Shown here piece by piece: positions 1 through 64,000 of a DNA stretch of 64,000 bases. Made by a program: the position numbers and the translations under genes. The stretch is from Gemmatimonadaceae bacterium (GTDB lineage: Bacteria > Gemmatimonadota > Gemmatimonadetes > Gemmatimonadales > Gemmatimonadaceae): the NCBI GenBank assembly GCA_051859245.1, contig JBHYGA010000004.1, positions 1,022,910-1,086,909 on the forward strand, read 5' to 3'. Numbering within the stretch: the first letter of the stretch is position 1; the number at the start of each line of letters is the position of its first letter. Below the pieces are notes generated by a model. That model was not told the origin of the DNA. It did not search any database and worked only from the letters and a program-made list of their open reading frames with translations.

Positions 1-1
1 C

Positions 2-814
2 AACGAGGACAACTGGTTACAGCTCACGCGCCTTGATCGCACCATGGATTCGCTGATCGAGCGCGGGCATGGTGAAGCCATTGTGGTGATGCCCGACGGT
101 GACGATTCGTGGTACACCACGTGGGCGTCGTTGCCGAACGAAGCCGGCTGCCGCGCTGACACCGCGCGCACCGAACCTGCGGCGCAGTTCTGTGTGCCCT
201 GGCCGCACTACGACGATTACATCGCGCGCGATCTGGTAGCGTTCGTGGATCGCGCCTATCGCACCCGTGCGCAGGCGCGGCACCGAGGCATTGCGGGACT
301 CAGCATGGGTGGGTACGGCGCGGTCACGCTGGCGCTGCGGTATCCCGATGTGTTTGCGGCCGCGGCCAGCCACAGTGGCGTGCTGGCGCCGGCGTTTGTT
401 GGTCCGCGTCCGTACGCCGAGCCGGCGCGGTGGGCGCGCACACCGGCTGAGCTGCGGGAAGCGGCGGGTGTGCGGTACTCGTGGTACGAGTCGCGCTTTG
501 GCCGCGATACGATTGGCTGGTACGCGCGCGATCCTGGGCGGCTCGCAGAGCGCCTGGTGCGGGCGGGGAAGGCCGTGCCCTTGCTGTACATCGATTGTGG
601 CCTGAGCGACCCGTTTATCGATCAAAACCGTGCCTTTGCCGCAACGTTGCGCGTCCTTGGGGTGTCCCATGCGTATCGCGAACCATCTGGGGGGCACGAT
701 TGGAACTACTGGCGCGCTCAGGCACCGGGCAGTCTGGTGTGGTTGTTGTCGCACGTGACCCGGGTCGACGCGGTCGCGCCGCCTGGTGCTGGCGCGCGGC
801 GCGATCCCGCGTAG
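2..814 (+). CDS. Esterase, alpha/beta hydrolase (tributyrin esterase/S-formylglutathione hydrolase-like); 5' end lies outside the window
   Basis: GLSMGG nucleophile elbow, DCGLSD acid and GGHDWNYW His motif; frame is open from base 2. Confidence 0.85.
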   Translation, partial: NEDNWLQLTRLDRTMDSLIERGHGEAIVVMPDGDDSWYTTWASLPNEAGCRADTARTEPAAQFCVPWPHYDDYIARDLVAFVDRAYRTRAQARHRGIAGLSMGGYGAVTLALRYPDVFAAAASHSGVLAPAFVGPRPYAEPARWARTPAELREAAGVRYSWYESRFGRDTIGWYARDPGRLAERLVRAGKAVPLLYIDCGLSDPFIDQNRAFAATLRVLGVSHAYREPSGGHDWNYWRAQAPGSLVWLLSHVTRVDAVAPPGAGARRDPA

Positions 815-824
815 GTTCGCACAG

Positions 825-1298
825 GTGATCCCTACGCTGCCCTCCGGCACTTATGTGCTGCCACGCTCGCGCCTCACATCGCTGCGCGTGTTCTCGCGCT
901 CCACGCTGGAGCTGGCGGGCATTACCGGCGTGCTGGTGCGTCTCTATCGCGCCGTCGTGCTCAGCGGCGACGCCTTCGCGAACTGGCCCATGTTCATTGC
1001 CGCGCTTGTGGCGGGCGTGGTGTTTGTGTGTGCGGTGCTGACGTGGCACCTGAGCAACTTCACGCTGCGTCGCTGGCCCGCGCGGGTGGCGGCGTTTATC
1101 GGCATCGAGGTGGCCGCGGAGTTCGGGATGAGCTCGGTGCTGATTGCGCTGGGCAGGGAGCCGATTGGGAGTGCGATGGCGACCTGGGCGGACTGGTGGC
1201 CGCTGGCGGGGCAGACGTTGTTGGAGCGGGGGTTGGTGATGGGTGGGTACGCGGCGTTGCTGGCGGGGGCGATGTGGGTGGTGACGCGGAGGCGTTAG
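825..1298 (+). CDS. Hypothetical multi-pass membrane protein
   Basis: About 4 hydrophobic segments; GTG at 825 just after the esterase stop; start uncertain. Confidence 0.65.
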   Translation: MIPTLPSGTYVLPRSRLTSLRVFSRSTLELAGITGVLVRLYRAVVLSGDAFANWPMFIAALVAGVVFVCAVLTWHLSNFTLRRWPARVAAFIGIEVAAEFGMSSVLIALGREPIGSAMATWADWWPLAGQTLLERGLVMGGYAALLAGAMWVVTRRR

Positions 1299-2572
1299 TC
1301 GTTCCGCTCCGCACTTGGCGAGAGTAGTGCAGGAATGACACGGCGGCCGCAGATCGCGACGGCCATCAACGCCGGAAGAAACGCGAGCGAGAGTGACGGG
1401 ATCGACGCGGACCCTGGTGGAAGGAAGCAGCAAACGGCGAGTGCGAACATGCTTATGCGCTCGAACCTTAACCAGCCGCCCTTAGCTGCCTCTTTAGCGA
1501 GCAGCGCGATCGGAAAGACCAGAATCGGCAGCTCGTAGTAAAAAGCATACGGGGTCACAAGCAGTGTTGATGAGCTGAGGGCTGCCAGGCGCAATGCTGG
1601 ATTCTTCAATCGCGACCAGCATGCTACGACGTACACGGCGAGCAGAATCGAGACTACGAGCTGCAATCCCTGAGAAATCGGGAGTGACGCGCCGAGAAGC
1701 CGCGCCTGACCAAACGGTGTGGTCAGCTTTTCGAACGTGAACTGAGCTCTTGTCAAGCGCTCGCTGTGCGCACTCAATGATTCGACAAACGCAAACCACG
1801 GCGCTGAACCCCAGAGAGCGACAGAGATCGCTGCGATTGCGACAGCGGTGATCGTGGCAACACCGAACGCCTTCCAGCATCGTGCTGCCGCGAATGCGAG
1901 AGGGATGAGGAGCCCAAACTGCGGTTTGATCGTGAGCAGGCCCGCGGCGACGCCGGCAAGCACGGGCTTACTGCTCGCAAAGTAGCCGCTGAGTGCCAGA
2001 AGGCTCGCCGTGAGCATGCCGGTCTGTCCGGTTATCACGGACTGAAAAATTGCCGGAGAGGACACTGACAGAAACAGCGCCAGCTTGTTGTTCCACATCG
2101 ATCTCAGAGATGTCGCGAAGAGCAACAGCTGTGATGAGACCCAGGCCGCGAAGGCCCACATGAAAGGAACGAGCGCCAACGGCGCGACCACCAGAAACAT
2201 CGTTGGTGGATACATCCAGGCGAGCAGCATCTTTCTCGCTCCCGGATGACGGGTGCCGATGAGCTCTGCGAAGTGATCGAGCGTGTAGACGCGGGTCATG
2301 TTGTCCGTCCCGACCACTTGTGCTGCGGTGCGGAACGCGACAAAATCGCCACCGACAAGATTGCCGAAGCGCGTGACGAAGTCCTCCGCCTGCTGAACAA
2401 GTCGTGCGTATTCGCCGTAGGCGCTGAACACGAAAAGCAACGCGAGCGCCGTGAAAGTCAGCCATATTCGCTCGCCTAGCAGCGACTCAAGAGTAGGGAA
2501 TCGTCTCTGCTCGTCTTTTGACTCAGTTTTCACGACGCATGTTGCCGAGATATCTCCCACCGAGAACGCCAC
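1295..2572 (-). CDS. GT87/DUF2029-family membrane glycosyltransferase (GT-C fold)
   Basis: GGDFVAF, WMYPP, TGQ, IKPQFG and PYAFYYEL motifs in a polytopic membrane protein. Confidence 0.85.
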   Translation of the reverse strand: MAFSVGDISATCVVKTESKDEQRRFPTLESLLGERIWLTFTALALLFVFSAYGEYARLVQQAEDFVTRFGNLVGGDFVAFRTAAQVVGTDNMTRVYTLDHFAELIGTRHPGARKMLLAWMYPPTMFLVVAPLALVPFMWAFAAWVSSQLLLFATSLRSMWNNKLALFLSVSSPAIFQSVITGQTGMLTASLLALSGYFASSKPVLAGVAAGLLTIKPQFGLLIPLAFAAARCWKAFGVATITAVAIAAISVALWGSAPWFAFVESLSAHSERLTRAQFTFEKLTTPFGQARLLGASLPISQGLQLVVSILLAVYVVACWSRLKNPALRLAALSSSTLLVTPYAFYYELPILVFPIALLAKEAAKGGWLRFERISMFALAVCCFLPPGSASIPSLSLAFLPALMAVAICGRRVIPALLSPSAERND

Positions 2573-4227
2573 AAGAAAAGCAGAACAAGCGAAGCTGCGC
2601 CCAATGCGCTGGCAACTAAACCCCAGAACTCAAGAGCAGTACGCACCAAGCGAAACTCGACGCTAGACGTACCCGGAGGTACGCGAACGCTCACCAGTTT
2701 GCTTTCGGGATCGTGAAGTGTTGCGCGATCACCGTCAACTGTGACCGACCATCCGGTGTAGGGGAACTGTCGAAGAACTACTGTGGCGCCTTCCGAGGGA
2801 GCGCTAACGAGCGCGCGCGCGCGTCCGCGACGAAATTCTGCGTTGTACACCTTGGCGCCGTCAAGTGAGAAGACGATCGATGAATCTGAATACGCCTCGA
2901 CGGGGCCGGATAACCGGTGTTCAATAACGTCGTTTCGCGCCAGTTCGTAGTGACCATCTTGCTGCGGCATGGGGAAAATGTAGACAGCAAACGCGAAGTT
3001 AATGGCCGTAAGGGCCGCAGCGCTCACGGTCATGCGCGACAATACGCGTAATCGGAAGTTGTGCATCGGTGCGGGTGCCGCGACAAGCATGGCTAAGCTT
3101 AGCGGCACTAAAACAGTCAAAGTGGAAGTAAGGCGCCACGCGAACTGGATCCGATTAATAAGGGGAAACGAGTCCCAAAGTGGCTGGCTGTAAGGATGAC
3201 AGAGATACAAGACCAGTACTACCAAGACGAGAAGCACTTTCGGTTTGACGTCGCCAGTATGGTTCCTTCTTATTGCCCATGCTACGATGGCTAGCACGGG
3301 CAATGCTGTTATCAAGAACGCAGGCAGTATGAGCTGATTTGAGATCGAAAGCACATTAAGCATGTGGTCACCGAAATCGCGCTTCGTATCGGAGAGCACG
3401 CTCAGCCTGAGGAAGAGCGAGTGGCGAACTGTCTCTGCCCGAAACATGGTTTCGTGCGGGGCGTACTCCTGATGAGTGAGCGCAGTACTTAAGTACCAAG
3501 AGGCGATCAGCGCTCCGACGGATGACGCGATAGCCAGCCAACGCAGCTCGCTTCCATCTCGTAGTGCGAGAGCCAAGAAAATCGAGGTGGGAATGGCGAT
3601 TAACGCAGTAGGAGGATGCAGCATCAGCATGGTCGCTACGAACACAGCAAGCCACGGCGCTCCCTTGATCCCGCGCGACCGAGTAAGCATTGCGGACCAC
3701 AGCAGCAGCGGGTACACACCACACGCAATAAACTCAACAAACGCGCCCCTAACGACTAGGTTTGCGTAAAAGAGGTAGGGCAACTGCGTGTACACGACTG
3801 CGATTAATGCGGCGTCGGCTCTTCTCGCCCCCAGCTCTCGGGATACGAGAAACGCGCCCGTCGCTCCAAGCAATGCGGCGGATAGAATCGCCAGACCCAT
3901 GCTGACGTCGACCGAGATCAGACCGAATCCGAGCGCCCGAAAAAGTGCGCTCAGGAAAAACGCGACTGGGGGGTAGAAATAGAAAGTCGGCGAGCCAAGA
4001 CCCCTATTCAGGTCTGGCATCCAGCGCGGATATGGTACCCCGCCGAATAGTTGCCCGTGGAACGACTCGGTCCACACTCGATAGATCATGCCGTCGAAAG
4101 AAAACGGCGGAAGTCCCTGCAAAGAAACAAGGTATGGGAGGCTGGCGAAGAATATCGGGCCGAGTAGTTGCTTCCACGAATAGTCGTTTGCATCGTGAAG
4201 GGAACGTTCGTGACTGGCGTTAGTCAT
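2530..4227 (-). CDS. PTPS-related/YfhO-like GT-C membrane protein
   Basis: YPRWMPDLNRGLGSPTFYFYPP, RG.F.E and IQFAWR motifs; C-terminal YfhO-like soluble region (FPYTGWSVTVDG). Confidence 0.8.
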   Translation of the reverse strand: MTNASHERSLHDANDYSWKQLLGPIFFASLPYLVSLQGLPPFSFDGMIYRVWTESFHGQLFGGVPYPRWMPDLNRGLGSPTFYFYPPVAFFLSALFRALGFGLISVDVSMGLAILSAALLGATGAFLVSRELGARRADAALIAVVYTQLPYLFYANLVVRGAFVEFIACGVYPLLLWSAMLTRSRGIKGAPWLAVFVATMLMLHPPTALIAIPTSIFLALALRDGSELRWLAIASSVGALIASWYLSTALTHQEYAPHETMFRAETVRHSLFLRLSVLSDTKRDFGDHMLNVLSISNQLILPAFLITALPVLAIVAWAIRRNHTGDVKPKVLLVLVVLVLYLCHPYSQPLWDSFPLINRIQFAWRLTSTLTVLVPLSLAMLVAAPAPMHNFRLRVLSRMTVSAAALTAINFAFAVYIFPMPQQDGHYELARNDVIEHRLSGPVEAYSDSSIVFSLDGAKVYNAEFRRGRARALVSAPSEGATVVLRQFPYTGWSVTVDGDRATLHDPESKLVSVRVPPGTSSVEFRLVRTALEFWGLVASALGAASLVLLFLWRSRWEISRQHAS

Positions 4228-4747
4228 CTCTGTTCGTGCCGGTGTGAACGACGCAGCGAACTGGCTGCCAAAGGAAACCATGCGATTGCTTGAGCGGAAT
4301 AAATGCTCCATCCATTATTCGTTTGCAGAACAGCGCAAACGATCATGTAGCATGCTATCCCCGCCTCAGTGGGGAGGATTCTTCTTTCGCAAAACGCCCG
4401 GCTATCGGCAGCGGCGGGTGCAACCCGGCAACAACAGCAGCAAGCGGATTGAAGTACGCGGGAGAGACTTTTTCGGTGTTCAGAATGTGATATGCCTACA
4501 CGCAAACCTGCAGCGGACAGTGCCCGGAGAGCAATCGGGTCAACAGTCAAACCGCATCGGCGCCCAATGGTCTCAGCCGACCCAACCGCCGACACCGTAC
4601 TGTGAGCTAGACAATCGTGAGACAACGGCGACTATCAAGTTAATTCGGCCACTCGGCAAGGTCCCAAGTGAAGTTGCCGTGGCATCCTTGGGTCGTCTTC
4701 TGCATGTTTACGCACCGGCGTTCGATGTAAACAAGAGACCGAGGTCC

Positions 4748-6379
4748 ATGATTACCGCGTCTGACGGCAAGGCGACTAAGTTCGCAAGTTTCGGAGTGTC
4801 GCTGCCACTCATCGCGGTGATCGTGACTTTTGTAAGTGCGATTGGGTCTGGCACTGTCCTTAACGACGCTGATACCTACTGGCATCTGGCTGCGGGCCGT
4901 TGGATTCTGGAACACAGCGCGGTCCCGACCTCCGATCCGTTCTCCTTTACCATGTTCGGCGCGCCGTGGACCGCGCACGAATGGGGCAGCGAACTGGTGA
5001 TGACGCTGCTGTACAGTCTGGCGGGCTGGCGGGGCCTGCACCTTTTCTTCAGCATGGTGTTCGCTGGGACCGCAGCGTTCGTGACGCGGCAGATGCTTCA
5101 TCACTTGGAGCCGGTCCACGTGATCATCCTTATGGCGTTGTGCATTGCCATGATGCATACCCACTTTCTCATACGCCCGCACGTCCTCGCATGGCCGTTT
5201 CTTGCCGTTTGGTTCGCCACGCTCTCCCGTTGCGTCGAGTCCGAAGCAACCCCACCACTATGGCTGCTGCCGCTTCTCGTAGCATGGACCAACTTGCACG
5301 CGTCGTTCACGCTTGGCCTTGCCTTTCTCGCTGCGTTTGCGCTTGACGCGTTTTTTCGTGCGAGCACTCCAGAAGCGCGCAAGCGAGTGATCTTGGGGTG
5401 GGGTACGTTCGGATTTTCGGCAGGTGTGTTCGCCATGATCAATCCGCGAGGTTGGCATGCATTCATACATGCCATTGACCTTATGGGCATGAAGGTCACG
5501 CTGAGTGTGGTGCAAGAGTGGGAAAGCACGAACTTTCATGAGCCACAGCTTCTGCTTATCTGGTTGCTGCTGGTGCTCCTACTCGCAATCGCTGGAAAGC
5601 TGAGGCTACCATTGTGGCGAGGTGTCATGGTCTTCTTCATGCTCTTCCTGGCGCTCAAGCACGATCGCTACAACTCACTGCTCGCGCTCACGTCACCATT
5701 CTTGATCGTTCCCGCCTTGAGGACTCGCCTTGGCTCGGCGGGCAGCGAAGCGAACGAATCGGCCAACGGTTCGATCTCACGACTAGATTCGCTGTTCGAA
5801 TCTTTGAGGCATAAGGCACGTCCAGCAACCATGGCAGTGACGTGCGTAGCCACCGCCGCCACCACGTGGCTGCTCGCCGATCGTTGGCGCGTAGAGCCCG
5901 CCGCGAGCGCAACACCTGAAGCAGCGTTGAGCTACGCACAACGCTCCGGACTCAGCGGACCAGTGTTCAACGCGTACGGGTTCGGCGGATACTTGATATT
6001 TCGCGGTGTGCCAGTGTTTGTAGACGGACGAGCGGATATGTATGGCGACCCGTACATCGCGAAACTCGCGTCTGCGCTTTCACTCTCAAAGAATGGCGAG
6101 CTCGAACAACTACTCGACGAGCACCAAATCAGCTGGACTCTTTTGCAGCCGAACCTCCCCGCTGTGCGTTTGCTCGACCTGCTCCCCGAATGGGAGCGTG
6201 TGTACAGCGACTCGGTCGCCGTCATTCACAAGCGTCGCGCCAGAAGAATCGTCAGGCACGATACCGCCGCGCGATACGAAGCAGTTCACCAGCGGCCCGT
6301 ACAAAGTCCCCCGCACGCAATCGCGAGCCAGCACGATGCTCCCAGCGGTCGAGCGGGTGTTCGCGGACGGCACGCGTAA
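4748..6379 (+). CDS. Polytopic membrane protein, probable GT-C glycosyltransferase
   Basis: D.DTYWHLAAGRWIL, DPFSFT, HEW, WTNLHASF, QEW, YGFGGYL and FVDGRADMY motifs; ATG 4748 preferred over the longer ORF from 4244. Confidence 0.75.
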   Translation: MITASDGKATKFASFGVSLPLIAVIVTFVSAIGSGTVLNDADTYWHLAAGRWILEHSAVPTSDPFSFTMFGAPWTAHEWGSELVMTLLYSLAGWRGLHLFFSMVFAGTAAFVTRQMLHHLEPVHVIILMALCIAMMHTHFLIRPHVLAWPFLAVWFATLSRCVESEATPPLWLLPLLVAWTNLHASFTLGLAFLAAFALDAFFRASTPEARKRVILGWGTFGFSAGVFAMINPRGWHAFIHAIDLMGMKVTLSVVQEWESTNFHEPQLLLIWLLLVLLLAIAGKLRLPLWRGVMVFFMLFLALKHDRYNSLLALTSPFLIVPALRTRLGSAGSEANESANGSISRLDSLFESLRHKARPATMAVTCVATAATTWLLADRWRVEPAASATPEAALSYAQRSGLSGPVFNAYGFGGYLIFRGVPVFVDGRADMYGDPYIAKLASALSLSKNGELEQLLDEHQISWTLLQPNLPAVRLLDLLPEWERVYSDSVAVIHKRRARRIVRHDTAARYEAVHQRPVQSPPHAIASQHDAPSGRAGVRGRHA

Positions 6380-7046
6380 CCTGATCCCGACCGTGCACCA
6401 ACGAAGCCCGCGCAATCATCTCCACATCAAAAATCCATCGAGAAGAAAACGGCTCGGCGATCGCAGCGGACAACAGATCTCCAGTACGAAACAACTTGGC
6501 GCCACACTGCGAATCGTAAATTGGGAGCGCAACGACGACACTCGCCGCAGTCGCGAACAGACGGCCGAGGTAGTGGCGCCGCGCATGTCGCGTCACAATT
6601 CGTCCAAGCGACCGTAGCCGTATGCCCCAGACCCACTGGACGTGCGCGTGTTCGGCGAACACTCGTCGCATGCTCACAAGCTCCTGTAGCGGAGCCGAGA
6701 GGTCCGCGTCCCAGAAACCGCAGACTCGTGCTTCTGTTGCCGCATTTGCCTGCAGTAGTCCATGTCTCACAGCCTCCGCCTTCCCCATATTGTGAGAAAG
6801 CGAAAGCACCGAAACTCTACCGCTGTGCTCAGACCGAAGCTCTTCAAGCACCGCTTCAGTGTTGTCGGCGGATCCATCGTTCACGAAAATGAAGTCAAGC
6901 CACGGCATGGTTGAGATCGCATTCGTGAAGGCGGCGACATCAAGTCGCTTGGCTTCATTGAAGCACGGCACGACAAGTGTCACACGCGTTGCGCGCATGG
7001 CCTCACGGGCGCTTTCGATGTCCATGCGGCTGTCAGAGTGCGTCAT
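6252..7046 (-). CDS. GT2 glycosyltransferase (polyprenol-phosphate glycosyltransferase-like)
   Basis: VVPCFNE, VNDGSAD, N.GKAEAV, DAD, DSQCGAKLF and WIFDVE motifs. Confidence 0.88.
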   Translation of the reverse strand: MTHSDSRMDIESAREAMRATRVTLVVPCFNEAKRLDVAAFTNAISTMPWLDFIFVNDGSADNTEAVLEELRSEHSGRVSVLSLSHNMGKAEAVRHGLLQANAATEARVCGFWDADLSAPLQELVSMRRVFAEHAHVQWVWGIRLRSLGRIVTRHARRHYLGRLFATAASVVVALPIYDSQCGAKLFRTGDLLSAAIAEPFSSRWIFDVEMIARASLVHGRDQVTRAVREHPLDRWEHRAGSRLRAGDFVRAAGELLRIARRYRA

Positions 7047-7087
7047 CAACTCAGTCGACGTTGCGCGGGTCAGATGGGGAACTGCTG

Positions 7088-7843
7088 ATGCAGCTTGAAG
7101 CCTATCAACTGATGGCCGCGGCGGAAGAAACGCATTGGTGGTTCCGAGGCCGTCGTACCATGATCTGTCGCGTTCTCGAGACCATAAAGCTCCCGTCGCG
7201 AGCGCACGTGCTCGACGCAGGCTGCGGCACCGGCGGGAATCTGCCGATGCTGTCGCAGTTCGGCAAAGTGTACGGATTTGAATACGACGCAACCGCGCGC
7301 CAGTTGGCAGACGCTCGGGGGCTGGCGATCGTTTCAAGCGGGGCCCTCCCCGACGAAGTGCCCTTTGCGCCGCAGGCGTTCGATCTCATTGGGTTGTTCG
7401 ACGTGCTCGAGCACCTGGAGCATCCTGTGGAATCACTTCGCGCTCTCGGCGAGCGACTGGCGCCGGGCGGAGCACTTGTACTCACGGTTCCAGCATATCA
7501 GTGGCTTTGGGGCCCGCACGACGAACTGCATGAGCATAAGCGCCGTTATTCGTTGCCCTTGCTGCGCGCGCATGTGCAGGCCGCCGGTCTGGCGGTGTCC
7601 TACGCCAGCCATATGAACTCCTTGCTGCTACCCGCAGCGGTGGTACAGCGCGTCGCGCACCGATTCACCAAACACGCTGCGTCCGACCTCACCCCGGACG
7701 CGGTCGTAAACGAAATGTTCTACCGCATTTGGAGTCTGGAGCGCGCGTGGATTCCGAAACTGCGCGTTCCATTCGGACTGTCGATCATCGCCGTGCTCAG
7801 GCGCGAAGCTCCAAGCGGTACGCCCGGTCGTCCCGTCGGGTAG
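7088..7843 (+). CDS. Class I SAM-dependent methyltransferase
   Basis: HWWFRGRR, LDAGCGTG, FDVLEH, TVPA..LW and H.RRY motifs. Confidence 0.88.
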   Translation: MQLEAYQLMAAAEETHWWFRGRRTMICRVLETIKLPSRAHVLDAGCGTGGNLPMLSQFGKVYGFEYDATARQLADARGLAIVSSGALPDEVPFAPQAFDLIGLFDVLEHLEHPVESLRALGERLAPGGALVLTVPAYQWLWGPHDELHEHKRRYSLPLLRAHVQAAGLAVSYASHMNSLLLPAAVVQRVAHRFTKHAASDLTPDAVVNEMFYRIWSLERAWIPKLRVPFGLSIIAVLRREAPSGTPGRPVG

Positions 7844-7905
7844 CGGCGCCTTCACCCAACCGCGCTTGTGAGTTACTCTGGGGGATCTTCCTCCCGGAGT
7901 GGTTC

Positions 7906-9351
7906 ATGCTCGTCGCCATTCGCGCGATTGTCACGCTCGCCGTCCTAACTGCCGCCCCCGTCGCCGCTCAGGGCGTCCCCAAGCTGGAACCCCGCCCCGC
8001 CGCCGACGCCACCACCGCCCCCGCCTGGCGCACCATGGCCACGCGCGACTCCCTGCGCCCCTTCGGTACCCTGCGCGAGCAAGCCGTCATCCGCCAGGCC
8101 TGGCTCGAAAAGCGCATGGACACCATTCTGCCGGCGCTCATGCGCAAGTACAACGTGGACATGTGGGTGATGCCCATGCGCGAGTACAACGAAGACCCCA
8201 TCTTCCACTCGCTCGTCTCACCCACCACGTTCGCCGCGCGCCGCCGTACCATCTACGTGTTCTTCGATCGCGGCGCCGAGGGCATTGAGAAGCTCGCGTT
8301 CGGCGGTACGGATCAGGGTGGCGTGTACAAAGCCATTCGCAGCACCAAGCCTGTCGACGCGCCAGCGGCCGGCAGTCGCTCCAACGATCGCACCGCCGAA
8401 CTCTGGGGTGACGATCAGTGGCAGGTGCTCAAAACGGCCATCGAAGAACGGCAGCCCAAGCGCATCGCCGTGAACACGTCGCGCACCTGGCACTTTGCCG
8501 ACGGCATCACGCAAGGTGAATACGCCGGCATGACACAATCACTCGGCCCCACACTCGCCGCGCGCGTGGTGCCCGCCGAAGGGCTCGCGGTTGACTTCAT
8601 TGCGTCACGTCTCGCCGAAGAAGAAGCAGTGTTCGAGCGCATGAACGAAGTGGCGTGGGGCATCATCAAGGAAGCGTTCAGCGAGCGTGTGATCACGCCC
8701 GGCAAAACACGCGTCGAAGACGTCGTGTGGTGGATGCGCCAGCGTTTGAACGATCTTGGCCTCGAAACGTGGTTCCAGACGAGCGTGTCGGTGCAACGCC
8801 CGTTCGGCGACGGTTTGGTGCTCGCCAATCCGATCATTCAACGCGGCGACTTGTTGCACTGTGATTTTGGCATCAAGGCGTTCGGGCTGAACACAGACAC
8901 GCAGCACGTTGGTTACGTGCTGCGCGAAGGCGAAACGGATGTGCCAGCAGAGCTCAAAACGGTGCTACGCAACTCCAATCGCCTGCAGGATATTGTCATT
9001 GAAGAACTCAAGCCCGGTCGCACCGGCAATCAAGTGCTCGCCGCCTCGCTCGCACGTATGCGCGCAGAAAACATTGATGGCACCATTTACTCGCATCCGA
9101 TCGGCGCCCACGGACACGGCGCAGGCACCATGATTGGACTGTGGGACTATCAGGAAGGCGTACCGGCGCGCGGTGATTTTCCAGTGATCGCCGGCATGTG
9201 GTATTCCATTGAGCTCCAAGCCACTACGCCCGTCGCGTCGTGGAACAACCAGCGCGTACGTTCGGCACAGGAAGAAGATGTGATCATCGGTGCTGACGGT
9301 CGTGTGCGTTGGGCGCACGGCCGGCAGACGGAGTATCACCTGGTGCGCTGA
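7906..9351 (+). CDS. M24-family (Xaa-Pro) metallopeptidase, exported
   Basis: Signal peptide; metal ligands in HCDFG, TDTQ, HPIGAHGHG, SIE and QEED. Confidence 0.85.
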   Translation: MLVAIRAIVTLAVLTAAPVAAQGVPKLEPRPAADATTAPAWRTMATRDSLRPFGTLREQAVIRQAWLEKRMDTILPALMRKYNVDMWVMPMREYNEDPIFHSLVSPTTFAARRRTIYVFFDRGAEGIEKLAFGGTDQGGVYKAIRSTKPVDAPAAGSRSNDRTAELWGDDQWQVLKTAIEERQPKRIAVNTSRTWHFADGITQGEYAGMTQSLGPTLAARVVPAEGLAVDFIASRLAEEEAVFERMNEVAWGIIKEAFSERVITPGKTRVEDVVWWMRQRLNDLGLETWFQTSVSVQRPFGDGLVLANPIIQRGDLLHCDFGIKAFGLNTDTQHVGYVLREGETDVPAELKTVLRNSNRLQDIVIEELKPGRTGNQVLAASLARMRAENIDGTIYSHPIGAHGHGAGTMIGLWDYQEGVPARGDFPVIAGMWYSIELQATTPVASWNNQRVRSAQEEDVIIGADGRVRWAHGRQTEYHLVR

Positions 9352-9353
9352 GC

Positions 9354-11171
9354 ATGCCGCATGATACGGGACTCATTGTCACCATTGCGGCAGGCCTTGC
9401 CCTCGCCTTTGTATTTGGTTGGCTCGCTACACGACTGAAGATCCCCGCGCTTGTCGGGTATCTGCTCGCGGGCATCGTCCTCAGCCCGAACACGCCGGGC
9501 TATTCAGCGGATCTCGGACTCGCCGGGCAGCTCGCTGAAATCGGTGTGATTCTGCTGATGTTTGGTGTTGGACTGCATTTTTCGTTGAACGACCTGATGA
9601 ATGTTCGACGAGTTGCGTTACCCGGCGCGATCGTCGGCATGATTGTGCTCACGCTTGCGGGTACTGCACTCGCCTCGGTGTGGGGGTGGTCCACCGGGTC
9701 TGCGATCACGTTTGGTTTGTGTATCTGTATTTCCAGCACCGTTGTGGTCATTCGTGCGTTCGAACAACGCAACGCGCTCGACACCGGCGCCGGCAAGCTC
9801 GCGGTTGGCTGGATGATTGTCGAAGACCTTGTGATGGTGATCGCACTGGTCATGTTGCCGGCGCTGGCACCCATCATGGGCGGCACGGCAAGCGATCCCA
9901 CGATCGCAGCGCAGCCGTTGTGGATAGCGCTCGGTCTCACGCTCGCGAAAGTGCTCGCATTCAGCGCGCTCATGTACTTTGTGGGACGCCGCACGATTCC
10001 GTGGCTGCTGTGGCAAGTTGCACGCATCGGCTCGCGTGAACTGTTCACGCTTTCCGTTTTATCGGTGGCACTCGGCATTGCCGTAGGCGCTGCTGCGCTT
10101 TTTGGTGTGTCGTTTGCACTCGGCGCGTTCTTTGCCGGCGTGATTATCAGTGAATCTGAGTTGAGTCATCAGGCAGCGGCGGACGCACTCCCGCTGCGAG
10201 ATGCATTCGCTGTGTTGTTCTTTGTATCGGTTGGCATGCTGTTCGATCCCGGCATTCTGGTACGTGCGCCGTTCAAGGTGCTTGCCATTGTGGCCATTGT
10301 CATGGTGGTCAAGCCGCTCGTATCTGCAGCCATGTTGCTCGTCGCCAAGCGCTCCGCGCACAACGCGGTGAACGTGGGCGCCAGTCTCGGCGAAATCGGC
10401 GAGTTCAGTTTTATTCTGGCCGGGCTCGCGGTATCGCTTGGGCTACTCACAGAAGACGCACGCAGCCTGATACTTGCCGCAGCGATACTTTCGATTTCGT
10501 TCAATCCCATTCTGTTCACGATTGCTCCGCACGCGCAGCGGTGGCTGCAACGCACCAGTCCGCAAATCGGCGTTGTTGCACAGACCACAGAAATGCCGGT
10601 GGCCGAGTTGGGGCTGATGTTGCGTGATCACGCGATCATTGTGGGCTATGGGCGCGTGGGCAGCTTGATTGGTCGTGCGCTTGCACAGTGTGGTGTGCCG
10701 TTCGCGATCGTTGAGCAGGATCGTCAACTCGTCGAGCGACTGCGCCAGGGAGGTATCAATGCGGTGTACGGTGACGCCGCGCGTGTCGGCGTGCTTGCGC
10801 TGGCGAACCCCGCGCACGCTCGACTGATCGTGGTAGCGACGCCAGATCCGTTCCAGGCTCGCCGTGTTGTGGAAATTGCGCGCGAGGCAAAGCCAGACGT
10901 CGACATTGTGGTGCGCACTCACTCAACGCAGGAACAAGCGTACTTTGAGCAGCTGGGGGTGGGCCGAGTGGTGATGGGCGAGCATGAACTCGCGCTCGGT
11001 ATGGCGCACTACGCGGTCATGTCGCTTGGTCATGGCGATGATCGAGCTGATGACATTGTGCAGCAGCTGCGAGGAACCGGGAGATCGGACCGACTGGCGA
11101 TTGATATCTCAGGCGCTACGGCCGAGTGGCGAAGTCAGCCGCCTTCGGTTGGCTCGTCGTCCAAGTCCTGA
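9354..11171 (+). CDS. ybaL: CPA2 cation:proton antiporter with TrkA-N domain (YbaL/RosB-like)
   Basis: MPHDT N-terminus, LMFGVGLHFS, PLRDAFAVLFFVSVG and VGYGRVG motifs. Confidence 0.88.
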   Translation: MPHDTGLIVTIAAGLALAFVFGWLATRLKIPALVGYLLAGIVLSPNTPGYSADLGLAGQLAEIGVILLMFGVGLHFSLNDLMNVRRVALPGAIVGMIVLTLAGTALASVWGWSTGSAITFGLCICISSTVVVIRAFEQRNALDTGAGKLAVGWMIVEDLVMVIALVMLPALAPIMGGTASDPTIAAQPLWIALGLTLAKVLAFSALMYFVGRRTIPWLLWQVARIGSRELFTLSVLSVALGIAVGAAALFGVSFALGAFFAGVIISESELSHQAAADALPLRDAFAVLFFVSVGMLFDPGILVRAPFKVLAIVAIVMVVKPLVSAAMLLVAKRSAHNAVNVGASLGEIGEFSFILAGLAVSLGLLTEDARSLILAAAILSISFNPILFTIAPHAQRWLQRTSPQIGVVAQTTEMPVAELGLMLRDHAIIVGYGRVGSLIGRALAQCGVPFAIVEQDRQLVERLRQGGINAVYGDAARVGVLALANPAHARLIVVATPDPFQARRVVEIAREAKPDVDIVVRTHSTQEQAYFEQLGVGRVVMGEHELALGMAHYAVMSLGHGDDRADDIVQQLRGTGRSDRLAIDISGATAEWRSQPPSVGSSSKS

Positions 11172-11947
11172 ACGCTTTGCGCCCGACGCTTGAAAGGATG
11201 CACGAACTGCGACACGAATCCGTCGGGCACCTGCTCACTCACTCCGTATTGCTCAGGCAAGCGATTGTTTGGCATATACAAGGTGCCAAACAGGACGTCC
11301 CAGAACGGCAGCTGTCCCGCGAAGTTCTTGTTCACCGACTTATCATGGTTGCCGTGATGCCAGTGATGAAACTCGGGAGACGCGAGAATCCACCGGAGCG
11401 GTCCGAACTTGATTCTGGTATTCGAGTGAATCAACAGCGATTGCCAGTGGTACATCGCCGCCCAGATCCCGATGGCTGCAGTGTCGAAGCCGAGCGCGAA
11501 ACAGGGAATGAGTGACGCGCCTTTCGTCAGGATTTGGTCAAGCGGATGCACCCGATGGGCAGCGAGCCAGTCCATCTCGTTGATGCTGTGATGAATCACG
11601 TGGAACTTCCACAGTAACGGAAACGTGTGGAAGGCTCGATGCACGGCATAGAAGCCGAAGTCTGCGATAATCAGCAGCAGCACGATTTGTAGCCACAAAG
11701 GCAGTGCGCCAACGGTCGACTTGATCGAAGCGGGCAGCAGCTTCTCGCTCAACGCGACGGTGCCCACGACAATCACGAGCAAACCCGCGCGAGTCAGCAC
11801 TCCATTGAGAAGCACGTAGGTGGCATCGGTCAGCCAGCCGGTTCTGAAGAGTCGCTGTTCGCGGTGCAGCGGCAGAATCTGTTCCAGCGGAACAAACACC
11901 AGAATCACCAGCAGTAGTCCGCGGTAGTCGAAGAGCTCGCGCAGCAT
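11135..11947 (-). CDS. Sterol desaturase/fatty acid hydroxylase family protein
   Basis: His boxes HRAFH, HVIHH, HSN and FHHWHH. Confidence 0.88.
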   Translation of the reverse strand: MLRELFDYRGLLLVILVFVPLEQILPLHREQRLFRTGWLTDATYVLLNGVLTRAGLLVIVVGTVALSEKLLPASIKSTVGALPLWLQIVLLLIIADFGFYAVHRAFHTFPLLWKFHVIHHSINEMDWLAAHRVHPLDQILTKGASLIPCFALGFDTAAIGIWAAMYHWQSLLIHSNTRIKFGPLRWILASPEFHHWHHGNHDKSVNKNFAGQLPFWDVLFGTLYMPNNRLPEQYGVSEQVPDGFVSQFVHPFKRRAQSVQDLDDEPTEGG

Positions 11948-11968
11948 TAGGTTTGGATGGGCCGACTG

Positions 11969-12646
11969 CTAGTAGATGCCGGGAAGCAAGCGGTACTTCG
12001 TGCTCATTTTCAGTGTCCTGTACTGAACGTCCTTCTCAAGCATCCGTTCTTCAGCTCGGATACGGGCGATTTGAACCGTCCAAGCCAGAAAGTAAATGCC
12101 CAGATTCCAGGCGGCTGGGCGTGCCAACAGAAAGCCGAGTTGTGTCAGCATATAGCCGGCATACATGGGGTGCCTCACGTATCGATAGGCGCCGCTGACC
12201 TTCACGCCCCTGTTCGCCGCAACAACTCCGAAGCTTCGTCGCAACGTCAACTTGGCCGAGAACTGCACGATAAAGCCGGCCACCATAAGCGTGGCCACCA
12301 GCTGCGCGGGCAAAAAGCTTGCCTCCGGCACCGGCTGGATGAGAAGCGGAAGCCCGGTGCCTGTTACGCCGATGAACCAATCGTACAGGCGCCTCGAAAT
12401 ATCGCTTGTCTTTCTTCGGAGCAGCACGAAGATCACCACCAACGACTCACTCGCCACGATCGCAAGATTGAGCCAGTTGGAACTGTTGAGCCCCGGGCCA
12501 AGAAGCCTGTTGAGGAATACCGCGTACAAGCCGAGAATCGCCAGCTTCTCGACGAGATCCCAGTCTAACCGGTGCCAGCCGCGTTCCTGTGTACCAGGCG
12601 TCCTGTAGTCCTTCACTCGCTCCTCGATTCGTTTATCGCGCTGCAC
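11969..12646 (-). CDS. Isoprenylcysteine carboxylmethyltransferase (ICMT/PEMT)-family membrane methyltransferase
   Basis: GAYRYVRHPMYAG and RIRAEE motifs with TM helices. Confidence 0.85.
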   Translation of the reverse strand: MQRDKRIEERVKDYRTPGTQERGWHRLDWDLVEKLAILGLYAVFLNRLLGPGLNSSNWLNLAIVASESLVVIFVLLRRKTSDISRRLYDWFIGVTGTGLPLLIQPVPEASFLPAQLVATLMVAGFIVQFSAKLTLRRSFGVVAANRGVKVSGAYRYVRHPMYAGYMLTQLGFLLARPAAWNLGIYFLAWTVQIARIRAEERMLEKDVQYRTLKMSTKYRLLPGIY

Positions 12647-12769
12647 AGAGGATGGCTTGTCGTGAGAAAAGGCAACACGCCGAATCCCGTCCGCATTCGG
12701 TTGTCAGGGTTACCTGACTAGATTGAAAACTGTGGTTGGCGCTTGTCTCATTGTCCAGAGTCGCACCTG

Positions 12770-13165
12770 ATGAAACGGAAACGCTTGCTGGTGGTTGGAG
12801 ACCGCGTGCTGGTCAAGCCTGAAGAGGGCGAACAACGTAGTAAGGTTGGCTTGTACTTGCCCGCCACGGCCGTTGACGCCCAGGCGGTGCAGGGCGGCCG
12901 TATTGTGAACACGGGCCCCGGATTGGCGCTGCCCGATCTTGGCGATCATTCCGATGAACCGTGGCGCACGGCGGGTGGCTCAGGGCGCGAGGCGCGCTAC
13001 GTGCCCATGCAGGCGCGCACCGGTGACTACGCGATCTTTTTCAAGAAAGCGGCGGTAGAAATAACGTTCGACAACGAGCAGTACCTCGTGGTGCCGCAGG
13101 CCGCGATTCTGGCCCTGGTGCGCGAGGGAGACTCGCCGGACGTGATTGAACAGCTCGGCTTGTAG
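12770..13165 (+). CDS. Co-chaperonin GroES-family protein (no adjacent groEL)
   Basis: GDRVLVKP, GLYLP mobile loop, GPG and GDYAIF motifs. Confidence 0.85.
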   Translation: MKRKRLLVVGDRVLVKPEEGEQRSKVGLYLPATAVDAQAVQGGRIVNTGPGLALPDLGDHSDEPWRTAGGSGREARYVPMQARTGDYAIFFKKAAVEITFDNEQYLVVPQAAILALVREGDSPDVIEQLGL

Positions 13166-13190
13166 TCATTCGTACTTGTAGTCATTCGTA
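13159..13190. repeat. Perfect 16-bp tandem duplication (CTTGTAGTCATTCGTA x2)
   Basis: Seen directly; the first unit contains the stop codon of the groES-like gene. Confidence 0.9.
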
Positions 13191-13253
13191 TTTGATGTCG
13201 GCGTGCGGAGTAGCGTCGCTTACTTTTTCTGGACCTTTCTCGGAGTGTATGTG

Positions 13254-13691
13254 ATGATGTATCCAGAGCAGATTGTCTCGCCCATGCGCGAAGAGCTCAC
13301 CCGGCTTGGTGTTGAAGAGTTGCGCACGGCAGACGCGGTGCGTGAGAAACTCTCGCCGGCGAGCGGCACGCAGTTGGTGGTTGTGAACAGTGTGTGCGGT
13401 TGTGCAGCGCGCAACGCGCGTCCGGCCGTGGCAATGGCGCTTGAGTCGACAACGCGACCAGATGGTTTGTACACGGTGTTTGCCGGCCAGGACACGGAAG
13501 CCACGCAGGTGGCGCGTGGTTACTTCACGGGTTACGCACCGAGTTCGCCGAGCATTGCGTTGCTGAAAGATGGCGACGTGGCGTTTATGCTCGAGCGTTG
13601 GCAGATCGAAGGGCGTACTGCGCAGGAAATCGCGGCTGATCTCAAGGGCGCGTTTGAATCGTTCTGCACGCCGGCTACGAGTGCGGCGTAG
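13254..13691 (+). CDS. BrxA/BrxB-family bacilliredoxin
   Basis: PMREELT, NSVCGCAA..ARP (CGC motif), TVFAGQD and PSSPS motifs. Confidence 0.92.
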   Translation: MMYPEQIVSPMREELTRLGVEELRTADAVREKLSPASGTQLVVVNSVCGCAARNARPAVAMALESTTRPDGLYTVFAGQDTEATQVARGYFTGYAPSSPSIALLKDGDVAFMLERWQIEGRTAQEIAADLKGAFESFCTPATSAA

Positions 13692-13712
13692 TTCGCGCTG
13701 CACGATGTTCGC

Positions 13713-14003
13713 GTGACTGGACCACGACATATCAGAGTCGTAGCACGAGTGGCCGCGGTGACTGGATCAGTCATCGCGGCTGTTGCGTTGTGGTGGATGT
13801 TCGCCGGATTGCCGCGCCCGGTTGCAACCGTGCTTGCCGATTCGGAATGGGAGCCGTGTATCGAGCGCTATGCGGGCGCGAGTTCGGCGCGGGATACGCA
13901 GCGAGTGGACGCGTGGGTGCTCAAGCCGCGTTCACGATTCAGCCGCGCCGTAACGTGTGGCGGCCTCAGGAAGGCCCGCACCGCCGCGTCCCCGAGCCAG
14001 TAA
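13713..14003 (+). CDS. Small hypothetical protein with N-terminal TM segment
   Basis: 96-aa ORF filling the gap after brx; one hydrophobic helix and two Cys. Confidence 0.45.
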   Translation: MTGPRHIRVVARVAAVTGSVIAAVALWWMFAGLPRPVATVLADSEWEPCIERYAGASSARDTQRVDAWVLKPRSRFSRAVTCGGLRKARTAASPSQ

Positions 14004-14426
14004 TAACTGGCGCTTTTGTGTCGTAATGGCGACACAGTGGCAAGGGTGCATCAGAAGTGCGCTCGGGATGGGATAACACTCGGTTGGAATGACCGAGCGG
14101 CCTCGAGCGTTTCTGGCCCGAGAAAATTCTGACCGATCGTTCGGTGCGAAAGCGTTGCGTTTTAGGCAATTGTGATGCAAGATACCGGCAATGTGTGTTG
14201 CGGCAGTGCAACAGAAGAGCCTGCCATGTCTTGGTAACAGCGGCGCGCAAGTGATCGAATTGCAGATATTCTTACGGCGAGCTCGACCATTTTCCAGTTC
14301 CATGTAAATCGATGATTCGCAGCGGCTTGTGTCGCGTTATTGGGCTGTTTTTCGTCCCAGGTTTGACGAGATCCGATTGCCGTTTTGACGTCGTACAAGC
14401 GCTGGGAAGTGTGAGCTGAAATACAG

Positions 14427-14441
14427 TGGCTTGGCGCTTGC
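14427..14441 (+). promoter_or_regulatory. Candidate sigma54 (-24/-12) promoter for the flp/tad locus
   Basis: TGGCTTGGCGCTTGC fits GG-N10-GC with TTGC, about 125 bp upstream of the first pilin. Confidence 0.4.
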
Positions 14442-14564
14442 CAGTTGGTAGGGATCGAGAGTGTGGCCGTGTCAGGCCGTTACCTCGGGGCCGGCCCGAT
14501 CATCCATTGTGTGACGGACAGTACCGGCGCTCACGCGGTTCAACTTTTAAGTGTGGAGACAGTC

Positions 14565-14741
14565 ATGTCCAAGGTTTCGAGCATGTTCCGCCGTTTCGTG
14601 AAGGAAGAGTCGGGCGCTACGATGGTTGAGTATGGCGTGATGGTTGCCGTGATCGCCGCCGTGTCAATCGTGGTTGTTCGCTCCATCGGTAACAAGACGA
14701 ACAACGCGTTCTCCGCCGTTGACAGCGCACTCACGCCGTGA
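14565..14741 (+). CDS. flp: Flp family type IVb/c pilin 1
   Basis: EESG|ATMVEYG prepilin motif, 58 aa, GGAG RBS upstream. Confidence 0.93.
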   Translation: MSKVSSMFRRFVKEESGATMVEYGVMVAVIAAVSIVVVRSIGNKTNNAFSAVDSALTP

Positions 14742-14778
14742 TTCTTCCCGGTCGACTTTCTCCTCAGCGATCTTAAGG

Positions 14779-14997
14779 ATGACCGACGACATCGGCGCCC
14801 AGGATCGTTGTGTGAGAGGCTCGTCGAGCATGGGCGCGCGCCATGGTGCGCGCCCATCTCGTCGGGGAGCGACCTCCGTTGAGTATGCCCTAATGGTCGC
14901 ACTGCTGGCGGCCATTTGTATCCTATCCGTTCGAGCGCTTGGACTGAAGACGAACAACGCCTTCGAGCGTACCGATTCGTCTCTCACTCCGCCTTGA
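14779..14997 (+). CDS. flp: Flp family pilin 2
   Basis: RRG|ATSVEYAL motif; C-terminus KTNNAF...LTP shared with pilin 1; alternative start at 14830. Confidence 0.85.
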   Translation: MTDDIGAQDRCVRGSSSMGARHGARPSRRGATSVEYALMVALLAAICILSVRALGLKTNNAFERTDSSLTPP

Positions 14998-15005
14998 GGC
15001 TTGGG

Positions 15006-15551
15006 GTGTTGTCGCACGTTTTGTTTTTCGTGTTTATGGCGTGTCTAGTTGGGGGCGTGTATTCAGATGTCACTGCTCGTCGTGTCGGCAATGGGCTAGT
15101 TGCTGGAATCCTCGTGCTCGGGCTCATCGCGGCGTTCATCGGCCAAGTATCTCTAGCCGCTTCTCTACTGTCCGCAGTGCTCGGTGCACTGCTCGGACTT
15201 GCCCTTTGGTTGCCATTCTGGCTGGCGGGTTTGCTCGGTGCTGGCGACGTAAAGTTTTTCGCGGCGGGTTCTGCGTGGTTGGGCCCCGCACTCACCTGGC
15301 GGGCCGCGATTGTTGCGGCGCTGCTTGGCGGCGTGCTCAGTCTGGTGGTGATTGCGCGACGAAGCGGTCTACGTGGCGCGACAGAAATGGTGGCGGTCCA
15401 AACCGCGCAGGCGCGGTCGATCATTGCGAATGCCGATATCGCCGGATCGGACGCGGCGAGTCGGACGTTCCCGTATGCGTTACCGATGGCGCTGGCAATC
15501 GCGTTAGCGGCCCTCGTGCCGTCTCGAGTTCTTGATTTCCTGGCTCCCTGA
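15006..15551 (+). CDS. cpaA: Prepilin peptidase, A24 family (TadV/CpaA)
   Basis: Catalytic Asp motifs SDV..RR and GAGDVK; FPYA near the C-terminus; start uncertain. Confidence 0.88.
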   Translation: MLSHVLFFVFMACLVGGVYSDVTARRVGNGLVAGILVLGLIAAFIGQVSLAASLLSAVLGALLGLALWLPFWLAGLLGAGDVKFFAAGSAWLGPALTWRAAIVAALLGGVLSLVVIARRSGLRGATEMVAVQTAQARSIIANADIAGSDAASRTFPYALPMALAIALAALVPSRVLDFLAP

Positions 15552-15553
15552 CT

Positions 15554-15991
15554 ATGCGTTTCGTCGTTTCGATTTTGCGAAGGTTTTCTCGAGATGAACG
15601 CGCGGCCTCTATGGTCGAGTTTGCGATTGTGGTACCGCTGCTTTTGCTTCTCGTTTTCGGGATCATCGATTTTGGCCGTGTGTTTTTCGATCTCAACAAC
15701 TTGACCAACGTTGCGCGCGACGGGGCTCGTACGGGAGCGGTGTTGGCGACGGTGAACAACGCGGATCTCGATCGCGTTCGAGATTCGGTGATCGCTCGTT
15801 TCAATCGAAACAACATCAAGAATTCGGCTCTCACGACTTCGATGGTCACGGTAAGTGCCCAAGGCACATCGCCGAATCGTACCATCCGGGTCGTGATTAG
15901 TGGCTATCCTCTCAATCCGATCGTCCCCTTAGGGCCGCTCACTGGACCGCTACGCGATGTACGGGCTGAGTTTCGACACGAATTTCAATGA
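15554..15991 (+). CDS. tadE: TadE-like minor pilin
   Basis: SMVEFAIVVPLLLLLVFGIIDFG and ARDGAR motifs. Confidence 0.9.
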   Translation: MRFVVSILRRFSRDERAASMVEFAIVVPLLLLLVFGIIDFGRVFFDLNNLTNVARDGARTGAVLATVNNADLDRVRDSVIARFNRNNIKNSALTTSMVTVSAQGTSPNRTIRVVISGYPLNPIVPLGPLTGPLRDVRAEFRHEFQ

Positions 15992-16024
15992 TGGCACCCT
16001 TTTTCTCTTGGGTCGGAGCTGGTA

Positions 16025-16951
16025 ATGGGTGATCGACGTTTTGGTTTCGTTCTGTTGCTTGCAATCGCCGTCGCTGGTGCGTCGGCTTTTGGCGTGTACC
16101 GCATGTTGCAACAGGCGCAGGCAGAGGCAAAAGTGCCGACGCTGCCTGTCGTCGTCGCCGCGAACGATATTTCGGACGGCCAACTTGTGAGCGCGACGGA
16201 TGTGAACGTGGTTGAGCTGCCGGTGAGCGCAGTTCCTCCCGGCTCGTTTCGTACCACCGATTCTGTGATCGGTCGCGTCTCACGGCTGCCGATTTTCACG
16301 GGCGAGGCATTCGTGCCCGGTCGGCTGGCGCCTGTTGGAACCGGTGCCGGACTGGAAGTGAAAATCACGCCGGGCAAGCGCGCCATGGCAGTCAAGATCG
16401 ACGAGGTTGCGGGACTCTCTGGCTTGATTCAACCCAACAGCCGAGTTGATGTGCTGCTCACGATCAACGATGGAAGTGAGGGAGCGCAGCAGCGTGCCAA
16501 GCTGATCATGAGCAACATGCGAGTCCTCTCTGTGGGCTCGCAGGTTGAGCGTGGCCCTGATGGCAGGCCAATGAACGCCACCACAGCTGCTCTGGAAGTC
16601 ACGCCGATTGAATCCGAAGAACTGGCGGTCGCGGCGAATCAGGGCAAGATCCAGCTCGTGCTTCGCGGCTATGGCGATCCCGATACAGTTGATACAGATG
16701 GTGCGACCGTACGTCAGGTGATGGGCGGTCGGGCTTCCGCAGCACCCACTCCCGCACCGGCCAACACGCGTTCCACGCGTCCCGCCGCCCCTGTGGTTCA
16801 GCCAGCACCGGTAGTGCCCCCTGCGCCCGTTGTGCAGCAGCCCAAACGGCCGGATTCGGCGGTTGTGCAAGTGTATCGAAGAAGCGCCGTCACGCAGCAG
16901 AAGCTTGAGAAGCGCGACTCTACCAAACCGCCTGACACGCTGCCTCGCTAA
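16025..16951 (+). CDS. cpaB: Flp pilus assembly protein CpaB/RcpC
   Basis: SAF domain (VVVAANDI..G), PGKRAMAV and G.IQPNSRVDV motifs. Confidence 0.92.
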   Translation: MGDRRFGFVLLLAIAVAGASAFGVYRMLQQAQAEAKVPTLPVVVAANDISDGQLVSATDVNVVELPVSAVPPGSFRTTDSVIGRVSRLPIFTGEAFVPGRLAPVGTGAGLEVKITPGKRAMAVKIDEVAGLSGLIQPNSRVDVLLTINDGSEGAQQRAKLIMSNMRVLSVGSQVERGPDGRPMNATTAALEVTPIESEELAVAANQGKIQLVLRGYGDPDTVDTDGATVRQVMGGRASAAPTPAPANTRSTRPAAPVVQPAPVVPPAPVVQQPKRPDSAVVQVYRRSAVTQQKLEKRDSTKPPDTLPR

Positions 16952-17015
16952 TCGCATGTCCCTCCGCAGAGGCCGCACCAACTGTGGCTTCGCTACGTCT
17001 CCCGCCCGTCACTCC

Positions 17016-18194
17016 ATGCGCTCCATCAACCAGTCTTTGTTCGATCGGCGTACTACGTATTCTCTCGGGTTCGCGCTGTTATTCGCCGTGTCGTTGCCAG
17101 TTGGCGCGCGTGCGCAGGAAACGGCCGTACCTGTCGTGAACATTGACCTGATTGCTGGCCGATCATTGCCAATAACGGGCGGGGCTGCGATTTCGAAGGT
17201 GACGGTGGCGAATCCGGATGTCGCCGATGTCGTTGTAATCAGCGAGACTGAGGTGGTCATCAATGCGATTGCTACCGGCGAGACAGATGTGATTTTGTGG
17301 GGCACAGGCGTACCGCGGCGCCACTATCGCGTCTCCGTTCGCTCTTCGCCTGAACGTCGACAGATCCTGCTCGGCGTCAAGTTCGCGGAAGTGCGAAAAG
17401 ACGCCCTGCGCAACATCTCGACTTCGCTTCGCTACCGTGAGGCTAACGGCAACACGCGGGTCGGTGGCGGTGAATTCCGGACGGACAATGGCTTCGATGA
17501 AGATGGCAACGTCCTGTTGAATGCCGCGCGGTATCTGACGGTGCTGTCAACCTTTAATACAAACGAACTGCTCGGACTGCTGGATGCTGAGGAGCAGCGC
17601 GGAAATGCGCGTTTCCTGGCCGAGCCAAATCTTATGGCGGCCAATCTCGAGGAAGCTTCCTTCCTCGCCGGTGGCGAGTTTCCGATCCCGATCGTTCAGG
17701 GCGGCGTTGCTGGTCAAGCGGCGGCCGTCATGATCCAGTTTCGCGAGTTCGGCATTCGCCTGACTTTTAAAGGCGAGGTGCTGACCGACTCGCTGCTCAA
17801 GCTGACCGTCAAACCAGAAGTGTCGTCGCTTGACTACGGCAATGCGATCACCATCTCCGGCTTCCAGATCCCAGCGCTTCGCACGAGACGTGTCCAGAGT
17901 ACCGTGGACGTTCTGACAAATCGCAGCCTGATCATCTCCGGTCTGTTCAATGAAGAGCGCGAGCGAGTGAAAACGGGAATTCCGTTTCTCGTCAACATTC
18001 CAATCATTGGCGATCTCCTGTCGAGCCAGCGTTGGGTGAACAACGAAAGCGAGTTGATCGTGGTGGTCACGCCAATTCTCATGGATCCAAACAACCCTCG
18101 CGCGACGGATCTGATTCGTTTTGTTCCGGATACGACGCTTCCCGCCCGTCCGGCACTCGAAAAGCGATTGCCCATCCCACCAGGGACGCCGTAA
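17016..18194 (+). CDS. cpaC: Tad secretin CpaC/RcpA
   Basis: VANPDVADV N-domain, LAEPNL, FLAGGEFPIP, FREFGIRL and IPFLVNIPIIGDL motifs. Confidence 0.92.
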   Translation: MRSINQSLFDRRTTYSLGFALLFAVSLPVGARAQETAVPVVNIDLIAGRSLPITGGAAISKVTVANPDVADVVVISETEVVINAIATGETDVILWGTGVPRRHYRVSVRSSPERRQILLGVKFAEVRKDALRNISTSLRYREANGNTRVGGGEFRTDNGFDEDGNVLLNAARYLTVLSTFNTNELLGLLDAEEQRGNARFLAEPNLMAANLEEASFLAGGEFPIPIVQGGVAGQAAAVMIQFREFGIRLTFKGEVLTDSLLKLTVKPEVSSLDYGNAITISGFQIPALRTRRVQSTVDVLTNRSLIISGLFNEERERVKTGIPFLVNIPIIGDLLSSQRWVNNESELIVVVTPILMDPNNPRATDLIRFVPDTTLPARPALEKRLPIPPGTP

Positions 18195-18242
18195 AGGTTA
18201 CCGACTTTGATTCGATTCATTTTCTCGATTCTTCAACGCTAA

Positions 18243-19460
18243 ATGAGCTCGTCTTCAGCTGCTTCGTCACGACCCACCGCAATCGCCGTACACGGCATCG
18301 GCGCCACCGAGGACCTGCTCAATGAGGTCCTCGGTGGTCGTGGTTTCGCGCCCGTGCAAATGGTGGGTTCGATTGGCGAGCTGACGGCTCAACTCCGCAC
18401 TAGAAATCCAACGCTCGTGATGGTGCCGGTGCCGGTGGGTGGCGCAGGCAACGAGTTTTCGTTGTTCGAGAACGAATTGCGGCGCCATCCAGGTGTTGCC
18501 GCGATCGGAGTTGCGCCAAGCAAGGATGCGGATACCGTTATCGCCGCCATGCGCGCAGGCGTGCTCGAGTTTCTCGTTGCGCCGGTAGACCCATCGGAAC
18601 TCGCGACGGCAGCGCAACGAGTGTTGTCGAATGTCACCGCGCCGCTAGATCGTGGTCGCATTTACACGGTCTACTCAGCCAAGGGTGGATTGGGCACCAC
18701 CACGCTCGCGACATCACTAGCGTGGTCGCTGGCGCACCGGGGTGGCTTACCTCGGGTGGCATTGGTCGACTTTACAACCACTGGCGCCGGGCTGCGGGTC
18801 ATGCTTGATCTGCAACCGCTTTATGACCTGGGAAGCGTAGCAAATCGTGCGGCCAAACTCGACACGGACTTTCTCGCTTCGTGCCTCGTCAAACACAGCG
18901 AAGGCGTGTACGTGTTGGCAGCCGCTGAAGAGCTCGATGCAGTGGACCCTCTCGACGTGGCGACCGCCGGGCGCGTGCTCGAACTGCTTCGCGCGCAGTT
19001 CGACTTCGTGGTGGTCGATACAGATCATCATTTTGCAGATCAGACATTGGCCGCGCTTGACGCTGCCGATCGAATCGTCCTTGTAACGCAGGCTGATGTC
19101 TCGGCGCTTCGCAGCTCGCAGCGGACTTTGGGAGTGTTCACCCGTCTCGGATACATGGGTGAAAAGATGGTGATCGTCATTAACCGTCGCACTGAGCGTG
19201 ACCGTATTTCTGTCGCGGATGCGGAGCGCGTTCTCGGCCTGCGTGCAGACAGTCGTTTGCCGAACGACTATGCCAGCTGCGCTGATGCGATTACCTACGG
19301 TCGGTTTTTGCAGCAGCAGGCGCCGTCGTCTCCACTCGTTTCAGCAGTGGACAGATTGGCGGCCGTGCTTGCCGGTGACAAATCCGCGGAATCGGTCACG
19401 AGCAATGGAAACGGACAGCACGGTGGGTCGCGTCTCTCTCGTTTGTTCGGTCGAAAGTAG
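18243..19460 (+). CDS. cpaE: CpaE/TadZ (receiver-like domain plus MinD-like ATPase)
   Basis: AMRAGVLEFL, deviant Walker A SAKGGLGTTT and LPND motifs. Confidence 0.88.
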   Translation: MSSSSAASSRPTAIAVHGIGATEDLLNEVLGGRGFAPVQMVGSIGELTAQLRTRNPTLVMVPVPVGGAGNEFSLFENELRRHPGVAAIGVAPSKDADTVIAAMRAGVLEFLVAPVDPSELATAAQRVLSNVTAPLDRGRIYTVYSAKGGLGTTTLATSLAWSLAHRGGLPRVALVDFTTTGAGLRVMLDLQPLYDLGSVANRAAKLDTDFLASCLVKHSEGVYVLAAAEELDAVDPLDVATAGRVLELLRAQFDFVVVDTDHHFADQTLAALDAADRIVLVTQADVSALRSSQRTLGVFTRLGYMGEKMVIVINRRTERDRISVADAERVLGLRADSRLPNDYASCADAITYGRFLQQQAPSSPLVSAVDRLAAVLAGDKSAESVTSNGNGQHGGSRLSRLFGRK

Positions 19461-19496
19461 ACCGCCGTACCGGCCACACCTCCTACCGGCTTCAGC

Positions 19497-20954
19497 ATGT
19501 CCAAGTCACTTCGTGAGCGGTTAACACAGCAGTTTCGCACGGTGCAGCCTGATGGCACGCCGGCGATCGAAGCTGGCGATGGTACGGCACCCTTAAGCCC
19601 CGCACTCGCCTCGGCAACATCGCCGTCCAGCAACGGGGCCTCCGGCATGTTCAGCGCGCGCCGCGGCATCGAAGCCGCGGCGCTGAGCCCGGTGGAGGAG
19701 TTGAAGCGAACGATTCACAGAAAGCTTATCGAACGGTTGGATCTGGAAGCGCTTGAGGCCATCACGGACGAGAAGGTGATCGCCGGACAGATCCGAACTG
19801 CTGTCGCCGAGTTGCTGCGCGGCGAGACGACACCACTTTCTCAGTCCGAGCGCGAAGAGCTTGTGGAACAAGTTGTCTACGAAGTGATTGGTCTTGGTCC
19901 GATCGAGCCGCTCTTTCGCGATCGCACTGTTAGCGACATCCTCGTGAATGGTCCGCGCGACATTTACGTCGAGCGCGGTGGCAAACTGCAGCGTGTCGTG
20001 ACGCATTTTCGGAACGAAGCGCATTTGCTGGCCGTGATCGACCGCATAGTAAGCCGAGTTGGGCGACGCGTTGACGAATCATCTCCGATGGTGGATGCGC
20101 GACTACCAGATGGCTCTCGTGTCAACGCGATCATCAAGCCACTCGCCGTTGACGCGCCGATTCTATCCATTCGTCGTTTTGGGGCCGAGCTCAACGCTAA
20201 CAAGCTCGTAGAGCTTGGCGCGCTCACGGATGAAATGTTGTATTTGCTGAGCGGATGCGTGAAAGCACGATTGAACATCCTGGTTTCCGGAGGCACCGGA
20301 TCCGGAAAAACCACGATGCTCAATGCGCTAAGCTCGTTCATTCCGAGTACCGAGCGTGTCATTACCATCGAAGACGCCGCCGAACTTCGCCTGCAGCAAG
20401 AACATGTGGTTCGTTTGGAAACGCGTCCACCCAACGCAGAAGGGCGCGGCGAGGTAGTGATGCGCGATCTGGTGAAGAACGCGCTACGTATGCGCCCTGA
20501 TCGAATCATTGTTGGTGAAGTACGCGCAGGCGAAGCACTCGACATGTTGCAGGCAATGAACACCGGTCACGAAGGATCCCTGACGACGGTGCATGCCAAC
20601 ACGCCTCGTGATGCCATTTCGCGACTGGAAACGATGATTCTGTTCTCTGGCACGAACCTGCCAGATCGCGCGATGCGCGAGCAGATATCGTCGGCGTTGG
20701 ACGTAATCATTCAGGTGAGCCGCCTGTCAGATGGAACGCGCCGCGTTACCAGCGTTGCCGAAGTGACTGGCATGGAAGGCGACGTTGTCCAGATGCAGGA
20801 AATCTATCGGTTTCGAAAGAGCGGCATTTCAGCTGAGGGGAAAGTCATTGGCGTGTTCGAGGCAACGGGCGTTCGCCCCCGTTTCGCCGAACGCTTGAAG
20901 ATTGCGGGTATTGAACTGCCGGCGCGACTCTTTCTTGACGCCAAGGGAGGCTGA
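19497..20954 (+). CDS. cpaF: Tad secretion ATPase CpaF/TadA
   Basis: [23 protein letters not shown] and AMNTGHEGS motifs. Confidence 0.96.
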
Positions 20955-20959
20955 GGCGC

Positions 20960-21925
20960 GTGTTTGGAAATCCGCTCTACATTGCGATCGCGACCGCAGT
21001 CAGTTCGCTGCTGCTGATCCTTGGTTTGTACTTCTATTTCAACCGCCAGCGCATTGCGCGCGAGCGGTCGTTGCGCGAGCGCCTGGGAGAGCTGGCTGGT
21101 CTGAGCCGCACCACCGACTCGGTGGCGATTCTTCGTGATACGGAGTCTAGCAACAGTATTCTTGACGCTGTGCTCGAAGGACGCTCCTTTGTCGCAAAGC
21201 TCGAAGCGTCCACTGCACAGAGTGGCCTGGGTTGGAGTGCCGGCGAGTTCGCAGGATTCGTGCTGCTTGGCATGATGGCCGGTGTGCTCGCGTCATTCGT
21301 CGTGGACCCGCTGTTGGCGCTGCTTGTCGGCGCGCTCGGAATGGCCACGCCTTTCGTCATCGTTGCCCGCAGCAAGGCAAAACGCGAGAAGGCTATTGAA
21401 GAGCAGCTACCGGAAGCAGTGGATATGCTCGTGAACTCGCTTCGTGCCGGATATTCACTGCAAGCGGGAATGAGTTTCGTCGGGACTGAGCTTCCGTACC
21501 CGCTGGGTCCCGAGTTTGTGCGATTCTACGACGAACAGCGGCTGGGCATTGATACGCGTCAGGCGCTCGACAATCTGCAAGGCCGACTTGGAACGCTCGA
21601 CGCACGCATGTTCGTGTTGGCGATCCTCATCCAGCGGGAAACCGGCGGCAATCTTTCCGAGATTCTGGGAAACATATCCACCGTTATTCGGGACCGCATC
21701 AATTTTCGTGGTCAGGTGGATGTGCTGACCGCAGAGTCGAAGCTTTCGGCTGTTGTGCTCGCAGCGATTCCGATTGGAATGTTCTTTTTCATCCGGTTTG
21801 TCAGCCCTGACTACGCCGCACAGTTGACTGACACCGAGTTCGGCCAGTCACTCATTCTGTATGGTGTGGTGTCTCTGGTCATCGGCTTCTTCTGGCTGCG
21901 CCGAGTGGCGCACATCGAGGTGTAG
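20960..21925 (+). CDS. tadB: TadB (T2SS-F family) platform protein
   Basis: QLPEAVD..SLRAG and QRETGGNLSEIL motifs. Confidence 0.92.
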   Translation: MFGNPLYIAIATAVSSLLLILGLYFYFNRQRIARERSLRERLGELAGLSRTTDSVAILRDTESSNSILDAVLEGRSFVAKLEASTAQSGLGWSAGEFAGFVLLGMMAGVLASFVVDPLLALLVGALGMATPFVIVARSKAKREKAIEEQLPEAVDMLVNSLRAGYSLQAGMSFVGTELPYPLGPEFVRFYDEQRLGIDTRQALDNLQGRLGTLDARMFVLAILIQRETGGNLSEILGNISTVIRDRINFRGQVDVLTAESKLSAVVLAAIPIGMFFFIRFVSPDYAAQLTDTEFGQSLILYGVVSLVIGFFWLRRVAHIEV

Positions 21926-21928
21926 CCG

Positions 21929-22852
21929 ATGCCGACGCAATTGTTCGGGTTGCCGATTCCGCTGCTCTTGGCAATTGCCGCGTGCGCCGCGGCGATTGGT
22001 GTCGCGGCCATTGCAATCCTCGGCGAGCGCGAACGTCGTTCGGTGCTACGCCGAGCGACAGGTGGTCTCGAACTCCCAAGCGCTGTTCGCAACGAAGAGC
22101 GCCGCTTCAGTACCCAGCTTGTCGACTGGCTTGCGGCTCGTGTTCCGGCGAACGTAGGAAGCGGCACGCAGAGCACCAGTCAGCTGGTTCAAGCCGGCTT
22201 TGACAGTGAAATTGCGCCTGCGGTCTTCGGTCTCGTGCGCATCGTGAGCGTCGTTGTTTTCCCGCTTGCTGGACTGGCCGTCGCGCCTCGCGACGACGCC
22301 GTCTATTTCGGTGCAACGGTTGGCATTGCAGCAATGTTTGGCCTCTTGCTTCCGAAGGCGGCGCTTGATCGACTCACGACGCAGCGACAGGACAAGATTC
22401 GCAAGGGCATTCCGGACGCGCTCGATTTGCTCGTCGTGTGCGTTGAGGCTGGCGTGGCCCTAGATGCTGCAGTGCAGCGCGTTGCACGAGAACTGAAGCT
22501 CGTACATCCGCTGTTGGCCGGAGAACTTGTGGCCATGAGCCGGCGTATATCTGCAGGTATGGCACGTGAGCAGGCAATGCAGGGTTTGTATCTTCGTACC
22601 GGTGTTGATGAACTTCGAGGACTCTCGTCGCACATGGTGCAGAGCGAGAAATGGGGAACGTCGATCGTCACGGTACTGCGGGTCTACTCCGACCAGCTGC
22701 GCCGTAAGCGCAAGATGGCTGCTGAGCGCCGAGCTGCTACGGCCTCAACGCGAATGTTGCTTCCGCTCGCAGTGTTCATTTTCCCAACGATCTTTGTAGT
22801 GCTGCTCGGACCGGCAATGATGCGAATCATTGCAATGTTTGCACAAATGTAG
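21929..22852 (+). CDS. tadC: TadC (T2SS-F family) platform protein
   Basis: PDALDLLVVCVEAG, QSEKWGTS and FIFP...LGPA motifs. Confidence 0.92.
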   Translation: MPTQLFGLPIPLLLAIAACAAAIGVAAIAILGERERRSVLRRATGGLELPSAVRNEERRFSTQLVDWLAARVPANVGSGTQSTSQLVQAGFDSEIAPAVFGLVRIVSVVVFPLAGLAVAPRDDAVYFGATVGIAAMFGLLLPKAALDRLTTQRQDKIRKGIPDALDLLVVCVEAGVALDAAVQRVARELKLVHPLLAGELVAMSRRISAGMAREQAMQGLYLRTGVDELRGLSSHMVQSEKWGTSIVTVLRVYSDQLRRKRKMAAERRAATASTRMLLPLAVFIFPTIFVVLLGPAMMRIIAMFAQM

Positions 22853-22909
22853 TGTTCGCGTTCGAGAAAGTTGTTTCGATATACGTACCGCCGAGGCGGG
22901 AGGCTGAAA

Positions 22910-24013
22910 ATGACGAAGACAGCAAAGGAAGCGAGATTGCAGCGAAGCAGGGTTCAAAAGGCTCGTCGCGGTGCGACACTTGTCATCGTGGCGCTTCTGA
23001 CCACCCTACTCATGAGCTTTGCTGCCTTCGGAATTGATTTCGGCCGCATGTTTGCTTACAAGTCGCAGCTTAAGGTGTTGGCCGACGCGGCTGCGCTCTC
23101 AGCGGTAACTGACCTCAAGAACGGTGCGACCGAGGCAGACGCCAAGGCCAGAGCGATTGCGCTCCGTACAGTGAATACGGTCGAAGGACAGCTCGCAACC
23201 TTCGTGGATGCGGACATCGAACCAGGCACCTACACGTTTGCATCCGATTCGTTTGAGGTGACATCGTGGGCGAATGCTACAGCGGTTCGCACCTCGCCGC
23301 GACATACCTCGGATTACACGCTCGCCCGAGTATTCGGCAGGGCGAATCGTGCGCTTCGTGAGTCGTCGATTGCGGCGCTTGGTTCGTATGTCTCTTCGGC
23401 CTGCCTAGCGCCAATCGCAATTCCGTACTCGAATCTGCTTCGGTCAATCAACCCGAACAATGTTGATACCTCGCGAACCCTCACCGCGGCCGACCTCGCG
23501 TTCCTCGCGGCGAATAACACGCCAATACAATTGACGGGAAGCGTACCGGGCTCCGGTGACATGCTTTCGCCTGGTTGGTTTTCACTGATCAATCTTGGAA
23601 CTGGGAACGGGAACACTCAGGATGTCCAAGCTGCGTTGGTGAATGCTCTCGACGGCTGCGCGGTTGGCTACGTCGCAAGCGTTGGCGACTGGCTCGACAT
23701 TGTCCCTGGAACAGGTGGCTGGAACTCCAACGTGCAGCAGTGGCGAGATCTGTGTGGTGGTAACAATCAGATGAACAACTGCACGCGCACGATTCAGATT
23801 CCAGTCGTCAACTCTTGGAATGGACAGCCCGGTACACAGGCTGCGTGGCAGATCGAGTACGTGGCCGCGATTCGACTCACGCGCATCGTTATGCCGACGG
23901 GCGCGAGCAGTCCCGCAGAAGTGCACGGCTACTTCACGCTTGATCAAGCCGGCGGCGGTGTTGGATTGTCTCCGTTCCCGGGTCCAGTGCAGGGCGTGGC
24001 GCTGGTACGATAG
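22910..24013 (+). CDS. tadG: TadG-related minor pilin/adhesin
   Basis: RRG|ATLVIVA prepilin-like N-terminus, GIDFGR...LQ-like ADAAALS Tad_N motif; Cys- and Asn-rich C-terminal domain. Confidence 0.8.
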   Translation: MTKTAKEARLQRSRVQKARRGATLVIVALLTTLLMSFAAFGIDFGRMFAYKSQLKVLADAAALSAVTDLKNGATEADAKARAIALRTVNTVEGQLATFVDADIEPGTYTFASDSFEVTSWANATAVRTSPRHTSDYTLARVFGRANRALRESSIAALGSYVSSACLAPIAIPYSNLLRSINPNNVDTSRTLTAADLAFLAANNTPIQLTGSVPGSGDMLSPGWFSLINLGTGNGNTQDVQAALVNALDGCAVGYVASVGDWLDIVPGTGGWNSNVQQWRDLCGGNNQMNNCTRTIQIPVVNSWNGQPGTQAAWQIEYVAAIRLTRIVMPTGASSPAEVHGYFTLDQAGGGVGLSPFPGPVQGVALVR

Positions 24014-24082
24014 ACGCTCCGTGGCAGGTGCGGTGAATCATCTCGTCTCATCAGCCTCCACGATCCGAACGGATAGAAGCTC

Positions 24083-25642
24083 ATGCTGACTCCTGGAACG
24101 CAAGTCGCGTCGATCGCCCCTGGTCAGTGGATGGTCGCGCGCACACCTGATGCGAAGCCTGCCGTCATTGCGTCGTTCCCTGACGTGCGTGACGTGGAAT
24201 CGGTGTGGTCGCAGCTTGAGCGTTGGTGTGCGGCGTTGCATGCGGCTGCGGAACCAGGCGTGGAAGTTCCCGTTCCGCTCCGTTTGCCTGACGGTGTGAT
24301 CCGTTTGGCATACGGCATGATTCCGTGGCGTGTGGGCGCGCAAGCGCTCACGGCGATGATTTCGCATCACCACTCGATAGTGGTGTTGCGTCAACTTGCA
24401 CAAGCGCTGGATGCGCTCCACGCGCGTCGGATTGTTCACGGCGCGCTGGGGCTGGATTCCATCTGGTGGGAGTCGGCGGAGCGCGTCAGGATTCCAGACT
24501 TCGGTTTGGCGCACGCACTTGATGGTCTGGTAGATGCGCCATCGATTGCTGCGGCGTACCACGCTCCGGAACTGTGGCGCGGCGAATCGCCCACCCCCGC
24601 AAGTGATGAGTTCGCGTTTGCAACGGTTGCGGTCGAGTTACTCAGCGGCGTCCCACGCAAGCCGGTCTCTGAAGTTGAAGGTCTGGTGGCGTTTGAGCCG
24701 CTCACGCTCGATCCGCACGCGCCCATGTTTCAGGGCGGTGCACGAGGCATGTATGACGTCTTGCAGCGCGCGCTGAGCGCGGCACCCTCTGCTCGATTCC
24801 CTTCTTGCTCTGCCTTTGTAGAGGCGCTCGAAGGACACATCGCGCCGCTCGGTTCGCTACGCACGTATCATCCGAGGTTCGGAAATATCAGGGGCCGAGT
24901 GACGGCACGCGGGGTCGGGTTTTCGCTGGTAGCAGTGGGTGCGCTCGCCGCCGCGTTCTATGTTGCGCAGCAGCCCGCTGCGCCAGCAAAGCTCGCGTCG
25001 GCAGTTGGGGAAAAAATGCCAGATATGAGTCGTGTGGAGACTGTCATGCCGAACAATGCGCCGCGCGGCACAGTTCGCGAGGCGTTGGGCTCACTTCGTC
25101 GCGATCCGTCATCGGCGCAGCGTCCCGCGGGTGTGACGAACGAGCCGGGCATCACGGCTGAGCCGTCGGCAAGCAGCGTCCAGCTGAACTCAGCAAGTCG
25201 TGAGCAGCCTGCGGCAGGGAGTAGTGTTGGCGTCGAGTCGCGCCCGGCCGGCTCGGCTGGCGCGCAAGTGTCTGTGCCCACGGCGTCGATGCCCGACAGT
25301 TTTCGCACTGCAGGAGATTCAACATCGGGACTATTTGATCGCGTATCCAATGCGGTAACATCCGCGGTTCAAAGTGCTCGAGGCAGAGCGCCGTTGTCTG
25401 AAGCGCAGCAGTCCGCATCCGCCGCACTTTCCCGAACGGGTGCAATCCGCCTTGAAGTGCCGCCGCAGAGCCGTGTCTACCTCGACGGCGTGCTGCAAGT
25501 GGGGACGCCTTCCATCCTTACTGCTGTTGCGGGTCCGCATGATCTGGACATTTGGACACCCGGCGCGACCGAGCCGCAACGTCGACGGGTTAGTGTGATC
25601 GCTGCAGATACGGCGTTCGTGCGCGTGACTCGGTCGCGCTAG
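24083..25642 (+). CDS. Degenerate Hanks-type Ser/Thr kinase (pseudokinase) with TM segment, low-complexity linker and PEGA-like C-terminal domain
   Basis: IVHGAL replaces HRDL; DFG, APE, SD.FA and ARF are retained; hydrophobic helix near aa 275-295; RVYLDGV..G in the C-terminus. Confidence 0.75.
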   Translation: MLTPGTQVASIAPGQWMVARTPDAKPAVIASFPDVRDVESVWSQLERWCAALHAAAEPGVEVPVPLRLPDGVIRLAYGMIPWRVGAQALTAMISHHHSIVVLRQLAQALDALHARRIVHGALGLDSIWWESAERVRIPDFGLAHALDGLVDAPSIAAAYHAPELWRGESPTPASDEFAFATVAVELLSGVPRKPVSEVEGLVAFEPLTLDPHAPMFQGGARGMYDVLQRALSAAPSARFPSCSAFVEALEGHIAPLGSLRTYHPRFGNIRGRVTARGVGFSLVAVGALAAAFYVAQQPAAPAKLASAVGEKMPDMSRVETVMPNNAPRGTVREALGSLRRDPSSAQRPAGVTNEPGITAEPSASSVQLNSASREQPAAGSSVGVESRPAGSAGAQVSVPTASMPDSFRTAGDSTSGLFDRVSNAVTSAVQSARGRAPLSEAQQSASAALSRTGAIRLEVPPQSRVYLDGVLQVGTPSILTAVAGPHDLDIWTPGATEPQRRRVSVIAADTAFVRVTRSR

Positions 25643-25646
25643 CTCG

Positions 25647-26936
25647 TCATTTCGTCCGCATCCATCTCCACGCCTCGGCGAGTGTCGCACGTTTCCCGTA
25701 CATCAACACACCCGTCCGGTACAGACGCGACGCAAAGAGTGTCGCCACCATCGCCGAAAGCGCTAGGATGATAAGCGATCCCGCTGCTTCAAGATCGGGG
25801 ACAGGCGCAAGACTTAATCGCAGCGGCAATACAATCGGTGACGAGAACGGCAACAGCGTCATGATCGTGCTGAGCGATCCTTCAGGGTTGGTGACCACAC
25901 CCTGAACCATCGCCAGGCTCATCACCAGCAGCAGCACCACCGGCAACTGCGCCTGCTGCGCGTCTTGTTCCGTGCTCACCATTGCACCCACTGCGGCAAA
26001 CAACGCTGCGTAAAACAGGAACCCAAGCAGAAAGCTGAGCATGATGAGCACGGCCAGCGCGAGGGTGACATCCGGCAACGCAAACGCATCCACACGCATC
26101 CCGAACTTGGCCAGAATCGGCGCACGAATTGCCATTAATCCGGCCGACATCGCGGTCCACAATATCAGCTGCGTAAACCCGACGGCTCCAATACCAAGCA
26201 CCTTGCCGAGCAGTAACGTGTTCGACGACACGCTCGACAACACCACTTCCGCCACACGTGTCTGCTTCTCTTCAAGTACACCGCGCATCACGTTCGAACC
26301 GTGCATGAAAATCGTGAGATAAAGCGTTACAGCGACACCGATCGCGAACAACACACCCACCCGGCCTGAGCCACCGCGGCCGCGCGTAGTCAAGCGCTCT
26401 GTATTCAATCGAATTCGCATGCCGGCCAGCGTTGTGCTCTGATCTGCACCCAGCCCACTCGCTTCAAGACGTCGCGTGAGCACCGCCTTGGTTGCCGCGC
26501 CTTCGAGCTGCTGCATCGTGAGCAGCGCGGTGGTATTGCGCCCCGAATACGGCAACCGCCCGCCATCAATCCCAGACGGATCGAGCACCAGATACCCAAC
26601 AATCTTGCCGGAGAGCACATCGGCCGTTGCCCGGGCTTCCGCATCAAGACGTTCCTGGCGCCCCGTTACGTGCTGCCAATCGGCACGCGATGTATCACCC
26701 GTTACACCACCGCGCAGCGAGTTCGCAATCAGCGACCCCACGGAGTCCGGCGTGCTGTCAATAATGCGAATCGTACCGCTCTCGCTCCGGCGTTCACGCT
26801 CACCCATGATGGCCGGCAAAAACAGCATCAGCACCAGAAACACCGGCGCTAACATGGTCGCAATCAGGAACCACTTGGAACGCACGCGCTCGAAGTATTC
26901 TCGGCGCACAATCGTATCGAGCTTGGACTCAGCCAT
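25647..26936 (-). CDS. ABC-2 type transporter permease (NatB/YhaP-like)
   Basis: RREYFERVR, EEKQTRVAEV and LLLGKVLG motifs; 6 TM segments. Confidence 0.9.
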   Translation of the reverse strand: MAESKLDTIVRREYFERVRSKWFLIATMLAPVFLVLMLFLPAIMGERERRSESGTIRIIDSTPDSVGSLIANSLRGGVTGDTSRADWQHVTGRQERLDAEARATADVLSGKIVGYLVLDPSGIDGGRLPYSGRNTTALLTMQQLEGAATKAVLTRRLEASGLGADQSTTLAGMRIRLNTERLTTRGRGGSGRVGVLFAIGVAVTLYLTIFMHGSNVMRGVLEEKQTRVAEVVLSSVSSNTLLLGKVLGIGAVGFTQLILWTAMSAGLMAIRAPILAKFGMRVDAFALPDVTLALAVLIMLSFLLGFLFYAALFAAVGAMVSTEQDAQQAQLPVVLLLVMSLAMVQGVVTNPEGSLSTIMTLLPFSSPIVLPLRLSLAPVPDLEAAGSLIILALSAMVATLFASRLYRTGVLMYGKRATLAEAWRWMRTK

Positions 26937-27906
26937 GACCGCTCATCCCCGTTTCCACGTCGTGGGCGCCAACCTTCTCGAGGAAAATGCGGTGCAGCGA
27001 CGGACGCACCAACTCAAAGCGCTCAAGACGCGCACCGGCGCTCACGAGTCGTGCGAGCAACTCCTGCGGATCAGCGCCAGGCGCGAGTTCTACTTCTGCC
27101 GAGCGATGTCCGTCATTCACATGCTGCACGAGCGAGCGATCGTTGAGTACGGCGAGCACGCCATTTTCAGGCGCCACCTCAAACACAACACTCGCAATGT
27201 TCGTCGCGCGTTCTGCTCGCACATCACTCACCGATCCGTCCAGCACTTTCACACCACCCGAAATAATGCACACCGCGTCGCACATACGTTCGGCGTTGTC
27301 CATGACGTGCGTGCTCAACACCACCGTGCGACCCTGCTGACGAATCTCAACCACGGTGTCTTTCAGCGCCTGCGCATTCACGGGGTCAAGCCCGCTGAAC
27401 GGCTCATCGAGAATGACCAGCTCAGGTTCATGCAACAACGCCCCAATGAACTGCACTTTCTGCTGCATGCCGCGTGACAACTCGTCAACACGCGCCAACC
27501 CCCAGTCTTCGCCGCCGCGACCGCGCAACTGAAAGCGCTCCAGCCACGCGTCCACTTTACGCGGCAACTCGGCGCGCGGCACGCTCTTGAGTCGGCCCAG
27601 AAAAATGAGCACGTCGCGCACGCGCATTTTGCGGTACAGTCCGCGCTCTTCGGGCAGGTATCCCACACGATCCGTGATCGTGGCATCGCCACTCGGCACG
27701 CCGAGCACCTGAATGCTCCCCGCGTCCGGCGCGATGATGTTCATGATCATGCGGATCGTGGTGGTCTTGCCGGCCCCGTTGGGGCCGAGCAGGCCGTACA
27801 CCGAACCGCGGGGCACGCGAAGTGACAAGTCGCGCACCGCGACATGGCCCTCGTAGCGCTTCACCGCGCCGTTGATCTCTATTGCCGCAGCGGAACTGGT
27901 AGTCAA
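26929..27906 (-). CDS. ABC transporter ATP-binding protein (NatA/YhaQ-like)
   Basis: GPNGAGKTT, LSRGMQQK and ILDEPFSGLD motifs. Confidence 0.93.
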   Translation of the reverse strand: MTTSSAAAIEINGAVKRYEGHVAVRDLSLRVPRGSVYGLLGPNGAGKTTTIRMIMNIIAPDAGSIQVLGVPSGDATITDRVGYLPEERGLYRKMRVRDVLIFLGRLKSVPRAELPRKVDAWLERFQLRGRGGEDWGLARVDELSRGMQQKVQFIGALLHEPELVILDEPFSGLDPVNAQALKDTVVEIRQQGRTVVLSTHVMDNAERMCDAVCIISGGVKVLDGSVSDVRAERATNIASVVFEVAPENGVLAVLNDRSLVQHVNDGHRSAEVELAPGADPQELLARLVSAGARLERFELVRPSLHRIFLEKVGAHDVETGMSGHG

Positions 27907-28022
27907 CAGAACACCACACGAGGAAAGAAAGGAACGCCCGAACGCGCCGGTTCTATAAAAAGATCGGCAGCGGTACTCGTGGAGAGTAGCGAACGTGACT
28001 GCCGACGCACCAGCTTACCCAC

Positions 28023-29174
28023 GTGTCACAGACCCCCCTTCGATTCGATCGACGTGAGCTCGCCGGCGCTTTTGGCGACCTCGGCACGGACCTTCCTCTG
28101 CTGGTCGGCGTCATTCTGGCCGCCGAGCTGGACGCCACGATGGTGTTCGTGGTGTTTGGGCTGCTCCAGATCGCATCGGGGCTCATGTACCGGCTCCCCA
28201 TGCCCGTGCAGCCGCTCAAGGCGATGGCGGCTATTGTGATCGCGCAGCAGGTGGTTGGCCCGGTGCTGGCGGCGGGCGGGCTCGTGGTCGGTATCACGAT
28301 GCTCGTGCTCGCGCAGACCGGCGCGCTCGACTGGATTGCGCGTGTGGTGCCGCGTGTGATTGTACGAGGCGTGCAGGTGGGGCTGGGGCTGCAGCTGGCG
28401 CGTATTGCACTCACACGGTTTATCGCGGGCGACGGCGCGCGTGGGTGGACAGTGGCCGCGGTCGCACTTGGCGTGGTGTTGCTGCTGCGGCGGAATCACA
28501 AAGTGCCGGCCGCGATTGTAATGGTCGTGATGGGCTTGATCTACGCCGGCATGACGTGGCCTGCGGATCTGCCCGCGCCCTGGGGACTGGCGGCGCCGGT
28601 ATTGCCGTCGCGTTTCCCGACCAGCGATGAGTTCCTGCAAGGCGCACTGCTGCTGGCGGTACCGCAACTTGCGTTGTCACTCGGCAATTCGGTGTTGGCC
28701 ACGCGCCAGGGTGTGATTGATTTTTTCCCGGAACGCAGCGCGCCCTCAGTGAAACGCATTGGCCTCACGTACGCGGCCATGAATCTCATTGCCGCGCCGC
28801 TTGGTGCTACGCCTGTGTGTCACGGTTCTGGCGGTATGGCGGGGCACTTTGCGTTTGGTGGACGCACCGGTGGATCGGTGATCTACTACGGCGTGCTGTA
28901 CATCGTGGCCGGACTCTTTCTCTCGGCGGATCCGCGCGCGTTTCAGCAACTGTTTCCAGCGCCAATGCTTGGTGTGTTGCTGCTTGTCGAGGCCGTCACG
29001 CTCGTTGCACTCGTGCGTGATCAAGTGTCTGACGTGCGCGCGTTGATCATGGCGCTGGTGTCGGGCGTTGCGGCGATCACGCTGCCGTATGGGTACGCGG
29101 TGGTGCTCGTGTTCGGTACTCTGATATGGATGAGTGTTGATCGTGTGTTTCCGCGGCGACTGGATACGGCGTAA
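28023..29174 (+). CDS. MOT1-family sulfate/molybdate transporter
   Basis: GAFGDLGT, PMPVQPLKA and PVCHGSGGMAGH motifs. Confidence 0.88.
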   Translation: MSQTPLRFDRRELAGAFGDLGTDLPLLVGVILAAELDATMVFVVFGLLQIASGLMYRLPMPVQPLKAMAAIVIAQQVVGPVLAAGGLVVGITMLVLAQTGALDWIARVVPRVIVRGVQVGLGLQLARIALTRFIAGDGARGWTVAAVALGVVLLLRRNHKVPAAIVMVVMGLIYAGMTWPADLPAPWGLAAPVLPSRFPTSDEFLQGALLLAVPQLALSLGNSVLATRQGVIDFFPERSAPSVKRIGLTYAAMNLIAAPLGATPVCHGSGGMAGHFAFGGRTGGSVIYYGVLYIVAGLFLSADPRAFQQLFPAPMLGVLLLVEAVTLVALVRDQVSDVRALIMALVSGVAAITLPYGYAVVLVFGTLIWMSVDRVFPRRLDTA

Positions 29175-29267
29175 CGACCTTGGCCTCACGAAGTTGCGCG
29201 AACCCCGCAGACAGGTGACATTCGCGGCGATCACGCGCGGTCTTGCCACTCCCCCCGCAAGCAGACA

Positions 29268-29813
29268 ATGCAAAGCAAAGCCACCACCGTCGCGCAGTAC
29301 CTCGACTCGCTCCCGCCCGATCGACGCGCCGCGATTGAGACCGTTCGTCAGACCGTGCTCGCGAACGTGGACGACAAGGTTGAGGAGGGCATGCAGTACG
29401 GCATGATCGGCTTCTACGTGCCGCATCGCGTGTTTCCGGCGGGTTACCACTGCGACCCCAAACAGCCTCTGCCGTACATCGCGCTGGCGTCGCAGAAGAA
29501 TTACATGTCGCTGTACCTGATGACCGCGTACATGGACCAAGGCGACGAGGACTGGCTGCGCACACGCTGGGAGGCGACTGGTCGCAAGCTCGACATGGGG
29601 AAATGCTGCGTCCGCTTCAAGCGCATTCAAGACGTACCACTTGATGTTCTCGCCGAGGCGATCCGGCGGGTGCCCACGGACGCGCACATTGCGCGGTATC
29701 AGGCGGGCTTGACCAAGACCGGGGCGAAACCGAAGCCGGCGGCGAAGAAAGCCTCGAAGACCGTCTCGAAGACCGCCACGAAAACAACCTCGAAGCCTAC
29801 CAAGCCCAAGTAA
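29268..29813 (+). CDS. DUF1801-domain protein with Lys-rich tail
   Basis: YGMIG...P.GYHC, LASQKNYMSLY and DMGKCCVRF motifs. Confidence 0.85.
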   Translation: MQSKATTVAQYLDSLPPDRRAAIETVRQTVLANVDDKVEEGMQYGMIGFYVPHRVFPAGYHCDPKQPLPYIALASQKNYMSLYLMTAYMDQGDEDWLRTRWEATGRKLDMGKCCVRFKRIQDVPLDVLAEAIRRVPTDAHIARYQAGLTKTGAKPKPAAKKASKTVSKTATKTTSKPTKPK

Positions 29814-29823
29814 CCCGCCCGTT

Positions 29824-29868
29824 TTATATCCGGGTAATATTGACAATCCGGTTATACCCGGGTAAATA
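29824..29868 (+). promoter_or_regulatory. Promoter with perfect TTGACA -35 flanked by two TA(C/T)CCGGGTA palindromic operator sites
   Basis: TTATATCCGGGTAA at 29824-29837, TTGACA at 29840-29845, TTATACCCGGGTAA at 29852-29865. Confidence 0.7.
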
Positions 29869-29898
29869 TGTCGCTCAACCTTTTGCTGAGCGAACATC

Positions 29899-30528
29899 AT
29901 GACGAGTGTAGACACCGGCCTGCGAGCCGACGCGATTGCCTTTGAAGGAACCCGCCGCATCGCGGTGGGCCAGCTGGCCGACGTGGCGAAGGCCGTGCGT
30001 TCGGCCATGGAAAATCCGAGCCACGGCGCGCTGCTCGTGCTCGATGCCACCACGAGCGCCATCATCGACCTCGACTTGCGGGGAGACCCCGATCAGGTCG
30101 TCGCTCGGTACCAGCGAAATCAGAGCGATCAGATATCAACATCAAAAGAGCAGCAAGAAGACACTGATACGTCATCCGATGATAATTCAACCGATCGTGG
30201 TCCAGGTCGTCCACGACTCGGCGTTGTTCCCCGCGAAGTCACGCTGCTCCCGCGTCACTGGGATTGGCTCGCCACACAGCCCGGAGGCGCGTCGGCCACA
30301 CTCCGGAAACTGGTGGAATACGCACGCTCACTCAGCGTGGAGCGGGACCGCGCACGCGCGGCCACCGAGTCCGTCTATCGATTCCTCACCCACGTGGCCG
30401 GCAACGAGCAGGGCTTCGAGGAAGCGAGCCGAGCGTTGTTTGCGGGGGAACGGGAGCGCTTTCTGGAGCGCATTGCGATGTGGCCCGAAGACGTGCGGGC
30501 GCACGCGGAGTGGCTACTCAGCCGCTAG
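29899..30528 (+). CDS. DUF2239-family protein
   Basis: D..T...DLDLRG and RGPGRPRLGVVPREVTLLPRHWDWLA.QPGGAS motifs. Confidence 0.88.
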   Translation: MTSVDTGLRADAIAFEGTRRIAVGQLADVAKAVRSAMENPSHGALLVLDATTSAIIDLDLRGDPDQVVARYQRNQSDQISTSKEQQEDTDTSSDDNSTDRGPGRPRLGVVPREVTLLPRHWDWLATQPGGASATLRKLVEYARSLSVERDRARAATESVYRFLTHVAGNEQGFEEASRALFAGERERFLERIAMWPEDVRAHAEWLLSR

Positions 30529-30554
30529 CCGGGTGCGCCCCAACGGGAACGCCG

Positions 30555-31313
30555 TTACTGAGCGGCGTTCCGCATCCAGACGCGGATCAACCCGCAGGAC
30601 CCACGCGGTGTCTGCATGGCCAGCGCCAACGGCGTGCCGGCACCCGCGCGGAAAATCTCGATCGCTTCCACGTCGTTCACCGAGATCTGCTCGGGGTCGA
30701 ACGTATACGTTGGATAGTTGCCGTTGAACGAAACCGCGGGCACGCACGGCTGCGCACTGGCCAGACGCAAACCAACCGGCGTCTGCCCCTGCGCCGCGAG
30801 CGCACGCTCGGCTTCCTGCAAATCGAGCGGATACGTTGCCACATACTGTCGCAGCAGCGCGCTCAGTCGAGGGGCGCGTGAAGCTTCGATGCGATCGCGC
30901 GTAATAAGACGGCCCCACGCCTTGGTGTCCTGACTGAACCACTGCGGTGACCCCACGCCCGACCCGAACCCGCTTCGCGCCGTGACCGAGACGGTGTCGA
31001 GTTCCGGAGACAAATGCGACATCACGATGTCGGCGAATCGCACGGGCTGGTCAAACGGCACCGTGATCGAGTGACGCGTGGCGGTAAACCCCAGCTTGCG
31101 CGTGTAGAGCCAGTAGTCACCGCGGTGCACACTGTCTATCCGGAATCGGCCGGCGGCATCGGTGCGCACGGCACTGGTGCGTTGGCTGATGAAGACTTCG
31201 GCACCGGGTATTACCCGTCCGGTGGAGTCACGGACGATGCCGGTGATGACTTGCTGCGCCGGCAGTACGGCCGGAAACAGCGCGAGCGCGAGGGCGAGAG
31301 ACAATCGACGCAT
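30555..31313 (-). CDS. Exported carboxypeptidase-regulatory-like domain protein with TonB-plug-like C-terminus
   Basis: Signal peptide, GIVRDSTG..IPGAEV, TDAAGRF, DVEAIEIFR and CGLIRVW; no beta-barrel. Confidence 0.75.
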   Translation of the reverse strand: MRRLSLALALALFPAVLPAQQVITGIVRDSTGRVIPGAEVFISQRTSAVRTDAAGRFRIDSVHRGDYWLYTRKLGFTATRHSITVPFDQPVRFADIVMSHLSPELDTVSVTARSGFGSGVGSPQWFSQDTKAWGRLITRDRIEASRAPRLSALLRQYVATYPLDLQEAERALAAQGQTPVGLRLASAQPCVPAVSFNGNYPTYTFDPEQISVNDVEAIEIFRAGAGTPLALAMQTPRGSCGLIRVWMRNAAQ

Positions 31314-31353
31314 GACAACCTCACAGCGCGGTGGGAGACTTGGACCGGACGTG

Positions 31354-31746
31354 TTACCCCGGTTGGTTCTGCATGTGCCATGCGACATTCCGGAGCTTCG
31401 CGATGAGCTCCGTACGGAGCGCCTCGGGCATCTCATGCTGCCCCAGCGCCGCCTCCATGCACCAGAGCCACTCGTCGCGCTCCCGCACGCCAATCGCGAA
31501 CGGAAAATGTCGCATGCGAAGTCGCGGATGGCCAAACTTGTCTTCGTAGAGCGGGGGGCCGCCAAGCCAGCCGCTCAGATACATGAACAGCTTGTCGCGC
31601 GAGACTTTGAGGTTCGTGGCGTGCAACGCCCGCACCGCGGTGGCCTCAGGCGCCGTGTCCATGATGTCGTAAAATCGGTCGACGAGCGCGCGGATCCCGG
31701 CTTCGCCGCCGATCTGTTCGTAGTGGGGGGAGAATGCGGTAGACAT
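31354..31746 (-). CDS. Group II truncated hemoglobin (GlbO-like)
   Basis: YEQIGG, LVDRFY, WLGGPPLY, GHPRLRMRH and W..CM motifs. Confidence 0.92.
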   Translation of the reverse strand: MSTAFSPHYEQIGGEAGIRALVDRFYDIMDTAPEATAVRALHATNLKVSRDKLFMYLSGWLGGPPLYEDKFGHPRLRMRHFPFAIGVRERDEWLWCMEAALGQHEMPEALRTELIAKLRNVAWHMQNQPG

Positions 31747-31771
31747 CTGTTGAGTATGCTCTTGCAACGCA

Positions 31772-32014
31772 GTTGCTGTTTCTGATTCGTCCATTCGGCC
31801 GTTCTGGAAGGAGCCCAAGGCCATTTGGCCTTTCGGCGAATCAGTTTCGTACAATGGCACAAAGCACAAACGCTGATTGACCATCTGCGAACACCGCAAG
31901 ATCCTCCGTGCCGCATGTGTGCCGGGTGCCGCCTTTCGAAAATGATTTGCCGAAAGGCCAGATGGCCCTGGGCTCCTTCCAGGACGGCCGAATGGACGAA
32001 TCAGGAACTGCAAC
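31772..32014. repeat. Element bounded by 78-bp imperfect inverted repeats (repeat family B; MITE/REP-like)
   Basis: Arms 31772-31849 and 31937-32014 match at about 71/78 by manual alignment; a third arm copy lies at 63934-63998. Confidence 0.85.
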
Positions 32015-32022
32015 GTTGTGCG

Positions 32023-32631
32023 TTAGGGCCCGGACCGCTCATGGATCTTGAGACCAAGAGTCTCGCGCACCACGGTGGCGCCGTACTTCTGAATCGCCCA
32101 CGCGAACACGGTCACACGCACAGCGCGGGAAATCGCGAGCGCGCCGATGAATACCACATACGGCATACCGAACGCGCCAGCCGAGACGGCCAGCAACTTG
32201 GTACTGATCGGCGAAAACGTACTGCCGGCAATCAGTAACCACCCCCAGCGCGTGAGCAGTGACTCGGCTTGTGCCAGACCGTCGGCACTCACTCCAATCC
32301 ACGAGCCGTACGACGCAAGCAGCTGATTGAGTGCGTACACGCCAATGAAGAACAGTACTGTGGCACCAACAATCGTACCGCAGAACGCTGCGAACGCGAG
32401 TCGGTACGCGCGCTTGGGCTGCGCGAGTGAGAGCGGCAGAAAAAGTGCGTCGGACAATCCGGGCACGATCAAACTCTGCAACACACCGTAACCGAAGACT
32501 GCAGCGCCACTCCAACCGCGATCCGCAAAATCATGCAGACGATCGTAGAAACGCTGCAGCCATCCACGAGGGGATGGCTGCAATGGCGCTACATCACTCG
32601 TTTTGGCCGCGCGATCTGGCGCATCACTCAC
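32023..32631 (-). CDS. YqaA/DedA (VTT) family membrane protein
   Basis: S..VP...DAL..P, GTIVG, FSPI..K...SAG and SRAVR motifs. Confidence 0.8.
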   Translation of the reverse strand: MSDAPDRAAKTSDVAPLQPSPRGWLQRFYDRLHDFADRGWSGAAVFGYGVLQSLIVPGLSDALFLPLSLAQPKRAYRLAFAAFCGTIVGATVLFFIGVYALNQLLASYGSWIGVSADGLAQAESLLTRWGWLLIAGSTFSPISTKLLAVSAGAFGMPYVVFIGALAISRAVRVTVFAWAIQKYGATVVRETLGLKIHERSGP

Positions 32632-32638
32632 GCGTAAC

Positions 32639-34333
32639 TCACTGACGACGCGCGGCCCGACGGGCTTCGGCCATTTTCACCGCTTCGTACGCATTCACAA
32701 TACCCCCAGATGCCGACAGCGAACCAAACGTGACACGCGCACTCGCCTCGCCACCGGGTGGCACGACCTGCACGTTCGGCAACTTGGTGACCGACGCAAT
32801 AAGAATGTCACGCACGTCAGCGGCTGTGAGCTCCGGATAGTAGGCCATGAGCAGCGCGGCTACGCCAGATACCACCGGCGCCGCCATGCTCGTGCCACTC
32901 TGCCGCTCGTACTTGCTGCCCGGCACGGCAGAATAGATGTCGACGCCGGGTGCGAACAGATCGACACTCTGCTTGCCAAAGTTCGAGAATGGCGCGGCGA
33001 GTTCGTTGCCGCCCTTCCACGAACTTGCCCCAACCGTCAGCCACAACCTGGCCTTCGCGCCGCTGCCAAGATCCGCGTTCGGGAAGTTCGGCGTGACATC
33101 AATGTCTTCCCCATCATTGCCCGCCGCGTGCACGAGCAACACACCTTTCGACTCGGCGTAGCGCACGGCGTCATCTACCAGCGCCTTCTGCGGTGAATAC
33201 GCTTTACCGAAGCTCATGTTGATGATGTGCGCCCCGTTGTCTACGGCGTAGCGAATGGCGTTGGCGACATCCTTGTCGCGCTCGTCACCGTCTGGCACCG
33301 CGCGCACGCCCATGATGCGCACGCCGTCGGTCACACCATCAAGACCAATGTTGTTACCGCGCACGGCGGCAATGATGCCGCCAACGTGCGAACCGTGTTT
33401 GGCATCGGGGCCGGTGATGTCGGCGTTGCCATAGGTACGCTGCGCACCGTCGGCATAGTTGTCGCCCACAATGTTGCGCGGGTCGAACAACGTGTCGAGC
33501 GCATACTTGGCCTGCGAACCATACGCTTCACGCGCTTCGGCAATGAGCTCCGGCGTGATGTCATTGGCCGCAAGCTGCAAATACATCTGCTTCGCCTGCG
33601 TCACCTGCGGCGTGGTAGCTTGCAGCGCTTCCACCTTGGCTTTGGTGATGTCGCCCGCGATCTGGCCGCGCAGCAACGTGACGGCGCCGTCGAGTGCGCG
33701 ACCGATGTTTTCAACCTGCGCGAGTGTCCCCACCACTTCCGTACGCTTTTCCGAATACTTCTCGGCGATCTTGTTGCACGCCTCAACGCGCGGCGCCGTT
33801 TGTGTTCCACCGTTGGCGCGTTCGGTGTTGCAGCGCGCATACTCACGGGTGAGTTCGAACGTGTCGTGATGCACGTTCTTGCCATCGGCGCCGCCAATGA
33901 AGTTCCAGCCGTACACATCACCGGCGTAGCCATTGTCATCGGCATCACGCGAGCCGGGTTGTTCCTTTTCGTTGCGCCACAACACGGCCTTGAGATCCGC
34001 GTGCGCGGTGTCCACGCCACCGTCAATCACGGCCACCACCACGGTGCGACCAGGTGTACGGCCCGCAAGCAATTCCTTGAGCGCACGATCGGAGCCGGTG
34101 CCGGCAATGCCGTCGGTGGCGAGATCACGCAGCTGCCAGTTCACGGGCGACTCATCAAGCCGCACCGCTGGAGGCGGCGTAACGGGAGCAGATGCGGTGG
34201 CCGCAGCAGGCGCGGGCGCGGTGACGGGTGCGGCACCTGGTGCGCAGGCAGCGGCAACACCGAGCACCAGCAGTGCGCGTGGCACAGACATCAGGCGACG
34301 CGAGGCAACGTTGAAAGCAGACGAAAGACGCAT
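32639..34333 (-). CDS. S8 subtilisin-like serine peptidase, probable lipoprotein
   Basis: VAVIDGGVD, HGSHVGG, AAGN and GTSMAAP motifs; lipobox-like VAAAC. Confidence 0.93.
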   Translation of the reverse strand: MRLSSAFNVASRRLMSVPRALLVLGVAAACAPGAAPVTAPAPAAATASAPVTPPPAVRLDESPVNWQLRDLATDGIAGTGSDRALKELLAGRTPGRTVVVAVIDGGVDTAHADLKAVLWRNEKEQPGSRDADDNGYAGDVYGWNFIGGADGKNVHHDTFELTREYARCNTERANGGTQTAPRVEACNKIAEKYSEKRTEVVGTLAQVENIGRALDGAVTLLRGQIAGDITKAKVEALQATTPQVTQAKQMYLQLAANDITPELIAEAREAYGSQAKYALDTLFDPRNIVGDNYADGAQRTYGNADITGPDAKHGSHVGGIIAAVRGNNIGLDGVTDGVRIMGVRAVPDGDERDKDVANAIRYAVDNGAHIINMSFGKAYSPQKALVDDAVRYAESKGVLLVHAAGNDGEDIDVTPNFPNADLGSGAKARLWLTVGASSWKGGNELAAPFSNFGKQSVDLFAPGVDIYSAVPGSKYERQSGTSMAAPVVSGVAALLMAYYPELTAADVRDILIASVTKLPNVQVVPPGGEASARVTFGSLSASGGIVNAYEAVKMAEARRAARRQ

Positions 34334-34346
34334 TTTCAGGTCGGGG

Positions 34347-34640
34347 TCAGAGTCGGTCGAGGGCGTCGTTGCCGATCACGGGAATCCAGGGCAGCATCTC
34401 GTAGTTCACAAGGCCGAGTTTGCTGAACGGATCTCCATCACGAATACGATCCAGCGTCGCTTGTACCCCGTGGTCGGGGATTCGGAGCAACAGCGCGCCG
34501 CCCGAGCGCGGATCAAAGGGTCCGGACGCCAGCAGCTCCCCGGCGGCCTGCAGCTCGCGCAGATACGCGCGATGGGCCTCCACGTGAGGCGTGATCACGT
34601 CAAGCGGGAAGCGATAGCGGAGAATGGCGAGTGCGTACAT
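34347..34640 (-). CDS. YciI-family protein
   Basis: AHRAYL, LLASGP and DPF motifs. Confidence 0.85.
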   Translation of the reverse strand: MYALAILRYRFPLDVITPHVEAHRAYLRELQAAGELLASGPFDPRSGGALLLRIPDHGVQATLDRIRDGDPFSKLGLVNYEMLPWIPVIGNDALDRL

Positions 34641-34667
34641 CTCGGAAAGCTAATTGGGGGCTGGGGG

Positions 34668-34908
34668 GGAGCGTATTGCCGGCGTGCTCCTGGTGCTGGG
34701 GTGGAGCGTATCGCCGGCGTGCTCCTGGTGCTGGGGGAACTGCGGCGGGAAGGGCACGAAGGCACGAAGGACACGAAGAAGAGCAACTGCAAAGGATTTT
34801 GAGGAAACAGCAACAGCGCTGCGGCTGAAACCCTTCAAATTTTTGCCGTTTTCGTGTCCTTCGTGCCTTTGTGTCTTCCCGCCGCAGTTCTACCAGCACC
34901 AGGAGCAC
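34668..34908. repeat. Palindromic intergenic element (repeat family A) with a 35-bp tandem duplication and CACGAAG microrepeats
   Basis: Arms near 34719-34786 and 34843-34908 are imperfect reverse complements; 34737-34800 is identical to 54486-54549. Confidence 0.85.
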
Positions 34909-34930
34909 CTGCGCGCTACGATCCGGACGA

Positions 34931-35413
34931 CTACGGCCGAGCCGCCAAGCCCGCCTCATCATCACCGTCAATCGCATCCCGCAGCGCCTGCCACGGCATA
35001 CGCGCGCAGCCCACACGCTGCGGATATGCAGCCACACCAGCCAGCGCGATCAGATCTCCCGGCGGCGCAGCTTCGGTTACGGTGTCGCCCTGCAGCAGAC
35101 GTTCCACACGCTCAATGAGCGTGCGTGCCTCGTGCATCGCGAGGCCGCGCACAGTCTGTGCAAGCATGGAGGCCGACGCGGTGGCGATGGAACAACCACG
35201 TCCTTCAAAACCAACCTGCGTGATCGTGTCGTGATCAACGGCGATAGCCACACGAAACTCATCGCCACACAGCGGATTCTTGCGCACACCAAATGATGTT
35301 TCGTTGGCCAGCGCACCACGTCCGAACGGCGCGCGGTAGTGCTGCAGCAAACGATCCTGATACATCTTGGCCAGCGTACGCTCGAGCGGTCTGGCCAGTG
35401 GCGCGTGTGACAC
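34931..35413 (-). CDS. sufU: SufU/IscU-like protein, copy 2
   Basis: NPLCGD, GCSIATASAS and RVGCA motifs; alternative start at 35365. Confidence 0.85.
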   Translation of the reverse strand: MSHAPLARPLERTLAKMYQDRLLQHYRAPFGRGALANETSFGVRKNPLCGDEFRVAIAVDHDTITQVGFEGRGCSIATASASMLAQTVRGLAMHEARTLIERVERLLQGDTVTEAAPPGDLIALAGVAAYPQRVGCARMPWQALRDAIDGDDEAGLAARP

Positions 35414-35414
35414 G

Positions 35415-36701
35415 TTAGTCGCCGTGCACAGCAAACAGCTCTTGTGCCGCTTCGAGCGCGACCGCCAGTGCCTCTACATCACTTGCGTCGCTGTACACAT
35501 AAAAACTGGCGCGGGCGGTCGCGCTCGTGCCAAGCCGGCGCATGAGCGGCTGCGCGCAATGATGTCCCGCGCGAATGCAGACCGCGTGCTGATCGAGAAT
35601 CGTGGCCAGATCATGCGGGTGCACATCGGGCAGAGAAAAACTCAGCACGCCACTGCGCTGCGCGGCTGGCGGACCGTAAATGTGCAGCCCTTCAATTGTG
35701 GCGAGTCGTGCGTGCGCGGCTTCGAGCAACGCCAGTTCATGCGCTCGCACCTGCGCCATGTCGAGCGATTCGAGATAGCGCACGGCCGCAGCCAATCCTA
35801 CTGCGTCGGCGGCGTTCGGCGTACCAGCCTCGAAGCGATGCGGCAACACATTCCACGTGCTGTCAAAGTCATTCACCCACTCAATCATGTCGCCGCCAAA
35901 CTGCCACGGCTGACACTCCAGCCAGCGCGCGCGCGTACCGATCACACCACCAATGCCCATGGGACCGAGCATTTTGTGACCGCTGAACGCGTAGAAATCC
36001 ACACCGAGCGCGTCGAACTCTACCGGCAAGTGCGGTGCACCCTGCGCACCGTCGAGCACAATGATGGCGGGCGACTTTTCGCGCACCAAACGCACCACTT
36101 CCGCGACCGGCGTAATCGAGCCCACCGCGTTGGATACGTGCGTGAGGGCAACCACACGCGTGCGCGGCGTGAGCAACGTGGCGAGATGGTCGAGATCGAT
36201 GCGCTGATCGGCCGTGAGCTCACACACCTTGAACTGCGCGCCCGTGGCCAAGGCCAACTGCTGCCACGGTACAAAGTTCGCGTGATGCTCTAGTGCGGTG
36301 ACCACGATCTCATCACCGGCCTGCACATGCGCGCGTCCCCACGCGTTGGCCACCAGGTTCATGGACTCGGTGGTACCGCGTGTGAATACGAGGGTGTCAC
36401 TATCGGCCGCGCCCAGAAACCGCGCAATGGTATGACGCGCGTCGTGGTACGCGTCGGTAGCCGCGGCCGAGAGTGCGTACGCGCCGCGATGCGGATTGGC
36501 GTTGGCAGTGCTGTAAAAGCCGGTGATGGCGTCGAGCACTATCTGCGGTTTTTGCGACGTGGCCGCGGAATCGAGATAGTGCAGGCCGGACTGCGCAGCG
36601 AGCAGCGGAAAGTCCGCGCGCGCGGCGAGCGGCGCGATGGCCACCGCGTGAGGAGTTGCGGCAAGCAGCGGCGCGCTTGCGCCGGGGAGAACTGACGTCA
36701 T
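35415..36701 (-). CDS. sufS: Cysteine desulfurase SufS
   Basis: YLDSAATSQKP, FSGHKM and RAGHHCAQP motifs. Confidence 0.95.
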   Translation of the reverse strand: MTSVLPGASAPLLAATPHAVAIAPLAARADFPLLAAQSGLHYLDSAATSQKPQIVLDAITGFYSTANANPHRGAYALSAAATDAYHDARHTIARFLGAADSDTLVFTRGTTESMNLVANAWGRAHVQAGDEIVVTALEHHANFVPWQQLALATGAQFKVCELTADQRIDLDHLATLLTPRTRVVALTHVSNAVGSITPVAEVVRLVREKSPAIIVLDGAQGAPHLPVEFDALGVDFYAFSGHKMLGPMGIGGVIGTRARWLECQPWQFGGDMIEWVNDFDSTWNVLPHRFEAGTPNAADAVGLAAAVRYLESLDMAQVRAHELALLEAAHARLATIEGLHIYGPPAAQRSGVLSFSLPDVHPHDLATILDQHAVCIRAGHHCAQPLMRRLGTSATARASFYVYSDASDVEALAVALEAAQELFAVHGD

Positions 36702-37090
36702 AGTGCCTCCGGGAGCGTCGACGTGTCGCGTCGTGCTCCAATGAATACCTCACCATTCACAATGCGCACGGGAAACGTGGGCAGTGCGTCGGTGGCTGGC
36801 CCCTGCAACACCGCACCCGTAGCGCACGAGAACTGCGCGCCGTGCCACGGGCACTCGATCACCGGAGCCGGTTCCCCGTTGACGGTCAACACATCGCCGC
36901 CCGAGAGCGCAAACGCCCGATGCGGGCAGACATCATGCACGGCCCACACCTCGGGACCGCGCCGCACCACGCACACACGTTCGCCGTTTGAGAGCACCAC
37001 GCCCTGCGGCAGCCCGTCTTCGAGATCGGCGAGCAACCCGGCACGCTCAAACTCCGCGAATGACGGCTCGTGCGCACGAGATGCGGTCAC
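36698..37090 (-). CDS. Rieske-type [2Fe-2S] ferredoxin
   Basis: CPH and CPWH motifs. Confidence 0.9.
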   Translation of the reverse strand: MTASRAHEPSFAEFERAGLLADLEDGLPQGVVLSNGERVCVVRRGPEVWAVHDVCPHRAFALSGGDVLTVNGEPAPVIECPWHGAQFSCATGAVLQGPATDALPTFPVRIVNGEVFIGARRDTSTLPEAL

Positions 37091-37093
37091 ACA

Positions 37094-37555
37094 CTACTCC
37101 GTTGAGACGGGCGCCACGGGCGCATCACTCGCAATCGCGGCACGCAGTGTGTGCCACGCAAGCGATGCGCACTTCACGCGAATCGGAAACCGCGAGACAC
37201 TCGAAAACACAATCAACTGCCCGAGCGCATCCTTGGTGATCTCGGCCTCTGGCGTACGACCCGTCACGAGCGCATGAAACTTCTCGAACAACACGTCGAC
37301 ATCGGCCAGCGTTTTGCCTTGCACCGCCGCCGTCATCAACGAGGCGGACGCTTTGGAAATCGCACAGCCATGCCCGGTGAACTTCACTTCCTGCAGCACA
37401 TCACCATCCAATCGCACGGCGACCTCCACCTGGTCGCCGCACAATGGATTTTTGCCTTCCGCCGTACCCGTGGCCCCATCGAGCGGGCCAAAGTTTCGTG
37501 GCTTGCGGTTGTGGTCGAGAATGACCGACTGATACAGCTCCTGCAGGTCCGACAT
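37094..37555 (-). CDS. sufU: SufU, copy 1
   Basis: LYQSVILDH, NPLCGD, GCAISKASAS and RVKCA motifs. Confidence 0.92.
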   Translation of the reverse strand: MSDLQELYQSVILDHNRKPRNFGPLDGATGTAEGKNPLCGDQVEVAVRLDGDVLQEVKFTGHGCAISKASASLMTAAVQGKTLADVDVLFEKFHALVTGRTPEAEITKDALGQLIVFSSVSRFPIRVKCASLAWHTLRAAIASDAPVAPVSTE

Positions 37556-37562
37556 GCGCGAC

Positions 37563-38876
37563 TCAGTCGGTAACCGACGTAAACCGACGCATCGTGATGC
37601 GCTCCAGCTCATCACGAATGGTTTCATTTTCAATCGTTTCCAGCACGTCGGCGGCAAACGCGTACGTGAGCAGCTGGCGGGACGTGTCGTTGTCAATGCC
37701 GCGGCTCTTCATGTAAAAGAGCGCGGTTTCGTCAATACGGCCCACGGTGGCGCCGTGTGTGCACTTGACGTCGTCGGCAAAAATCTCGAGCTGTGGCTTC
37801 GCATCTACCTGCGCCGTTTTCGACAGCAGCATGGTGTTGTTGGTCTGCTTGCCGTCGGTCTGCTGCGCGATGCTCTGCACAAACACCTTGCCGTTGAACA
37901 CACCGTGCGACGTATCGTCGAGGATGCTTTTGTACATCTGACGGCTGAAGCACTTGGGCTGCGCGTGTTCAATACGCGTTTGCACATCGCCGTGCTGCTC
38001 ACCGTCCAGCATGGTCAGGCCGTTGAGCGTGGTGCCACACCCTTCGCCGTCGAGCACCGTGTACACGTTGGTGCGCGACAGCTGCGCGCCGGTGGTGAAG
38101 GCGAAGTTCACATAGTGCGAATCGCGCCCCTGACGCGCTTCGATCGTGCCCACGTGAAACGCGTTTCGACCTTCGCGCTGCACCTTGAGGTGGTGCAACG
38201 TGGCGCCGTCTTCCACCATCACTTCGGTCACAGCATTCGAGAAATACGTGCCGTTGGTGAGCCCAACCCAGCTCTCAATGACTGTTGCGCGCGCGTGACG
38301 TTCCGCCAGCATGACAATGCGCGGGTGCTGCATACCACCAACACCGGCATCATTCACCACGAACAGCAAATGCACGGGCACATCAATGACCATTTCCTTG
38401 GCCACATGAATCACCGCGCCTTCACCCAGGAACGACGCGTTGAGCGCCGTAAATCCATCACGCGCAGCCGGTGCCAACGTGCCCAGCTGACGTGTGACCA
38501 CGTCGCCCAGCGCATTGACCGCCTGTGCGAGCGGCAATACGCGAATGCCAGCCGGCAGCGCATCCGTGCGCGACAATGACGGCGTGTACACACCGTTCAC
38601 GAACACCAGCGTGGGCCACGACGTGGAGAAGATGTACGGCGCCAACTGCTCGGCCGTTACACCACTCGCATCACCCTGCATGGGCGCAAACGTGGATTCG
38701 GCAATCGCCGACACGCTCGTGTAATGCCAATCTTCCACCTTGGTGGTGGGGAGCCCGTTCGCTTCAAACTCACGATGACCCGCCGCACGTTCAGCGCGCA
38801 GCGCCGCTGGCGCCTCGGACGCAGACGCAGCAGTGGCCTGTGAGAGCAGCGCGGGCGCTGCAATCATCGTGGTCAC
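37563..38876 (-). CDS. sufD: Fe-S cluster assembly protein SufD
   Basis: EDWHYT, KPQLEIFADDVKCTHGAT and FYMKSRGI motifs. Confidence 0.94.
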   Translation of the reverse strand: MTTMIAAPALLSQATAASASEAPAALRAERAAGHREFEANGLPTTKVEDWHYTSVSAIAESTFAPMQGDASGVTAEQLAPYIFSTSWPTLVFVNGVYTPSLSRTDALPAGIRVLPLAQAVNALGDVVTRQLGTLAPAARDGFTALNASFLGEGAVIHVAKEMVIDVPVHLLFVVNDAGVGGMQHPRIVMLAERHARATVIESWVGLTNGTYFSNAVTEVMVEDGATLHHLKVQREGRNAFHVGTIEARQGRDSHYVNFAFTTGAQLSRTNVYTVLDGEGCGTTLNGLTMLDGEQHGDVQTRIEHAQPKCFSRQMYKSILDDTSHGVFNGKVFVQSIAQQTDGKQTNNTMLLSKTAQVDAKPQLEIFADDVKCTHGATVGRIDETALFYMKSRGIDNDTSRQLLTYAFAADVLETIENETIRDELERITMRRFTSVTD

Positions 38877-39622
38877 GCGACGGCCTCCAGCAACCAATCG
38901 TATCCGCGCGCCTCAAGCTCGAGCGCGAGTTCCTTGCCACCCGACTTCACAATGCGACCGCCGGCCAACACGTGCACGTAGTCGGGCACGATGTAGTTGA
39001 GCAGACGCTGATAGTGCGTGACCACAATCGCGGCGTTGTCGGGACGCTTCAGCGCATTCACACCGTTGGCCACGATGCGAAGCGCGTCGATGTCCAGACC
39101 GGAATCGGTTTCGTCGAGAATCGCGAGCGTTGGTGTGAGCACCGCCATCTGCAGAATCTCGTTACGCTTTTTCTCGCCACCAGAGAAGCCCGCGTTTACG
39201 GAGCGATGCAGCATGGCCGGATCCATGTCGACCAGCTTGAGCTGCTCTTCCACGAGGTCCAGGAACTCCATGGGATCGACTTCTTCGAGACCCTGGGCTT
39301 TGCGCTTCGCGTTGTAGGCGGCGCGCAGGAAGTACGCGTTGGACACGCCCGGAATTTCTACGGGATACTGGAACGCCAGGAACACGCCCTGCTGCGCTCG
39401 CACTTCGGCGTCCATTTCGGCGAGGTTCTCGCCGTGATAGAGAATCTCGCCGCCGGTGATTTCGTACGCGGGGTGACCCGCGAGCACCTGTGCCAGCGTG
39501 CTCTTGCCGGAGCCATTGGGGCCCATCACAGCGTGCACTTCGCCGGCGTTCACGGTGAGCGAGATGCCTTTCAAAATCGGCGTACCATCAACAGCCGCGT
39601 GCAGATCACGAATCTCGAGCAT
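38873..39622 (-). CDS. sufC: Fe-S cluster assembly ATPase SufC
   Basis: MGPNGSGKST, FSGGEKKRNE and LDETDSGLD motifs. Confidence 0.97.
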   Translation of the reverse strand: MLEIRDLHAAVDGTPILKGISLTVNAGEVHAVMGPNGSGKSTLAQVLAGHPAYEITGGEILYHGENLAEMDAEVRAQQGVFLAFQYPVEIPGVSNAYFLRAAYNAKRKAQGLEEVDPMEFLDLVEEQLKLVDMDPAMLHRSVNAGFSGGEKKRNEILQMAVLTPTLAILDETDSGLDIDALRIVANGVNALKRPDNAAIVVTHYQRLLNYIVPDYVHVLAGGRIVKSGGKELALELEARGYDWLLEAVA

Positions 39623-39685
39623 GTTCTATGTATGTGCGGGGGGCCGAAGCCCCGGTTCAAAGCAAAAGGAAAAAGAACTACGGAA

Positions 39686-41119
39686 TCAGCCGACGCTGCC
39701 TTCGAGCGTAATGCCAAGCAACTGCTGCGCTTCCAGCGCAAACTCCATGGGCAGCTCCTTGAACACTTCCTTGCAGAAGCCGCTCACAATCATGGACACC
39801 GCCTGCTCAGCATCGAGACCACGCTGCTTGAGGTAGAAGATCTGATCTTCACCAATCTTGCTGGTGGATGCTTCGTGCTCGAGAATGGCCGAGTTGTTCT
39901 GTACTTCGATGTACGGAAACGTGTGCGCGCCGCACTCATTGCCCACGAGCATGGAGTCGCACTGCGTGTAGTTGCGCGCGCCTTCCGCCTTGGGGAGAAT
40001 GTGCACTTTGCCACGATACGAGTTCTGTCCCTTCATCGCGGAGATGCCCTTGCTCACGATGTTGGATTTCGTATTGCGACCAATGTGAATCATCTTGGTG
40101 CCGGTGTCGGCCTGCTGCATCTTGGACGCCACGGCCACTGAGTAAAACTCACCCACCGAGTTGTCGCCCTGCAGAATCACGCTCGGATATTTCCACGTGA
40201 TCGCGGAACCGGTTTCCACCTGCGTCCATGAGATCTTGGAGTTCTTCATGGCTTTGCCGCGCTTGGTGACAAAGTTGTAAATGCCACCCAGTCCGTTCTC
40301 GTCGCCGGCGTACCAGTTCTGCACGGTGGAGTACTTCACCGTGGCACTGTCAAGCGCGATGATTTCTACCACGGCCGCGTGCAACTGATTGGTGTCACGC
40401 TTGGGCGCCGTGCAACCTTCGAGATAGCTCACGTACGAGCCTTCGTCAGCCACAATCAGCGTACGCTCAAACTGCCCGGTGGTGGCCTGATTGATTCGGA
40501 AATACGTGCTCAACTCCATGGGGCATTTCACACCCTTGGGGATGTAGCAGAACGAACCATCCGAAAACACGGCCGAGTTGAGCGCGGCAAAGAAGTTGTC
40601 GCTGTACGGGACCACGGTGCCGAGATACTGACGCACCAAGTCACCGTGTTCACGCACCGCTTCGCCGAACGAACAGAAGATGATGCCTTCCTTGGCCAAC
40701 TCTTCGCGGAACGACGTGCCCACCGATACGGAATCGAACACCGCGTCAACGGCCACGCCGTTCAGTCGCTTCTGTTCATTAAGCGAAATGCCGAGCTTGG
40801 CGTACGTCTCGAGCAGCTTCGGATCGACTTCGTCGAGCGAACCCACGCCCTTGACCGACTTGGGCGCCGAGTAATACGACGAGGCCTGATAATCGATCGG
40901 CTCGTACGTGACATTGGGCCAATGCGGCTCCTTCATGGTGAGCCAGCGGCGATACGCCTTGAGGCGCCACTCCAGCAACCACTCCGGTTCCTGCTTTTTG
41001 GCGGAAATGAAGCGAACCGTTTCTTCACTGAGACCAGGCGGCAGGGTTTCTGCCTCGATGTCGGTGCTGAAGCCGTACTGATATTCGCGGTTGACCAATT
41101 GGTCGATGGTCGCGCTCAT
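39686..41119 (-). CDS. sufB: Fe-S cluster assembly protein SufB
   Basis: [15 protein letters not shown] and EHEASTSKI motifs. Confidence 0.97.
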
Positions 41120-41856
41120 GCCTGCTCCTCGTCCCACGTGGAAAGCCCGTGTGCGGCGGGCGCAGTCGCGCTCATCGCAGCCGGAACGTCGTTGTTATTC
41201 TCGTTGGTCTTGTTGGCCGTACACACGCTGTAGGCGCACAACTCGCCGCCCTGCTGGCGATGCACCTGTCGTTCTATTCTTGCATTCAGGAGTCGCGACA
41301 GTTGCCGCGCCTCGACATCACACGCTTCGGGAAAGCGCGATGCGATTTCGCACATCGCGCAGTTGTGAATGCGCAACGTTGCGCAGTTTTCGTTCAGTGC
41401 TTCGCCCTCGGCCATGTAGCCACGCGCCGACAGCAACTCGGCCACCAACTGCACCCGCTCGTTGAGCGGGAGTCCGTCGAGCACCGGTTTCGCGTCGGCC
41501 GCCAACGTATCCCACTCGCTGGCCAGCACGCGCTCCACCGAACTCGCGCCGCGTTCACTTTGCAGCGCTTCAAGCGCCGAAAAGAGCACCGACGCGTAAC
41601 GGCGCGGGAAGACCGATTCGCCGGCTTCGGTGAGGCGATAGGCGAACACCGGCGCGCCAACACCCCGCACTTCGCGCTGATACCGCACCACGCCGTCTTC
41701 TTCGAGCACTTTGAGATGACGCCGCAGCGCGTTGGGCGTGAGGCCAAATCGCGCCGCCAGCTCCGTCGCTGTGAGTGGCTGCTCCTTTTTGAGCACCACC
41801 AGTAACTCCGCGCGCACCCCTCGGAACCCACCCAGCGCCCCAATTACGTCTTGCAT
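41116..41856 (-). CDS. sufR: SufR-like HTH regulator
   Basis: N-terminal wHTH ([17 protein letters not shown]); HNC-x12-C and a distal Cys; first gene of the suf operon. Confidence 0.82.
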
Positions 41857-41863
41857 ACCAGAT

Positions 41864-41903
41864 AATCTATGTCGGGAATAAGGAATCGACAACGAAACTG
41901 TTG
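41864..41903 (-). promoter_or_regulatory. suf promoter (TTGTCG-N17-TAGATT) overlapped by a CAAC-N6-GTTG SufR-type operator
   Basis: -10 at 41864-41869, -35 at 41887-41892, CAACGAAACTGTTG at 41890-41903; the ATG is 7 nt after the -10. Confidence 0.7.
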
Positions 41904-41977
41904 ACGAATCGACCTGGTTCCCAAGCAGTTCAGCCCCGGACCCGTGCAAAAGCGCGGCGTGTGACGCATAATGTGGA

Positions 41978-42409
41978 GTGCGCACAACCATTATCTTCGC
42001 GCTGATCGTGCTGGCGGGGGGACTGTTCTACGTCCTGCGGCAACGTTCGAAAGCGTATCGTCGAGTGCATGTGAAGGACGGGTTGACGCAGTTCAAGGCG
42101 TCGTTCCCGGGCCGCCGCATTCCCGATGCGCTCTTGGAACAGACGTACTCGCACCTGATTGAGCGTCGCGAGGCGGTGGGCGACGACGCCGACGAACATT
42201 TTTTCGTGGCGCCGGGGCACGATTTGCGCACCGTCTACCATCTGGACGGGTTGGATATCGAAGACGCGGTGCTGGTCATTGCCGACCGGGCCAGAGCCCG
42301 CTTGCCGAGGGCGCACGACCTCGATGACCTGAAGGGCAAGGTGCGCACGGTGCAGGATCTGGTGCAGTTTCTGGAGCCGTACTTTGAGCTCGAGCCCGCC
42401 GACGGGTGA
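41978..42409 (+). CDS. Hypothetical protein: N-terminal TM anchor plus acyl-carrier-protein-like C-terminus lacking the Ser
   Basis: LDGLDIED in place of DSLD..E; RTVQDLVQFL resembles ACP helix IV. Confidence 0.55.
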   Translation: MRTTIIFALIVLAGGLFYVLRQRSKAYRRVHVKDGLTQFKASFPGRRIPDALLEQTYSHLIERREAVGDDADEHFFVAPGHDLRTVYHLDGLDIEDAVLVIADRARARLPRAHDLDDLKGKVRTVQDLVQFLEPYFELEPADG

Positions 42410-43050
42410 TCGCCCGGTTTACCACGGTTGTCCTTGCGGCGGCGCTGAGCGGATTGAGCGCCTGTGGTGGCGGCCTGACGCCGCTTCCACCCTCCACGGC
42501 CCCGGTACCCACACGTGAGACGGCACCACGGGCCGCCACCGCACGTCCGGCCGCTTCAGGCCCGCTGGGCGAGGGCGTACGCGACATTGACCTGGACGCG
42601 CTCTGGGCGCGCGAACTGATGGTGCCGGTGGCGGGGAAGAGCCCGTCGCAGCTTCGCAACGACTACGAGGCCAGGCGTGGTACGCGCGCGCACCTCGCCC
42701 TCGATATACTCGCGCCGCGCGGTACGCCGGTTCTGGCTGCGGATGACGGCACCGTGGGCCGACTCGGCACCACGCCGGTGGGTGGCAATATTGTTTACGC
42801 CACGGACCCGCAGCAGCGATTCGTGTACTACTACGCGCATCTGGATCGGCACGCCCGCGGTCTGTCGGTAGGCGACAGGGTCAGCAAGGGCGATGTGATT
42901 GGTTACGTGGGCACCACCGGCAATGCGCCGGCGAACGCGCCGCACCTGCACTTCCAGGTGATGCTGCGTGGCTCGGGGCGCGCGTGGTGGGATGGGCCGG
43001 CCATCAATCCGTGGCCGTTCTTCGTACATTCCGGCACGGCCAATCGGTAG
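42406..43050 (+). CDS. M23-family metallopeptidase, lipoprotein
   Basis: LSAC lipobox; HLALD, YAHL and HLH motifs. Confidence 0.9.
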   Translation: MIARFTTVVLAAALSGLSACGGGLTPLPPSTAPVPTRETAPRAATARPAASGPLGEGVRDIDLDALWARELMVPVAGKSPSQLRNDYEARRGTRAHLALDILAPRGTPVLAADDGTVGRLGTTPVGGNIVYATDPQQRFVYYYAHLDRHARGLSVGDRVSKGDVIGYVGTTGNAPANAPHLHFQVMLRGSGRAWWDGPAINPWPFFVHSGTANR

Positions 43051-43128
43051 ATTGCACTGTTTGGCGCGGTGCCGCTCGCGGTTCCGATGGACCACGTCGC
43101 ACGTTTGTCACCCTGTAGCCCTTTTCAC

Positions 43129-43434
43129 ATGACCATGCGCGGTAAGGATCGCGCTGCGCTTCGCGCCGAAGCGCACCACCTGTCTGTCACAGTTCATGTC
43201 GGGCAAGGCGGCATCACACCGACACTGCTGGCAAGCTGTGATGATGTGCTTCGCACGCGTGAGCTCGTGAAGGGGCAGGTGGCCAAGGCCGGTGAGCTTT
43301 CCGCCCGTGAAGCCGCGGAAACAATTGCCCCGGCCATGAACGCTGAGATCATCCAGGTTATCGGCCGCACCTTCACGCTCTACCGCGAGAATCCTGAACT
43401 GAAGCGCGGTGACCTGCCGCCCTGGCGCCGTTGA
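43129..43434 (+). CDS. yhbY: YhbY/CRM RNA-binding protein
   Basis: RAALRAEAHHL, VGQGG, ELVK and QVIGR..TLYR motifs. Confidence 0.88.
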   Translation: MTMRGKDRAALRAEAHHLSVTVHVGQGGITPTLLASCDDVLRTRELVKGQVAKAGELSAREAAETIAPAMNAEIIQVIGRTFTLYRENPELKRGDLPPWRR

Positions 43435-43533
43435 CATCGCGCTTTACAAATCGTCTTGTTTCGTGCGTCGTGGCCCACTAACGTGACGTGGTCCGACGCT
43501 GGTCTGTAGCGAAAGCCTTGAGCCGAACTCCCA

Positions 43534-43797
43534 ATGCCCTACGTCATTACCGAAGCCTGCATCAACGTCAAGGACAAGTCCTGTGTGGACGTGTGCCCCG
43601 TCGACTGCATTTACGAAGGTCCGGATCAGTTGTTCATTCATCCGGACGAGTGCATTGACTGTGGTGCGTGTGAACCAGAGTGTCCGGTCACCGCCATTTT
43701 TCCGGAAGAAGATGTTCCGGTCCAGCTCAAGTCGTTCGTCGCCAAGAATCGCGAAGTGTTTCTGGGCGGCACGCCGCCGGGCCGCCCGACGCGATAA
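43534..43797 (+). CDS. Dicluster ferredoxin
   Basis: C..VKD.SCVDVCPVDC and CIDCGACEPECP motifs. Confidence 0.95.
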   Translation: MPYVITEACINVKDKSCVDVCPVDCIYEGPDQLFIHPDECIDCGACEPECPVTAIFPEEDVPVQLKSFVAKNREVFLGGTPPGRPTR

Positions 43798-43811
43798 TCC
43801 TGTCCGACCGC

Positions 43812-44441
43812 TTACATGAAGCGGTCTTTCAGGTAGAACGCACCACCGAGCGCGAGGTACTGCAGCACCGTGCTGCGCTCACTCCAGATAGCTTCTCCCC
43901 ACGCATGTGGTCCGCTGCTCGCGTTGTTCGGCGGCCGCGGAAACCAGCGTGGGGTTTTGCTTTTGTACGTGAGATACTCCTGCCCGAAGATGCTTTCGAG
44001 TACGCCTTCTTCGTAGCGCACGATGAAGTAGTACTCTACCGCAAAGAGCAGCGCCGCAACTGGCAAGAACCACAACACGCCAGACGCGACAATGAATCCC
44101 ATCCAGATAAACCAGTTGCCCACGTAGAGCGGATTGCGGCACCACGCAAACGCGCCATAGTCAACAAGCCGTTGTACCGTGCGTGAACGACGACGTGTGA
44201 CCGTGCCAGCCGCGGCCACACCGGCGAGGCGAATGGCTTCGCCAATCAGCACCAACACCAGTGCAATGATCCACGTGTTGAGCGCCTGCACGCCTGGCAC
44301 CAGCAGTGGCACCACAATGAACGGCACCGGTATCCAGCCGCGATTGCGGAAGAGCACTTCGCCGATTTTTGCCGCGCGAGTGCATTCGGCGGCGCACGGT
44401 TCAACGATCGGTGCGGGCGCGGGCGTGGTAGCAGACGTCAT
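43812..44441 (-). CDS. ICMT/PEMT-family membrane methyltransferase
   Basis: GAFAWCRNPLYVG, YEE..L..FG..Y and PRWFP motifs. Confidence 0.85.
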   Translation of the reverse strand: MTSATTPAPAPIVEPCAAECTRAAKIGEVLFRNRGWIPVPFIVVPLLVPGVQALNTWIIALVLVLIGEAIRLAGVAAAGTVTRRRSRTVQRLVDYGAFAWCRNPLYVGNWFIWMGFIVASGVLWFLPVAALLFAVEYYFIVRYEEGVLESIFGQEYLTYKSKTPRWFPRPPNNASSGPHAWGEAIWSERSTVLQYLALGGAFYLKDRFM

Positions 44442-44459
44442 GACAGTGGGATTCGGGAC

Positions 44460-45263
44460 TCAGGTTCGTTGCACGAGTTCGAGAAACTCGAGCATCACAT
44501 GATTCACGGCCGATGGCCGCTCAAGACAACTCGCATGTCCAGCTCCAGCAATCACGTCGTAGCGTCGGGCGGTACCGGCTGGTAGCTGCGCGATCAACTG
44601 CTCCGCCTTGGCGGGCGGTGTGAGTGCGTCTTCGTCACCAACGATGACTTGCGTGGGGACCCGAACGGACGAAATGGTGTCCGTTGCGTCTGGGCGATCC
44701 CTGAGCGCCGTTAGTGCGCCCAATATACCGCTTGTCCCCGCCGAGCCCATCATTTCCCGCATTTCGGCCACGAGATCGGGGCGCTGGGCGCGGGTGGTGC
44801 GACCGAGCATCCCGGGGAGCTGCGCCTGGATGAGTGCGTCCAAGCCCTCAGCGCTCACCCGCTCCATGAGCGCATTGCGTTTGGCGCGTCCGGCGTCGTC
44901 ATCGGCGTTCATTTGCGTGTCGAGCAGACAGAGTGCCAGGACACGCTCCGGGCAGTGACGCCAGCAGCCCATGGCGATGTACCCGCCCATCGAGAGCCCG
45001 GCGATCACGGCCTGCTCGATCTCGAGATGATCGAGCACCGCGCACACATCGAGCGCGTACTGCTCTATGCTGTACGGGCCTTCCACGGTGCTCTCGCCAA
45101 AACCGCGCAAGTCGACGGCGATGCAGCGCACGTGCTGTGACAGCGCCGCCACCTGTTGACGCCACAGCGCACGTGTGTGCGGGAATCCGTGCAGAAACAG
45201 CACCGGCATGCCGTTGCCAACGTCGTCGAGCCCGAACGTGCCGGACGGCAGGACGATCTTCAC
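44460..45263 (-). CDS. Alpha/beta hydrolase (3-oxoadipate enol-lactonase-like)
   Basis: LHGFP, DLRGFG, GLSMGG, GDED and AGH motifs. Confidence 0.88.
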   Translation of the reverse strand: MKIVLPSGTFGLDDVGNGMPVLFLHGFPHTRALWRQQVAALSQHVRCIAVDLRGFGESTVEGPYSIEQYALDVCAVLDHLEIEQAVIAGLSMGGYIAMGCWRHCPERVLALCLLDTQMNADDDAGRAKRNALMERVSAEGLDALIQAQLPGMLGRTTRAQRPDLVAEMREMMGSAGTSGILGALTALRDRPDATDTISSVRVPTQVIVGDEDALTPPAKAEQLIAQLPAGTARRYDVIAGAGHASCLERPSAVNHVMLEFLELVQRT

Positions 45264-45291
45264 GTGATGTTCATTGAAGTACGCGGCGTGT

Positions 45292-46932
45292 TCATGCGTT
45301 GGCCTTCTGTTCAATCTGCGCGCGCAGCAGTGCGCGCTGGCGTATGTCTTGTGTTGACGCGTACATGCGCAGTGGTACGAGCACGGCGGCGGTGAGCGGT
45401 ACGGCCACCATCAGTCCAAGAAATCCAAACAACACGGCCATGAGCGCTTGGGCAACAAGCGTAATGGCCGGTGGCAAGTCCATCTCACCGCGCATGAGCG
45501 CCGGAATCAGGAGATTGTTTTCGACAAACTGAATCACCCAGTAGGTGATGAGCACCGCGAGTGCTTTTTGCGGCGAGTCGATAAAGCCCATGGCGACAGC
45601 GGGAATCGCGGCGAGAATTGGTCCAACGGTTGGCACAAACTCGAGCAAGCCGGCAATGAAGCCGAGCGCAAATGGAGCGCGCACGTCGAGTACGAGCAGC
45701 GCCACCGTTGATACCACACCAATCACGATCATCGCCACAAGTTGCGTGACCAGCCATTTGCGCAGCACCATGGCAATGCCCTCAAACACCGCGCCCACAT
45801 GACCGCGATGCTCTGCCGGCACAACCGACAGAATCCAGCGCACGTACAACTTGGGTTCGGCGCCGATGTAAATGGCAAGAAACATCACGAGCACCAGACT
45901 GCCGAGCGCCACAATCGTGCCCGTGACGAACGAAAAGAGCTGTCGTGATGAGCCAGCCAATCCTGTGGTGACGCGCCGCGTGAGCAGTTCGCCGCGTGTG
46001 GGTTCGCGCGGTCCCGCAATCACACCGCTTTCCAAAACTTCCTGACGGGCGCGTCGCTCCGCCGCCTCAATGTTTTCCTGCATCACGCGCCGCAAGCTGT
46101 CCCGCAGGAAACGCGTTCGCGCCTCGAGCGCTTCGTCGGCGGCCTTCTCGGGCGAGATTTCGCTCAGCACACTCGTCGTGGGCGCGAACTCGGCCGTGTC
46201 CGCAACAATCGCGCTGGGCAGGACGGGTCGCCCGGGCAGAAATAATGCGGAATCAACGGCGCGAGGCCGAGGTGTGCGGGCCTGCAGCGAGTCGTCGATG
46301 GCGCGCGAGATCTGCTGCACCGCTTCGAGGGTCTGGCTGTCGAGCCTGGGCGTTGGTGGTGCGACCGGTCGCGGCCGCGGGGCTGGCCTGGGCGTATTCG
46401 CTGAGTCGGCACTGTCTTTCGCGGCGGCCGAGTCACTGGCGGCGGTGCTGTCGCTCGCTGGCGGCCGGAGAAACGGGTCGAGAAATCCGAACTCCCGCTT
46501 GTTGATCAGCTCCTGCGCCTTGCCCATCGCTTCCGGAAGCGCGGTTTGCAGTTCGCGCGCCTGCACGACGAGCGTGGGCGCGAGCATCGCGAAGGTCAGT
46601 CCGATCAGGCCAACCGAGCCAAACACGATGATCGCCGAGCCAATGCCGCGACGGACGCCGCGTCGCTCCAGTACATCGACTCCGGTAGCGGTGGCTACGC
46701 CAAAGAGGACGCCCAGAAAGACCACGAACACGAGGGCGTTGGCGCTCCAGAGCAGCTGCAGCCCCAGCCAGACGGCCAAAACCACGAGCGCGCCGCGTGC
46801 GACGTCGCCTGATTTCCAGACGCCTCGGCGCTCCTGGGCGGTGTCTTCGCTGTCGGGGTCGGAGAGGGTGGTAGCGGGAGGAGGGGGAGCCGGTGTGGGG
46901 GCCGCCGGCGGCGGCGGGAGTTCGGATGGCAT
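45292..46932 (-). CDS. AI-2E (PerM/TqsA) family transporter with a large hydrophilic insertion
   Basis: LEFVPTVGP, QFVENNLLIP and FGFLGLMVAVPL motifs. Confidence 0.85.
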   Translation of the reverse strand: MPSELPPPPAAPTPAPPPPATTLSDPDSEDTAQERRGVWKSGDVARGALVVLAVWLGLQLLWSANALVFVVFLGVLFGVATATGVDVLERRGVRRGIGSAIIVFGSVGLIGLTFAMLAPTLVVQARELQTALPEAMGKAQELINKREFGFLDPFLRPPASDSTAASDSAAAKDSADSANTPRPAPRPRPVAPPTPRLDSQTLEAVQQISRAIDDSLQARTPRPRAVDSALFLPGRPVLPSAIVADTAEFAPTTSVLSEISPEKAADEALEARTRFLRDSLRRVMQENIEAAERRARQEVLESGVIAGPREPTRGELLTRRVTTGLAGSSRQLFSFVTGTIVALGSLVLVMFLAIYIGAEPKLYVRWILSVVPAEHRGHVGAVFEGIAMVLRKWLVTQLVAMIVIGVVSTVALLVLDVRAPFALGFIAGLLEFVPTVGPILAAIPAVAMGFIDSPQKALAVLITYWVIQFVENNLLIPALMRGEMDLPPAITLVAQALMAVLFGFLGLMVAVPLTAAVLVPLRMYASTQDIRQRALLRAQIEQKANA

Positions 46933-47107
46933 GGCGTAATCCTCAGCACCACCAAGCCAAGGGCAAGGGCAAACCTCACACTTGCCCCTGATTATTCGGC
47001 GTCGAGAGAAGAATGCCCGGGATTGTGACAGCCCCGTGCAAAGCACGGCGACGAACGAATAGCTTGCACGGAGGCGCGCACGACGTGCGCCGTTTCCCGA
47101 GATTCCT

Positions 47108-48370
47108 GTGCCCGACGCAGCGCCGCTCTACCTTGATTCTGCCGAAGCTGTCGACCGATTTCTCGCCGAAATCGGTACGCCACGCGCGATCGCGATTGAT
47201 ACGGAAGGCGCCAGCTTTCACCGGTTCGTCGATCGCATTTATCTGTTGCAGCTTTCAACCGAACATCATCACGCTGTAATTGATCCGCTGCCAATCGGCA
47301 CGCCGGAGCGGCTTGGTCGTTTGCTCGAAGATCGCAATGTGGAAGTCGTACTGCATGACGCCGACTACGACTTGCGTTTGCTGCGACAGGATTATGGCTG
47401 GCAGGTGAACGCGTTGTTTGACACGCGCGTTGCGTCGCAGCTGCTCGGTCTGCGCGCGTTTGGACTGGCGGCGTTGCTCGAGAAGTACTTCAACATCAAG
47501 CTCGACAAAAAACATCAGCGTGCCGACTGGTCCATGCGCCCGCTGTCGGCTGACATGCTGGAGTATGCAGCGCTCGATACACGCTGGCTGCTTGAGTTGC
47601 GCACACGGTTGCGTGGTGAGTTGGAGAAGCTGGGTCGCTGGCATTGGGCGCAGGAAGAGTTTGCACGCGCCGAGGGAACGCAGTGGTCCAACGAAGAGTC
47701 GCAGGCGTTTCTGAAAATGAAGGGCGCACGAGATCTCACGCGTCGTGAGCTTGCGCGACTCAAAGAGTTGGTGGCGTGGCGTGATGACGTTGCGCGCGAA
47801 CTTGATCGCGCGACGTTTCGTGTTACCGGCAACGAAGTGTTGCTCGACCTGGCCAAGCAGTCTCCGGCGAACGCGCAGGAACTGTCGCGCGTGAAGGGCT
47901 TTCCGCGCGCGATGTCGGAGTCGCGCACCGTGGCGTTGCTTGAGGCATTGCGTCGTGGTGACGCCGTGCCTGAAGCGGACCTGCCGCGTTTTCCGAAAGC
48001 CGTACGCTGGGATCGCGATCCTGATTTTGACGATCGTGTGGGTCGGTTGAAAGCCGTGCGCGATGCCGTGGCCGACGATCTCGGTCTCGATCCGGGCGTG
48101 CTGTGTTCGCGTGATCGCATGGAAGCTGTAGCGCGGAAAAAGCCCACGAGCCTCGAAGCCTTCGACGACATTCCAGAGCTTCGTCGGTGGCAGGTAGAGG
48201 TGCTGGCGTCCGGTTTTCTGAAGGCGCTGCGCACGGGCTCGAAGAGCAATGGATCGGCCAAGGCGCCGGCGGCTGTAGCTCCGGCAACCACCCCGGCCGT
48301 CGCTCCTGCAACGGGGCAAGCCCGCGGCACGAGCGCGGGCGACGATTCGCCGTATCGCACTGAAGGCTGA
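47108..48370 (+). CDS. rnd: Ribonuclease D (DEDDy exonuclease plus HRDC)
   Basis: AIDTE, HDADYD, FDT, DWSMRPL and YAALD motifs. Confidence 0.92.
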   Translation: MPDAAPLYLDSAEAVDRFLAEIGTPRAIAIDTEGASFHRFVDRIYLLQLSTEHHHAVIDPLPIGTPERLGRLLEDRNVEVVLHDADYDLRLLRQDYGWQVNALFDTRVASQLLGLRAFGLAALLEKYFNIKLDKKHQRADWSMRPLSADMLEYAALDTRWLLELRTRLRGELEKLGRWHWAQEEFARAEGTQWSNEESQAFLKMKGARDLTRRELARLKELVAWRDDVARELDRATFRVTGNEVLLDLAKQSPANAQELSRVKGFPRAMSESRTVALLEALRRGDAVPEADLPRFPKAVRWDRDPDFDDRVGRLKAVRDAVADDLGLDPGVLCSRDRMEAVARKKPTSLEAFDDIPELRRWQVEVLASGFLKALRTGSKSNGSAKAPAAVAPATTPAVAPATGQARGTSAGDDSPYRTEG

Positions 48371-48655
48371 GCAACTGTTGACACCACGCCACGATTGGGC
48401 GTGTGTGGTAAAGGCTCGACAGTTGGCGATGCGGTAGCGCACCAAGGCGTGATCAGGCCGGTCGAGCACGCGCGAAGTCAAGCGATTTTCCGTTAGCCGG
48501 AATACTGAACGTGTTGTGGGGCTGTCGGTTACGGAATTTCGTCAGGCGTGCTCATCCATACGGATTGCGGCACGGAGACTGCGTGAGAGGGGAGGCAACG
48601 GCAGCGCTCGCTTGATCGGCGCCGCACCTTCCACTCGGTTTCCGGGGTTCTGACC

Positions 48656-49213
48656 ATGTCTACGATGCCACGTCGCACCGCCACGACCCACGAGTCTACC
48701 GGCCAGATTGGTCGCAAGTTCGCCTACTGGGCGGTGTTCGCGCTGATCGCCGATCTGGCGACCAAGGAGATGGCGGTGCGTGTGCTGGCGAATCAGACGT
48801 TCGTGTTGTCCGACTGGTTCTCATTCCTTTTGGTCTTCAACACTGGCGCCGCCGGCGGCGTGTCGCTCGGCCCGTACACGTGGCTGATCAACATCCTGGC
48901 CACGCTGTTTACGGTGGCGCTCGTGAGCAGCGTAGTGGTGCCGTTGACGCGCGTGGATTCTCGCGCCGTGCTGGCCATGGGGCTGATCGCGGGCGGCGCG
49001 GCGGGCAACCTGACGAGCCTCGCGGTGGAGTCACGCGGCGTGCCCGACTTTCTCGCCATGCAGATTCCGAACGCGGTAGTGGTCTTCAACATCGCCGATG
49101 TCGCGCTCTGGGCGGGCGCCGCGGTGCTGATGCCGGTCACTCTCGGCCTCGTGCGCGCCGTGCGCGACGAGCGTCGCGCCAAGCGTCTCAGCAAGCAGGC
49201 CGCCACCGCCTAA
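48656..49213 (+). CDS. lspA: Lipoprotein signal peptidase II
   Basis: D..TK, NTGAA, GGAAGNL, VPDFL and FNIAD motifs. Confidence 0.85.
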   Translation: MSTMPRRTATTHESTGQIGRKFAYWAVFALIADLATKEMAVRVLANQTFVLSDWFSFLLVFNTGAAGGVSLGPYTWLINILATLFTVALVSSVVVPLTRVDSRAVLAMGLIAGGAAGNLTSLAVESRGVPDFLAMQIPNAVVVFNIADVALWAGAAVLMPVTLGLVRAVRDERRAKRLSKQAATA

Positions 49214-49232
49214 CAACTGGTGGCACAACGTG

Positions 49233-49274
49233 AAAGCCGCCCCTGAGACATGGTCTCGGGGGCGGCTTTTGTTT
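49233..49274 (+). terminator. Intrinsic terminator after lspA
   Basis: AAAGCCGCCCCTGAGAC-ATG-GTCTCGGGGGCGGCTTTT hairpin with a U tract. Confidence 0.8.
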
Positions 49275-49312
49275 GAGCTGGCGTTGAGCGCGCAGCGACT
49301 GGGTCATGGTGC

Positions 49313-49489
49313 GGGGGCCGCGACGTGGTTCCACGGCGACCGCTTCGAATCCGCAAAAAAGGGCCGCACTCACCCCCGGTCCGTTCGCGGCTGTCGGCGA
49401 AGCCGTTGAGCCGCGAGCGGATCCCGGGGGCGGGTGCGGCCCGTTCGACAATCCGTACGACTGGCGCCGCGGAAACGCCGATGCGCCCC
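49313..49489. ncRNA. Candidate structured RNA with 6S-like architecture; the inner hairpin may instead be the minus-strand terminator
   Basis: Closing stem 49313-49341/49463-49489, roughly 20-nt unpaired strands on each side, and a long hairpin at 49361-49442. Confidence 0.3.
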
Positions 49490-49909
49490 TCAGAACCCCA
49501 TGTAGGCGCGCACCCGCGGCTCAATGCGTTCGGGCGTCCACGCCGGGCTCCACACCAGGTTCACGACCGCCTCGCCAATGCCAGGAAGCGTGCGCAACTC
49601 TTTTTCGGCTTCGCCCATGATCTCCGGACCGGATGGGCACCCGGGCGAGGTGAGCGACATGTCCACGCGCACGTCGTTGCCCACCACTTTGACATCGTAG
49701 ATCAACCCGAGATCGACAATGTTGAGATTGAGCTCCGGATCTTTCACTCGGCGCAACACGAGTCGCGCCTGATCCGCGGTGAAGGCGCCAGGCGTTGCCG
49801 ATTCTTCGGCGGCGTCCTGAGCTACGACGGTAGTGTCATCATTCGACATATCGAGTGATGACGCGGGCGCGTCAGGTGTGGTGCTTGGATCGGTCATTGA
49901 ATCATCCAT
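49490..49909 (-). CDS. DUF59/SufT metal-sulfur cluster assembly factor
   Basis: DPELNLNIVDLGLIY, LTSPGCP and WSPAW motifs. Confidence 0.9.
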   Translation of the reverse strand: MDDSMTDPSTTPDAPASSLDMSNDDTTVVAQDAAEESATPGAFTADQARLVLRRVKDPELNLNIVDLGLIYDVKVVGNDVRVDMSLTSPGCPSGPEIMGEAEKELRTLPGIGEAVVNLVWSPAWTPERIEPRVRAYMGF

Positions 49910-49971
49910 CGCTCAAAGATAGCGAGGAAGTTCGAAATTGCCGAGTAGTGCGCTCGGGATGAGGCGACGAT

Positions 49972-51414
49972 CTACTTCTTCGCCGTGCTCTTGGTCGGTG
50001 CTTTCTTGGGCGGCGCCTTCTTCACAGTGGCCTTTTTCACAGTGGCCTTTTTCACCGGCGCTTTCTTGACCGTGCTTTTCTTTTTGGCCACCGGGCGGCG
50101 TGCCGAGCGAATCGGCGTGTTCCAGTTGAGCTGCTTGTCGGCGCGGAAGGCGGCCGGCATGGTGCGAACGCCGGCAGGATCGTCCATTACGGCGAGCACC
50201 GCAGCGTCGGCCAGATCATGGCGCACGTCCATGATGACCGTGGCCGGGCGACGCGCTTTTGGCGCGTGCACGCGATTGCTGAGCAGGATCACGAACAAAT
50301 CGTGGTCCGGATCGATCCAAAGCGACGTGCCCGTATAGCCCGTGTGCCCGAACGCGCGACTGGTGAGATGCTGACCACAGCCGCCTTCACCTTCGCAGGT
50401 GTCCCAGCCGAGGGCGCGTCGACCGGCGGTGCGCTTGGTGAACAGTGCCACCGTGGAGTCGGAGACAATGCGCGCGGTCCCGTAGCGCCCACCCTGCAGC
50501 AGCATCTGCGCGAACACCGAAAGATCGGCGGCCGTGCTGAAGAGACCCGCGTGTCCAGCTACACCACCGAGGCGATACGCATTTTCGTCGTGCACCTCGC
50601 CGCGCAGCGGATAACCGCGCGGTGGGGTCACTTCGGTTGGTGCGATCACGTTCGCGATTTGCGCAGACGGACGGAAACCCGTTTTGTCCATGCCGAGCGG
50701 CGTGAAGATGCGCTCGTTGGTGAACTCGTCGAACGACTGACCCGAGGCCGCTTCCACGACGAACGCGAGCAGCATGGGGCCGAGGTCGGAATACTCGTAC
50801 ACCGCGCCCGGCGTGTTCTTGACCGGTGCAGCCAGCACGGCGGCGCGTGCTTCGGCGGGCGTGCGGTAACGACGCCAGAGTTCGAGGCCGGCCGGCAGGC
50901 CTCCACGATGGGTGAGCAGGTGCGCAATGGTCACCAGCTCGCGGCGTTCGCCCGTGAAGCTGGGCAGGTAGCGGGCGACCGGTGCGTTGATATCAATCTT
51001 GCCTTCGTCGAACAAGATCATCACGGCCGTGGTCGTGGCCACGACTTTCGTGAGTGAGGCCAGGTCGTACACGGTCTGATCGGGTTCAACGGCCGAGCTG
51101 CCGGGGCGCCAGTCGAGCGTGCCAAAGCCACGTGACCAGACGGCGTATCCTTTGCGACCCACCACTACGGCGGCGCCAGGATAGCCACCGGCCGTGACGC
51201 CGCGCTGCACGACACGATCAATGGCGCGCATGCGCTCCACCGACATGCCGACCGCGGCGGGGGAAGCCGTGGGCAGGCCGTCTCCGATGCGTGCACCCGA
51301 CGCCGCATGCCACGTCGCGGGCAGCACATCGCCCGGGCGTCTCGCCGGCGTAGCCGTTACGTCGGCGGCAGCAAATGTCAGGATCGCCGATAGCAGTATC
51401 ACAGGGCGAGTCAC
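49972..51414 (-). CDS. Exported serine hydrolase (class C beta-lactamase/AmiE-like) with histone-like tail
   Basis: SLTK, LLTH, YSD, GEVHDENA and GHTGYTG motifs; KKA(P/T)V repeats at the C-terminus. Confidence 0.88.
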   Translation of the reverse strand: MTRPVILLSAILTFAAADVTATPARRPGDVLPATWHAASGARIGDGLPTASPAAVGMSVERMRAIDRVVQRGVTAGGYPGAAVVVGRKGYAVWSRGFGTLDWRPGSSAVEPDQTVYDLASLTKVVATTTAVMILFDEGKIDINAPVARYLPSFTGERRELVTIAHLLTHRGGLPAGLELWRRYRTPAEARAAVLAAPVKNTPGAVYEYSDLGPMLLAFVVEAASGQSFDEFTNERIFTPLGMDKTGFRPSAQIANVIAPTEVTPPRGYPLRGEVHDENAYRLGGVAGHAGLFSTAADLSVFAQMLLQGGRYGTARIVSDSTVALFTKRTAGRRALGWDTCEGEGGCGQHLTSRAFGHTGYTGTSLWIDPDHDLFVILLSNRVHAPKARRPATVIMDVRHDLADAAVLAVMDDPAGVRTMPAAFRADKQLNWNTPIRSARRPVAKKKSTVKKAPVKKATVKKATVKKAPPKKAPTKSTAKK

Positions 51415-51651
51415 GCGAAAAGAGGAGAACGACAGGGCCTACAAAGCAGACGAGCGGCGTGCGGAAGGGAAACGGTCTGCCGCACACTGGGGCAAAGAGT
51501 GTGATCCGTCAACCCATTCGCGTCACTTGGTGCAACACCAACCTTACCCTTTCGTTGCACATCGCATCACGATTCGCCTCATCTGACGATCAGATGCGCG
51601 TTGTTGTGCCCGTCGCCGACATGGCCCCGGGCAACCATATTCGGGGGCACG

Positions 51652-52245
51652 GTGACTGACTTACCGGAACCCATGGAAACCGACGCTGCTATCGTACGCC
51701 GGGCGATTGAGGGGGACGAACGCGCCATGCGCATGCTGTGGAATCAGCACAGCCCGCACGTGGATGCGATTGTCCGCCGGCTCGCTGGCGACCCCGATCT
51801 TGCCCAGGATGTGGCTCAGGAGGTCTGGATTCAGATCTTCCGGGCACTGCCGTCGTGGCGGGGAGATTCAAAGTTCAGCACGTGGTTGCATCGGGTGGCG
51901 GTGAATCGTTCGCTGAACGCGCTGCGACGCACGCGGCGGTTGGCCACCATCGAAACGCCCATCGAAGAGCACTCGGCGTTGGTGGAACATGACGAGGGCG
52001 AGCGGTCAATGCTGGCCGCCTCGATTGAAGATGCGGCCAAACAATTAGCGCCAGGTGCGCGCACCGTGTTCTACCTGCACGACGTGGAAGGCTACACGCA
52101 CGAAGAAATCGCGACGGAACTCGGCATTACCGCCGGTGGGTCGAAGTCGCAGTTGTTCAAGGCGCGGGCAAAGCTTCGCCGTTTGCTCGCTCCACTGCTT
52201 GAGGTGTCAGATGTCGGAACGGAACGAAACTATGCCACACCTTGA
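51652..52245 (+). CDS. ECF-family RNA polymerase sigma factor
   Basis: DVAQEVW, FSTWLHRVAVN, EGYTHEEIA and KSQLFKAR motifs. Confidence 0.93.
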   Translation: MTDLPEPMETDAAIVRRAIEGDERAMRMLWNQHSPHVDAIVRRLAGDPDLAQDVAQEVWIQIFRALPSWRGDSKFSTWLHRVAVNRSLNALRRTRRLATIETPIEEHSALVEHDEGERSMLAASIEDAAKQLAPGARTVFYLHDVEGYTHEEIATELGITAGGSKSQLFKARAKLRRLLAPLLEVSDVGTERNYATP

Positions 52246-53041
52246 TTCAGAGCGGCTCGCGTCGTTGGACAGCGACGCGGCAACCACAGACGAGCTCGCG
52301 CATCTCGCGCAGTGTGCGTCGTGTCGTGCCGAACGCGCGGCGTTTGAGCGATTAGCCACATTGTCGTTCGCGGAGGCGTCACGCGGCGCGTCGTACGAGC
52401 CGCGACTCACGGAGTGGTCCGCGCTGTCAGCGGCGCTGCGTGCAGAAGGTCTGGTCACGCGCGTGAGTGGCGAGCATCAGGTGCCAGTGCTGAACAGCAC
52501 CACATCGCACGTGACCGCGATCGATGAACGACTCATGCGCGTGAGCACGCCAATTGGGCCGAGCGCGAAGGTGTCCGCGAGTTCGGTAATCGGTCCGGCG
52601 CGACGCATGCCGGCGTGGATGCGAGCGGCGGCCGCGATGATGCTGGTGGTGAGTGGGGTGGCGCTCGGCCGCGTGAGCGCGGGCGTGAACGTGGTGCCCG
52701 ACCGCGAGGCTTTGTCACCCGTGGCTTCGCTGGCGAGCAACGACGAGGAGTTCGCCTCGATTGCCGATGCGTCGAACGTGCTGGACCGCGCGCAGCGTGA
52801 TTACCAGCGTGCGTCCATGTGGTTGGCGTCGCACGACAGCACGGTGAATGCCCAAGCGGTGTTTCGCGCGCGCTTGTCGGCCTTGGATCAGATGATGATG
52901 GCCTCGCGCGCCGGTCTGTATGAAGCGCCGCAGGATCCGGTGTTGAATCAGTATTATCTCGCGGCGTACACGGCGCGCGAAGCCACGCTGCGTCAGTTGG
53001 GCGCGGCGTTGCCGGTGGATCGTGTCATGGAGCGTTTCTGA
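52232..53041 (+). CDS. Probable zinc-finger (ZAS) membrane anti-sigma factor
   Basis: H...HLAQCASC motif and one TM segment; overlaps the 3' end of the sigma gene. Confidence 0.75.
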   Translation: MPHLDSERLASLDSDAATTDELAHLAQCASCRAERAAFERLATLSFAEASRGASYEPRLTEWSALSAALRAEGLVTRVSGEHQVPVLNSTTSHVTAIDERLMRVSTPIGPSAKVSASSVIGPARRMPAWMRAAAAMMLVVSGVALGRVSAGVNVVPDREALSPVASLASNDEEFASIADASNVLDRAQRDYQRASMWLASHDSTVNAQAVFRARLSALDQMMMASRAGLYEAPQDPVLNQYYLAAYTAREATLRQLGAALPVDRVMERF

Positions 53042-53043
53042 TC

Positions 53044-54423
53044 GTGTTGACGATGGTGAATTTCCGAGTCGTGCCGCGTCGCATCGTACCGTTTGGTGCG
53101 GGCGCGGTGTTGATGCTCGCTGCGCTGCCTGTTGCGTCGGCGCAGAACACCACGGTGCGAGTGACTACGCGTAGTGGGCCATCGCAAAGCGCGATGATGG
53201 TCAGTCAGTGCGGACAAGTTGATGCTGAGTTCGTGCGGCTTTCGCGCTTGCCCGAAGGCATGGCACTGATACGCTTGCGCAGTGATCTCGATGTGGCGAC
53301 ACGGCTGGCGTCGTTGCGCCCCTCGAATGCACGTTCGGCACTGAACTCTGAGCTTGGTACGTTGCGTCGCGAAGTCGACTCGCTGGTAAGCCTCGTGGAT
53401 GGAGTGATGCTTGCACCGCCGCGGCGTGAGTTTCTCGCGTCGGAGCAGGAAACGCGTCGTGTGGTGAATGCGCGGGTGCGAGAGATTCAGCCGCAGGTCG
53501 CACGCGTTGTCGAGGTCACAATGCAGCAGGTCGCTCGGCCGCAGGGATCGGCGCCGCTAGGGTATTTTGGCGTGACGCAGTCGAGCGTACCACTGCGGCA
53601 GGCCATGATGTCGAACTACATCGTGAGTTACTGCGACTATCCGGTGATCGAAGCGGTGGAGCCGGGCTCGCCGGCGGAAAAAGCGGGGCTTCAAGCGGGT
53701 GATACGATCACGGCGTTCAACGGTCAGGATGTGCGCGCTGGCATGGTGGACTACACGGCGTTGCTCGTGCCGAATCGCAATCTGAAGGTGCGCGTGCGGC
53801 GCGCGAGTCGCGTGATGGATTTTAATGTGCGCGTGGTTACGCGCACTGACGCCAATCCGGTGCGCGTGTACGCGAGCACGACACTGGTGCAGGGCGCCCC
53901 CTCGGCTCCCGATGCGATGCCAACTCGTTCGGGATTCGTGTTTGAACGCACGTCGCCAACGCCGCCGTCCATGCCAAGTGGCGCGATCTCCTTTACGAGT
54001 GACTCGATCAATGTGATCACGGTGCTCAAGGGCGAGCCGTCATTTACGCGCAACACCGGGCAGGGCTTGTCGGGCGTTGTGTCGTCGGCGCCGCGTACAC
54101 CCACGCCGCCGGCGATGATGAGTTTCTTTGCCAACACCGACGACGCCATGTTGTTCGGTGCGCAGCTGAAAACGCTCAGTGCCGAGTTGCGGTCGGCGCT
54201 GACGTTACCCGAGGGTGTGCTGGTGTTGCAGGTACCGCGCGGCACGCCGGCCGCCGAAATGGGTCTTCGAGACGGCGATGTAATTCGCCGTGCCAACGAC
54301 ATGGTGGTGCGACGCGTTGGTGATATGCGCACGGCGTTTGAACTGGCGAGTGACTCGCGCACGCTCACGTTGCGTGTGACGCGCCGTGACGCGGCGGAGC
54401 GGACTGTTGTGATGCGGTGGTAG
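53044..54423 (+). CDS. Exported two-PDZ-domain protein with no evident protease domain
   Basis: Signal peptide; VEPGSPAEKAGLQAGD and GTPAAEMGLRDGDV motifs. Confidence 0.8.
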   Translation: MLTMVNFRVVPRRIVPFGAGAVLMLAALPVASAQNTTVRVTTRSGPSQSAMMVSQCGQVDAEFVRLSRLPEGMALIRLRSDLDVATRLASLRPSNARSALNSELGTLRREVDSLVSLVDGVMLAPPRREFLASEQETRRVVNARVREIQPQVARVVEVTMQQVARPQGSAPLGYFGVTQSSVPLRQAMMSNYIVSYCDYPVIEAVEPGSPAEKAGLQAGDTITAFNGQDVRAGMVDYTALLVPNRNLKVRVRRASRVMDFNVRVVTRTDANPVRVYASTTLVQGAPSAPDAMPTRSGFVFERTSPTPPSMPSGAISFTSDSINVITVLKGEPSFTRNTGQGLSGVVSSAPRTPTPPAMMSFFANTDDAMLFGAQLKTLSAELRSALTLPEGVLVLQVPRGTPAAEMGLRDGDVIRRANDMVVRRVGDMRTAFELASDSRTLTLRVTRRDAAERTVVMRW

Positions 54424-54485
54424 CAGGCGGCGTTTCCGCTGGCGTTTCCGGTGGCGTTCCCGCTTGCGTTATGCGGTGTGCAGGA

Positions 54486-54650
54486 GAACTGCGGCGGGAA
54501 GGGCACGAAGGCACGAAGGACACGAAGAAGAGCAACTGCAAAGGATTTTTTGAGAGCATGTCCTTCCCGCCCGCAGTTCCCCCAGCATCAGGCGCACCGG
54601 CGCGATACGCTCCCACTGCGCACTCACCGGCGCGACACGCTCCTACTGCG
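54486..54650. repeat. Second, internally shortened copy of repeat family A between convergent genes
   Basis: 64 bp identical to 34737-34800, followed by a reverse-complement arm (CCTTCCCGCCCGCAGTTCCCCCAGCA...GATACGCTCC). Confidence 0.85.
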
Positions 54651-55467
54651 CGCGAACCGCACCCGCCGGCACCGAGTAAATCAGCCGTGCCGTCGCGCGA
54701 TCAGCATCACTGAGCGAACGGGCACGAACCCGCGGCGCCATGATGTTGGACTGATCTTCGATGTGATCAAGGCCGAGCAAGTGGCCGATCTCGTGCAGTG
54801 AGATCGCGTAGAGTTGCGCCAGCGTGACGGCGCCGCCCATGGGATGCGACACGGCGAGATCGATTCCGCCGGAGACGAGCCAAAATGCGCTGTCGCGACT
54901 CCAGATCGTGCGGCCGCTGATGCCACCTTCGAATCGGTCGACAAACCGCACGTGTACATCGGCGCCTGCGGAGTCTCGCACGAATGTGAAGCGCACGGGG
55001 ATGCCAACGCCGCTCCATTCTTCGAACGCGTCACGCACGGCTACTGCGAACTGCGGCTGCCACCCTTCCAGTGCTCCGCCGTCTCCAATCCACACGCGCA
55101 GCGGTGTGCCCAGTCGATCGGGCCAGCGAGAGAGTAACGAGTCGCGTGTGCGCAACAGCTCGCTGATGTAGGTACCATCCGCACCTTGCGCGAGACGGCG
55201 CTGCATGTCGGCCACAGGCAGTGCGGGTTCGCGCGGTACATCGCGCACGTATTCCGGTGTGGATGTCACACGTTCTGAGGTACGTGCACTGGAGAGTGCC
55301 ACGTTGTCGGTGATTTCGCGCGTTGTACCGGGGGCTGCTGAGTCTGCGTTGGCCAGCACGCCGGCCGACGCGAGCGAATCGGGATTGCGAACAACACGCG
55401 CCTGTGTTGCAACGAACCCGGCCAGCGTGACTACAAGAGCGGCAAGCAGGAGTTCGGCAACCTTCAT
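54643..55467 (-). CDS. Matrixin (M10)-family metalloprotease
   Basis: HEIGHLLGLDH zinc motif and Met-turn NIMAP. Confidence 0.9.
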   Translation of the reverse strand: MKVAELLLAALVVTLAGFVATQARVVRNPDSLASAGVLANADSAAPGTTREITDNVALSSARTSERVTSTPEYVRDVPREPALPVADMQRRLAQGADGTYISELLRTRDSLLSRWPDRLGTPLRVWIGDGGALEGWQPQFAVAVRDAFEEWSGVGIPVRFTFVRDSAGADVHVRFVDRFEGGISGRTIWSRDSAFWLVSGGIDLAVSHPMGGAVTLAQLYAISLHEIGHLLGLDHIEDQSNIMAPRVRARSLSDADRATARLIYSVPAGAVRAQ

Positions 55468-55471
55468 GGCG

Positions 55472-56443
55472 TCAGGGGTCTGGCGGAGCGCGTGTTGGTG
55501 AATCCACGCTCGCGAGAAACGCCGTAATCGCCGCGAAAAACTCGGCTGGTGCTTCCCAGAACGGGTTGTGTCCGGCGTTTTCGAGTGCCTGCAACTGCAC
55601 CGAGACGCCGAAGGATGTGAACAGCTGCGTGGTCTGCTCCGCGACACTCAGCGGCAGAACATCAGCTGCGCCATGAAGGACGAGTGTGGAGGCGCGAAGG
55701 GCACTCAGACGGGCACTCCAGTCGTATCCCTCGCGTCGCAGGCGAGCGACCACGTGTGCCCCTGTGACACTTTGGCCTCGCGGTGGAACGGCGCGTCGCG
55801 CGAAATCGGGGTCAGCGAACCACGCAGGGAAGAACGCCTGTGTGTAGTCGGCGTGCACGGCGATGTCAGGCACATGCAGCGCCGCCGTGTCGAGTGCGCG
55901 CAATTTCGCGGCGGCTTCGTGTTGTTCGGTGTGTTCAAGGCGCGCTACGCCGGCAGCGTGCAGTGGTGGCAGCCAGTCGCCGGTTGCACCGACTGCATTG
56001 ACCAGCACAAGCGCGTGCACGGCGTCTGCGTCAAGCGCCGCCGCCTGCATGGCAATGCCACCGCCCCACGAATGACCCAGGATGTGCCAGCGCTCAATGC
56101 CGAGCGCCTGCCGCAACGCCACCAGGTCGCCCGCGTCAAAATCAATGCGTGAGGCAGCAACGCCTGGTGGAACCTGCGATGCACCGCGCCCACGCTGATC
56201 GTACAAAATGAGCTGTCGGTGTTGTGCCAGCGGTGCCAGTGCAGGCCACAACAAGGAATGATCGTAGATCAAACCGCCGTTCACACACACGAGTGGGGTG
56301 GCATTCGCAACCGCTGGCGTGCGCCACGTGGCGAACGTCAGACCACGCGCGAGCACGTCCTGTCGCTCAAGCGGCGGTGCCGGTGGCAGCGTGCGACGAA
56401 ACGCGAGCAAGCGCTCGCGTGCATTGGGCGAACGGGAGGACAC
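55472..56443 (-). CDS. Alpha/beta hydrolase (proline iminopeptidase-like)
   Basis: YDQRGRG, GHSWGG, HGAAD and AGH motifs. Confidence 0.85.
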   Translation of the reverse strand: MSSRSPNARERLLAFRRTLPPAPPLERQDVLARGLTFATWRTPAVANATPLVCVNGGLIYDHSLLWPALAPLAQHRQLILYDQRGRGASQVPPGVAASRIDFDAGDLVALRQALGIERWHILGHSWGGGIAMQAAALDADAVHALVLVNAVGATGDWLPPLHAAGVARLEHTEQHEAAAKLRALDTAALHVPDIAVHADYTQAFFPAWFADPDFARRAVPPRGQSVTGAHVVARLRREGYDWSARLSALRASTLVLHGAADVLPLSVAEQTTQLFTSFGVSVQLQALENAGHNPFWEAPAEFFAAITAFLASVDSPTRAPPDP

Positions 56444-56495
56444 GGACGTCTTCGTCAGCCTGAGAGCGGAATGAACATCGGTTCCGCGTGGTCGA

Positions 56496-56816
56496 TTACT
56501 TGGGCGTCACAACTTTGAGCCCGACAATGCCTGCAATGATGAGCGACATACACACGAGTCGCGCCGCCGTCGCTGGTTCCTTGAACAGGACGATGCCGAG
56601 AATGCCGGTGCCAAGCGTACCAATACCCGTCCACACTGCGTACGCCGTACCAAGTGGAAGCGTACGGAGCGCCACGCCGAGCAATCCCATGCTCGTGACC
56701 AGCGCCACCGCTGTCAGGACACTCGGCCAGAGGCGCGTGAATCCTTCGGTATACTTGAGGCCAACAGCCCAGCCAATTTCAAAGAGGCCGGCCAATACGA
56801 GTACGAACCACGCCAT
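56496..56816 (-). CDS. sugE: SMR-family exporter SugE/Gdx
   Basis: [14 protein letters not shown] and [13 protein letters not shown] motifs. Confidence 0.9.
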
Positions 56817-56828
56817 ATGCGACTCCAG

Positions 56829-57785
56829 TCAGAGATAGTGCTCAACGGATTGTGTGCGAGCCGTATTCACTCGCAACTCGAACACATCAGGGCGTGCGTA
56901 GTGTCCGGTGACATCAAAATCAAATTTTCCGCGCACGGTGTCGCCGAGATCAAGATCCGCAAACAATAGCGCTTCTTCGTTGTACACGGGGCCGGCGAGC
57001 ACGTCGCCAAGCGGACTGATAATGCAACTTCCACCGGCCGTAAGAATCGCGTCTGGCGCAAGTCCCGCGGCAAAACCTTCGTCGAGCGGATAGTCAGACG
57101 GATAGTCCGTGCGGCGCGCGAACTGGTTGGCGGAGAGTACAAAACACCGTCCTTCCATGGCCACGTGTCGCATGGTGGCAATCCACGAGTCGCGACTGTC
57201 CGCGGTTGGTGCGAGATAGATCTGCACGCCCTGTCCGTACAACGACATGCGATACATGGGCATGTAACTCTCCCAGCAAATCGCAGCGCCGAGTGTTCCT
57301 GCCGCTGTGTGGTGCACCTGCATGGTGCTACCGTCTCCTTGTCCCCACACCAGTCGCTCTGCTGCCGTTGGCATGAGCTTGCGATGTTTGCCGAGCAGCG
57401 CGCCGTCAGGTGCAAAGAACAGCGCGGTGCAATAGAGCGTGCCGCCGTCGCGCTCGATCACGCCGATCACCAGATGTACGCGGTGTTCGCGCGCGATATC
57501 GCCGAGCAGTTTGGTATGCTCGCCAGGGACATCAATGCTCGATTCCCAGTAACGCCGATACCATTCGCGCCCCTCGGCTGAACGACTGCCGATCACCGTG
57601 CCAAACGTGAGACCACGCGGGTACGCGCTGACAAACGCTTCGGGAAACAGGACAAGCGTTGCACCACCGGCCGCCGCCGCAGCGGTGCGTTCGGCAACAC
57701 GCGTGATGGTGGCATCACGGTTGAAGCTTACCGGCGCTGATTGCACAACGGCTGCACGCACAGGTTTGGAGGGGATCATAGACAT
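56829..57785 (-). CDS. Nitrilase (carbon-nitrogen hydrolase)
   Basis: FPEA, HRKLMPT and ICWES catalytic triad; GHYARPD. Confidence 0.92.
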   Translation of the reverse strand: MSMIPSKPVRAAVVQSAPVSFNRDATITRVAERTAAAAAGGATLVLFPEAFVSAYPRGLTFGTVIGSRSAEGREWYRRYWESSIDVPGEHTKLLGDIAREHRVHLVIGVIERDGGTLYCTALFFAPDGALLGKHRKLMPTAAERLVWGQGDGSTMQVHHTAAGTLGAAICWESYMPMYRMSLYGQGVQIYLAPTADSRDSWIATMRHVAMEGRCFVLSANQFARRTDYPSDYPLDEGFAAGLAPDAILTAGGSCIISPLGDVLAGPVYNEEALLFADLDLGDTVRGKFDFDVTGHYARPDVFELRVNTARTQSVEHYL

Positions 57786-57810
57786 GCGGAAATCTCGCTA
57801 GATTCACCGA

Positions 57811-59031
57811 ATGAGCAACTCGCGCGCCGGCGATGGCGCCTCTCCGCGACGCGGCCGGTCACGTTTGCTGCGACTCGTGCTGCGCGGTGCCGTGGCGTTG
57901 GTGGTGTTACTCCTGGTGTCGGCTGGTGTGCTGTGGGCGATTGCCTGGGATGCCATTGGCTCGCGCCCGTCTGGCGAGCGACTCGAGCGGATTGTGCAAT
58001 CGCCGCAGTGGAGCGACGGCGCGTTCCGCAATCGATTGCCGCGCGTAGACGGACCGTACGGCGAGATGTTGCGCGAGTTCGTGTTCGGTGGGTCGGACTA
58101 CCGATTTCCTGTCTCGGCTATTCCCACCGTTTCGCGCACGGCGGCGGACTTTCTCTCGCCTCCAGCGAGTGGCCTGCGCGTCACATGGCTCGGCCATTCC
58201 ACGCTGTTGCTTGAGATTGACGGACAACGTGTGCTGATCGACCCGGTGTGGGGTGAACGTGTCTCGCCGTTCACCTTCCTCGGCCCCAAGCGCTTTTATC
58301 AACCGCCGCTCGCGCTTGACGCGTTGCCCGCGATTGATGCGGTGGTGATCTCGCACGATCACTACGATCATCTCGACATGCCGACCGTCAAAGCGCTGAT
58401 CACCCGCGATGTGCTCTTCGTTGTGCCGCTCGGCGTTGGTTCGCATCTCGAGCACTGGGGCGTGCCGCCGGCGCGCATTCGCGAGCTCGACTGGTGGGAT
58501 ACAACGGTGGTTGGCGAAATCACGCTCACAGCGACACCGGCGCGCCACTTTTCGGGTCGCGGTGTGAACGATGCAGGTGCCACCTTGTGGAGCGGCTGGG
58601 CGATCACCACCGACACACATCGCGTGTACTACAGCGGCGATACCTCGCTCGATGAGTTCATGGCCGAGATTGGCACGCGTCTTGGTCCGTTTGATCTTAC
58701 AATGATCGAAGCCGGCGCGTACGATGCACTTTGGGCTGATGTGCATTTGGGTCCTGAACAAGCAGTGCGCGCGCACCAGCTCGTACGCGGCAAGGTGCTG
58801 CTGCCCGTGCATTGGGGGTTGTTTGATCTGGCGCTGCATGGCTGGACGGAGCCAATTGAACGCGTGCTGGTGGCGGCGGAAGCGGCGGGTGTCGCGGTGG
58901 CCACGCCCAGGCCCGGTGAATCGGTGGAACCATCGGCGCTCAGCACGCAAAACAGATGGTGGCCGATGGTGCCGTGGCGCACTGTTGCAGACGCACCGGC
59001 ATGGTCGAGTGGAACTGAACGCTTCAGATAG
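57811..59031 (+). CDS. MBL-fold metallohydrolase (RomA/NAPE-PLD-like)
   Basis: WLGHST, SHDHYDHLD, PARHFSGR, SGDT and PVHWG motifs. Confidence 0.9.
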   Translation: MSNSRAGDGASPRRGRSRLLRLVLRGAVALVVLLLVSAGVLWAIAWDAIGSRPSGERLERIVQSPQWSDGAFRNRLPRVDGPYGEMLREFVFGGSDYRFPVSAIPTVSRTAADFLSPPASGLRVTWLGHSTLLLEIDGQRVLIDPVWGERVSPFTFLGPKRFYQPPLALDALPAIDAVVISHDHYDHLDMPTVKALITRDVLFVVPLGVGSHLEHWGVPPARIRELDWWDTTVVGEITLTATPARHFSGRGVNDAGATLWSGWAITTDTHRVYYSGDTSLDEFMAEIGTRLGPFDLTMIEAGAYDALWADVHLGPEQAVRAHQLVRGKVLLPVHWGLFDLALHGWTEPIERVLVAAEAAGVAVATPRPGESVEPSALSTQNRWWPMVPWRTVADAPAWSSGTERFR

Positions 59032-59091
59032 ACGGAGAGCTACACCGTGCGGACCTGTTCATTCCCGTTCTTTCGTGTGTCGACGAGTCGT

Positions 59092-59754
59092 ATGTCGCCG
59101 TATCGCATTTCGCCGTGTCGCTTTTTGCCACGTCACGTTTCGTCGCGTTCGGTGTTTGCTCTTGCGTCGATGCTGTGCATTGCCGCTGGAGCAATGCAGG
59201 CGCAATCGGCGGCCAACTCGCGCGGCCTGGTGTCGATTGTGATCAGCACGGACCGCGGTGATATCACGGCCGATCTCGATAGTGCGCGTGCGCCGATCAC
59301 GGTGACAAACTTTCTTCGCTACGTAGATGCGGGTCGTTTTAGCGGTGGGGCGTTTCATCGAACCGTCACGCCGCGCAATCAACCGCGCGACAGCGTGCGT
59401 ATTGAAGTGATTCAGGCGCGAGCACGCAGCTCGCAGCGCGATTCAGGTTTCGCAGCGATCCCGTTGGAGCGAACGAACACCACCGGTCTCAGACATACCG
59501 ATGGCACGCTCTCAATGGCGCGCGCAGGCGCGAATACTGCGACTTCGGCGTTCTTTATTACGATCGGCGATCAGCCGTCGCTTGATGAAGGCGGAACGCG
59601 AAATCCAGACCGCCAGGGATTCGCTGTATTTGGTCGCGTAACGAGCGGTATGAATGTAGTGCGCGCCATCCAGAACGCACCGCACCTTGAGCAGAATCTC
59701 ACACCACCAGTGGTGATCACTGGTGTGCGTCGGGTTACGCCGCCGTCGCGGTGA
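59092..59754 (+). CDS. Cyclophilin-type peptidyl-prolyl isomerase, exported
   Basis: APITVTNFLRY, FHR, GTLSMAR and FAVFGRV motifs; start uncertain (59047/59092/59170). Confidence 0.88.
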   Translation: MSPYRISPCRFLPRHVSSRSVFALASMLCIAAGAMQAQSAANSRGLVSIVISTDRGDITADLDSARAPITVTNFLRYVDAGRFSGGAFHRTVTPRNQPRDSVRIEVIQARARSSQRDSGFAAIPLERTNTTGLRHTDGTLSMARAGANTATSAFFITIGDQPSLDEGGTRNPDRQGFAVFGRVTSGMNVVRAIQNAPHLEQNLTPPVVITGVRRVTPPSR

Positions 59755-61225
59755 CCACGTCGTCTTCTTCCAGTTCACCCGGTTCGAGCTTTTCAATTGT
59801 GAATCCTGTGAATCCGTAAATCACGGAGATCAGCGGATTAATCAGATTAAAAAACGCAAAGGGCAAATACGTAAACGTGGCCACGCCAAGCGTGCCGGCC
59901 ATGAAGGCGCCGCAGGTGTTCCACGGCACGAGCGGTGACGTGAGCGTTCCACCGTCTTCCAACGCACGCGAGAGATTCTTGGCGCGCAGGCCACGGCGCT
60001 TGTACTCGGCGCGAAACATGCGTCCCGGCAGCACAATCGAGATGTACTGATCAGAAGCAACGATGTTCATGCCGATTGCCGTGCCGATGGTCGCGGCGAT
60101 CAGACTTCCCGTTCCGCGCACGGTGCTGAGAATCGCCGCGGCGATGCGCTGCAACATGCCGGTGGTCTCCATCACCGCGCCAAACGTCATCGCGGTAAGA
60201 ATGAGCCATACCGTATTCAGCATGCCCGACATGCCGCCGCGTGTGAGCAGTTCGTCGAGTGCGGCGTTACCGGATGATGACGTGTAGCCGTCAAACAACG
60301 CGGTCCACACACCTTTGATTAGCGCGAGCGTGCGTGGAAGATCCGTTTCACCCACAAAACGCAGCACCGCGTCGCCCTGAAACAGGATCGCGAACACGCT
60401 GCCTGTAAGCGCGCCAATGAGCAGGGCGGGGAACGCCGGTACTTTGCGCACCACGAGCGTGATCACAACGACCGCGGGCAGCAGCATCACCCACCCCACA
60501 TTGAACTGCGTGGCGAGCTGTGCCTGCATCGCGGCAATTTCTGGCGCGTCTGTTGCGCCGCCGAGCCACAAGCCCGCGCCTGCGAAGAGCGCGATGGCAA
60601 TGAGAATGCTCGGCGTGGTGGTCCACACCATGTGACGGATGTGCGAGAACAGATCGGTGCCAGCCATGGCTGGCGCTAGATTCGTGGTATCAGACAGCGG
60701 CGACATTTTGTCGCCGAAGTACGCGCCAGAAACAATTGCGCCGGCGGCGAGACCCAGGTGCAATCCTTGCACCGTGGCAATACCGATCAGCGCTACGCCA
60801 ATCGTGCCTGCGGTGGTCCACGAGCTGCCCGTGGCGAGCGACACGATGGCGCAGATCACCACGGCCGCGGCATAGAACCACGCGGGGCTCAAAATCGAGA
60901 GCCCCATATGAATCATTGTGGGCACGGTGCCCGACAGAATCCAGCTGCCAATCAGCGCGCCGACCATGAGCAGAATGAGAATCGCGCCCGTTGAGAGCGA
61001 GATGCCATGCACAATGCCCTGCTGCATCTCCTTCCATGAATATCCGTTGCGCCAGCCGAGCAGCGCACCGATCATGGCCGCGAAAATGAGAGCAAGTTGA
61101 TTGGGGCCGGACGAGGAGCCATCACCATACAGGTACACGGAGCTGGCGAGCAGTCCGATCAGTACCAGAATGGGAAGCATCGACTCGACGAGCCCAGGCG
61201 CGCGCTTGTCGGAGGGAGTGGTCAC
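59735..61225 (-). CDS. nhaC: Na+/H+ antiporter, NhaC family
   Basis: GSSWTT, GAYFGDKMSPLSDTTNLA and LVPWN motifs. Confidence 0.92.
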   Translation of the reverse strand: MTTPSDKRAPGLVESMLPILVLIGLLASSVYLYGDGSSSGPNQLALIFAAMIGALLGWRNGYSWKEMQQGIVHGISLSTGAILILLMVGALIGSWILSGTVPTMIHMGLSILSPAWFYAAAVVICAIVSLATGSSWTTAGTIGVALIGIATVQGLHLGLAAGAIVSGAYFGDKMSPLSDTTNLAPAMAGTDLFSHIRHMVWTTTPSILIAIALFAGAGLWLGGATDAPEIAAMQAQLATQFNVGWVMLLPAVVVITLVVRKVPAFPALLIGALTGSVFAILFQGDAVLRFVGETDLPRTLALIKGVWTALFDGYTSSSGNAALDELLTRGGMSGMLNTVWLILTAMTFGAVMETTGMLQRIAAAILSTVRGTGSLIAATIGTAIGMNIVASDQYISIVLPGRMFRAEYKRRGLRAKNLSRALEDGGTLTSPLVPWNTCGAFMAGTLGVATFTYLPFAFFNLINPLISVIYGFTGFTIEKLEPGELEEDDVVTATAA

Positions 61226-61252
61226 GCGGGAAAGGTGCGCGAGTGTTGCGGT

Positions 61253-62407
61253 TCAGGGCAAGAGTGCATTCCAGAGGTGATTCCAGCTGTTCATCCCACC
61301 GGCGAGCGACGAAACGCGCGCGAATCCAGCAGCCTGAAGCTGACGGGCAGCCGTCGCGCTGCGCTTTCCACTCTGACACAACACAATGATTTCTCGCGCG
61401 GCGTCGAGCTCGGACATGCGGCCTTCGAGCGAACCGAGTGGAATCAATCGGGCCGAATCAATGCGAGATACCGCCGCCTCATGCGGTTCGCGAACGTCGA
61501 TGAGTTCGAAATCGTGAGTACGCGCAAGTCTGGTGGCCAACTGTTCCGCTGAAATTTCACGCACGGTGGCGTCAGCGGCGGCGCGCGACGACTGCGCGTC
61601 GAGCGACGGCGTGCCGCAAAAGGCGTCGTAATCAATGAGCTCCGTGATCGTGCGTGTGCCACAGGCGGGACAGGCCGGATCTCGTGAGATGCGCACATGC
61701 CGGAACTGCATGCCGAGCGTGTCGATCATGAGCAGACGACCGGCGAGCGAGTCACCGAGGCCAAGAATCAGCTTGATCGTTTCGACGGCCTGAATCGTGC
61801 CGATCAATCCGGGCAGCACGCCGAGCACACCTCCCTCGGCACAGTTCGGCACGGAGCCGGCGGGTGGTGGCTCCGGATACAGGCAGCGATAGCAGGGCCC
61901 GTCCTCGGTAGCGAACACTGATGCTTGTCCGTCGAACTGAAAAATCGAGCCGTGCACATTGGGTTTGCCAAGCAGCACACAGGCGTCGTTCACGAGATAG
62001 CGCGTAGCAAAATTGTCGGTGCCGTCAATGACAATGTCGTACGCGCCAATGAGTGCCATGGCGTTGTTCGACGTGAGCCACGCGTCGTGCGTTTCTACTT
62101 TCACGTGCGGATTTACATCGCGCAGTCGGTCGCGCGCCGAGTCGAGCTTGGGCCGGCCTACGTCTCGCGTACCGTGCAGGAGTTGGCGCTGCAGATTCGA
62201 TTCGTCGACCAGATCGTGGTCCACGAGTCCCAGCGTGCCGACACCGGCCGCGGCCAGATAGAGGGCCGTGGGTGAGCCAAGTCCGCCAGCGCCCACAATG
62301 AGCACGCGCGCGGCCTTGAGGCGGCGTTGCCCGTCTACGCCAACACCCGGCAGCAGCAGATGTCGGTCGTAGCGTCGAAATTCGTCGGCCGAAAGCGACA
62401 AGGTCAT
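61253..62407 (-). CDS. moeB: MoeB/MoeZ E1-like adenylyltransferase fused to a rhodanese domain
   Basis: GAGGLG, SNLQRQ, CYRC, PNCAEGG and CPAC motifs; rhodanese active site CQSGKRS. Confidence 0.93.
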   Translation of the reverse strand: MTLSLSADEFRRYDRHLLLPGVGVDGQRRLKAARVLIVGAGGLGSPTALYLAAAGVGTLGLVDHDLVDESNLQRQLLHGTRDVGRPKLDSARDRLRDVNPHVKVETHDAWLTSNNAMALIGAYDIVIDGTDNFATRYLVNDACVLLGKPNVHGSIFQFDGQASVFATEDGPCYRCLYPEPPPAGSVPNCAEGGVLGVLPGLIGTIQAVETIKLILGLGDSLAGRLLMIDTLGMQFRHVRISRDPACPACGTRTITELIDYDAFCGTPSLDAQSSRAAADATVREISAEQLATRLARTHDFELIDVREPHEAAVSRIDSARLIPLGSLEGRMSELDAAREIIVLCQSGKRSATAARQLQAAGFARVSSLAGGMNSWNHLWNALLP

Positions 62408-62518
62408 AGGTGAAGCCTGAACGAGGCTGCAGGAATGCGCAACCGGTGCGCCGTTCTGTGGTGTCGCGTTGCTGGCACAGAGGTTACAATCTCGCCCTGA
62501 CCCCCCAAGGAGAACACC

Positions 62519-63631
62519 ATGCGTCGAGTACGGGTGCTGGTTGGTACGCGCAAAGGCGCGTTCATTCTGACATCGGATGAAGCGCGGAAAGACTGGACGG
62601 TGAACGGTCCGCACTTTCCCGGCTGGGAGATGTACCATCTGAAGGGTTCGCCAGTGGATCCGAACCGCATCTATGCGTCGCAATCAAGCGGCTGGTTTGG
62701 ACAGCTCATTCAGCGGAGCGATGACGGCGGCGCAACGTGGACGACAATGGACAATCAGTTCACGTACAACGGTGATCCGGGTACGCACATGTGGTACGAC
62801 GGCACACCGCATCCGTGGGAGTTTAAACGCGTGTGGCACTTTGAGCCGTCGCTCACCGACCGTGATACGGTGTACGCGGGTGTTGAAGACGCGTCGTTGT
62901 TCAAGTCGACAGACGGTGGTGCGAGTTGGCACGAACTGTCGGGACTGCGCGAACACGGATCGGGCCCGCAGTGGCAGCCTGGCGCCGGCGGTTTGTGCTT
63001 GCACACGATTGTGATTGATCCCACCAACCCTGATCGCCTCTTCGTGGCGATTTCTGCAGCCGGAGCATTTCGGAGTGAAGACGGCGGAGTTTCGTGGACG
63101 CCGATCAACAAGGGGCTGCGTTCAGGCGAAATTCCCGATCAGGATTCCGAGGTCGGACATTGTGTGCATCGTATCGCCATGCACCCGTCCAATCCGCAGC
63201 GCTTGTACATGCAAAAGCACTGGGATGTGATGCGCAGTGACAATGGCGGTGATTCGTGGCATGAAGTAAGCGGTAATCTGCCCACCGATTTCGGATTTCC
63301 GATTGCTGTGCATGCGCACGAACCAGATACGATTTACGTGGTGCCAATCACGAGCGATTCACATCACTTTCCGCCTGACGGCAAGTTGCGCGTGTATCGC
63401 AGTCGCACGGGCGGCGATGTGTGGGAAGAGCTCAGCAACGGTTTGCCGCCCAGGGATTGTTATGTGAATGTGCTGCGTGACGCGATGGCGGTGGATGATT
63501 GCGATTCGTGCGGCATTTATTTTGGCACGAGTGGCGGCCAGGTGTACGTCTCGAGCGATTCCGGCGATCACTGGATGCCAATTGTGCACGACTTGCCGCC
63601 GGTGATGTCGGTGGAAGTGCAGACGTTGTGA
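62519..63631 (+). CDS. BNR/Asp-box repeat beta-propeller protein (sialidase-like), no signal peptide
   Basis: Six S.DGG..W-type boxes; GTRKG N-terminus; AAGGAG RBS. Confidence 0.85.
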
Positions 63632-63927
63632 GTGTGCGTGTGGTGCTCCCGTCACCGCTGCGCGTGATTGCGCGCGTGGGGAGCGAGATTACAGTGCCGG
63701 TGCACGGCAAGGTGACAGTCCGCACGGTGGTCGATGCGATTGAGGCACAGTATCCCATGCTGCGCGGTACGATACGAGATCACGTCACGCGGCAGCGGCG
63801 AGCGTTTGTGCGGTTCTTTGCCTGTGAGGAGGACTGGTCGCTGCGGTCGGTGGATGAGGAGTTGCCGGCGAGTGTGGCGGATGGGAGTGAGCCGTTACTG
63901 GTGGTTGGGGCGATGGCGGGTGGATGA
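63628..63927 (+). CDS. MoaD/ThiS-family ubiquitin-like protein
   Basis: 99 aa ending GAMAGG; YP.LRG motif; GTGA overlap with the upstream stop codon. Confidence 0.9.
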
Positions 63928-63933
63928 TCCGCT

Positions 63934-63998
63934 GTTGCAGTTCCTGATTCGGTCATTCGGCCCTTCAGCTGGAGCCCACGGCCATTTGGCCTTTCGGC
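63934..63998. repeat. Third arm copy of repeat family B, at the window edge
   Basis: GTTGCAGTTCCTGATTCG..CATTCGGCC...GGAGCCCA.GGCCATTTGGCCTTTCGGC matches the 31772 arm. Confidence 0.8.
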
Positions 63999-64000
63999 CT

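Follow-up and report, generated by a model that had tools for sequence, protein, structure and literature searches.

The DNA analysed here, referred to as the window, is a stretch of 64,000 nucleotides from the genome assembly of a Gemmatimonadaceae bacterium (GenBank GCA_051859245.1, contig JBHYGA010000004.1), and close to its end three genes lie together. A MoeB/MoeZ-type E1-rhodanese gene on the minus strand (61253-62407, 384 aa), recognised with Pfam and NCBIfam, is followed by a divergent intergenic region (62408-62518) and by two genes on the plus strand. These encode an Asp-box propeller (62519-63631, 370 aa), assigned by Pfam, by its structure model and by homology to PDB entry 3B7F, and a small ubiquitin-like protein (Ubl) of the ThiS/MoaD class (63628-63927, 99 aa), assigned by its sequence, its model and hhalign. 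The GTG start codon of the Ubl gene at 63628 overlaps the TGA stop codon of the propeller gene at 63629-63631, forming GTGA. The window ends with the contig, 73 nt past the Ubl stop codon, and the genes downstream of the Ubl gene are therefore unassembled here. A previous sequence-only reading had described an intact MoeB-rhodanese gene, a divergent gap of about 110 bp and a Gly-Gly-ending Ubl gene that overlaps the propeller gene as GTGA, and our annotation agreed with it on all of these, the gap measuring 111 bp. Its statement that moaE, thiG, cysM and JAMM genes lie outside the window was also borne out in the host genome, which is 99.87% complete. The only copy of moaE adjoins moaD on contig C1 (C1:1715034), and thus does not lie just past the window edge, a case that had been named as one that would count against the proposal. 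The thiS-thiG genes are found at C4:49023-49965 and the ten PALP (CysM-type) genes of the genome all lie outside the window. With the Pfam models, no match to JAB was found in the host genome, and none to Prok-JAB over the cut-off.

The open reading frame originally listed for the E1 (61253-62683, 476 aa) carries an N-terminal extension without support, and the start backed by homology is the ATG at 62407. Residues 13-248 cover the full Pfam ThiF model (1.6e-83) and residues 287-376 match Rhodanese (7.9e-16). The protein passed the cut-off of the NCBIfam MoeB model PRK08762 (NF006444; 486.5 bits, cut-off 449) but failed that of the MoeZ model NF005902 (482.1 bits, cut-off 647), and it is therefore filed as MoeB-type with a rhodanese domain and not as a strict MoeZ equivalog. 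Its sequence holds the glycine-rich ATP loop VGAGGLGS, the CxxC zinc pairs CYRC and CPAC, and CQSGKR as the active-site cysteine loop of the rhodanese domain. It gave the only ThiF match over the cut-off in the host genome. As the sole ThiF-family E1 it must also serve MoaD and ThiS, and hence it is not dedicated to the propeller and the Ubl. The E1 gene adjoins these two genes in 2 of the 80 loci of the broad survey and in 10 of 19 close relatives, and among the loci surveyed such adjacency occurred in Gemmatimonadaceae only. In those 10 relatives, which belong to several Gemmatimonadaceae genera, the moeB-propeller-Ubl block is kept and its outer flanks change. The earlier view of the E1 as a dedicated member of the system was thus abandoned.

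The propeller protein matches Sortilin-Vps10 (5.4e-16) and BNR in Pfam. The six Asp-boxes (residues 66-74, 130-137, 186-193, 240-247, 295-302 and 345-352) and the motifs GLCLH (158-162), GHCVH (213-217) and QKHW (232-235) pointed out previously could all be read in its sequence. The structure model (pLDDT 94.5, pTM 0.93) has seven blades. In this confident model the first strand is made up of residues 3-10, which makes a signal peptide unlikely, in line with the claim that one is missing, and the protein is predicted to be cytoplasmic. Comparison of the window protein with 12 paralogues showed that His162, His217, Gln232, His234 and Arg320 are invariant in all of them, whereas residue 215 is either Cys (11 of the 13 proteins) or Asp (two), and Cys160 and His146 vary among the paralogues. 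Of the His/Cys pocket proposed from the sequence, the histidines at 162, 217 and 234 therefore stood, together with Gln232 and Arg320, but the cysteine part did not. Both paralogues with Asp215 (L039 and L121) still have a Ubl partner, so that a thioester or redox cysteine at this position is not universal; a universal thioester or persulfide (E2-like) role of Cys215 was rejected on this account and because 3B7F also has Asp there. In the strand map of the model the conserved site residues sit in C-D loops or in one A-B turn, which places them on one face of the propeller. Among the 80 orthologues, 149 of the 370 positions are at least 98% identical. The conserved residues suggest a single-metal site and not that of a glycosidase.

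The Ubl ends in GAMAGG, directly followed by the stop codon. Its model (pLDDT 91.9) is a beta-grasp fold, for which Foldseek returned SAMP1 (TM 0.76), CysO (0.67-0.71), MOCS2A (0.64) and also Urm1. No Pfam or NCBIfam match was obtained at E <= 0.01, and a scan of the host genome with PF02597 found MoaD and ThiS but not the Ubl, even at E <= 1. The Ubl profile reached an E value of 0.21 at best against SAMP1, and identity to the host's own MoaD was 29% across 79 residues. A link to the ThiS family was found through the paralogues: when the Ubl alignment was compared by hhalign with the partners of nine paralogues, the probability was 97.9% (E 5e-13, 93 columns), and all six paralogue partners tested match PF02597 (ThiS) with 31-47 bits, the cut-off being 22.5. 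Among 78 complete Ubl reading frames of orthologues, 75 end in Gly-Gly, 74 of these with AGG as the last three residues. A basic patch of Arg50, Arg57, Arg58 and Arg62 is invariant and Cys66 nearly so.

Immediate succession of the propeller gene by the Ubl gene was observed at 79 of 80 contig loci, which carry 13 phylum labels with propeller identities of 68-85%; in the single exception the sequence stops 14 nt past the propeller gene. Among the 19 relatives the same was seen in 18. These adjacency counts were made with tblastn, the small Ubl gene being overlooked by the GC3-based gene finder. A 4-nt overlap of start and stop codons was present in 68 of the 79 paired loci, and with the same gene order at 79 of 80 loci the arrangement is therefore far beyond chance. 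At 12 loci with more distant paralogues (30-47% identity), nine have an adjoining small open reading frame ending in SGG, upstream of the propeller gene in three and downstream in six. The other three (L120, L122 and L125) have no adjoining Ubl gene, which implies that the propeller fold can function alone; at L125 a YqeC-family gene lies directly downstream of the propeller gene. The conservation of the pairing suggested earlier was thus confirmed in orthologues and, with variable gene order, in distant paralogues. A survey of the neighbourhoods of propeller homologues, which had been proposed as a check for linkage to both Ubl and E1, supported the former (79 of 80 loci) and not the latter (2 of 80). 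The propeller-Ubl pair, rather than the trio with the E1, is the conserved unit. Its distribution is patchy, with a match in 56 of 150 Gemmatimonadota genomes. The propeller family itself numbers at least 8000 close relatives, with 41,634 matches in a 50%-clustered library, and a search of the protein Atlas led to no clusters other than its own. One homologue, 82% identical to the window protein, belongs to the culturable Gemmatimonas aurantiaca (BAH40688.1, UniProt C1ADW1). Our literature searches, judged by titles and the opening of abstracts, found no publication on the propeller-Ubl pair; in the available part of PMC1949818 the word 'propeller' occurs only in an abbreviation in a figure legend.

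The flanks of the pair vary from locus to locus and contain no recurrent candidate genes of a substrate pathway. Recurrent neighbours are an ECF sigma factor with DUF6596, YCII, VOC/glyoxalase, HxlR, DoxX and DinB. Alignment of 13 Gemmatimonadaceae intergenic regions revealed two genus-conserved elements between the divergent genes, GCGCAACCGGTGCGCC at 62437-62452 and TGTCGCGTTGCTG at 62462-62474, and the ribosome-binding site AAGGAG lies at 62507-62512. The sequence TGTCGCG[TA]TGCTG occurs a single time in the whole host genome. A promoter scan of positions 61000-64000 gave no sigma-70 consensus site, and the intergenic region of the window contains neither an ECF56 nor an ECF42-like motif. 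The ECF56 consensus, given as CGATGAGTT-N15-GTC in the accessible text of a preprint (bioRxiv 10.1101/2020.01.30.927608), was found in exact form 76-87 nt upstream of the propeller gene at 7 of 76 loci; another 7 of the 76 have an ECF42-like motif upstream. Control rates were 0.36% for ECF56 and 0.42% for the ECF42-like motif per 203-nt window; the latter motif, TGTCGA-N15-19-CGAC, was derived from the same upstream sequences on which it was counted, with the control rate as the sole guard. An initial ECF42 form modelled on Sinorhizobium meliloti examples (TGTC-N2-N15-18-CGTC) was present in none of the 76 upstream regions. Scanning the host genome for these motifs gave 14 and 81 matches, mostly within genes. 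SMb20475-20474, which are ECF42 targets in S. meliloti, were weighed as possible homologues and dismissed, no S. meliloti appearing among the names of the 60 plasmid or megaplasmid matches listed. The ECF56- and ECF42-type promoters of some lineages hint at a stress role for the pair.

A C-terminal Gly-Gly is the hallmark of E1-activated carriers, and MoaE, ThiG and CysM are the usual acceptor enzymes of such carriers. As the sequence-only reading had supposed, the propeller occupies the position of an acceptor enzyme beside the carrier (79 of 80 loci), the moaE, thiG and cysM-type genes being located elsewhere. The pair probably marks an undescribed partner enzyme for proteins of the sulfur-carrier type. 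With moderate confidence we propose that the Ubl is a sulfur carrier and the propeller its acceptor enzyme, of an undescribed type, the two forming a fixed 1:1 pair. Taking together the gene anatomy, the conserved pairing, the two folds, the conserved residues, the single E1 and the stress-type promoters of other lineages, we infer a sequence of steps that runs from E1 activation and thiocarboxylate formation through metal binding and tail docking to a substrate. The single MoeZ-type E1-rhodanese would adenylate the terminal glycine of the Ubl and convert it to a thiocarboxylate, as it would do for MoaD and ThiS. The flexible GAMAGG tail would then enter one face of the seven-bladed propeller, where a single metal ion may sit between His162, His217, His234 and the Cys or Asp residue 215, and Arg320 and Gln232 may bind the terminal carboxylate or thiocarboxylate. 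From there the sulfur would pass to a small-molecule substrate, possibly an electrophile or a stress metabolite. More tentatively, the propeller could represent the first of a new class of metal-dependent enzymes whose sulfur source is a protein thiocarboxylate. The pair would then be a widespread and horizontally mobile route of soil bacteria to thiolation or detoxification, induced by stress and switched on via ECF56 in Actinomycetota and via ECF42-type sigma factors in Acidobacteriota.

Some of our observations would fit a Ubl that has no dealings with the E1 and acts as the propeller's chaperone or as a subunit with a structural or regulatory role, its tail plugging or completing the propeller site as a plain carboxylate, with moeB serving the molybdenum cofactor and thiamine only. 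E1 adjacency is absent from 78 of the 80 broad loci and the E1 encoded next door is the one with housekeeping duties; in addition, the orthologue-group Ubl is so far removed from ThiS/MoaD that the Pfam model misses it, and it has an invariant arginine patch and a nearly invariant Cys66 of its own. We nevertheless regard this as rather unlikely, since an exact Gly-Gly end is kept in 75 of 78 orthologue reading frames and in nine of nine paralogue partners, and several Gemmatimonadaceae genera have kept the moeB-propeller-Ubl block despite changing flanks. Conjugation of the Ubl to target lysines, in the manner of Urm1, SAMP or TtuB and perhaps under oxidative stress, with the propeller as main target, adaptor or E3-like factor, appears somewhat less probable still. 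It would account for the conserved Gly-Gly terminus and for the closeness in structure to SAMP1 and Urm1, each a sulfur carrier and a conjugating protein at once, as well as for stress-type promoters and the redox and thiol neighbours DoxX, DinB, MsrA and HxlR in other lineages; moreover, the Asp-box propellers sortilin and Ycf48 bind peptides, as indicated by the titles of PDB entries for their peptide complexes, with a D1 peptide in the case of Ycf48. However, no JAB/Prok-JAB isopeptidase was found in the host genome, neither the propeller nor the Ubl gave an E2-like match to the PADLOC models, Cys215 is Asp in two Ubl-paired paralogues, and the strict 1:1 translational coupling (68 of 79 loci) is characteristic of enzymes paired stoichiometrically with a carrier.

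A part in the maturation of the molybdenum or tungsten cofactor, for example as an accessory branch of the moeB pathway that adds a terminal sulfido ligand, is suggested by the adjacency to moeB in the window and by the YqeC-family gene next to the propeller gene at L125. This is improbable: no molybdenum-cofactor gene occurred among the Pfam-annotated clusters that recur in at least 3 of the 80 loci with orthologues, the moaD-moaE pair sits on a different contig, and L125, a single case among the 12 paralogue loci, has no Ubl. Even further from what we expect is an ordinary glycosidase, a sialidase or GH74-like enzyme that by chance lies beside an unrelated moaD paralogue. Database names such as 'exo-alpha-sialidase' and 'glycosyl hydrolase, BNR repeat' and a weak match to the NCBIfam F510_1955 glycosylhydrolase (79.6 bits, cut-off 175) speak for it; the near-universal Ubl pairing, the predicted cytoplasmic location, the single propeller of seven instead of six blades and the lack of any sialidase-specific Pfam match over the cut-off or of a RIP tripeptide speak against it, as does 68-85% identity over 80 loci with 13 phylum labels, which is unlike carbohydrate-active enzymes. 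The earlier judgement that the propeller is not an ordinary sialidase was therefore upheld. As regards the preferred reading of a sulfur carrier with its acceptor enzyme, E1 adjacency restricted to one lineage, the housekeeping clients of the E1, the missing direct ThiS match of the orthologue-group Ubl, the lack of recurrent substrate-pathway neighbours and the paralogues L120, L122 and L125 without Ubl weigh against it. To our knowledge protein-thiocarboxylate carriers feed only a handful of acceptors, namely MoaE, ThiG, CysM, BexX, TtuA and a few for natural products. If the preferred reading is true, a further type of acceptor would represent a new branch of bacterial sulfur trafficking and would give a function to a large family mislabelled as 'exo-alpha-sialidase', and the promoter link would offer a tangible entry point to the ECF56/SigG and ECF42 regulons.

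Several known families were compared with the propeller and set aside. For GH33 exo-alpha-sialidases, the only sialidase-related Pfam model at E <= 0.01 was BNR_3 (15.8 bits, cut-off 27), both the propeller model and 3B7F have seven blades and not six, and the RIP tripeptide of FRIP, the hallmark motif of sialidases, is absent from the sequence. GH74 xyloglucanases consist of two tandem seven-bladed propellers (about 700-790 residues) with a cleft between them, whereas the protein studied here is a single propeller of 370 aa, to which GH74 chains of 696-789 residues aligned partially (TM 0.27-0.63 normalised to the query). Ycf48/HCF136 was rejected at 18.2 bits for PSII_BNR (PF14870; cut-off 27), with a Foldseek TM of 0.52-0.54 to Ycf48 chains. 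Bil/Bub, CBASS Cap2-Cap3 and 6A-MBL operons, which are marked by an E2 or an E1-E2 fusion together with a JAB deubiquitinase, were discarded as well: in the moeB product the PADLOC E1-E2 models match nothing beyond the E1 portion, none of the PADLOC models matches the propeller or the Ubl, and no JAB or Prok-JAB match in the genome exceeds the cut-off.

The only solved relative of the propeller is 3B7F (phmmer 8.2e-69, Foldseek TM 0.90, VIA Z 51.2), the protein Reut_B4987 (YP_299179.1) of Ralstonia eutropha JMP134, a structural-genomics target annotated as 'putative glycosyl hydrolase with BNR repeats'. This protein is a seven-bladed member of the propeller's family but a paralogue, with 34-35% identity in structural alignments; it keeps the equivalents of His146, His162, His214, His217, Gln232 and His234, and has Asp at position 215 and Lys at 160. 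In the part of PMC2716378 that could be consulted, 3B7F is described as a seven-bladed propeller with five Asp-boxes and a function that is 'not known', and sialidases are given six blades. Concerning regulation, the reported content of the ECF56 (SigG-type) and ECF42 regulons fits the glyoxalase/VOC and YCII neighbours of the pair. Both are regulons of sigma factors with C-terminal extensions, of which this window has neither promoter motif.

With Urm1, SAMP1 and TtuB, which are activated by a MoeB-like E1 as the Ubl would be, the Ubl shares the Gly-Gly terminus, SAMP1 being its best structural match. Those proteins are sulfur carriers and protein modifiers alike, and we know of no fixed propeller partner in their systems. 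The archaeal and Thermus Ubl systems include JAMM proteases, in contrast to the host genome, where none was found. In the CysO-CysM system with MoeZ of Mycobacterium tuberculosis (3DWG) and the CysO-BexX system of Amycolatopsis orientalis (4N6E), the carrier is a Gly-Gly beta-grasp protein like the Ubl, one MoeZ-type E1-rhodanese is common to several carriers, and the carrier gene adjoins the acceptor gene. The locus described here differs from these in lacking a Mec/JAMM hydrolase and in having a seven-bladed Asp-box propeller with a His-rich site in the acceptor position, instead of a PLP enzyme or a ThiG-like TIM barrel. In MoaD-MoaE and ThiS-ThiG a small Gly-Gly carrier is likewise coupled to its acceptor and inserts its tail into the partner's active site, and both pairs are present in the host, with carriers ending in AGG like the Ubl; yet the propeller is unrelated to MoaE or ThiG, and the Ubl misses Pfam ThiS. 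The likeness to pairs of sulfur carrier and acceptor is therefore one of organisation and not of enzyme family.

The region 61253-63927 is occupied by three genes. The MoeB/MoeZ-type E1 with its fused rhodanese lies on the minus strand (61253-62407, 384 aa; ThiF 1.6e-83, C-terminal rhodanese 7.9e-16) and its ThiF domain is full. The listed ORF of 476 aa (61253-62683) starts too early, the ATG at 62407 being the homology-supported start, and the protein scored above the NCBIfam MoeB equivalog cut-off (486.5 vs 449) and below the MoeZ cut-off (482 vs 647). A divergent intergenic region of 111 bp (62408-62518) separates it from the plus-strand propeller (62519-63631, 370 aa), which has six readable Asp-boxes and a Sortilin-Vps10 match of 5.4e-16. 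The TGA stop of the propeller gene is overlapped by the GTG start of the Ubl gene (63628-63927, plus strand), which encodes 99 aa ending GAMAGG. The assembly stops 73 nt after the Ubl stop, because contig C4 ends where the 64-kb window ends.

The conserved unit is the propeller together with the Ubl. The Ubl gene follows the propeller gene in 18 of 19 related-genome loci, a tally that takes in one unpublished genome (G021) and in which kin genomes are not independent samples, and the 19th locus ends 125 nt past the propeller gene. A scan with one genome per species gave 595 relatives, and of the best 80, which were analysed (68-85% identical, carrying 13 phylum labels), 79 had the Ubl gene directly downstream of the propeller; the sole miss has just 14 nt of downstream sequence. 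The 4-nt overlap between propeller stop and Ubl start was present in 68 of the 79 loci, and 75 of the 78 complete Ubl ORFs terminate in Gly-Gly, the exceptions being two read-through ORFs and one with a two-residue extension. In one of the read-throughs (L098:1950-3182) the Ubl frame continues into an ECF sigma factor with a SnoaL-like domain, and in another locus (L053:1200-1883) it continues into YjbR, yet ends in Gly-Gly. Both come from low-coverage metagenome bins and could be genuine fusions or artefacts of assembly.

Twelve loci of distant propeller paralogues (30-47% identity) served as an independent test of the pairing. An adjacent small ORF matching the Ubl profile was found in 9 of the 12, upstream of the propeller in three loci and downstream in six, and all nine end SGG; no such adjacent ORF was found in the other three (L120, L122 and L125). 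On the Ralstonia solanacearum megaplasmid (CP084739.1, 652348-655500) a MoaD/ThiS gene lies upstream of a 31%-identical paralogue, in a same-strand run of hppD, RidA, MBL-fold hydrolase, Ubl and propeller genes. Literature searches found no publication on the propeller-Ubl pair.

Based on its structure model, which was confident (pLDDT 91.9), the Ubl is a ThiS/MoaD-class carrier, with a sequence link that is indirect. The top solved-structure matches were SAMP1 (TM 0.76), CysO in its BexX and CysM complexes (0.67-0.71), human MOCS2A and Urm1. The Ubl gave no Pfam or NCBIfam match, its profile reached SAMP1 by sequence with an E of 0.21 only, and it is 29% identical to the MoaD of the same genome over 79 residues. 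With hhalign it matched the small partners of the paralogous propellers at a probability of 97.9% (E 5e-13), the Gly-Gly termini coinciding in the alignment, and all six Ubl partners of paralogous propellers that were tested passed the Pfam ThiS cut-off.

The E1 is genuinely linked to this pair, but only over a narrow range. Ten of the 19 related-genome loci have a moeB-like gene, and in these ten the moeB-propeller-Ubl block is kept and the genes outside it differ. The sequence-only reading had implied a dedicated E1, which was not borne out: such a gene occurs within 10 kb in 2 of the 80 orthologue loci (both Gemmatimonadaceae, divergent at 178-188 nt), and no ThiF-family match besides the E1 passed the cut-off in the genome under study, which is 99.87% complete. 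As the moaD-moaE genes (C1:1714780-1715369) and the thiS-thiG genes (C4:49023-49965) are located elsewhere in that genome, this single E1 would serve three carriers, whose C-termini are PPVAGG, TAVAGG and GAMAGG. The concern that a moaE gene might lie just past the window edge fell away, since moaE accompanies moaD on C1. A CysM-type gene was not found within the 64-kb window, nor a JAB protease in a search of the genome. On the moeB side the window holds four further genes. Two of them are on the minus strand and encode a carbon-nitrogen hydrolase (56829-57785) and an NhaC-type Na+/H+ antiporter (59735-61225); the others encode an MBL-fold protein (57811-59031) and a cyclophilin whose N-terminus has a hydrophobic extension (59047-59754). 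The antiporter gene also adjoins moeB in three relatives (L022, L025 and L037), and the other three genes appear to have nothing to do with the propeller-Ubl pair.

The pair shows extreme conservation together with patchy occurrence. Across the 80 orthologues, 149 of the 370 propeller positions reach an identity of 98% or more, and 236 reach 90% or more. Gemmatimonas aurantiaca T-27 (propeller BAH40688.1) is one culturable carrier of both genes. In a library clustered at 50% identity, among the matches listed, one full-length representative only exceeds 60% identity to the query, and the other full-length matches are at 57% or below. A propeller match (E <= 1e-100) was detected in 56 of 150 near-complete Gemmatimonadota genomes and in 33 of 82 genera, a tally that includes one unpublished genome (G123). 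A quick maximum-likelihood tree had six label changes for seven Gemmatimonadota rows, and well-supported branches make five of these necessary. These changes point to movement of the pair between phyla, to which bin contamination could contribute.

An exact copy of the published ECF56 consensus, CGATGAGTT-N15-GTC (bioRxiv 10.1101/2020.01.30.927608), precedes the propeller start by 76-87 nt in 7 of the 76 loci whose upstream sequence was long enough for the count (L041, L046, L048, L054, L078, L090 and L104; six Actinomycetota and one Gemmatimonas). In seven other loci (six Acidobacteriota, one Gemmatimonadales) the propeller is preceded by TGTCGA-N15-19-CGAC, a motif written from these same upstream sequences and resembling the S. 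meliloti ECF42 promoters given in PMC6180224. In random 203-nt windows, taken as controls, the two motifs occurred at rates of 0.36% and 0.42%, respectively. Near-matches to the ECF56 motif lie between moeB and propeller in two further Gemmatimonadaceae loci (L003 and L040). Judged from the exact ECF56 matches, the pair would belong to the ECF56 regulon of Actinomycetota and one Gemmatimonas. Neither motif is present in the window. Its divergent intergenic region has instead, at 62437-62474, two genus-conserved elements, GCGCAACCGGTGCGCC and TGTCGCGTTGCTG, the latter being unique in the genome. They may represent an operator and a non-canonical promoter common to moeB and the propeller-Ubl operon.

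Gene calling around the 80 loci was heuristic, and annotation covered one representative of each cluster. On that basis the recurrent neighbours were an ECF sigma factor with DUF6596 and TPR (10 loci), YCII (8), HxlR (8), DoxX_2 (7) and glyoxalase/VOC (9, plus 4 for a second VOC type); the paralogue loci additionally have DinB/MST, glyoxalase, MsrA and MBL-fold genes. In the closest relative (propeller 93% identical) the Ubl gene is followed by, among others, genes for an SDR and a GAF protein, whose best matches in the genome under study (91% and 85% identity) are located on contig C10, 3.4 kb short of its end. That end (80000-86797, locus L129) carries SDR, DoxX, MarR, amidohydrolase and YCII genes, the YCII being 125 nt from the contig end, and no moaE was found there. 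Judged by synteny only, it probably continues the window past the end of C4. Genes of the DoxX and YCII families also turn up repeatedly next to the pair in other phyla.

The propeller itself does not correspond to a known enzyme. Its model (pLDDT 94.5, pTM 0.93) superposed on PDB 3B7F with a TM of 0.90 and a VIA Z of 51.2, and the next structural matches (Z 28 and below) were generic seven-bladed propellers. 3B7F (Reut_B4987) is a structural-genomics entry, and the one paper that treats it gives its function as not known (PMC2716378). Sialidase, GH74 and Ycf48 were each rejected as identities for the propeller, on grounds of blade number, domain layout or model score, and neither the propeller nor the Ubl matched known defence-system models.

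We consider it about an even call that the propeller and the Ubl are a new kind of carrier-acceptor pair, fed by a shared MoeZ-type E1 and with a predicted metal site on the propeller. The two main rivals both rank below this: a structural partnership of Ubl and propeller that is independent of the E1 seems unlikely, and Urm1-like conjugation by the Ubl slightly more so. A role in molybdenum-cofactor maturation would agree with a YqeC-family gene (PF19842, 3.2e-30; L125:4758-5507, genome G076) directly downstream of a paralogous propeller that lacks an adjacent Ubl, and is improbable overall. That the propeller is an ordinary glycosidase is very unlikely.

The metal site predicted under the carrier-acceptor reading is drawn from conserved propeller residues. 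His146, His162, Cys215, His217, Gln232 and His234 are nearly invariant in the orthologues and second-tier relatives. When the window propeller is compared with the 12 paralogues of known context, the residues shared by all 13 proteins are only His162, His217, Gln232, His234 and Arg320. Across these 13, His146 and Cys160 vary, and position 215 holds Cys in 11 proteins and Asp in the other two, both of which have a Ubl partner; 3B7F has Asp at the equivalent position. The strand map of the model assigns all the conserved residues to blades 3 to 6, each within a C-D loop or an A-B turn, which would put them on one face. The three His with Cys or Asp at 215, and Arg and Gln nearby, look like a single-metal site beside a carboxylate-binding residue. 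There is precedent for this candidate site in peptidylglycine alpha-hydroxyglycine lyase, a propeller with a His3-zinc site and an arginine that acts on a C-terminal glycine.
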